IMG/VR virus record: IMGVR_UViG_3300043171_000116 | Location: 1-31,805 of that record | Length of the DNA: 31,805 nt | Direction: 5' to 3' (one strand) | Source: a virus | Taxonomy: Duplodnaviria; Caudoviricetes | Shown: piece after piece, positions 1-31,805 of the stretch | Position numbering within the stretch: position 1 is the first letter of the stretch | How the letters are laid out: every line of letters starts with the position of its first letter | Translations under genes and position numbers: made by a program | Notes under the pieces: generated by a model | Told to the model about the DNA's origin: nothing | What the model saw: only the letters and a program-made list of their open reading frames with translations | Databases searched by the model: none

Positions 1-41
1 ATCTATATCCTTAACTACTTGCCCTTCACAGATTATTGTTA

Positions 42-230
42 TCATCTCTTCCCCCATACCAGTTGCTCATCCGGTAGATTATCCATCTCATATTCTGTAA
101 CTTCTTGGTGCAACTCTTTGTTATACCAGAGGTTGTCATCGACCCTTACATATCTACGTCTAGTTGTAAATATAAATCTAACTGCGCTTATTATTATTTC
201 ATCGTCGCTTATGATTTTTATTATTGTCAT
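42..230 (-). CDS. hypothetical phage protein (62 aa)
   Basis: ORF with GGAGA SD upstream; fits the tightly packed minus-strand gene run. Confidence 0.6.
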   Translation of the reverse strand: MTIIKIISDDEIIISAVRFIFTTRRRYVRVDDNLWYNKELHQEVTEYEMDNLPDEQLVWGKR

Positions 231-336
231 TTTTTAAATCTCCAGTTAGAACCGTTATACTGTTCCGTGTTATTATGATCTTACTTTTCAAGTATGGGGA
301 TATATCATCTATGTTTTGGGTTGATATTCTTTTCAT
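199..336 (-). CDS. small hypothetical protein (45 aa, not in ORF track)
   Basis: ATGA overlap with the stop of 333..518, AGAGGA SD; MKRISTQNIDDISPYLKSK... Confidence 0.5.
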   Translation of the reverse strand: MKRISTQNIDDISPYLKSKIIITRNSITVLTGDLKNDNNKNHKRR

Positions 337-518
337 TGTTTTAAATCCTCTATGTCTGCAAGCATTATTTGCATATATTCTCTTTCTGTCTCGGCATTCT
401 TTTTAACATGCCTGATTCTATCTTCTGTGATATATCCTTTCTTTATCCTCTTGTATACCGCTTGTGTCGTTATACCGTTAACCTCTGCATAATTAGGAAT
501 ACTTAACCATTGCTCCAT
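333..518 (-). CDS. Xis/MerR-like winged-HTH DNA-binding protein
   Basis: WLSIPNYAEVNGITTQAVYKRIKKG fits the HTH_17/excisionase-like pattern; GAGGAG SD. Confidence 0.7.
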   Translation of the reverse strand: MEQWLSIPNYAEVNGITTQAVYKRIKKGYITEDRIRHVKKNAETEREYMQIMLADIEDLKQ

Positions 519-549
519 TGTTGTCTCCTCGCCCCGAAGGGCTTACCTG

Positions 550-699
550 TTATACTGTTGCTGTTTTATATCCAGCTAAGAATCCAGTCCATATTGCAGC
601 AACTAATATCTCTTCATATGTTCCACACTCTTCCATTGTTAGATTCAAGTTCCTTCCTACTGTTGATTCAAAAACAACTCTAATTTCTTCTGTATTCAT
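550..699 (-). CDS. hypothetical protein (49 aa; start revised to MNTEEI)
   Basis: TAAGGAGAACAAG-ATG at 699. Confidence 0.55.
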   Translation of the reverse strand: MNTEEIRVVFESTVGRNLNLTMEECGTYEEILVAAIWTGFLAGYKTATV

Positions 700-858
700 C
701 TTGTTCTCCTTAGGGTAGCCCGATAGACTTTTTAATTCCCTTCTCCTAGCACATACTGGGATTGCACCAATATTAACTAATATCACATATGCCATATTTA
801 CACGGTCTAATAATGCTAATGTGCTTTATTGTTCCCTTCCATACTAAGTTATGTTTTA

Positions 859-887
859 ACTATATAACCCTTATTAACTCTTGTAAA
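859..887 (-). promoter_or_regulatory. sigma70-type promoter
   Basis: TTTACA-17 bp-TATAGT, directly downstream of the terminator at 910-940. Confidence 0.6.
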
Positions 888-909
888 CTCTTATTTCTTA
901 TTTAGATAT

Positions 910-940
910 AAAAAAAGACAATAAAGTTAATTATTGCCTC
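910..940 (-). terminator. intrinsic terminator after RusA copy 1
   Basis: GAGGCAATAA-loop-TTATTGTCTT followed by a T run. Confidence 0.65.
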
Positions 941-959
941 TAGACTACTTAACAAACCA

Positions 960-1334
960 CTATACAAAGGTAAACTCTATATAATTACTATCTGAATATC
1001 CACCGAACTCTACTGAATAACCTTGATAAGTCTTATAGTCATCGTCTTTAATTACTCCACGTTGTACCATATGGTCAAGGATAAACTTATTAGCTACCGA
1101 TTCAAAGTTGGATAGATCCCGTCTACGCTTATCTTTAAAGTATAGAGTGAAATGTATCTTAAATGTTTCCGGTGGATTAAATTGATACTGTAATAAATAT
1201 TCGTAGACTTGCTTTTTAATCTTGTTAGATGTTTGATAATGCCAGTTACGATAGTTATTAAGATTAAGTGAAGTTCTTTTCTTGGATGATACACTCCAGC
1301 CAGATAACGGGAGTGTATAAGTCTTAGGTGTCAA
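960..1334 (-). CDS. rusA: RusA-like Holliday junction resolvase (copy 1)
   Basis: RRRDLSN...KFILD...GVIKDDD catalytic motifs; lies next to SSB. Confidence 0.8.
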   Translation of the reverse strand: MTPKTYTLPLSGWSVSSKKRTSLNLNNYRNWHYQTSNKIKKQVYEYLLQYQFNPPETFKIHFTLYFKDKRRRDLSNFESVANKFILDHMVQRGVIKDDDYKTYQGYSVEFGGYSDSNYIEFTFV

Positions 1335-1795
1335 AAAGGTATATCGTCACTGAAATCATGACCGTTTGAATTATTATTACCAGATGGATAATTCTCATAT
1401 GACGGTTTATTACCAGTATCGTTTTTTTGGTAGTTAGAACTATTATTTAATTGTGTTTGTTGCTTATCGCCTTTGCTAATTATCTCTAATTCATCAACCT
1501 TGATTTCTACTTTAGATCTCTTTTGCCCGTCCTGTTCCCATGAGCTAAAATTTAGATTTCCACTAATAAATACTTGAGTCCCTTTAGATAAATGGTTTTG
1601 TAATGCTTCTGCATACTTTCCAATCACAACACAATTAAAATAATGCTTATCTTGTTGCCAATCATCCCCAACCTTTCTTGATTTACTAACACCTAAAGAA
1701 AACTTTAAAAATGCTGTACCATTGTTATTAAAAGTCATTTGTGGATCTGCTGTTAATCCTCCAAACCCCGTTGCTTTCATTCCGTTATCAAACAT
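1331..1795 (-). CDS. ssb: single-stranded DNA-binding protein
   Basis: OB-fold motifs GxLTADP, YFNCV, LSKGTQVFISGNL, WEQDGQKRSK; acidic C-terminal DDIPF. Confidence 0.95.
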   Translation of the reverse strand: MFDNGMKATGFGGLTADPQMTFNNNGTAFLKFSLGVSKSRKVGDDWQQDKHYFNCVVIGKYAEALQNHLSKGTQVFISGNLNFSSWEQDGQKRSKVEIKVDELEIISKGDKQQTQLNNSSNYQKNDTGNKPSYENYPSGNNNSNGHDFSDDIPF

Positions 1796-1806
1796 ATGTT
1801 CTCCTT

Positions 1807-2331
1807 TTATTTAACATCTTTCCATGTTTTGTTATTACACACTCTTGATGCGTACCTAACATTAATTCCATATTTATCACTAATCTCTTTTAATGATAAA
1901 CCATCTAATCTATCTTTTCTTAATTCTCTTACTGATTCTGTATTAAGAATACTTTCTTTTCTGTTATTCTCTAACTGTGTTATCCATTGGCAATTTGATG
2001 GTTCATAATTCCCATTATTATCAATTCTGTCTATTTGATGTTTTAATGAAGGACGTTTACCCATATCACCATAAAAGTTTTTAAAATCATTTAACCACCT
2101 TTCACAAACAATGATACCTCTTGCCCCATAATATTTGTAACTCTTATGGGTTTTACAATAACACCTATTACGCATACTCCACCATAATTGATGTTCTGGA
2201 TATTTTTTATATCCATTTCTGTGATGTATTACTGTGTTTGGATCTCTGTTTATTAGAAATATTCGATAATGCTTTCTGCATAGACCGGAACTATAATATT
2301 TATTATTACATCCCTCTTTTGTACACGCCAT
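1807..2331 (-). CDS. HNH homing-type endonuclease with N-terminal CxxxGC..GLCxxHY Zn finger
   Basis: WWSMRNRC...YGARGIIVCERW...IDRIDNNGNYEPSNCQWIT..EN is the typical phage HNH signature. Confidence 0.9.
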   Translation of the reverse strand: MACTKEGCNNKYYSSGLCRKHYRIFLINRDPNTVIHHRNGYKKYPEHQLWWSMRNRCYCKTHKSYKYYGARGIIVCERWLNDFKNFYGDMGKRPSLKHQIDRIDNNGNYEPSNCQWITQLENNRKESILNTESVRELRKDRLDGLSLKEISDKYGINVRYASRVCNNKTWKDVK

Positions 2332-2347
2332 CTAATATCCTCCTTGG

Positions 2348-2647
2348 CTACTCATTAAGTATACTATTTTTAATGCTATTTATCAACTCCATTGCTTCCA
2401 GGGGATTACTCGCAATATTAATCAAAACTCTACTATTATCATCTGGACAAGTTAACACCATCATATCTTTATGATACATAACCTCTCGACCAAACTTCTT
2501 TATATTTGACTTACTAGCAGCTACTTTATGAGCAAGCTGGAGACTACTAGCCCCGAACCGTTTACCGCAGACCTCGCAGCAATAGTTATTATCTTGTATC
2601 CGTTGCTGCTTGGCTTCGTCTGCTTCTATCTTTTCAAGGTTGGTCAT
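2348..2647 (-). CDS. NinG/HNH-like Zn-binding protein
   Basis: CEVCG...LQLAH motif with a later Cys; position in recombination module. Confidence 0.5.
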   Translation of the reverse strand: MTNLEKIEADEAKQQRIQDNNYCCEVCGKRFGASSLQLAHKVAASKSNIKKFGREVMYHKDMMVLTCPDDNSRVLINIASNPLEAMELINSIKNSILNE

Positions 2648-2648
2648 G

Positions 2649-2906
2649 CTAATCCAACTCTATTATAGAACCGTCAAGATTAACCATTCCATTACCATCA
2701 CAAGTTTTACAATAATAAGTTCCGCAACCTTTAGCCTCTGGATCTTCACTAAAGTTATCAGGATAATCTTTTTCTTTAACCATAACCGTAGAGCCTCTAA
2801 AATCTCCATCTGCTCCAACATTATGACTATGAGGTGCTAACCCGTACCATGTAGCCTCGCCACAACAAACAGGACATTCTTTATATTGTGTCATCTTATC
2901 TCCCAT
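2649..2906 (-). CDS. Zn-ribbon protein (DnaJ-like CxxCxGxG repeats)
   Basis: CPVCCGE and CKTCDGNG. Confidence 0.6.
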   Translation of the reverse strand: MGDKMTQYKECPVCCGEATWYGLAPHSHNVGADGDFRGSTVMVKEKDYPDNFSEDPEAKGCGTYYCKTCDGNGMVNLDGSIIELD

Positions 2907-3123
2907 AACTCATAAAATCTTTAAAACTCATCTCTTCTGACATATCGCTGTTAAATATTTCCTCAGTACACCATCGGATATCTTTGTATTCTGATAGTAA
3001 AATGTAATCTGCTTTGATTAAGTTCGGCTCGTGTTTTCTGTCCATACTGTATCCTAAGTTAAGGCTATGCGTTATTATTTCTACATTTGGTTTACCTGTA
3101 GTGTTTATTTTAATATCTTTCAT
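2896..3123 (-). CDS. hypothetical protein
   Basis: TAGGAGAATAGA-ATG; coupled to neighbours. Confidence 0.65.
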   Translation of the reverse strand: MKDIKINTTGKPNVEIITHSLNLGYSMDRKHEPNLIKADYILLSEYKDIRWCTEEIFNSDMSEEMSFKDFMSYGR

Positions 3124-3124
3124 T

Positions 3125-3292
3125 CTATTCTCCTAAATTAAATATTATTGCTTGCATCTCTTCTATCTTTATTAATAGATCATCTTCTGATAGTTCAATA
3201 CATTGTTCTCCACAATCACACTCTCTATATTCATTAGGTTTTAATTCGCCTTTTGAATAACCATCACATTCACTACAATAATATATACTCAT
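3125..3292 (-). CDS. small Zn-ribbon protein (55 aa, not in ORF track)
   Basis: MSIYYCSECDG...CDCGEQC; GGGG SD; fills the gap exactly. Confidence 0.65.
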   Translation of the reverse strand: MSIYYCSECDGYSKGELKPNEYRECDCGEQCIELSEDDLLIKIEEMQAIIFNLGE

Positions 3293-3301
3293 TCTATCCC
3301 C

Positions 3302-3895
3302 TTAACAAAACTTTGATTTTAAATTATCAGTATATTCTTTGTTCTGTTTATTCGTCTGCTCTATATCTTTCTTATCAAGATACTCTTTTATCTGTTCATA
3401 TTTTGGAGTGCTAACACCTAGTTTATCCATAAGCTTAAATATCATATCAACTAATTTACTCGCTTGATTAGGTGTGTAATCTCTCCAACTCTTTAACTTT
3501 AATTCAATACGGTTCTTATTACCATTATTAAAATCATCAATAACATAATCCGGTATAGAGTAAAAATCCTTAGTACCTTTCATGCTATATTTATCGTCTA
3601 CATATTTATATATGTTACCTTCTCCGTAATCCTCTTTTAAACGGTCTTTCAGTTTGTACCAGTTAGCAGCTCTAAAATCTAAAGATATACCCCCATCGTC
3701 AAATATGAATTGATCCTTGTTAAACATCCAATAGTAGAACTCTGGAATGATAGCATGGAATAAACCGTTAAGCTCTAAACTTTTCCCTGTCTGCTCTTCT
3801 ATATGGTAATACTCGTTAGCTTTAGGATGTTTCCCCTCAAAGTAGAATGTAGCAAAACCCTTATTACTACACTCTATACATTTACCTTTAAGCAT
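3302..3895 (-). CDS. NinB-like recombination accessory protein
   Basis: KSLELNGLFHAII and KSWRDYTPNQASKLVD resemble NinB/DUF1367 motifs; follows the annealase. Confidence 0.5.
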   Translation of the reverse strand: MLKGKCIECSNKGFATFYFEGKHPKANEYYHIEEQTGKSLELNGLFHAIIPEFYYWMFNKDQFIFDDGGISLDFRAANWYKLKDRLKEDYGEGNIYKYVDDKYSMKGTKDFYSIPDYVIDDFNNGNKNRIELKLKSWRDYTPNQASKLVDMIFKLMDKLGVSTPKYEQIKEYLDKKDIEQTNKQNKEYTDNLKSKFC

Positions 3896-4481
3896 TTAAA
3901 GCGCCATATTCTTTTATTAGTTCATCTACTAAGTACTGGTTAGGTAATAAACTTTTTTCGTTTAGTGCTTTCTTCATATCCTTTAATTCTATAGACTCCG
4001 CAAACCTTGGATCAGTTAAATAAGCTCTAACAATATTAGATGTAATTTCTGTTACTTGTGCTTTCACATCTACAGGAGTATTATCTTCTGGAAGATCTTC
4101 ACCAGCGTATATATATAATCCTAAACCAAACATAGCCAGATTCTTAGTCAAACAACGCATAACAGTTTTATTGATAGCCATTGCATCAGGGGTTAAATTA
4201 GCTTGGTTTCTATTATCCATAACAGGCAACCACATTTCGTGTGTTAAATCTTCCACCGTTACAGTTGTATAACACATATAGCCAGTTTTATTATTCCCGA
4301 ACATTGGCATTCTGCTTTCATTCTTTTCTATAGTATATGTAGCTTTTGGGAATACTTTTAAAAATGCAGTCCATGCATTAGCCCATGATAAATAAGTCAA
4401 TTTGCCTTTCTTGTCTGTAAACTTATTTACATCTTTCTCTATAAGAACATTTATACCTTCAATCAATTCTTTCTCATCCAT
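3888..4481 (-). CDS. Sak3/DUF1071-family single-strand annealing protein
   Basis: LTYLSWANAW, MWLPVMDNRN, INKTVMRCLTKNLAMFGLGLYIYAGEDLP. Confidence 0.9.
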   Translation of the reverse strand: MDEKELIEGINVLIEKDVNKFTDKKGKLTYLSWANAWTAFLKVFPKATYTIEKNESRMPMFGNNKTGYMCYTTVTVEDLTHEMWLPVMDNRNQANLTPDAMAINKTVMRCLTKNLAMFGLGLYIYAGEDLPEDNTPVDVKAQVTEITSNIVRAYLTDPRFAESIELKDMKKALNEKSLLPNQYLVDELIKEYGALNA

Positions 4482-4663
4482 TAAAATAATTCTCCTATTA
4501 AATTAGTTCTGCATTGCATACAATCACCATTTTTCAATAGTTCCTCGTAAGTTTGTACCTTTGAACAGTGAAAGCAAGTTATCTCACCCTCTAAAGGTCT
4601 AGTCGTTGACAAATCTATCTGATCTTTCTTTGTATCGCTCTGTACTCTTTGCTTTCGGTTCAT
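4481..4663 (-). CDS. small Zn-ribbon protein
   Basis: CFHC...CMQC; GGAGGAG SD; TAATG coupling to the annealase. Confidence 0.65.
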   Translation of the reverse strand: MNRKQRVQSDTKKDQIDLSTTRPLEGEITCFHCSKVQTYEELLKNGDCMQCRTNLIGELF

Positions 4664-4910
4664 ATTTCTCCTCCAACTCTTTTATTCTCTGTCGTTGCTT
4701 TGCTATAGTTATGTTTAATTCTGCTCTAGTATTCATTTGACCATTTTGATAAGCGTCTGTTAAATGATTATCAATACACTGTTTAATCTTCTTCTGAGCG
4801 TTCTTATCGTCTCCCCATTTAAATACTTCAACCAACTCATTATATCTTGAAGTTAATCTCTCATCATTGATATATGGTTTGTCTGGTGTTGGTATTATCT
4901 CTATATCCAT
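4599..4910 (-). CDS. hypothetical protein with C-terminal coiled coil
   Basis: ORF with GAGGA SD in the minus-strand early operon. Confidence 0.6.
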   Translation of the reverse strand: MDIEIIPTPDKPYINDERLTSRYNELVEVFKWGDDKNAQKKIKQCIDNHLTDAYQNGQMNTRAELNITIAKQRQRIKELEEKYEPKAKSTERYKERSDRFVND

Positions 4911-4912
4911 TA

Positions 4913-5071
4913 TTATATTTCCTCTAACTTTAGAATAGTATAACTTTCTATTTCATCATGTATCATGGGGTCACTTTTAAACCCTTCCCAACTTTCACCA
5001 TTCCAATATAAAATCTTTTTCCTGTCATGGTTGTAAAACTTAACAATATAATAACCTATTTCTATATCCAT
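4913..5071 (-). CDS. small hypothetical protein (52 aa, not in ORF track)
   Basis: MDIEIGYYIVKFYN...WNGESW; GAGGT SD; fills the gap. Confidence 0.6.
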   Translation of the reverse strand: MDIEIGYYIVKFYNHDRKKILYWNGESWEGFKSDPMIHDEIESYTILKLEEI

Positions 5072-5072
5072 T

Positions 5073-5231
5073 CTAAACCTCTACAACTATAGTATAATAT
5101 TCTGTATGATCTATCTTTCTATCATAAGCTTGTTCTAATTTAATTGTCTTACTCTCTGTATCTGGCTTAGTCATATGAATTACTGTATCACCTTCTAATG
5201 TTCTTATCTCTAATACATATTCTTTATCCAT
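5073..5231 (-). CDS. hypothetical protein (start revised to MDKEYV)
   Basis: AAGGAGAACGGA-ATG; the TTG start in the track is the promoter -35 box. Confidence 0.6.
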   Translation of the reverse strand: MDKEYVLEIRTLEGDTVIHMTKPDTESKTIKLEQAYDRKIDHTEYYTIVVEV

Positions 5232-5250
5232 TCCGTTCTCCTTGTCTAAT

Positions 5251-5279
5251 ATACTAGCCGATAGGGTAAATACTGTCAA
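5251..5279 (-). promoter_or_regulatory. sigma70-type promoter of the recombination operon
   Basis: TTGACA-17 bp-TAGTAT. Confidence 0.7.
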
Positions 5280-5314
5280 GTAAAATAATATTCATTATTG
5301 TGTTTTATTATGTA

Positions 5315-5343
5315 TTGACGTATTTAATATAGTGTGGTAACTT
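5315..5343 (+). promoter_or_regulatory. divergent sigma70-type promoter, probably leaderless transcript
   Basis: TTGACG-17 bp-TAACTT with extended TG; ATG 6 nt after the -10 box, no SD. Confidence 0.65.
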
Positions 5344-5349
5344 ATTTGT

Positions 5350-5517
5350 ATGGATGATAAATTATATAGTGTAAATCAGCTTATGGAAAAGTTTGATTGT
5401 AGTCGTAGCTTAGTTAATAAGTGGTTTGAACGTGGGCTTGTTAAAACAAAGATAGGTAAATTAACAAGAGTTAAAGAGAAGGATTTAGAGGAGTTTATTG
5501 AAAGTGGAAAAGCTTAA
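5350..5517 (+). CDS. Xis/HTH_17-like DNA-binding protein (55 aa, not in ORF track)
   Basis: MDDKLYSVNQLMEKFDCSRSLVNKWFERGLVKTKIGKLTRVKEKDLEEFI is a typical excisionase-type winged HTH. Confidence 0.8.
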   Translation: MDDKLYSVNQLMEKFDCSRSLVNKWFERGLVKTKIGKLTRVKEKDLEEFIESGKA

Positions 5518-5794
5518 AAAAGAGTTAGAACAAAAGATTTATGAAAAAGGTGTTTTAGATACTGAAATAAAAGGATTACAATTATTGATAAAAGAAAAAG
5601 AATGTCCTTTTGAAATTGATGATATTGTAATTAGTTTTGGAGACAGGGTTGTATTTAAAGGGTTTAAATTAGATAGAGGTTATTGGCAACCTAGAGTTTT
5701 TAAGATTAAGAAAGATGGATCACTCTATTCTAATCCTGTATATGTTAGTAGTTATGGTTTTAATAAATGTGAAAAAGACGGGGTTTATAGATGA
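5498..5794 (+). CDS. hypothetical protein (coiled coil plus SH3-like beta domain)
   Basis: GAGGAG SD; CPFEIDDIV...KIKKDG pattern common in phage proteins. Confidence 0.65.
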   Translation: MKVEKLKKELEQKIYEKGVLDTEIKGLQLLIKEKECPFEIDDIVISFGDRVVFKGFKLDRGYWQPRVFKIKKDGSLYSNPVYVSSYGFNKCEKDGVYR

Positions 5795-5967
5795 CAGAAT
5801 ACGCTAATATAATAAGAGTACCAGAGTCAGAGTTACCAGAGAACACTTTTAAATGTGCTGTATGTTGCGTTAAGCCTGATCGTAAAGGCTGTGCAAAGTT
5901 TGAGTTTGAGCACGGGTTTGATTGTTGCAATGAGAACAATCATTTTTATAGGAAGGTTGACAAATGA
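5791..5967 (+). CDS. small Cys-rich protein (58 aa, not in ORF track)
   Basis: ATGA overlaps at both ends; CAVCC...C...CC. Confidence 0.6.
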   Translation: MTEYANIIRVPESELPENTFKCAVCCVKPDRKGCAKFEFEHGFDCCNENNHFYRKVDK

Positions 5968-6119
5968 GAAACTTATGGACAACAAAAGATATAATGTATT
6001 ACTACGGTAAAACAGGTAGACAAGTTGCTGCCTGGAGAAAAGACGGGTTACGGTGTACCGCGCTAGGATCTGGATATATTTATGAATATAGTGATTTAGT
6101 GGAGTTTCTTAGTGAATGA
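5964..6119 (+). CDS. second Xis-like winged-HTH protein (51 aa, not in ORF track)
   Basis: MRNLWTTKDIMYYYGKTGRQVAAWRKDGL...YIYEYSDLVEFL; AGGAAGG SD. Confidence 0.7.
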   Translation: MRNLWTTKDIMYYYGKTGRQVAAWRKDGLRCTALGSGYIYEYSDLVEFLSE

Positions 6120-6498
6120 AATAATAATACCTCTTAATGATTGGAAGGTTGGAAAGCGTAAGTATAACCTATCTATGAATACATATAGGAACTTACACCA
6201 CCAAATAAGTAGTAAATTAAAGCGTAATTTTAATGAATACATGATTGGATATTGTTTCAAAAAATATGATAGACCAATTAGGATTCATTACACATTATAC
6301 TTTAAGGATCAACGAAAACGGGATCTAATGAACTTTGTTGCTGTTGTTGATAAGTTCGCCCTTGATAGCCTTGTTAAGCGCGGAGTGATAGAAGATGATA
6401 ACTATAGGTATGTTGTAGGTTATACGGTCGAATATGGCGGTAAAAGAGATATGAATTGTATTAAAATGGAGATAGAAGAAGTTGATAGATTTAGTTAA
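6112..6498 (+). CDS. rusA: RusA-like Holliday junction resolvase (copy 2)
   Basis: RKRDLMN...KFALD...GVIEDDN; aligns by eye along its whole length with 960..1334. Confidence 0.8.
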   Translation: MNEIIIPLNDWKVGKRKYNLSMNTYRNLHHQISSKLKRNFNEYMIGYCFKKYDRPIRIHYTLYFKDQRKRDLMNFVAVVDKFALDSLVKRGVIEDDNYRYVVGYTVEYGGKRDMNCIKMEIEEVDRFS

Positions 6499-6814
6499 GT
6501 TACAAAAACAGGTTTGGAATAATACTGTTAGAATGGGTTATACAATCAATAAGAAAACAACTATAAAGAAGTTAAAAGAAGAGTTGAAAGAGTTTAAGCT
6601 ATCAAGGGTTATTCCTAACTTTAGAGCCGAGCATTTATCTAATATAAAAAATAATAGTGATTTTGTATTTAATTTTGAGTGTCATGTAAAACATTCTGAA
6701 CATGATGAGATCCCAGATATGTTTTTTGTATTGCTATCTTATTGTGAACAAAATAATATAGACTTTGAAACCCTGGTTATGAATAAATTAAAATACAATA
6801 AGTATAGGGATTAA
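6482..6814 (+). CDS. MazG-like all-alpha NTP pyrophosphohydrolase
   Basis: KLKEELKEF ... DEIPDMFFVLL ... IDFETLVMNKLKYNKYR (EExxE / ExxD motifs). Confidence 0.7.
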   Translation: MIDLVKLQKQVWNNTVRMGYTINKKTTIKKLKEELKEFKLSRVIPNFRAEHLSNIKNNSDFVFNFECHVKHSEHDEIPDMFFVLLSYCEQNNIDFETLVMNKLKYNKYRD

Positions 6815-7089
6815 CCCTTAAAATACATTGCAACGTTACCCAATAAGAATATTGCAACCATGATCCACATTTCTACATTGAACTTCTTATCGCTTTTTGT
6901 AGCTATGTGGCTTTGTATATGCGTATCTATCTTCTGTTCTATTATTGGTACTTTGTCTATTATCACAGCGTGTTTATCTACATCCTTCCGTATTGGGTGC
7001 AAGGTTGCTTCTAGCCATTCCCGTTGAGTCTTAAAGCCATCTGTTATTATTTCTTTAAACTCTTTGCGCTCGTTGTCTGTCATTGCCAT
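6811..7089 (-). CDS. small protein with coiled coil and C-terminal TM helix (XhlA/holin-like)
   Basis: Amphipathic helix followed by MWIMVAIFLLGNVAMYF; has its own promoter. Confidence 0.55.
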   Translation of the reverse strand: MAMTDNERKEFKEIITDGFKTQREWLEATLHPIRKDVDKHAVIIDKVPIIEQKIDTHIQSHIATKSDKKFNVEMWIMVAIFLLGNVAMYFKG

Positions 7090-7157
7090 TCTCGCCTTAC
7101 TCCATACAATTTATGGATATATATAGTATGACACCATGATACACCCAAATTTAATTT

Positions 7158-7187
7158 ATTATATACTATATATAGTGGTGTTGTCCA
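7158..7187 (-). promoter_or_regulatory. promoter with palindrome ACTATATATAGT in the spacer
   Basis: TGGACA-18 bp-TATAAT; palindrome at 7165-7176. Confidence 0.55.
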
Positions 7188-7188
7188 T

Positions 7189-7971
7189 TTATACCGATTC
7201 AAACAACCATTTTCCGAGTTTCGCATCAGAACATATATCATTATCATTCTTAACCTTAGTTATTTTACGCCTGATTGTATCGTTAGCGTTGTTGATTCCT
7301 AAGAACCTGGATATATTATCATAGCTCATTCCGTTGCAGAATAGTTTTATTATAGCCTTTTCTTCTTCTGTTATATCTATAACGTCAATATTTCTGATTA
7401 TTGCTTTGGGTTTATTCTTTTCTCTGATCTGTTTTTGTAGATCTGCTATCTTAGATTTGTATTCTTGATGCTTCATATAAATATTTCCATATAAAAACAA
7501 GAATGCCATTATTGCAACTATTGTTTGTGATGGCGTTGCTTCTGAAAATGTGGATTTAATAACAATTACAATTAATGATGAGAACGCTAATAATAACCCG
7601 TATTTTTTATTAGTATTTTGTTGATAGGCAAGAATAAAGAAAACCGAAGCCCCTAAATCTGTTTGGTCGATAACTGCTATTTGATAAGCAATTCCGATTA
7701 AAAAGAATAAGATAGACTTCGTTATTTTACTTGTCTTATTATGGTATATTAGAAATGAAATTAAAATAAATGGTATTGTTAAATATGACCTTTGTATAAT
7801 ATCTTTATGTTCTAGTATCTGGTTTACAAAATTAAATAAACCAATAGATACTATTATAGCTGAGTTGAAATAGTCTTTAGTCACTCCACCATTTATACAT
7901 ACCGACCTTTGTTTCTTCTTCGTTAAGCTGTAACTCAATAACCTTTCTTTCAATTGTCCTATCTTCTTCAT
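7189..7971 (-). CDS. multi-pass membrane protein with C-terminal LuxR/NarL-type HTH
   Basis: About 5-6 hydrophobic segments, a coiled coil, then ITEEEKAIIKLFCNGMSYDNISRFLG...TIRRKITKV...ICSDAKL; GGGAGAAC SD (alternative GTG start at 7884). Confidence 0.7.
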   Translation of the reverse strand: MKKIGQLKERLLSYSLTKKKQRSVCINGGVTKDYFNSAIIVSIGLFNFVNQILEHKDIIQRSYLTIPFILISFLIYHNKTSKITKSILFFLIGIAYQIAVIDQTDLGASVFFILAYQQNTNKKYGLLLAFSSLIVIVIKSTFSEATPSQTIVAIMAFLFLYGNIYMKHQEYKSKIADLQKQIREKNKPKAIIRNIDVIDITEEEKAIIKLFCNGMSYDNISRFLGINNANDTIRRKITKVKNDNDICSDAKLGKWLFESV

Positions 7972-8173
7972 GGCTGTTCTCCCGATGCTCTATTATAGCA
8001 AGGGTTAAGACTTTTGTCACTTTACTGATTGCGCTATGCAATAAGGCTTCTGCTCGTTGTTCGCAATTATCAAAAGCTTCCTGTGGTAAGTATCCATCGT
8101 TTTCTACTTCTTTTAATAGGTCTTTGCCTAATTCCGATTCTAATAATTTCGCTAGTTCATGTTGTATTTTCAT
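7877..8173 (-). CDS. hypothetical acidic helical protein
   Basis: AAGGAG SD and its own promoter; overlaps the next gene. Confidence 0.65.
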   Translation of the reverse strand: MKIQHELAKLLESELGKDLLKEVENDGYLPQEAFDNCEQRAEALLHSAISKVTKVLTLAIIEHRENSHEEDRTIERKVIELQLNEEETKVGMYKWWSD

Positions 8174-8190
8174 GTAAACTCCTTTTGCGT

Positions 8191-8220
8191 ATTATACTAT
8201 ACAAAGGTTAAGTATTGCAA
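8191..8220 (-). promoter_or_regulatory. sigma70-type promoter
   Basis: TTGCAA-18 bp-TATAAT, back-to-back with the plus-strand promoter. Confidence 0.6.
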
Positions 8221-8225
8221 ACTCC

Positions 8226-8254
8226 TTGACTTAATATTATTTATAGTGCATAAT
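8226..8254 (+). promoter_or_regulatory. sigma70-type promoter of the Rha island
   Basis: TTGACT-17 bp-CATAAT. Confidence 0.65.
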
Positions 8255-8278
8255 GAAACTATAAATATGGGGGTATAA

Positions 8279-8956
8279 ATGGAATTAGTAGAATACAAAC
8301 ATAACCAAGTGTTTTGTGATAGTTCAACAGTTGCTAAAAAATTTAATATACAACATGCAAAGGTTGTAAGAACTATCGAGACTTTAGCAGACAGATTAAG
8401 GGTGACAAATTGTCATGCTAAAATAGAGAAGTTTGAAAAGACTTATAGGAATCAAACTTTTACAGCATACTTAATGGATAGAGAATTTTTTAGTATGCTA
8501 TGTATGAGGTTTAATAATGATAAGGCTCTTGAATGGCAAATAAAGTTTAATAATGCTTTTTATGAAATGGAAGATAGAATAATAAAATCTATCAATAATA
8601 AATCAGACACCACCTTTATTGAAGCTAGACAACAAACTAAATTAGGTAGACGAGAAGAAACAGATGTTATTAAAGATTTTGTAGATTATGCAACAGAACA
8701 AGGTAGTAAGAATGCAAAGTTTTACTATAAGCATATTACTAATTCTACATACAAGGCACTTGAATTAATGATACATAAGAAACCAGCGTTAAGAGATACT
8801 TTAGATATATATCAACTGTCAGAATTATTACTAGCTGAGAGAGTAGCAAAAAACAGTCTTAAGAAGTATATGGATTTAGGTCGAGGCTACAAAGATATAT
8901 ATAAGAGTGTAGCAGAAGATCTAATAGTGTTTGGTAATAGTTTAAAATTAAACTAA
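8279..8956 (+). CDS. Rha-family phage regulatory protein
   Basis: DSSTVAKKFNIQHAKVVRTIE ... YLMDREFFSMLCMRF..KALEWQIKFNNAFYEME. Confidence 0.9.
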   Translation: MELVEYKHNQVFCDSSTVAKKFNIQHAKVVRTIETLADRLRVTNCHAKIEKFEKTYRNQTFTAYLMDREFFSMLCMRFNNDKALEWQIKFNNAFYEMEDRIIKSINNKSDTTFIEARQQTKLGRREETDVIKDFVDYATEQGSKNAKFYYKHITNSTYKALELMIHKKPALRDTLDIYQLSELLLAERVAKNSLKKYMDLGRGYKDIYKSVAEDLIVFGNSLKLN

Positions 8957-8965
8957 GGAGATAGG

Positions 8966-9139
8966 ATGAAGAAATTAAAAAGAATTTTCCAATTAAGATT
9001 ATTAATATGGAGAGATCAGAGCGGAATATGTTTTAAGGTAGGGAGATCTTATGGTGGGGGATGTTGGGAAACATATGTTCCTAAAAAAAGACCATTCTAT
9101 TATATTATCCCTTTATTTGCTGTTAGAGAGGTGGGATAG
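8966..9139 (+). CDS. small basic hypothetical protein (57 aa, not in ORF track)
   Basis: TAAGGAGATAGG-ATG; fills the gap; candidate sRNA target. Confidence 0.65.
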   Translation: MKKLKRIFQLRLLIWRDQSGICFKVGRSYGGGCWETYVPKKRPFYYIIPLFAVREVG

Positions 9140-9140
9140 A

Positions 9141-9410
9141 ATGAAGAAGTGTATTAATAAGTCATGCAAGGAATATGATATAACAGAAGACAATAATTGC
9201 GAGGCGTTTTATAATGTAACAGATAACGAGTGCGGAATATATTTAGAAGCTACTTGTAAGTACACATACAACAATACTCATGATACTTTTGATTCAGAAT
9301 GTATGTTAATACTAGATTTAGTAACAGATATTAGTGACTGGAAATGTTGTCCTTGCGGTAAAACAATAGAGATAATAGGTCAATCCCCTATATTGGGGCT
9401 GGAGGGGTAA
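9141..9410 (+). CDS. Cys-rich protein (start revised to MKKCIN)
   Basis: GAGGTGG SD; many Cys, WKCCPCGKTI. Confidence 0.65.
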   Translation: MKKCINKSCKEYDITEDNNCEAFYNVTDNECGIYLEATCKYTYNNTHDTFDSECMLILDLVTDISDWKCCPCGKTIEIIGQSPILGLEG

Positions 9411-9601
9411 TGAGTACAATATATAAGATAGAAATGGATGTAGTGTCTGATTGGGTAAAACTATCAAAAGAGGAAGTTTCAACAGCTTTAATAAATATGA
9501 TCAATTCTCAAACTAATTATGTTTTAAGAGTATCTGGAACAGTTAAAGTTAATCAACACAAACAAATACAAGCACCTATAATAAAATTGGAGGAGAAATA
9601 A
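9410..9601 (+). CDS. hypothetical protein
   Basis: GGAGGGG SD, TAATG coupling. Confidence 0.65.
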   Translation: MSTIYKIEMDVVSDWVKLSKEEVSTALINMINSQTNYVLRVSGTVKVNQHKQIQAPIIKLEEK

Positions 9602-9602
9602 G

Positions 9603-9773
9603 ATGTATTTAGATTATGAATACACATGCAATAAATGCAAAACTGATTATATAGGTGAGTCTGATATTGATGATTTGCCAGAATCAAAAACAATAACATG
9701 TGAAGAGTGCGGTCACAAAATGGATGTGCAAATTGATATTGATGTTATTGTCAATGTTAGCTCGGCAAGTTAG
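9603..9773 (+). CDS. small Zn-ribbon protein (56 aa, not in ORF track)
   Basis: YTCNKC...ITCEECG; GGAGGAG SD. Confidence 0.7.
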   Translation: MYLDYEYTCNKCKTDYIGESDIDDLPESKTITCEECGHKMDVQIDIDVIVNVSSAS

Positions 9774-9839
9774 TTTAAATCAATCCCCTATATTGGGATT
9801 AGAGTAATTAAACAGGGCTTGACCGCCCAAGGAGAGAGT

Positions 9840-10145
9840 ATGAAAGTATTGATGATATTGGTTGTGTTGTTTATGGGGTGTGCTTTGGATAGATCTTATG
9901 ATAGTAACGGCTTATGGGTTTCAAACTGCTTTAATATTAATTTCATCTCTAATAGTACTCTCGTTTTAAACAACAAGATAGATGAAACATTATCCACACA
10001 TAATTATTATATGGATAATGGATATATTTATTTAGAAACAGGATACAGTTACACTAAATATTTTAGACTATATAAGTGGAGTAAAGATGAGTTAATTATT
10101 AGAGATAATAAAACAGGTCTTAACTTTCTATTGATAAAGAAATAG
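9840..10145 (+). CDS. predicted lipoprotein, beta-rich (start revised)
   Basis: AAGGAGAGAGT-ATG; MKVLMILVVLFMG|C lipobox. Confidence 0.7.
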   Translation: MKVLMILVVLFMGCALDRSYDSNGLWVSNCFNINFISNSTLVLNNKIDETLSTHNYYMDNGYIYLETGYSYTKYFRLYKWSKDELIIRDNKTGLNFLLIKK

Positions 10146-10150
10146 TTTAT

Positions 10151-11293
10151 TTAAAACTTCCAAAAAGTAGCTATCCCTGTCCCTGTAATTATAGCTTTTG
10201 TGTTAGTTCCATCTGAAAAAAACGCACCACCCGTAGTTGTGATTATTGTATTACCATTCTGTTGTATTTTTACATCTCCTGTTCCATCATCAAATCTAAC
10301 GTTATACATGCCTCTTGGAATAGGTGCGCCACTATCTGAAATATCCCATGTTCCACTTGTAGGTGTAGTAGTAGGGTTAACAGGCTTATCAAACGCTATT
10401 GCTACCTTATTAAAAGATACTATCCCATCAATAGCGAACGCATAACTTCCAGCTCCTGAGTTTTCTAGTGTTAATAAATAATCTAAACCCGAATTACCTT
10501 GGATAGAATAATCTCTAACACCTCCAGCGCTCAAAACAAATGGGTATGAACTTGTTGTTGCGTTATTATATGCTTTTAACATTGTACTTGTTGAAGTACT
10601 ATCTATAGCAACAGTAGTTAATAGATTTATTTCATTAAATTGTAAATTCATAATTTCAACTAGAGCTGTAGTAGATGCTGCCATGAACTTCAAACCCATA
10701 CTGGTAGCTGTCGCATCAGTAGAATATACATCCATACTTGCCTGGACACCAGCACCAGCACCAGAATCATCTTCACTATAAAAAGCAAATCTACCCCATG
10801 CCTGATCTGGAACCCATAAAGAACCAGAATATGTGTTTCTGATTGTTACATCAAGAGGGTCTTGCCCTGATTTCCCTGATGCTCCATACATAGTAACAGG
10901 CTTTGAAAAATCATTTGCTGTAGGGCTAAAGACTGCCGTTCCTGCTCCTATTTCAACATTTCCACCACTAGGCTGTAAAACTATAGGATAGGCTGTTGCA
11001 GTAGTATCAACTCTTTGTGATTGAATCCATGACGAACCTGATGACAATACAGTTCCAAATAATAATCCATAAACATCGTTGAATAACATTGATGCTGTAC
11101 CACTTTTCACCCCTAATGTTGGGTATACTCCTGAACTAACACCAGATATAGTAACAAAGTCGGTAAACTTTTTTGCTCCGTTAAATGTTGCTGCCTGATT
11201 TCTAATATAATCAATATTTTCATTAGTCTTGTTTATATCTGCAAACCCAAACCCATCGTTACTATTGTAAAATATTGGTGCTGTCCATCCCAT
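10151..11293 (-). CDS. tail fibre / receptor-binding protein
   Basis: Last gene of the tail block; G/S/T-rich beta content; N-terminal ADINKTNENIDYI anchor motif. Confidence 0.7.
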   Translation of the reverse strand: MGWTAPIFYNSNDGFGFADINKTNENIDYIRNQAATFNGAKKFTDFVTISGVSSGVYPTLGVKSGTASMLFNDVYGLLFGTVLSSGSSWIQSQRVDTTATAYPIVLQPSGGNVEIGAGTAVFSPTANDFSKPVTMYGASGKSGQDPLDVTIRNTYSGSLWVPDQAWGRFAFYSEDDSGAGAGVQASMDVYSTDATATSMGLKFMAASTTALVEIMNLQFNEINLLTTVAIDSTSTSTMLKAYNNATTSSYPFVLSAGGVRDYSIQGNSGLDYLLTLENSGAGSYAFAIDGIVSFNKVAIAFDKPVNPTTTPTSGTWDISDSGAPIPRGMYNVRFDDGTGDVKIQQNGNTIITTTGGAFFSDGTNTKAIITGTGIATFWKF

Positions 11294-13173
11294 TACACTC
11301 TCCCTCGTCTGTTCATGCTAAATTCTCTATGATCTAAGCTTATATCCTGAGATATTACCTTATATACTTTACTTGTGTATAAATCTGTCACTGTTATCTC
11401 GTCTCCTAATTCTATCAATGGGTTTCCATTCCGTGTAAACTCTAAAGATAAATCTCTTTGAGCATCTTTAAAACTTACAAGGTTGTTCTCTGCAATATCC
11501 ACCGCTAGAGCCTTAACCTGTAATGATCTATTAGATGGATAAGTAAAAGCTATTCTACCATTCTCGTTAATAGAATCCGTATCAGTTCTATTTGTTGATT
11601 TAATACCGGACACTTCATAAACTGATCCTGTCGCTTTAAGCTCAAAATCTTGTGCTGTACCATTATTATTTTTAACTGTCACACTAGCACCCCATGAGTA
11701 TTCCACATAACTATCTACTGTAACCCCTGCTACTACTGGAAACACTATTAACTCTGTTATATCTGATACAGGTCTTGTATTATAGTTTATAGTAAAAGCC
11801 TGAGTTGCGCCACTGATAGCCGTTATAGTCTCGGGATCTGTTGAACCTGTCTCATATACTACCGTTCCGGCTGTTTCTTTTAGTGGTGAAGTGTTAACAG
11901 TTATATCATTTACAACGTTACCATATACAGGTTGATTATCTTTATTATCATAATCTGATCTATCAAAAGTTTGTACTGATCCGCCTGGAAAGTTCTCTAG
12001 TTTCTGTATCTGTACAACTCCTAATCTATCGACCCACACAGTACTGCTTGACCCTCCGGCTAATATTTCTAATGCTCGCCTATGGCTTTCACCCTCCATC
12101 CACATTACAGGGATAATATAATCTGTACCGTTTAAGTCAGTATCAATATTATATTCTGTATTAGCCAAACCAGCATCATTTAATACTGTTTCAAACCAGT
12201 CTAAAAATGTATCATTTTTAATAACGTTAGTCGTTATGTTTGTCTGTGTTAATAGGTTAAGCCGATCTCTTGCCGTTGTCGTTGCCTCTTTGCTCGCTTC
12301 CGGTACATCCCACTCGGTAGTCCAGCCCTTAAACATTGGGTGATACTCTATTCCTGACGTAGTCATTAGTCCGAGAGATATCTCAACAAGAGCGTTAGGT
12401 TTTACTAGTCCGGATAATCTTGAAGCTGTGTTATTAGCGTCGAATGGTCTACCATCCCCGTTTATTAGGCATACTGAGGCTTGGTTGGAACTTATAGCCC
12501 CTGTTGGTATAAATCCATCATTTGATATTTCCCTCTCTTCTACGAGGCTCCACGAACATGCTATTTCATCTGTATATATTTCTTTTACTGATGTTGTAAA
12601 CTCTGCTACCTTAACAACAGTGTTTGGCTCGCTCCACTTGGTCACATTTAAGACTACCTTATCAATATCAGCTATCTGTGTAAAAGTAGGTGATAAGTTC
12701 ATAGAGCTATTCCCTGTTACGGTTTCAGTATGTATTAGTGAGACTCCATCATAAAACTTTACAGTGAAATCTACCCCATATTCTACAAGCTTATCGTCAA
12801 AAGCTATATAGTAACTAGACATTGACCTACCATCTGTATAATCTATCTGTGATGTAGCATTTATCACACCGGAACCGTCAGCTATTGAAGCAGACCACCA
12901 ACCCATTTCATTAAAGTTACTTGCATCCACATCAGGGCATAAATGAAAAGAACCGTCTAGTATAGCTTGACCATCCAACTCAAACCATTTGTAGGTCATT
13001 ACAGTTCTACCATTAACCATTTGATCGGGATAAGAGATGTAATTATTATCTAAAGATGATCCTGTTATTGTTGGATCTAAAAAAGCGTCTTTATATGTTA
13101 TTGTTATCTCAGTAAAATAAGTCTGTATATGTGAGTTAATTTTAGTGTTAAACTCTGAGCTTGCAGATATCAA
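11293..13173 (-). CDS. tail tip / baseplate hub (Tal-like) protein
   Basis: Position after Dit; VWVDRLGVVQI, DSINENG and GNPLIELGDEITV hub motifs. Confidence 0.75.
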   Translation of the reverse strand: MISASSEFNTKINSHIQTYFTEITITYKDAFLDPTITGSSLDNNYISYPDQMVNGRTVMTYKWFELDGQAILDGSFHLCPDVDASNFNEMGWWSASIADGSGVINATSQIDYTDGRSMSSYYIAFDDKLVEYGVDFTVKFYDGVSLIHTETVTGNSSMNLSPTFTQIADIDKVVLNVTKWSEPNTVVKVAEFTTSVKEIYTDEIACSWSLVEEREISNDGFIPTGAISSNQASVCLINGDGRPFDANNTASRLSGLVKPNALVEISLGLMTTSGIEYHPMFKGWTTEWDVPEASKEATTTARDRLNLLTQTNITTNVIKNDTFLDWFETVLNDAGLANTEYNIDTDLNGTDYIIPVMWMEGESHRRALEILAGGSSSTVWVDRLGVVQIQKLENFPGGSVQTFDRSDYDNKDNQPVYGNVVNDITVNTSPLKETAGTVVYETGSTDPETITAISGATQAFTINYNTRPVSDITELIVFPVVAGVTVDSYVEYSWGASVTVKNNNGTAQDFELKATGSVYEVSGIKSTNRTDTDSINENGRIAFTYPSNRSLQVKALAVDIAENNLVSFKDAQRDLSLEFTRNGNPLIELGDEITVTDLYTSKVYKVISQDISLDHREFSMNRRGRV

Positions 13174-13557
13174 TTAAACCTCCTGCATGTTTATAGTTAC
13201 AGCATTGCTATAATAAACATCTCTCTGTATTAACGATCCTTTGGTTGGTGGTTGCATTAATACCGTCTTGGTTGTCTCACTTCCTGATTGATCCGTGAAT
13301 ATATATGATAGAAACGTATCACCGGATATCTGTAATAAGTATATATCAAAGAGATCATCAAAATCGCTCTCTGACATTACGCTCCAAGATACTGAGTAAT
13401 TTCCCTTAGTCCCTATGATATTAACCTTTAGCGACCCGTCAGCACTCTCACCGGATACATATTTAAAAGTGTCCTGCCCCTGTTCATTTATACGGCTCTC
13501 GGTTATTAACGTTGATTCACTACCAGATAGTCCTAGTTTTAATACTTGTACAGCCAT
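13174..13557 (-). CDS. distal tail (Dit-like) protein
   Basis: Directly follows the tape measure gene; ADGSL...K..YSVSWSVMS pattern; ends in QEV. Confidence 0.7.
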   Translation of the reverse strand: MAVQVLKLGLSGSESTLITESRINEQGQDTFKYVSGESADGSLKVNIIGTKGNYSVSWSVMSESDFDDLFDIYLLQISGDTFLSYIFTDQSGSETTKTVLMQPPTKGSLIQRDVYYSNAVTINMQEV

Positions 13558-15728
13558 TAGTTTATACCTCTTCTTTGTTGCTCTTTGATGTTTCCAGTAT
13601 ATAGGTCTTTTGACAATCTGTCTAAATCCTGTTGTCTTGGTGGATATAAACTATTGATGTTGATTATAGTTTGACCACCGCCACCTCTAGCGTTTACTTT
13701 ATCAGCAAACCTGTTTAGGATAGCTTCACCCTGCGAGCCTCCACCTAGTATTAGTTCCTCATTGCCTCTTTCCCCTACTGTTACATCAACACCACGTTGA
13801 CTACCTGGGATTATTGCCCCTGTTGCTAGTTGTGGTTTTGGTGGTGGTTGCTGTGACCCAACTACTGCCGCTTGTGCTAATCCCATTGCTATAACGGGAA
13901 CCTGTGCACCTAGTCCGAATATACCAGTTTGACCGTATACTTTCGCAACTCCAATTGCTGTATCTATTGCTATTTGTGTTAGTGCTAAAGCTTTATTTGC
14001 GTTAAACTCTGCAAGCTTTATATCGTAAGCATCGTCAGCAGCTGTTTGTTCTGCTTCTGTTTTAAGCCTATTGTATTCTTCTGTCCCTAGTAACTCTTCG
14101 TCAAGACCTTCTATAGTTGCATTTTTTTCTGATTCAATCTCTTCCAATCTTGCAACATTACTATTTTCCCATATACTATTTAGTGATTCAGCAATACCAG
14201 TTACAAAATCAAACTCTGCTTGAATATTGTCTATTCTTGCTAATCTATTTGCTTCTGCATCTTCTGCCCTTTTCTTCTCTAGCTCTATTAACTTTTCTGT
14301 TTTCTCTTCTTCTAGCTTTAATTCATCGTCAATAGCTTTTTGTTTAGCTTCTGCTTCTGCGTCAAATATAGCTTGTTTATCTGCTTGTAATGCTTCTAGT
14401 GCAATAAGTTGATCGTCTCTATAAGTACCATCCGCTAAAGATACTTTTGTTATTGCTGCAATCTGGTCATCTATTATATCAAGCTCTGTTTTAGCATTCT
14501 CTATAACTTTTTGTATTAATAAATCTTGTTGGGTTACTGCCAATACTCCGGCATCATATTTAGCTTGACGTTGCTTTTCTAGTTCTTCCTCTGCTAATCT
14601 TTCTTCTTCTGTTAAATCTAAAAGTCTTTGCTTGTCGTTTATCTCTATAATTATTAGTGACCTAATTCGATCTTTAACAGCTATTTGTCCTTCCAATAAA
14701 GATATTTGCTTAATGAATACTTTTTGGTCAATTTCTGCTAATTGTTGAGTTTTCTTTAAATCTTCAAAAGATGATTTCTTTATCTTTAATTGCAAGTTAA
14801 GTTCTTTGGTTTCATCTTCTAAAATTAAAAGTCTTTGGTTTGCGGTGTCAGTTCCTTCTTCTATTGCTTTTTCTGCTTCTGCTAAATTGTTAGATTCTCG
14901 AATGAAGTCTGCTACTGCGGATGTTAATTCGCCAAAAGCCGAAGTTGCAATAGTTGCAGCTGGTAACATTGCTCGACCTATTTCTACCTTTAAATCGCTA
15001 ACTGCTGCTTCTGCTATTTTAGTTTGATTGGCAAATGAGTCTTGAGATCTCTCAAAGTCTCCCATTGCATTCTTTGATTGCGCCATTACTAGTGTTAATG
15101 TTGCGTTTGCTTTTGCCTGCTTCTCTGTTGCAAAAGTTAAGCCGTTCTCAGTCTGCCTTAAAACTTCGGCTTTTAGATCTGCTTCGTTAATAGATATCCC
15201 AAGAGCTTTTAATGATTCTCTTTCACCTAATAATGCTTTAGTAAGAGCCTCGCTTGCACCTTCTGCTCCACCGGAAAAGTTAGTGAAACTTGCTAAATCT
15301 GAACCAAGGGACAAAACTTGTGTTGAAAGGTCTAAGGCTGCTGTTTGTGTGAATCCTAGACCCGTTAAAAGATCTCCTGTTCCTGCCAACATATCTTTAG
15401 CACCTGTTATTGAAGTGCCATAACTATCTGCAAGGGCTACCGCCATATCATTAGCATCGTCAGCCATACTAGAGAATACAACATTGAATTTGTTTTGTGT
15501 TTCCTCTGCGTCACTTGCTGCGTCAATTGAAGCTTTTGCTACCTCTGCTAATTTTGAAGCTACAAGGGCAAGACCTAATCCGGCAAACATAGTTTTTAGA
15601 CTTTTTGCCATTCCTGTAACTGATTTAGATACATCATTAGTACGTTTTTCAGATTGATCTACTTTTTTATTAAAGTCTTTTGTTTCAGCGTCTATCTTTA
15701 CAAATAAAGTACCTAAATTATCAGCCAT
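13557..15728 (-). CDS. tail tape measure protein
   Basis: N-terminal LGTLFVKIDAETKDF, DLASFTN, GERESLKALGI, long A/E/K-rich helices, C-terminal LATGAII...VGERGNE. Confidence 0.92.
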   Translation of the reverse strand: MADNLGTLFVKIDAETKDFNKKVDQSEKRTNDVSKSVTGMAKSLKTMFAGLGLALVASKLAEVAKASIDAASDAEETQNKFNVVFSSMADDANDMAVALADSYGTSITGAKDMLAGTGDLLTGLGFTQTAALDLSTQVLSLGSDLASFTNFSGGAEGASEALTKALLGERESLKALGISINEADLKAEVLRQTENGLTFATEKQAKANATLTLVMAQSKNAMGDFERSQDSFANQTKIAEAAVSDLKVEIGRAMLPAATIATSAFGELTSAVADFIRESNNLAEAEKAIEEGTDTANQRLLILEDETKELNLQLKIKKSSFEDLKKTQQLAEIDQKVFIKQISLLEGQIAVKDRIRSLIIIEINDKQRLLDLTEEERLAEEELEKQRQAKYDAGVLAVTQQDLLIQKVIENAKTELDIIDDQIAAITKVSLADGTYRDDQLIALEALQADKQAIFDAEAEAKQKAIDDELKLEEEKTEKLIELEKKRAEDAEANRLARIDNIQAEFDFVTGIAESLNSIWENSNVARLEEIESEKNATIEGLDEELLGTEEYNRLKTEAEQTAADDAYDIKLAEFNANKALALTQIAIDTAIGVAKVYGQTGIFGLGAQVPVIAMGLAQAAVVGSQQPPPKPQLATGAIIPGSQRGVDVTVGERGNEELILGGGSQGEAILNRFADKVNARGGGGQTIININSLYPPRQQDLDRLSKDLYTGNIKEQQRRGIN

Positions 15729-16012
15729 TATCTACCCCATAAAGCAGCTACTTCTTTAAAGTGCTCGCTTGATTTTTGTTTGTCCTTTTGACCCCTGTCT
15801 AACCAGTTTTTAAAGTGTAAGTCATTCCACATCATCAATATTATACTTGTTGGTCTTTGGTAGATTCTATCAATAGTTTCGCTTGATCTCGAACTAATAT
15901 CTGTAATGATTCCTTGCATATGTCTGGGTGTATATTGTACTTTTCTTCCATCTCTACATATAAATTGGTCACTTGGTCTAGAACGGTGAGTTTCATTTTT
16001 GGGAACTTTTTT
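15728..16012 (-). CDS. tail assembly chaperone gpT-like extension, reached by -1 frameshift
   Basis: The -1 frame is open from the slippery A AAA AAG (16012-16006) to the stop at 15728. Confidence 0.7.
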   Translation of the reverse strand, partial: KKVPKNETHRSRPSDQFICRDGRKVQYTPRHMQGIITDISSRSSETIDRIYQRPTSIILMMWNDLHFKNWLDRGQKDKQKSSEHFKEVAALWGR

Positions 16013-16359
16013 TTTTGACCTGTAACAAGTTCATAAACCCATCCTTGAAACTCTTCGTATTGATCACCATTTAATTTCTCAATGCTCTTTATGCCATAAA
16101 AAACATATCTTTTAACAAACTCCCAAAACGCTTTTAATGGTGTATATCGTTCTTTTAGTTTAGCAAAAGATTGTCTTATTAAATAAAGTCCTACCTTATT
16201 AACCATATTGTTTATGTCTAGCTCTGTAAAAGTTTCCTTCTTTACTTGTTCATCCCATAAAGGTTTCATCCTTACAATTTCCATGTAAGCAATATTTGAT
16301 ATTTCTAGTTTTCTTTTACCAAAGTGTATGTATTTAAAATCTTCATTGTGACTGTCCAT
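15841..16359 (-). CDS. tail assembly chaperone gpG-like (start revised to MDSHNE)
   Basis: Between tail tube and tape measure genes; GGGAGAACAC-ATG; contains an A10G run. Confidence 0.75.
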   Translation of the reverse strand: MDSHNEDFKYIHFGKRKLEISNIAYMEIVRMKPLWDEQVKKETFTELDINNMVNKVGLYLIRQSFAKLKERYTPLKAFWEFVKRYVFYGIKSIEKLNGDQYEEFQGWVYELVTGQKKKFPKMKLTVLDQVTNLYVEMEEKYNIHPDICKESLQILVRDQAKLLIESTKDQQV

Positions 16360-16372
16360 GTGTTCTCCCAAA

Positions 16373-16407
16373 GTTGAGCCAGCCGGAGAACAGCCAACCG
16401 ACCCAAC
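16373..16407 (-). promoter_or_regulatory. 14-bp RNA hairpin between tail tube and chaperone genes
   Basis: GTTGGGTCGGTTGG/CCGGCTGGCTCAAC with five G-U pairs; loop region is anti-SD. Confidence 0.65.
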
Positions 16408-16416
16408 GAATTAATA

Positions 16417-17058
16417 TTATGTTATTAAAACTATATTATATTCAGTTACGAATAACTGCTCTAATACATCTCTGTCTACATCTTCCTCTGCTGACATTGC
16501 AATAGGGAATCTCTGAGCTTTATCAGCGTCAATATCGTTTTTCCCTGTAATTGCCATTCCTGCTACTGTGTTAGTTTTAAAGAACACAAAAGAAGTATCT
16601 CTATAGATTGGTGTTACACCTGCAACTACTACCGGAGTAGTATACTGTAGTGCATCTGCTGCGGTTGCGACATCAGCCCATCTGTTTGTATAACGCATCA
16701 TAATAGGGACTTGATTAGAGCCTCCACCAGTGAAAACAGATCTTGCACCATTAACATCAGTAACAAGTTTGTCAATTCCGCCACGTAATGCAATAACATT
16801 AGTAGGGTCTAAAGACCATAGCTCATAGTTTAAAGCTACCTTTTGCCCTGCGATACCTGTATTGATATCCGGTTTAGTTCCGTTAGATGGTTGCCCCTCT
16901 AGCGGCGTGATCTCTTCTGTAAAAGCTGGATTATCACAATAACCGACCTCTACCCATACGGCTGCTGTATGGTCTGCAACTATAGGAGCATATTCAACCT
17001 TGAATGACCCCCCTAGCATAGTCTCTTTTAATTCAAGAGTTGATTGATATAGTGCCAT
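16417..17058 (-). CDS. major tail (tube) protein
   Basis: Position and size; TAGGAGGT SD before MALYQST; WVEVGY motif. Confidence 0.75.
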   Translation of the reverse strand: MALYQSTLELKETMLGGSFKVEYAPIVADHTAAVWVEVGYCDNPAFTEEITPLEGQPSNGTKPDINTGIAGQKVALNYELWSLDPTNVIALRGGIDKLVTDVNGARSVFTGGGSNQVPIMMRYTNRWADVATAADALQYTTPVVVAGVTPIYRDTSFVFFKTNTVAGMAITGKNDIDADKAQRFPIAMSAEEDVDRDVLEQLFVTEYNIVLIT

Positions 17059-17059
17059 G

Positions 17060-17464
17060 TTATGCACCTCCTATATTAATTAACCGTATCTCCACGGCTG
17101 TATTTACTTCGTTTGCTGTTGGATCTGGTATAACTGATAATATTCTTGCTTGTGTCATCATATTGTAACCATTAGACACACCAAACCAACTTTGATATTC
17201 ATCTATAATTGTGCTTGCTAATAAAAAACTATTCCTCTCTGTATTTGCATAACAATTTAATGTGAACACTGATTCTCTTTGATTAAAGTTTTTGTCAAGG
17301 CTACTGCTGTAGAATGTAATTGCTGGTAAATCTGTTTCTGTCTCTGCTAATACTCCACCTTTAATTAATGGGATCGAACCGCCTTGGTAGGTTCCGAGCA
17401 AAGAGGTTATATTACTATTATTTTGCAGTAAAGCGTTTAACGCTGTATAAGGATCATTTGACAA
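17060..17464 (-). CDS. tail terminator / completion protein
   Basis: Between gp10-like and tube genes; LPAITF and FTLNCYA motifs. Confidence 0.7.
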   Translation of the reverse strand: MSNDPYTALNALLQNNSNITSLLGTYQGGSIPLIKGGVLAETETDLPAITFYSSSLDKNFNQRESVFTLNCYANTERNSFLLASTIIDEYQSWFGVSNGYNMMTQARILSVIPDPTANEVNTAVEIRLINIGGA

Positions 17465-17885
17465 CGGCTTTTTCCTCCTCAGATATAAATATTTTTAGTA
17501 TGTTCTTTTTATTGTCGTTTAAAGCTGGTCGCATAAAAGGATAAGGTTTATGTCCCGAGGTTGTTATCCATCCATATCTTTCACTAAAGAAACGCCAGGG
17601 AGTTGTTCGGCCTCCTCCACCTTCTGCAAATCTACCAGTTCCAAACTCTATATATTTTGAGTATTCAACATTCGTCGAGACTGTAGCTGTAAGATCTTTT
17701 TTGTCTACAGCTTTAACTATAGAGCTTCTTAGATATCCAGTGTCAACATTCTTATTTGCAGTGATTATTAATTTAGCGTGAGTTTGGACAAGGTTGGAGG
17801 CTCTGGTTAAAGCTATAATTGTTCCTGAGTTGATATCCTTCTTTTTTTTATCGCCATACCAGACTAATTCCGTATCCAATGCCAT
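17454..17885 (-). CDS. HK97 gp10-like tail-joining protein (start revised to MALDTE)
   Basis: VDTGYLRSSI, YSKYIEFGTG, PYPFMRPAL. Confidence 0.9.
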   Translation of the reverse strand: MALDTELVWYGDKKKKDINSGTIIALTRASNLVQTHAKLIITANKNVDTGYLRSSIVKAVDKKDLTATVSTNVEYSKYIEFGTGRFAEGGGGRTTPWRFFSERYGWITTSGHKPYPFMRPALNDNKKNILKIFISEEEKAVVK

Positions 17886-17891
17886 GCCTAG

Positions 17892-17921
17892 ATTATACCC
17901 TACATAATAGACTCTTGTCAA
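17892..17921 (-). promoter_or_regulatory. consensus promoter of the tail operon, leaderless
   Basis: TTGACA-18 bp-TATAAT, then CTAGGC-ATG with no SD. Confidence 0.75.
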
Positions 17922-17939
17922 AATACCGCTTAAATTATG

Positions 17940-18323
17940 TTAAGTAGTTGTCATGATAATAATTGTCGATATGCTAAACCCTAATAAAGCACCTAGAAAG
18001 AAGTTATATATCTTATCAAGAATTGTTTCTGTCTTTTGCTTTTTTAATGATTTCTCTAATTCTGTTATTTGACTTTCCTTGAGACTTATTATTTTTTCGT
18101 ATGACTCCGATGTCATTGTTGAGTTGTTCTGTAATGTCACTATTGCCTTTTCTGAACTTTGTAATATTATCTCGTTCGTTTCCAATAGCTTGTCGGACTT
18201 CTCTGTCTCTATCACTATTTCGTTTGCTTCCTGATCCGTTAGAACCACCTCGCAAAACGCTGTAGATAATAAGGATAAGAATAGCAAGAACACAAATAAT
18301 AATTGTCGTAGTAATAAACGCAT
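17940..18323 (-). CDS. spanin-like protein: signal peptide or possible lipobox, acidic coiled coil, C-terminal TM
   Basis: MRLLLRQLLFVFLLFLSLLSTAF|C ... FFLGALLGFSISTIIIM; follows the holin. Confidence 0.6.
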   Translation of the reverse strand: MRLLLRQLLFVFLLFLSLLSTAFCEVVLTDQEANEIVIETEKSDKLLETNEIILQSSEKAIVTLQNNSTMTSESYEKIISLKESQITELEKSLKKQKTETILDKIYNFFLGALLGFSISTIIIMTTT

Positions 18324-18327
18324 CCAT
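18016..18327 (-). CDS. i-spanin-like protein: N-terminal TM plus basic coiled coil
   Basis: GGAGG SD, TAATG coupling to the holin; IIICVLAILILIIYSVL. Confidence 0.6.
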   Translation of the reverse strand: MDAFITTTIIICVLAILILIIYSVLRGGSNGSGSKRNSDRDREVRQAIGNERDNITKFRKGNSDITEQLNNDIGVIRKNNKSQGKSNNRIREIIKKAKDRNNS

Positions 18328-18524
18328 TATGCCTCCAATTTTTTAGATACTGTTTTACCTGTTAGCCCTACTGTAACAAGCCCCAAAGACAGAGCTACAC
18401 CGTTTACATCAAGTTTGCCAGTAAGTGCAAGGATAAGCCCTACAGCAACCCCAGAGACTACTATAATAATAGATAGTAACCTCATCATTGAATATGTTCC
18501 GTTATCTTCTTTTAGTATGCTCAT
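18327..18524 (-). CDS. holin (two TM helices)
   Basis: EDNGTYSMMRL then two hydrophobic helices and a basic tail; next to the endolysin. Confidence 0.75.
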   Translation of the reverse strand: MSILKEDNGTYSMMRLLSIIIVVSGVAVGLILALTGKLDVNGVALSLGLVTVGLTGKTVSKKLEA

Positions 18525-18526
18525 AA

Positions 18527-18955
18527 TTACCCCTTTTTACTAACCTTAACAACCCTTCTAATATCCATATTGTTTCTATAATGATTATCCCATACATCAA
18601 ACACATTGTACTCTTTACCTTTCTTTGATATTAAGTTAGTGAAATGTCCATAACCATAATTGATATAATTTACAATATAGAAATCATTTAAGGAATAATC
18701 TATATCTCCCTTATAGTGGTGTACTATTTCAAGGTTAAGGATGTGTTCAACTACAGCCCATATTATTAGATTGCCATTGGTATATCCATTGTATAGTATC
18801 AAATCTCTATCTAAATCTATAGGTGTTATCTTATTATCATTGATTAGATTATTTATATTACATAGAGAGGTTAAGAGACAACCAACGCTCCCGATTGTCT
18901 CACTTGAGTTGTTTAATGATTTATCTTTCCATAATGGGTCATTCTGGTAAAACAT
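18527..18955 (-). CDS. C39-like cysteine peptidase, probable endolysin (start revised to MFYQND)
   Basis: YQNDPLW..TIGSVGCLLTS (Cys), GHF (His), FDVW (Asp). Confidence 0.75.
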   Translation of the reverse strand: MFYQNDPLWKDKSLNNSSETIGSVGCLLTSLCNINNLINDNKITPIDLDRDLILYNGYTNGNLIIWAVVEHILNLEIVHHYKGDIDYSLNDFYIVNYINYGYGHFTNLISKKGKEYNVFDVWDNHYRNNMDIRRVVKVSKKG

Positions 18956-19217
18956 CTTTGACCTCTTTGGTTTCTTCTGTGACTTCAACATCAATTTCTG
19001 GAGTATCTTTCTTAGTAGCTTCCAGAATAGATTTTTCAGACTCTTCATTTATTTCAGTCCTCATCTTATCTTTAGCATCCTTCATTTGCTTATCAATGTT
19101 CTGCTTTTCCATATTCTGTTTAAACATAGTAAACATAACCCCAGCTTCACCACATGGCTTAGTCTCTAAGTAATTGTAGATGTTAATACATAATTGTTCT
19201 GGTAACTCGTAATTCAT
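18939..19217 (-). CDS. hypothetical acidic protein
   Basis: AAAGGAGAACAA-ATG; YLETKPCGE motif. Confidence 0.7.
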   Translation of the reverse strand: MNYELPEQLCINIYNYLETKPCGEAGVMFTMFKQNMEKQNIDKQMKDAKDKMRTEINEESEKSILEATKKDTPEIDVEVTEETKEVKDVLPE

Positions 19218-19268
19218 TTGTTCTCCTTTTTTCTCGGTTTAACAGGGAGTCACCGAAAACCCCACGAT

Positions 19269-19439
19269 TTATTTATCGTCTTTAGGTTTCTTCTTAATCT
19301 TAACCTCTTCAATCGGGTTGAATCTATCCATTCGTGTGGGTAGTTCAAGAATCCCTTGAGCATTACATTTATACTCGATTTTAACCCCGTTAATTATTTC
19401 TGATACATTGGTCTTTGGTATTGGCTTATGTTTTATCAT
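19269..19439 (-). CDS. small basic protein, possible paralogue of 25106..25351 (start revised)
   Basis: AGGAGG SD, own promoter. Confidence 0.6.
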   Translation of the reverse strand: MIKHKPIPKTNVSEIINGVKIEYKCNAQGILELPTRMDRFNPIEEVKIKKKPKDDK

Positions 19440-19455
19440 ACTTGCCTCCTGAGGT

Positions 19456-19484
19456 ATATTAACGCTTAACATCTGTTAAGTCAA
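19456..19484 (-). promoter_or_regulatory. promoter of the lysis operon with perfect operator palindrome
   Basis: TTGACT-17 bp-TAATAT; CTTAAC-N4-GTTAAG at 19465-19480. Confidence 0.7.
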
Positions 19485-19485
19485 A

Positions 19486-19689
19486 TTAGATCCATTTAAC
19501 TAATAATTGAGCTTGTGGTAATTGCTCTTTCAACATATTCTTTATTAAATTGATTGCCATCCGTTGTTTAATATCATCGCGACCTTTTACGTATATAGAG
19601 TAGCCTTCTACTTTTACAAGCATAAAATTAAACTTCTTTAAATTGTTAAGTGTTTCTGTTGCTATTAAATCTTCCTCATCCCTTGTCAT
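19486..19689 (-). CDS. hypothetical protein
   Basis: AAAGGAGAATAGA-ATG. Confidence 0.7.
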   Translation of the reverse strand: MTRDEEDLIATETLNNLKKFNFMLVKVEGYSIYVKGRDDIKQRMAINLIKNMLKEQLPQAQLLVKWI

Positions 19690-19709
19690 TCTATTCTCCT
19701 TTATATTAC

Positions 19710-19922
19710 TTATTTACGATCTAACCATTTTGGTCTAGTAGATTTATTATTAGCTTTCTTTCTTAACTCGTTAGGATCACCTTTCATTTTAATACGCCTT
19801 TTCCTTTCTTCTCTTTCTTGTGCTAATTTATATAAAAAAGGATCGTTACTAGCTGACCTGTTTGATATTAGGTATAATCCTTTTTCTTGCAACTCTCTTT
19901 CTGTCATTGTTCCAAATGTCAT
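19710..19922 (-). CDS. hypothetical basic protein (start revised)
   Basis: AAAGGAGAGAAT-ATG. Confidence 0.65.
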   Translation of the reverse strand: MTFGTMTERELQEKGLYLISNRSASNDPFLYKLAQEREERKRRIKMKGDPNELRKKANNKSTRPKWLDRK

Positions 19923-19944
19923 ATTCTCTCCTTTCAATCTAAAC

Positions 19945-20490
19945 CTATTTGTTTAAACCTTCCATCCAAGTTAAATCACCTAATCCACCCATAGAATCAG
20001 CATAGGCAAGCTCTTTGAGGTTATTAAACCATTTATGCTCCATTAGTCTTTTGCGCTTTTCTGGTCGCATTTCGTGAAGATGTTTAATTCTCATGTGATG
20101 TTCAATACAAAATAAAGCCTCGTGGTAAATGTCATTGAAATAATCATCACTCATAAAGATATCGTTAGCAATAATTTTACTATGCTTTTCGTGTCCATAG
20201 GCTGTAATTTTACCGTCAATTTCTTTAGTGACTTTAATTTTACCAACATCGTGAAGTAATGCACTCCATAAAGTAACCTTATTTATTACTCTAAGATTTT
20301 GTAAAACCTTTAATGTGTGATTCCCAACTTTTCCTTCTGGATGTACTTTTAAAGATTGTACTACAGATATCATTTGCCATAATTCTTTCAGTGGAACAAA
20401 TAGAGGTAATACAATATCCTCACTTGCTCCATGTTCTATCATAAATGCCTCTATTGCTTTCCTAACTTCTGGTGGTTTAATTTCTTTCAT
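19945..20490 (-). CDS. stand-alone HD-domain phosphohydrolase, CCA-adding-enzyme type
   Basis: HPEGKVGNHT, SALLHDVGK, YGHE, IEHHM, YADS; AAAGGAG SD before MKEIKP. Confidence 0.88.
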   Translation of the reverse strand: MKEIKPPEVRKAIEAFMIEHGASEDIVLPLFVPLKELWQMISVVQSLKVHPEGKVGNHTLKVLQNLRVINKVTLWSALLHDVGKIKVTKEIDGKITAYGHEKHSKIIANDIFMSDDYFNDIYHEALFCIEHHMRIKHLHEMRPEKRKRLMEHKWFNNLKELAYADSMGGLGDLTWMEGLNK

Positions 20491-20515
20491 ATATACTCCT
20501 TTTATCAATAATATT

Positions 20516-20545
20516 AAAAAATACTAGGGCAAACGAACCCAGTCA
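20516..20545 (-). terminator. terminator/attenuator hairpin upstream of the HD gene
   Basis: ACTGGG...CCTAGT followed by ATTTTTT; alternative 5' arm ACTGGGGC at 20595-20588. Confidence 0.55.
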
Positions 20546-20794
20546 TAGACATATGATTTCCCTATTATGGTACAAGCATACTACTTAGCCCCAGTCAAAC
20601 TAAGAACACCACCAATAGTTTTTAATGAACTATATCGGCTTGAAATGTATAATCACATCCAGATATCAACTCTGACATATTTAAACAGCAATTTAACCCA
20701 CTTACTGTGAGAGGTATCCTGCTCCTCCGCTCGACCTATGTACCGGTTTAGTGTCCCGTCTTATATACTACCCAGACAGTCAAAGGGCTATAAA

Positions 20795-20887
20795 AAAGAG
20801 CTTAATCTGTACTCCTTTCTTATGATACCACTCATAAACACCAACAACCGCCACAGTATTAGTTAAGGAATACAAATCAAACTCTTT
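20795..20887 (-). ncRNA. C4/CI-like cloverleaf antisense RNA
   Basis: 23-bp closing stem with four G-U pairs enclosing two hairpins with loops UGUGGCG and GUGGUA; complementary boxes upstream and downstream. Confidence 0.75.
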
Positions 20888-20893
20888 GTATTA

Positions 20894-20937
20894 TGTGGCA
20901 GTATGTTGTCATTAACAAGGCTGGTAACCTCTGACAA
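20894..20937 (-). promoter_or_regulatory. a1/b1-like target boxes of the antisense RNA
   Basis: Hairpin TTGTCA..AGG-TTACCAG-CCT..TGACAA, followed by CTGCCACA. Confidence 0.7.
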
Positions 20938-20942
20938 TTACA

Positions 20943-20971
20943 ATAATAACATTAATAACTATATTTGTACA
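20943..20971 (-). promoter_or_regulatory. promoter of the antisense RNA / HD operon
   Basis: TGTACA-17 bp-TATTAT with extended TG; predicted +1 at the start of the a1 hairpin. Confidence 0.55.
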
Positions 20972-21021
20972 TAACGTTTGTTAAGGTGTTTTGTTTTATT
21001 AAATTATCTTACTAATTATTG

Positions 21022-21050
21022 TTGACGCTTATTAAATAGTTTGATATACT
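21022..21050 (+). promoter_or_regulatory. strong sigma70-type promoter of plus-strand island 3
   Basis: TTGACG-17 bp-TATACT with extended TG. Confidence 0.8.
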
Positions 21051-21080
21051 ATAAACAGTTAGAGAGCAAAGGGAGATAAG

Positions 21081-21251
21081 ATGATTGAATTAGGAATGAG
21101 AGTAACGGACGGAGATATATGCGGAACAGTTGAGAGTATTAACACAGACCATTATGGGAATACATTCGTATTAGTTGGATGGGGTAAAGAGTTAAACCTT
21201 TACAATAACACAACGGTAAATATTAAACATTTAAGAGAGTTAAACTGGTAA
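21081..21251 (+). CDS. small SH3/KOW-like protein (56 aa, not in ORF track)
   Basis: AAGGGAG SD; MIELGMRVTDGDICGTVESI...VLVGW. Confidence 0.65.
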   Translation: MIELGMRVTDGDICGTVESINTDHYGNTFVLVGWGKELNLYNNTTVNIKHLRELNW

Positions 21252-21325
21252 CAATTGCCCTTCGGGGCTTAATATGATGAGAACTTTCGGTGGTCGTTTA
21301 TTAACCGTTTATTTGTGGGGGATAT

Positions 21326-21457
21326 ATGGATAAGTTAAAAGATAAAATTAAACAGTTTTTTTGTAGACATAAATACGGAAGGTCACATCTTGGATTAGGT
21401 AATAAATGTTTTATGACTATTACTAAGTGTAGTAAGTGTGGAAAGTTGGAGGATTGA
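21326..21457 (+). CDS. DUF1660-like small Zn-binding protein (43 aa)
   Basis: KQFFCRHKY...KCSKCGK. Confidence 0.65.
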   Translation: MDKLKDKIKQFFCRHKYGRSHLGLGNKCFMTITKCSKCGKLED

Positions 21458-21458
21458 T

Positions 21459-21740
21459 ATGGACAAAAAGAAGTTAGATAATTTTCAAGAAGCTATGAAA
21501 CCTATGATAAATCAAAACTTAGAAGGCTTATTGTATGATTTGGATTTATTACCAGAACAATTAAATACTGAGTGTGACGGCAAGAGATATTCTGCAATTA
21601 TTAATATGAAAGAATTGATTGAATCATTAAAGTGTTGTGGTAATTGTGGATGGCATAAGGATACTACATGTCTTCATCCAGAAGATAATTGCGAGCCATT
21701 TAATAAGCTTTTTAACTGGACACCTAAGGCAGTGGGATAA
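21459..21740 (+). CDS. Cys-rich hypothetical protein (start revised)
   Basis: GGAGG SD; LKCCGNC..C..C. Confidence 0.65.
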   Translation: MDKKKLDNFQEAMKPMINQNLEGLLYDLDLLPEQLNTECDGKRYSAIINMKELIESLKCCGNCGWHKDTTCLHPEDNCEPFNKLFNWTPKAVG

Positions 21741-21741
21741 T

Positions 21742-21870
21742 ATGGAAGCTGAAGCAATGGTAGGCGGTATTTTAAGAGGTGGCTATCTAATAGACGGGTT
21801 ATTTATATTTCATGCTGGTACTGTTAGATATGAAGCAAAAGATTTTAGATTAGTAAGGGTATTTGAATGA
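21742..21870 (+). CDS. small hypothetical protein (start revised to MEAEAM)
   Basis: Fills the gap; ATGA coupling to the next gene. Confidence 0.5.
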   Translation: MEAEAMVGGILRGGYLIDGLFIFHAGTVRYEAKDFRLVRVFE

Positions 21871-22058
21871 GTGATAAAGATGAAATAAAACTAAAAAAGT
21901 GCAAATGTGGAAACGAGCACATTAATATTGCTCATGAACATCATAATTTTTCTAGTTGGTGGAGCATTTGGTGCCCTAGATGTTGGCCTAAAACACATAT
22001 TATAAATACAGAAAGAAAAGTAGTCATTAAAGAGTGGAACGATGGGGAGAATAAATGA
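21867..22058 (+). CDS. Lar-like (restriction alleviation) Zn-ribbon protein
   Basis: LKKCKCG...IWCPRC...VIKEWN resembles the Lar pattern LKPCPFCG..C..C..AI..WN. Confidence 0.6.
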   Translation: MSDKDEIKLKKCKCGNEHINIAHEHHNFSSWWSIWCPRCWPKTHIINTERKVVIKEWNDGENK

Positions 22059-22408
22059 AAAGACCAAAAGAATGTTTAAGTCCAAATAAAGAAGATTGTA
22101 TTTTAGATATAGATTGCACTCATTGTCTTTATTGGCAAGATGAATTAACTAACCTAGAGACTTCATTCTATTATATTGATTGTTTATCTTTGGAGATGCC
22201 ACACAATAATCCAGAATTAAAATATATTAAAGATTTTAATACCGAACAGCAAGAAGAGATAGACAAGTTAAAGCGTGGAATAAATAGTCATAAAGCTCAC
22301 TGTGGAACACTTATGACTATGAGTAATATGCAAATGGAAGTAACTAAAACTCTTGGTAACGTTCTACGGGCTAACATGGGCAAACTATATACAGGGGAGG
22401 ATAAATAA
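22055..22408 (+). CDS. Cys-containing hypothetical protein
   Basis: GGGGAG SD, ATGA coupling. Confidence 0.65.
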   Translation: MKRPKECLSPNKEDCILDIDCTHCLYWQDELTNLETSFYYIDCLSLEMPHNNPELKYIKDFNTEQQEEIDKLKRGINSHKAHCGTLMTMSNMQMEVTKTLGNVLRANMGKLYTGEDK

Positions 22409-22560
22409 TGACAGCATGGGAGTACTGCAAGACGCAAGGGGTAACAATGAAGCAATTATCAACTGTTACCGAACAAAGCCTTGAGACGCTTAAGAATTGG
22501 TATCAGAACCCAAAGAAAAGAAAGGTGTTTGAATTAGTTATTAAAGGGATGGATAAATGA
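22408..22560 (+). CDS. small Cro-like HTH protein (50 aa, not in ORF track)
   Basis: MTAWEYCKTQGVTMKQLSTVTEQSLETLKNWY; GGGGAGG SD. Confidence 0.65.
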   Translation: MTAWEYCKTQGVTMKQLSTVTEQSLETLKNWYQNPKKRKVFELVIKGMDK

Positions 22561-22673
22561 AGTTTAAAATCAAGGAAGTAGGAAGTATTATTGTTGGTGT
22601 TTCTATTAAATTAGGACTTATTTTTATGGTCGCAATGATTATTATTGGATTTATTGTAAAGTCTTTGAGTTAG
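22557..22673 (+). CDS. small single-TM membrane protein (38 aa)
   Basis: ATGA coupling; LGLIFMVAMIIIGFIV. Confidence 0.55.
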   Translation: MKFKIKEVGSIIVGVSIKLGLIFMVAMIIIGFIVKSLS

Positions 22674-22701
22674 TGATTAAGGGTATACAAAAGGAGAGAG
22701 T

Positions 22702-22893
22702 ATGAAGAAAGAATTAAAAGAGTTTTTAGATGGATTAACAGAATTGTCATTAAAAACAGGGGTTACGATTGGTGGGTGTGGTTGTTGTGGATCTCCATAT
22801 ACAACTAATGAATCAATAAAAGGGAAATATTCATATAATATTATAGATGATGATGTTGAGGATGTTTGTTGGGATGAATATAAGGAAAGTTAA
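22702..22893 (+). CDS. hypothetical protein with GGCGCCGSP motif
   Basis: AAGGAGAGAGT-ATG. Confidence 0.7.
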   Translation: MKKELKEFLDGLTELSLKTGVTIGGCGCCGSPYTTNESIKGKYSYNIIDDDVEDVCWDEYKES

Positions 22894-22932
22894 CCTATAA
22901 GTTAACAGTATAAGCGTATAAGGAGAACGAGT

Positions 22933-23082
22933 ATGAAGTTTTTAAAACAACTATTCTGTAAACATAAAAATTATACTGTTATGACTACTGGATATGTAGC
23001 AACAGAAACATGCACTACAACTTTTAAACATGAGGGATGTATTTGTAATGATTGCGGGAAAGTATTTGTAAGATATGTTTAA
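22933..23082 (+). CDS. DUF1660-like small Zn-binding protein, second copy (49 aa)
   Basis: KQLFCKHK...CNDCGK; AAGGAG SD. Confidence 0.65.
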   Translation: MKFLKQLFCKHKNYTVMTTGYVATETCTTTFKHEGCICNDCGKVFVRYV

Positions 23083-23105
23083 GGCTATACAGTAAGGAGA
23101 AGTAA

Positions 23106-23270
23106 GTGAAAGAGTTTAAATTAGTTTATGAAGATATATCTTCTATAGAGGATGTTGTTAATAGAGAATTAAAACAAGGGTATGAGTTAAGAGGAAATAT
23201 AATTATTGATGGAGACAGGGATTTTGTGCAAGTCTTAACAAGAGATAAAGAGCCGAAGGAGACACTATGA
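23106..23270 (+). CDS. DUF1737-like small protein (54 aa)
   Basis: VNRELKQGYELRG...FVQVL; AAGGAG SD with GTG start. Confidence 0.6.
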   Translation: MKEFKLVYEDISSIEDVVNRELKQGYELRGNIIIDGDRDFVQVLTRDKEPKETL

Positions 23271-23434
23271 ATAGATGGAGACTATTAGAGAAGAGGAAGA
23301 AGCTGGAATGTCAAAGAAAAGAGATGCAATTTATAAATGATAGTTTCTTGGATAAATGGAATACTAGAGAAATGATTAAAGAAGAGTTAAGAGCTTTTGG
23401 TAATAGATTAAACATTTACGTTACTACTGAATAA
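23267..23434 (+). CDS. small hypothetical protein (55 aa)
   Basis: AAGGAG SD, ATGA coupling. Confidence 0.55.
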   Translation: MNRWRLLEKRKKLECQRKEMQFINDSFLDKWNTREMIKEELRAFGNRLNIYVTTE

Positions 23435-23439
23435 CCAAC

Positions 23440-23457
23440 GCCCTCAGTTAAGAGGGC
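23440..23457. terminator. hairpin between convergent genes
   Basis: GCCCTC-AGTTAA-GAGGGC; weak U tracts. Confidence 0.45.
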
Positions 23458-23606
23458 TACCTGTTTTGTCTTATCGCTCTACAGAGTTCATAGTCATCTA
23501 TAGTTAATGGTCTACCAGCTTTTAATTTAGCGTCGATTATCTTCTTAGCCTTAACCGGATCTATCTTCTTAACCTTCTTAGGTTTATTTACTTTCTTATC
23601 AAACAT
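23457..23606 (-). CDS. small Lys-rich protein (49 aa, not in ORF track)
   Basis: GGAGG SD; MFDKKVNKPKKVKKIDPVKAKK... Confidence 0.6.
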   Translation of the reverse strand: MFDKKVNKPKKVKKIDPVKAKKIIDAKLKAGRPLTIDDYELCRAIRQNR

Positions 23607-23607
23607 C

Positions 23608-24384
23608 TTAATCCTCCACCACATGACCTTGTACTTTTGTTCTATAACTTGCGATCCCTGTTAGATTGTCCCTAACTGTTGCAACAAACGTATCCGCTGT
23701 ATTGCCGTCTAATCTTATTACTACACCCTGTTTAGATTGTCCAGCCCAAGTTATTCTTGATCGCATACCAAACGAACCTTGACCACCTGATCTAATAGGA
23801 TAAGCAACGTCAAACCCTTCCAGTGCAAAGTCTCCATTGTTAACAGCGTTAAATAAGTTATTACTTCCTATTCCGTTTTCTTTTCTGAAATACGTACCAT
23901 TTGCTAGTTCTGTAATATTACCATATAGCCCGTCATCACCCGAGGAAGACATAACCATACTTGTCATCATTCGAGTTATATCCCATCGTGTACCTGGCTT
24001 TGGTCTAACCATAAAGGGAATGTTTACACTTGCTCCGTTCTTATTCATGTCTATATCTAGTAAAGCACATCCGCTGTCTGTAGTAAAAGGGTAGTCTAAA
24101 GGTATTGATAACCCTATTGTATACTGATTCCCTGCTATTGGTGTTACTGATATAATTTCTGTTTGTGTTATTTTACTATCTTCTTGTAGGCATAAGAAAT
24201 CCCCTATTAATGGAGTTATCCCTGTTGATTCTACATCAATGGTTATATCGTCTTTTGCTGTATCAGCTATGATTATTATATTATCTAAGATTTCGCCTAA
24301 ATATAAACTTAATAGCTCGGAAGATTGATCTTGAATAGATACATCTAAACTATCACCTCGTACATTTCTAACATTATTCGGCAT
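23608..24384 (-). CDS. uncharacterised beta-rich protein, possibly virion-associated
   Basis: 258-aa ORF coupled to the head-closure gene; function not recognised. Confidence 0.7.
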   Translation of the reverse strand: MPNNVRNVRGDSLDVSIQDQSSELLSLYLGEILDNIIIIADTAKDDITIDVESTGITPLIGDFLCLQEDSKITQTEIISVTPIAGNQYTIGLSIPLDYPFTTDSGCALLDIDMNKNGASVNIPFMVRPKPGTRWDITRMMTSMVMSSSGDDGLYGNITELANGTYFRKENGIGSNNLFNAVNNGDFALEGFDVAYPIRSGGQGSFGMRSRITWAGQSKQGVVIRLDGNTADTFVATVRDNLTGIASYRTKVQGHVVED

Positions 24385-24385
24385 A

Positions 24386-24742
24386 CTAAGCCCCTTTTTT
24401 TCTTAAATAAACTGTTATCCAACCATAAGAGAATTGTGGTTTCCTTGGTCGTCCTGTTATTGAATAAACTACTGAGTCTATTGTAACTTCCCATGTAGCT
24501 AATATGTTTCTATTTGATGTGTTATCTTCTATTACTGCCTTGTATCTTGAATCGTCTTGTATCTGTTGACGTGCTGCAATCTGTGTTGGTGATAGGTCTA
24601 CAAAGTTACCACTAATTACAACAGGAGTTGCAGGAGTATATACGGGTTCATATGTTACTGGGTCTAAAGTTGTACCACCGCCAGCAGGATCTACAAAAGA
24701 CATAGATACTTGATTAGTATTTTGTATTAATCCTTTATACAT
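24386..24742 (-). CDS. head closure / head-tail adaptor (SPP1 gp16-like)
   Basis: Position; VTIDSVVYSITG beta pattern. Confidence 0.7.
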   Translation of the reverse strand: MYKGLIQNTNQVSMSFVDPAGGGTTLDPVTYEPVYTPATPVVISGNFVDLSPTQIAARQQIQDDSRYKAVIEDNTSNRNILATWEVTIDSVVYSITGRPRKPQFSYGWITVYLRKKGA

Positions 24743-25101
24743 TAATGATACCTCTTCTTAAGTGGCTTAAACTTTCTTAATTGTTGGTCTGATGTTGTTG
24801 AGTTGTCAGCGCTGCCTGTATCTCCATAAGAGACGCTTTCACCGTCAAACGATTGTGACTTAACATTCCCACCACCTAAGTTAATAGATCCCTCTGAGAG
24901 CATCAACCAAACTAATCTAGCATAGTATGGAGTGTAACCCTCTGGCAGTGTTTCACCTTCATCCTCATCTATTACTGTTGGCAAGATGTAACACTCTACT
25001 CGGCTTTGTGCTATAGGGTTGAATCGATCAATCTTTGTGTCATATGTATTGTCTGTTATATCTAACAGTTCCTTGATTTCTTCTGTAGTCATCCACGCCA
25101 T
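24742..25101 (-). CDS. head-tail connector (SPP1 gp15-like)
   Basis: MTTEEIKELLDITDNTYD...VKSQSFDGESVSY. Confidence 0.8.
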   Translation of the reverse strand: MAWMTTEEIKELLDITDNTYDTKIDRFNPIAQSRVECYILPTVIDEDEGETLPEGYTPYYARLVWLMLSEGSINLGGGNVKSQSFDGESVSYGDTGSADNSTTSDQQLRKFKPLKKRYH

Positions 25102-25105
25102 ATAA

Positions 25106-25351
25106 TTATGCCTCTTCTATTTTCTTCTTAAGTGTTTCAATACTATTTCTTTCAAGCTGTGAAGGTGATCCTAGACCAAGTTCATGAGCTTTTTTTACTA
25201 GATCTAATTTTTCGTTAGACGCTGTTTTCTGTTCTTTAACTTCTTTATATGGGTTAAGAGCTTGTATCTCTACAGGTATATCTATAACCCCATTGATTGA
25301 TTTATATGTTTTACCCTGATAAATATAATCAGTTTTCCATCTATGTTTCAT
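25106..25351 (-). CDS. small capsid-adjacent protein with C-terminal Rho-N/SAP-like helices (start revised)
   Basis: TAGGAG SD before MKHRWK; LVKKAHELGL...SIETLKKKIEE. Confidence 0.65.
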   Translation of the reverse strand: MKHRWKTDYIYQGKTYKSINGVIDIPVEIQALNPYKEVKEQKTASNEKLDLVKKAHELGLGSPSQLERNSIETLKKKIEEA

Positions 25352-25363
25352 TGGTTCTCCTAA

Positions 25364-25389
25364 TAAAGCCCCCAATTAAGGAGGCTATT
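25364..25389 (-). terminator. terminator-like hairpin after the major capsid gene
   Basis: AGCCTCC-loop-GGGGGCT followed by TTATT. Confidence 0.6.
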
Positions 25390-25391
25390 GT

Positions 25392-26468
25392 TTATGCGGT
25401 TATTGTAAAAACACCCATCTGACAAGAAGGATTAACTTCTACAGATATTTCTGCAACAACTTCAACTTCCATAAAGTCACCCTTTTTTCCTAAAGGAGTA
25501 GACTCTAATTGTCTTAGTGGTCTCCAAACAATATCAGAGCTATTCATTGCGTAGATCTTATCAACAGGAATGTTTACATCTGTTTTAATCTCTAACTGAA
25601 CACCGTTAAGAGTTAAGAACTCAACAGCTACAAAACCTCTTGTCTTTGTGCCGATATCTCTTCTGAAATAATCGTCATCAAATGCAGAGAATGTTTTCTG
25701 TGTTGCTGGATTCATCCATAATTGTTTAGGCTTTGCACCAATAACATCATACATATGTGAAATAAATGTAGAGATATTAGCACCGATGTTTGTACCAGAT
25801 GTAGCATAACCGTTAGCTGCAACATAATAAGCAACACCACCAGCAATTCTAGCAGTTGTATTATCTGCTGGATCTACTTTAAAAGTGTTCCATAAAAGAC
25901 TTGCTGAATCATCCCTGAAACCTTTAATTATCATTGCTATGTTTTCAATCATCTCTTGAGTACCGACTTCTTTGTCTGTCTTCATTTGAGTCATAGAAAC
26001 TTTTGCTGTCTCTCTCATAATTTGAGATACATTCTCAACTTTGATTTTAGGGTTTCTAGTTGTTAAAGAACCTTCTGAACCTTCTAATTGAGCATTAGAT
26101 ATAGCTGTAACTGTTGCGTTAATAGCTGCGTTTGCATCTGTCCCGTCTACTAATTCAACAGTAAGATTTAAAGCTGCAATACTAATAACTCTAAATACCA
26201 TTGCATCTACACCAACCATTGAGCCAGCTACAAAAGGAGCTACGGAATCAACTGCAAGTACACCGTCTGCTATTGTATAACCACCAGATAATTCAGTAGT
26301 TCTAGGTTTCTTCTTTTGTTCCCACCAGTGGAATTCAGATCTTCTTAAATTAGCACCTGTAGAGATTACATCAAATAATGTCTGTGGTGTTAAACTTGGT
26401 TGTAAGAACTTAGTTGAGAAATCTATTACATTCTCAATAGGATCATAACTTGTTACTATTGCCGCCAT
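25392..26468 (-). CDS. major capsid protein (HK97 fold, DUF5309-like)
   Basis: Position after scaffold; FHWWE, ENVSQIMRETAKVS, RIAGGV, LGKKGD; AGGAGG SD. Confidence 0.85.
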   Translation of the reverse strand: MAAIVTSYDPIENVIDFSTKFLQPSLTPQTLFDVISTGANLRRSEFHWWEQKKKPRTTELSGGYTIADGVLAVDSVAPFVAGSMVGVDAMVFRVISIAALNLTVELVDGTDANAAINATVTAISNAQLEGSEGSLTTRNPKIKVENVSQIMRETAKVSMTQMKTDKEVGTQEMIENIAMIIKGFRDDSASLLWNTFKVDPADNTTARIAGGVAYYVAANGYATSGTNIGANISTFISHMYDVIGAKPKQLWMNPATQKTFSAFDDDYFRRDIGTKTRGFVAVEFLTLNGVQLEIKTDVNIPVDKIYAMNSSDIVWRPLRQLESTPLGKKGDFMEVEVVAEISVEVNPSCQMGVFTITA

Positions 26469-26484
26469 TTAGCGCCTCCTGTTT

Positions 26485-27045
26485 TTATTCAAAGGCTTTG
26501 TTAAATGCACTCGGCATATTATCCACCTTTGTATTTCCATTTAAATTATCTCTACTACCACTTAGGGCGGTTTCAATCTTTTTAGTTTGACCTTCTTTTG
26601 CAGTTTCTATTCTGCCGTCTAAAAAGGTCTTGTATTTCTCAACAGATTCAACACTATTAAACTCTAGTGCTTCAATTTCTTCTGCTGTAAATCCTAATTC
26701 AAGAGCCTTAACTCTTACATTAAAATTATTCTCTTTCTTTGCAAACTCAGCCTTATTATTTAAGAAGTCATTTTGTGCATCTTCATGCGCTTTCTTTTCT
26801 TCTTGTACTAATCTCTCTGTTGTTTCCTTTTCTGTCTCGTTCGCTTTTAATAGCTCATCATATTGTGTTTTCTGTGTTGAATTAGCAGTATTTAAACCTG
26901 CGATCTCTTTCTTTTGAGTCTCGTTTGATTCAATTAGCCCTTTCATTGTTGCTTGTAACTCTTCCATTGTTGGAGTAGTTTCTTGCGCTTCTGTAGTTTC
27001 TGCTACTTCGCCTGTCCCATCGACCTGCTTTGTCTCATCTGCCAT
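26485..27045 (-). CDS. capsid scaffolding protein
   Basis: Acidic coiled-coil protein directly upstream of the capsid gene. Confidence 0.8.
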   Translation of the reverse strand: MADETKQVDGTGEVAETTEAQETTPTMEELQATMKGLIESNETQKKEIAGLNTANSTQKTQYDELLKANETEKETTERLVQEEKKAHEDAQNDFLNNKAEFAKKENNFNVRVKALELGFTAEEIEALEFNSVESVEKYKTFLDGRIETAKEGQTKKIETALSGSRDNLNGNTKVDNMPSAFNKAFE

Positions 27046-27073
27046 GTTAGCCCCTTCGCTTAAATTATGCTTA

Positions 27074-27102
27074 ATTATATACCTACACGCATGTTAAGTC
27101 AA
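27074..27102 (-). promoter_or_regulatory. strong promoter of the scaffold-capsid operon
   Basis: TTGACT-17 bp-TATAAT; operator-like sites at 27059-27074 and 27083-27098. Confidence 0.8.
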
Positions 27103-27118
27103 ATAAACGCTTGGACAT

Positions 27119-27186
27119 AAAAAATGCCCGACATAATCTAATATATCGGGCGTAGAGAAAAAGATATCTAAGGAGATAGATATGAT
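27119..27186 (-). ncRNA. candidate ~70-nt anti-SD small RNA with intrinsic terminator
   Basis: Own promoter (27192-27220), UCAUAUCUAUCUCCUUAG, terminator ACGCCCGA..TCGGGCAT followed by a T run; no ORF. Confidence 0.7.
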
Positions 27187-27191
27187 AATTT

Positions 27192-27220
27192 AGAATATAC
27201 TTTTTAGATGTGTTTGTCAA
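27192..27220 (-). promoter_or_regulatory. promoter of the small RNA
   Basis: TTGACA-17 bp-TATTCT. Confidence 0.75.
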
Positions 27221-27222
27221 AC

Positions 27223-28224
27223 TTACTTGAATAATACTTCACCATAACGATTAACTCTAAGGTTTTGCTTTTCTGCGTACTCTTTAAAGTTCTGAAACGG
27301 TACTACTTTATTTTTTCCTGTCTTAACGTCCCTTTGTATTCTTGATTCTGGCGGGAACTCTGGATCTAATGTTATTGTAGTAGATCTATCATTAATATCC
27401 CATTTAGCCACACCGGATCTATGAGCAAAAGCCCTTTGACCGTTAGGGAATAAAAACTTCCCTTCTTTATTAGCAATTTGACCGTCCATATTTGCACTCT
27501 GACTTCTTGTACGATCATCAAGAGTTTCTATCAATTGTAAGTCGCTCTCGACTATCGGCTGCTGGTTAATCCATTGGTCGGTTTCTGCTGTAGACCTCAT
27601 CCGTAAAACCTCAGTCCTTAGCGTCCTTGTCGTTCTATATGTTTGACCCTTTCTAAGTGCTTTATCTGCTATCCATTTACCACTAGAATCTCTATAACCT
27701 AATGTTATATCTAACTGTTTGTTTATGTTCGGCAAACTTAAGCCTTGCTCCACGCCACTTACAATATTAGTAAATACTTGTTCTATATCAATATTACGGC
27801 TAGTTTTCATCTTGGCAGCATTAATCAATTTAGATAGAGGGTAGTTAATAGCCTGTTCAAACTGTTTCTTTGTATATCGGGGCAATTTAACCAGGTAGCC
27901 TTCTGAGATACCCTCGTTGGTTATTGTATATAGTGATTCAAAGTAAGACGTTCTGTAATCTTCTGCATATACTTGTTTACTAAAATTATCTTTCTTCAAG
28001 TAGTCCGGTCTTAACTCTTCGTTTAGATCTTTAGCAAACTTTTCTGTTCTTCCTGCTCTGTCACTAAACCACTCGGTATTGTCACCAGCTTTATCAGTTA
28101 CTTTCATTGCAGCACGTTGGGATTTATCACGTATAGAGTCAAAGATAATAGCTATCTCGTTAATTATAGCCTTATCTCTTATAGTTCTAGCTCTAAATAT
28201 TTCATTCTCGTATTTATTTGGCAT
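27223..28224 (-). CDS. minor head morphogenesis protein (SPP1 gp7 / Mu gpF family)
   Basis: RTLRTEVLR, TLDDRTR, MDGQ, DINDRST (variant of NCRC); follows the portal. Confidence 0.85.
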   Translation of the reverse strand: MPNKYENEIFRARTIRDKAIINEIAIIFDSIRDKSQRAAMKVTDKAGDNTEWFSDRAGRTEKFAKDLNEELRPDYLKKDNFSKQVYAEDYRTSYFESLYTITNEGISEGYLVKLPRYTKKQFEQAINYPLSKLINAAKMKTSRNIDIEQVFTNIVSGVEQGLSLPNINKQLDITLGYRDSSGKWIADKALRKGQTYRTTRTLRTEVLRMRSTAETDQWINQQPIVESDLQLIETLDDRTRSQSANMDGQIANKEGKFLFPNGQRAFAHRSGVAKWDINDRSTTITLDPEFPPESRIQRDVKTGKNKVVPFQNFKEYAEKQNLRVNRYGEVLFK

Positions 28225-29684
28225 TACTCTTCCTCGTCAGTTAATCCAGCTAATACCCGTTTACGTTCCTCTTCTATCATCGGTTCTACTTCTTCCCATT
28301 TAAAACCAGCCGTTACATATGCAAGTTCTGGTGGTACTGTTACACCTGATTCTTTAAGCTGCTTTAATGTTGCTATCTTATCCTCTGGGACGTTGTGATT
28401 GAATATAACATTAAGATCTAAATAATCCATATTATTATCTGTGCTTAGTCCCTGGGTTAATACAAGTCTAAATAGTTCTCTATATGATTTTTTAAACTCC
28501 ATTTCTGTATTAACTGAGCTATCAATTAGTGGTTTAAGTTTCTGTCTAATCTGGTAAGCTGTAGCGTTTGCACCATCCGAACCTAAAGAGTTAGGGTTGT
28601 AAGAACTTGAAGATTCAAATATATCTTGCTCTAACATAATCATATGTTTACTTAACATCTCATAGCCTTTGTAGTCTTTAACCAACCAAGCCCAATCTCC
28701 AGCTAACATTCCGTAGTCCCTAAGTTGTCTAACCATCTTGTTAAACTCTTCTTTATCTATTTCGGCAGCCCCATCTTCATCTTTAGTTTTATCGTTTAAT
28801 ATTACATCGGCAAATGCTGAAAAAGTGGTACTGGCTTTTGATACTAATTCATCTCTTGCATCCTGAGAGTCTAGTGTTTTTTCTACATCTCCCAATCTTT
28901 CCGAGTTGTTAAAGAACTCCACTACTGGCACACCATTATATGTATGTGGCATTTGACCAGCTTGGTTTATCTCTGTTCCATCTACTACCAACGCTGGATA
29001 ATCTTGAGTGTTTGGCTTTAATAATTTGTTAGTTGTATCTGTAAAGAAAAACATATCTTCATTTTCATTTATGTAATTAACCTTGAATTGACCCACACTG
29101 TATGTGTTCCTGATCTCTTCTGTCGTGTTTTCCCACTGCATTACGCCAACTAATCTACCTGTTTTATCGTAGAAAGCTGCATAATCCCACGGCTCATATT
29201 CTGTATATGTTGTTATTCCTGTTATTTTGTCAGTAAATAATCTAATAGCTTTTGCACCATAAGCACAAGTAGAACCAACAAGATCAACATGTGTTGCCTC
29301 GAATGTATTAGCCTTCATAAATGTATTTACTTTATCAAGTGCAACGGTGTTTTCTGAAACAACTTCTATTCCTGATAAATAACCTGACTTGCTATTTGAT
29401 ATTATATTGGGATAATCTTTATGACTTTTCATGTTTAATTCATTATCAGATGTTAAGCCCTTACTCTGAGGTCTAGTAAATACAGGAACACCCGTTGCTT
29501 CCCTACCAAATGGTAGATGTGTTTTTGCTGGTATTAATTTTAATCTACCATCTACACCAAGTTGCTGGTTTTGACGCTTTGCAAATATATCATCCTTACT
29601 TACTTCGTCGAATAACTTCTTAATCTGTGTTAAATCACCATTGTTAATTTTCTCTATTGTTAAATCTGATAGTATATTATTCAT
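28224..29684 (-). CDS. portal protein (SPP1 gp6-like; start revised to MNNILS)
   Basis: PHTYNGVPVVEFFNN...GDVE motif; follows TerL. Confidence 0.9.
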   Translation of the reverse strand: MNNILSDLTIEKINNGDLTQIKKLFDEVSKDDIFAKRQNQQLGVDGRLKLIPAKTHLPFGREATGVPVFTRPQSKGLTSDNELNMKSHKDYPNIISNSKSGYLSGIEVVSENTVALDKVNTFMKANTFEATHVDLVGSTCAYGAKAIRLFTDKITGITTYTEYEPWDYAAFYDKTGRLVGVMQWENTTEEIRNTYSVGQFKVNYINENEDMFFFTDTTNKLLKPNTQDYPALVVDGTEINQAGQMPHTYNGVPVVEFFNNSERLGDVEKTLDSQDARDELVSKASTTFSAFADVILNDKTKDEDGAAEIDKEEFNKMVRQLRDYGMLAGDWAWLVKDYKGYEMLSKHMIMLEQDIFESSSSYNPNSLGSDGANATAYQIRQKLKPLIDSSVNTEMEFKKSYRELFRLVLTQGLSTDNNMDYLDLNVIFNHNVPEDKIATLKQLKESGVTVPPELAYVTAGFKWEEVEPMIEEERKRVLAGLTDEEE

Positions 29685-29721
29685 AATTACCCCTTGCGTC
29701 AATGCGCTTTGAATCTAGTTA

Positions 29722-29750
29722 AGCTTAACATAAGTATAGTACTTTGTCAT
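29722..29750 (-). promoter_or_regulatory. putative internal promoter of the portal gene
   Basis: ATGACA-17 bp-TAAGCT with extended TG; overlaps operator-like sites. Confidence 0.5.
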
Positions 29751-31021
29751 TAATCGTAAATATTGTAAGTCCTTCGACCTTTCTTTTTGATTCCAGATAG
29801 CCATGTAATAAGCCATACAAGAGCATCCAGCCTATTAGGTGACTTCTCTGTCGTTGGTTCCCATCCGGTTAATTCGTCCTCTAGCTCTGGGAAATCTCCT
29901 ATATGATGCACTCTGTTTTGAGCGTATAAAGCTGCTATAGGTTCGGCTCTAACTTCTTTACCTCTGGAAGCCCAAACACCCTTGTATGATATATTCTTAC
30001 GCTTTGCACGTATAATAGTTTCTATCATATCACCACCGTTATTACGCTCTCCAATGATTCTATCACCGTTTATCTTGTCATATTCCATTAATGCAGTATC
30101 AGCCCACTTGTCAGGAGATAACACCGCTGTTTTATCACTGTAAATATAATAATGCTCTATACCGTTTATCATTGCGCTACCACCGGATATAATACCACAC
30201 TCATCAGAGTTTTCATTGCTTGAAGCCGATGGATCTAAAGCAACACCACATTGTTTAAAGTCAGGATGTTCATAAACTCTATTATTATCTATCCAAGGTC
30301 TTTCCCATAATGCGTTATCGTTGTCATCAGTCCAGTCACCATCTCTGAATCGTTTCCGGTTTTTCCCTGTTAAATCATCAAGGTTATCAAGATAATCATT
30401 TGCTATATTTTCCATATTATCGGCTGGATTCATCTTTATAGTTTGATATTGGTCTGGTCTTCTATGTTTGGTTTTCTTCTCTGGATCAACCTTTTTGATA
30501 AACATCTCATATAACCAATGCTTCTTACTTGGAGGGTTACAGTCGAAATAATACTTAGTCCGAAGCTCATTCCCTGCTAATGTTAATACTTTCTGTGCTA
30601 ATCTTGACCGTGACATATCAAACGACATAAAACTAATCTGTGAAGCCTCATTGTAGTAGATTGTAGCAAACTCTAAACCTAATATCTTCTCTGTTCTGTC
30701 CTTATCATCTAATCCACCTATCCACACCTCTGATCCGTTGTCTAACTTAACAAAGAAGTCAGAACTATTTAATTTATAGTTGCCGCCTATTAGTTTCATA
30801 ACCTTTGGTAGAGTATCTAACCATACTGATTGTTTAACAGCGTTGAATCTATGTCTTAGTATTACATGCCTGGAATTAGGCGCACCCCATGCACGTTTAA
30901 CGATAGCATATATAAACCCGAATGTTTTACCGGATCTTGAACCGCCTAAACCAAGAGTATACTTTGCATCGTTCGATAATAGAGTTATTAATTCGTCTTG
31001 CTTTTCTGTTAGCTTTACAAT
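29750..31021 (-). CDS. terL: terminase large subunit (extended 74 codons upstream of the track ORF; no canonical start)
   Basis: KLTEKQ and Walker A GGSRSGKT are in frame upstream of Met 30799; Walker B IYYNEA, CNP, nuclease motifs ALDPS and PNRLDA. Confidence 0.9.
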   Translation of the reverse strand: MVKLTEKQDELITLLSNDAKYTLGLGGSRSGKTFGFIYAIVKRAWGAPNSRHVILRHRFNAVKQSVWLDTLPKVMKLIGGNYKLNSSDFFVKLDNGSEVWIGGLDDKDRTEKILGLEFATIYYNEASQISFMSFDMSRSRLAQKVLTLAGNELRTKYYFDCNPPSKKHWLYEMFIKKVDPEKKTKHRRPDQYQTIKMNPADNMENIANDYLDNLDDLTGKNRKRFRDGDWTDDNDNALWERPWIDNNRVYEHPDFKQCGVALDPSASSNENSDECGIISGGSAMINGIEHYYIYSDKTAVLSPDKWADTALMEYDKINGDRIIGERNNGGDMIETIIRAKRKNISYKGVWASRGKEVRAEPIAALYAQNRVHHIGDFPELEDELTGWEPTTEKSPNRLDALVWLITWLSGIKKKGRRTYNIYD

Positions 31022-31434
31022 AAGCCTGCATCCTTTGATGAAAAGATGACACTGGTTTTTACATCTACTATATGTTTATCTACAAATAGAGTTAAATACT
31101 TTCCTAATAATTCAAGAGCTTTTGTTTTATCACTTGCTCTATACTTATCATTCTCAGAATCACCTGTAAGCTCATAGAATGCCATTTCTGTTACATTGTC
31201 TATCCATTCCTTTTGAAGCTCTTCACGGTTATCTAGTAGCTCATTGATACGCTTTTTGATATATTCCTTAACGTGAACATATGTTAACAGTCTATATCCT
31301 GCCTCTTTTGCTGTTTTTGCACTATATCCTGCGGTTATTGCAGCATCAGATGCATTGAAGTTATTAGAGATATAGTCATTAGAGAATAGTAATTCTTTTG
31401 GTGTTAGTTCTTTATCTGTTAGCTTTTCGCTCAT
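31015..31434 (-). CDS. terS: terminase small subunit
   Basis: LTPKELLFSNDY..NASDAAITAGYSAKTA..GYRLL; KALELLGKYL. Confidence 0.92.
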   Translation of the reverse strand: MSEKLTDKELTPKELLFSNDYISNNFNASDAAITAGYSAKTAKEAGYRLLTYVHVKEYIKKRINELLDNREELQKEWIDNVTEMAFYELTGDSENDKYRASDKTKALELLGKYLTLFVDKHIVDVKTSVIFSSKDAGLL

Positions 31435-31585
31435 TCTCTAGCTCCTGGATTCTGTTTGTTAACGATACTAGTTTATCAAGCATGAAGGTTTCCTTTTGGC
31501 ATTCGCTTAAATACAAGAATGATTTTTTACCTCTTTCTTCAAACTCTTTAATTATATCCTCTATAGTATAGTCTTTATCGCTCAT
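31412..31585 (-). CDS. small hypothetical protein (57 aa, not in ORF track)
   Basis: TAAGGA SD; MSDKDYTIEDIIKEF... Confidence 0.55.
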   Translation of the reverse strand: MSDKDYTIEDIIKEFEERGKKSFLYLSECQKETFMLDKLVSLTNRIQELENERKANR

Positions 31586-31597
31586 AGTTCTATATCC

Positions 31598-31804
31598 TTA
31601 TTCATTTATTACCTCGATTAGCTCTAAAAATTTACTCATGTTTGTATCCATTAAACCTTGTGTTAAATCCAGCTCCTTAACTCTCTCTTCTAGCTCTATG
31701 TTTTTATTGGTTAGCTCTACTATTTTACGCCACGTAAACTCTGCCATTGCATTAGAGAAATAAATATCGTGGTCTGAATCATCTGGTAGTATATTATCAT
31801 ATTC
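31598..31804 (-). CDS. partial hypothetical coiled-coil protein, 5' end outside the window
   Basis: Open frame EYDNILPDD...IEVINE*; resembles the downstream small gene in style. Confidence 0.5.
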   Translation of the reverse strand, partial: EYDNILPDDSDHDIYFSNAMAEFTWRKIVELTNKNIELEERVKELDLTQGLMDTNMSKFLELIEVINE

Positions 31805-31805
31805 T

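Follow-up and report, generated by a model that had tools for sequence, protein, structure and literature searches.

A clade-conserved small-RNA cassette with an anti-Shine-Dalgarno-type seed, predicted in an uncultured tailed phage

The locus between the minor head and scaffold genes

On the minus strand of IMGVR_UViG_3300043171_000116, a promoter, a predicted small RNA (sRNA) and an intrinsic terminator follow one another between the gene for a minor head protein (MuF) and a probable scaffold gene. The window analysed here (31,805 nt) is the entire linear virus record, with a completeness estimate of 49%, so targets of the sRNA may be absent from it. The features are listed below.

27223..28224, minus strand: minor head protein (MuF; phrog_115, PF04233), the gene upstream of the sRNA
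27192..27220, minus strand: sigma-70-type sRNA promoter TTGACA-17-TATTCT, directly 3' of the MuF stop codon
27117..27186, minus strand: predicted sRNA of about 68-70 nt (predicted ends) with two hairpins and no ORF
27164..27183, minus strand: hairpin 1, a 7-bp stem with the anti-SD loop UCUCCU at 27176-27171
27152..27163, minus strand: unpaired pyrimidine linker, the position of the seed in relatives
27119..27151, minus strand: intrinsic terminator, a 10-bp stem and U tract
27074..27102, minus strand: separate scaffold-capsid promoter TTGACT-17-TATAAT, stronger, following the sRNA terminator
26485..27045, minus strand: probable scaffold protein, the gene downstream of the sRNA, so called because it precedes the major head gene
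8953..8968, plus strand: start region of a 57-aa gene after Rha, with a 12-nt match to the sRNA

The sRNA promoter has its -35 TTGACA at 27220-27215 and its -10 TATTCT at 27197-27192, separated by a 17-nt spacer (10/12 consensus). Transcription is predicted to start at A27186, with the terminator hairpin 35 nt on; this hairpin has 10 pairs (27151-27126) and is followed by an A and six U at 27124-27119. No ORF with an RBS was found on the sRNA strand. These observations agree with the first-pass annotation, which had described a TTGACA-17-TATTCT promoter about 35 nt ahead of a strong terminator, without an ORF, between the minor head and scaffold genes, and had given the start of the transcript as it is found here. 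Promoter-like sites alone were not enriched in the region (41 found, 39.6 in shuffles); out of 100 dinucleotide shuffles of the window, one produced the unit of promoter and terminator and none produced it with the anti-SD included. The window holds a single promoter-terminator pair of this kind.

The predicted fold of the sRNA consists of two hairpins at -22.1 kcal/mol (z = -5.7), and none of 200 shuffles was equally stable. The seed, CUAUCUCCU, occupies 27179-27171, and an anti-AUG adjoins it on the 5' side. In the predicted fold UCUCCU is unpaired and CUA is paired in the 7-bp stem, leaving 6/9 nt of the seed unpaired. The earlier description of the transcript as the reverse complement of an RBS plus start codon holds for the sequence, with the qualification that the anti-SD lies partly within the hairpin. 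Among contigs covering the region, a minor variant has U-A in place of an A-U pair of the terminator stem (27131/27146), a compensatory change, and a variant contig differs at linker base 27153, a change that goes toward a second anti-SD.

The scaffold promoter overlaps a palindromic motif that the sRNA promoter does not have. The seven scaffold promoters examined scored 9-12/12 against CTTAAC-N4-GTTAAG and the five sRNA promoters scored 5-6/12, so the sRNA probably stands outside that control. Copies scoring 10-12/12 in the window lie at 27083-27098, 29724-29739, 17929-17944, 19465-19480, 20970-20985 and 8197-8212, where the portal, scaffold, neck and lysis modules begin or close by, and the palindrome is also present at the scaffold promoters of the related records G001, G002, G003 and L012. 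The motif, counted without a shuffle control and with weaker copies inside genes, is probably a late-module operator.

The phage is tailed, with 34% GC, and its record was found in three marine sediment metagenome runs. Terminase, portal, minor head, major head, neck and tail genes lie on the minus strand, and these virion modules are broken up by opposite-strand clusters of small genes (5350-6814, 8279-10145 and 21081-23434) whose starts have recurring upstream words in common, resembling exchangeable cassettes. A blastn search of the window against cultured phages gave no match, the portal homologues were only about 25% identical, and the scaffold protein had no family match. The host is tentatively a spirochaete, as the two named entries among 21 SSB matches are Spirochaetales and Spirochaetaceae; a search for SSB in plasmids gave no pointer to the host. 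Gene 9840 presumably resembles a lipoprotein, judging by its motif. Two overlapping ORFs in different frames at 17940-18327, beside a holin-like gene, resemble a spanin pair and, with no family match to either ORF, suggest a host with an outer membrane. The genome also has two RusA-like resolvase genes (960-1334 and 6112-6498).

Conservation of the cassette in related phages

Alignment of 46 of the 78 MuF homologues yielded 10 distinct related records, six of which span the interval from MuF to the scaffold gene. Equivalent cassettes were found in four of these six (L006, L012, G001 and G002), of which L012 and G001 are nearly identical, leaving about three independent relatives only. The cassette is absent from L007 and G003, both of which span the interval. 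The contigs L008, L010, L011 and L013 stop before the scaffold gene and were excluded from this count; no cassette was found in the sequence examined for them.

The cassettes of the relatives are 79-95 nt in overall length and comprise a TTGACA promoter, a predicted transcript starting with AUCUUU, a hairpin, a pyrimidine linker with the seed, and a U-tailed terminator. The -35 TTGACA is perfect in 5/5 cassettes, at fixed spacing to the same first bases, and CUAUCUCCU is kept in 4/5, with a variant seed in L006. The sequences of hairpin 1 and of the terminator vary among members, and hairpin 1 is unrelated between them. The seed is wholly unpaired in the predicted folds of all four relatives, and an anti-AUG stands at the spacing of a true start in the window, G001 and L012. 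The check on conservation of promoter and anti-SD that had been proposed for this locus came out in favour of the sRNA, with both present in 4/6 spanning relatives. A three-sequence alignment of the terminator showed two double changes, which are weak evidence since L006 is slightly out of register.

The position of the cassette differs between genomes. In G001 and L012 it lies behind accessory genes and ahead of the scaffold promoter. In G002 it follows MuF and faces convergent genes; the scaffold gene there is about 3.5 kb away and is preceded by a terminator-like hairpin and a promoter of its own. In L007 MuF leads straight to the scaffold promoter, and G003 shares a 15-nt flank with G001 and lacks the cassette. 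These differences in position and presence indicate that the cassette moves and disappears as a block. The first-pass annotation had allowed that the hairpin might be only the terminator of the portal operon; a cassette away from the scaffold gene in one relative and absent from two argues that it is more than that.

A reading with no functional RNA at all, in which the locus combines a portal-operon terminator, the fossil of an inverted accessory-gene start and an incidental promoter, or in which hairpin 1 is a DNA operator, is improbable on this evidence. Inverted accessory genes with such starts do occupy the interval in G001, G002, G003, L010, L012 and L013, the window, G001 and L012 show RBS-ATG on their plus strand, and hairpin 1 forms a perfect inverted repeat (7-6-7). 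However, this reading is opposed by the invariant -35 and its fixed spacing, by a U tract that faces the sRNA strand only and by the compensatory change within the terminator stem. Plus-strand peptides would have 3, 6 or 7 codons or are absent, hairpin 1 has no second copy in the window besides being unrelated between members, the scaffold gene of G002 has a separate hairpin and promoter, and L007 needs no terminator here. Origin of the sRNA from an inverted accessory-gene start would have supplied the complementarity for free, and the retention of promoter, terminator and open seed argues that the predicted sRNA was kept after any such origin.

Four further candidates were tried and rejected. 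For a peptide from the cassette, the sRNA strand has no RBS and the opposite-strand peptides are not conserved. A plus-strand CsrA sponge would have no plus-strand promoter, and GGA is not in a loop in the relatives. For a capsid-gene attenuator, the capsid genes have their own promoter and the G002 cassette faces convergent genes. Against cis-antisense action in the window, the closest cluster of plus-strand genes stops at the terminator at 23440.

We searched for further members by pattern and by homology. A scan with the 18-nt hairpin pattern gave four chance matches in unrelated contexts, a scan for promoter plus seed gave eight loci (two already known, six without a terminator), and a scan for promoter plus transcript start gave 94 loci, with the architecture only in G001 and G002. 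Queries with the scaffold and capsid genes against viral contigs gave no further members, nor did a scan of genome collections, and the pattern scans returned no cassette outside this clade. Two further contigs from other runs have the same promoter followed by different sequence. No Rfam model reached its gathering score in the window or in seven related loci; six sub-threshold matches (best E 0.23) were obtained, the best of them to SdsR/RyeB at 21.1 bits against a gathering threshold of 38, mostly over the terminator. No match was found in the six supplementary files of a viral candidate-RNA catalogue (PMC10690425) that were covered. As judged from sequence, the cassette is a real, clade-conserved small-RNA unit of no described family, and the window very probably carries a functional small RNA.

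Other features were noted in the relatives. Several hold small-gene clusters between MuF and the scaffold gene comparable to those of the window. The MuF of L001:9393-11036 (the same as L010) has an additional C-terminal domain, which brings it to 547 aa, and the C-terminus that MuF usually has recurs as a separate copy immediately downstream; since some long MuF homologues carry PF03496, this extension is likely a MuF-fused ADP-ribosyltransferase-type domain. At G002:C1:36061 and L010:5895, both on the minus strand, a strong promoter is followed by tRNA-like sequence.

Candidate targets of the sRNA

The first-pass annotation had proposed the RBS of the 57-aa gene at 8966 as the candidate target of a trans-acting sRNA. 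The perfect 12-nt complementarity to 8953-8964 on which this rested is exact and is the sole 12-mer match in the window; a weaker match claimed for an AAGGAGA site at 21071-21086 proved to be to GGGAGA. A 12-nt match to the 5' 35 nt of the sRNA arose in 51/200 shuffled windows, so the match alone is within chance. We ranked interactions over the phage starts, and 8966 came 1/115 on the bare seed duplex and 6/69 (-14.9 kcal/mol) with folding of the full-length sRNA. Other genomes matched equally: 12-nt matches to the window sRNA were also present in G001, at the post-rha junction, and in the cassette-less G003, and the best partners of each RNA in its own genome were no stronger than those in other genomes. 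The top 10 partners were mostly non-homologous between genomes.

Silencing of one dedicated target at the junction of rha and the next gene, in the manner of c4, appears decidedly unlikely. It would fit the sole 12-mer match and best bare duplex in the window and also G001, where the RNA of G001 itself has the post-rha gene as its best partner (1/53) and the window sRNA pairs with the same junction at -20.2 kcal/mol. However, beside the rank of 6/69 with folding and the frequency of such matches in shuffles, the ORFs after rha are unrelated between the window and G001, and the relatives lack a homologue of the 57-aa ORF. G002, which has terminal repeats, carries the cassette and shows only a 26%-identity partial match to Rha, with no rha junction, and no compensatory change was seen between the seed and the 8966 site. 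As a special single target 8966 is not supported, although it is one plausible member of a modelled target set. What stands of the earlier proposal is an anti-RBS sRNA acting in trans, for which the conserved cassettes, the unpaired seed and the scaffold-independent position speak; 8966 as its distinctive target does not. A three-way-junction guide, with 5' AUCUUU and seed pairing on either side of hairpin 1, occurred in several predicted complexes and singled out no conserved target.

We compared the seed with gene classes. With starts called by script, structural (virion, lysis) genes labelled by eye from PHROG matches, homology and position, and related genes not independent in the counts, GGAGAT starts were found on 0/58 structural genes and 23/164 other genes of the carriers (p = 8e-4). 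GGAGA starts preceded 10/58 structural and 80/164 other genes, and GGAGG and AGGGG starts showed no class skew. Median binding in the own genome was stronger for non-structural than for structural genes in each of three carriers (-8.9 vs -5.7, -9.9 vs -6.7 and -9.1 vs -5.8 kcal/mol; p = 3e-5, 9e-4 and 1.5e-4), and structural genes took 1 of the 45 top-15 partner places in these three.

The skew was modest (AUC 0.60-0.73). With CUCCU held fixed, the natural 5' tetramer ranked 2/256 for class separation (AUC 0.66; 304 starts, four genomes), although the pooled top ranks all contain AUCUCCU, which brings the effective odds closer to 1 in 16. Per genome, the natural tetramer ranked 31, 7 and 6 of 256 in the carriers and 28 in G003; for mean binding strength it ranked 27/256. 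Four distinct seeds each beat most of 100 shuffles, of which 0-5 reached their value, and a 16S-type anti-SD gave no class separation (AUC 0.52, reached by 31/100 shuffles). The skew was weaker in the cassette-less G003 (AUC 0.57 vs 0.68-0.73), where GGAGAT starts were found on 1/23 structural and 7/59 other genes; the presence of this start type without the cassette indicates that the skew predates the sRNA or does not need it. The start motif is loose, as the four bases after GGAG vary.

A seed-type RBS found on non-structural genes and absent from virion genes makes muting of a group likelier than muting of one gene, and the reading we tentatively favour, while holding it short of probable, is that the sRNA would be a group silencer of non-structural phage genes that spares virion genes. 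Host RNA polymerase would make the ~70-nt sRNA from the sigma-70 promoter, and the exposed UCUCCU loop would make first contact with AGGAGA. The weak, AU-rich 7-bp stem would then open and pairing would spread over the SD, spacer and AUG, an extension that the predicted complex of the sRNA with 8966 shows. Loading of 30S would be blocked on a set of non-structural mRNAs, and virion mRNAs would escape. The target start type would be AGGAGA(U)AG..AUG, which is common on the non-structural genes of this phage, and the candidate set is 8966, 4663, 23267, 22702, 21081, 3292 and 19689. The partial sequestration of the seed in the stem in the window counts against this group silencing. If it is true, one RNA would sort phage genes into virion and non-virion by their RBS, a compact translational switch; we found no description in the open-access literature of an RNA that silences a class of its phage's own genes by RBS type.

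It is less likely, indeed unlikely, that the sRNA acts mainly on host mRNAs with AGGAGAU-type starts, whether of a defence gene or in broad host translation, and that virion genes merely avoid the seed. Such targets would be consistent with a seed kept across phages with unrelated accessory genes, with the lack of any preference of the sRNA for its own genome over relatives, and with immediate expression from a near-consensus, host-type promoter without the capsid-module palindrome; avoidance of the seed by virion genes is predicted here too. However, the sRNA would also strike the 23/164 non-structural GGAGAT genes of the phages themselves, and no host genome was found, the spirochaete assignment being only tentative.

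That the sRNA serves as an exclusion RNA, expressed early or in a carrier state to mute early genes both of its own phage and of related phages entering the cell, is very improbable. Predicted binding to the starts of relatives equals that to the own starts, and the patchy cassette sits at a hot spot of accessory genes, as such an RNA might; on the other side, the search for tyrosine or serine integrases gave none in 4/4 records, which are rated 43-64% complete.

Comparison with known systems

At the sequence level the window sRNA has the attributes of base-pairing anti-SD sRNAs, namely its own promoter and intrinsic terminator without an ORF, and a conserved unpaired seed complementary to the RBS, complete in the four relatives and at 6/9 nt in the window. 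LhrC, RsaE and 6C are chromosomal CU-rich sRNAs in which an unpaired C/U motif pairs with the SD of several mRNAs. The window sRNA shares with them an unpaired CU-rich motif; they differ in being chromosomal and in having other motifs, and Rfam gave no sequence match of the window sRNA to sRNAs of this type.

The cuckoo (RSs0680/ar14) sRNAs of Alphaproteobacteria have two to four adjacent hairpins with CCUCCUCCC in each loop, according to the available text of PMC4615179. They resemble the window sRNA in the unpaired anti-SD-like motif in a hairpin loop and in the terminator end. However, in place of two to four CCUCCUCCC hairpins the window sRNA has one seed of another sequence, CUAUCUCCU, which extends over the spacer and AUG, lies in the linker in relatives and is phage-encoded; it gave no match to the cuckoo/ar14 Rfam model. 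The c4 RNA of P1/P7 is likewise phage-encoded, with complementarity in unpaired loops, and acts in trans on mRNA of its own phage around an RBS, as described in the available portion of PMC12197685. That source gives c4 one defined target, ant, whereas no single conserved target of the window sRNA was found. A conserved target upstream of an antirepressor gene, as in c4, is not seen: the best site lies downstream of rha, at a junction absent from G002. The two-hairpin fold is unlike that of c4, and the Rfam C4 models gave no match. In the same portion of PMC12197685, the phage sRNAs described have either a single phage gene or genes of the host as their targets. From its sequence, the window sRNA would act like the CU-rich anti-SD sRNAs and c4, yet it belongs to neither the cuckoo nor the c4 family by their defining features.

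The closest parallel in concept is the SAS of cluster K mycobacteriophages, an extended RBS motif on non-structural genes only, near-invariant over 13 bp and present in 11-19 copies (PMC3203893, available text). The same paper of 2011 asks if an RNA or a protein binds SAS, and reports one reverse copy in four K1 phages. The role of SAS was still called unknown or unverified in 2024/2025 (PMC11373665, PMC12699233), and the available portions of these two papers make no mention of an anti-SAS RNA. Both SAS and the start motif of the window phage are confined to non-structural genes (GGAGAT 0/58 vs 23/164, with labels by eye). In contrast to the near-invariant 13-mer of SAS, the motif of the window phage is loose.

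We examined the right-end non-coding region of the cluster K phages. In Anaya (JF704106), the gap between genes 96 and 97 (L136:29780-29915) contains a long hairpin whose 10-nt loop holds the reverse SAS copy, and an Anaya-type region is common to 193 records. In all 16 of the regions examined (including L138-L151), conserved 5' hairpins come after a -10-like motif, TAGACT. Six of the 16 carry the loop CCUCCUAUCC, the complement of the SAS core, five carry a CU-rich variant and five have none; Pixie has SAS sites and no anti-SAS loop. An alignment of the 11 looped regions showed 31 pairs, six of them with double changes. Rfam gave no match for the region in Anaya or Pixie. Some cluster K records annotate inconsistent ORFs over the multi-hairpin region. 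From these features the region is apparently a promoter-driven multi-hairpin non-coding RNA.

The phages, hosts and RNA sequences of cluster K and the window are unrelated, and the K-phage RNA is longer, so the K1 region is an analogy and not evidence for the window sRNA. The wider idea, that phages put an address in the RBSs of their non-structural genes and that one sRNA reads the address and shuts the gene class at translation, with the window and K1 as independent examples, is possible but doubtful. If it is true, the SAS motifs, unexplained since 2011, would gain a reader. The window phage is uncultured, but cluster K1 mycobacteriophages are in culture on M. smegmatis and would allow the idea a direct test.
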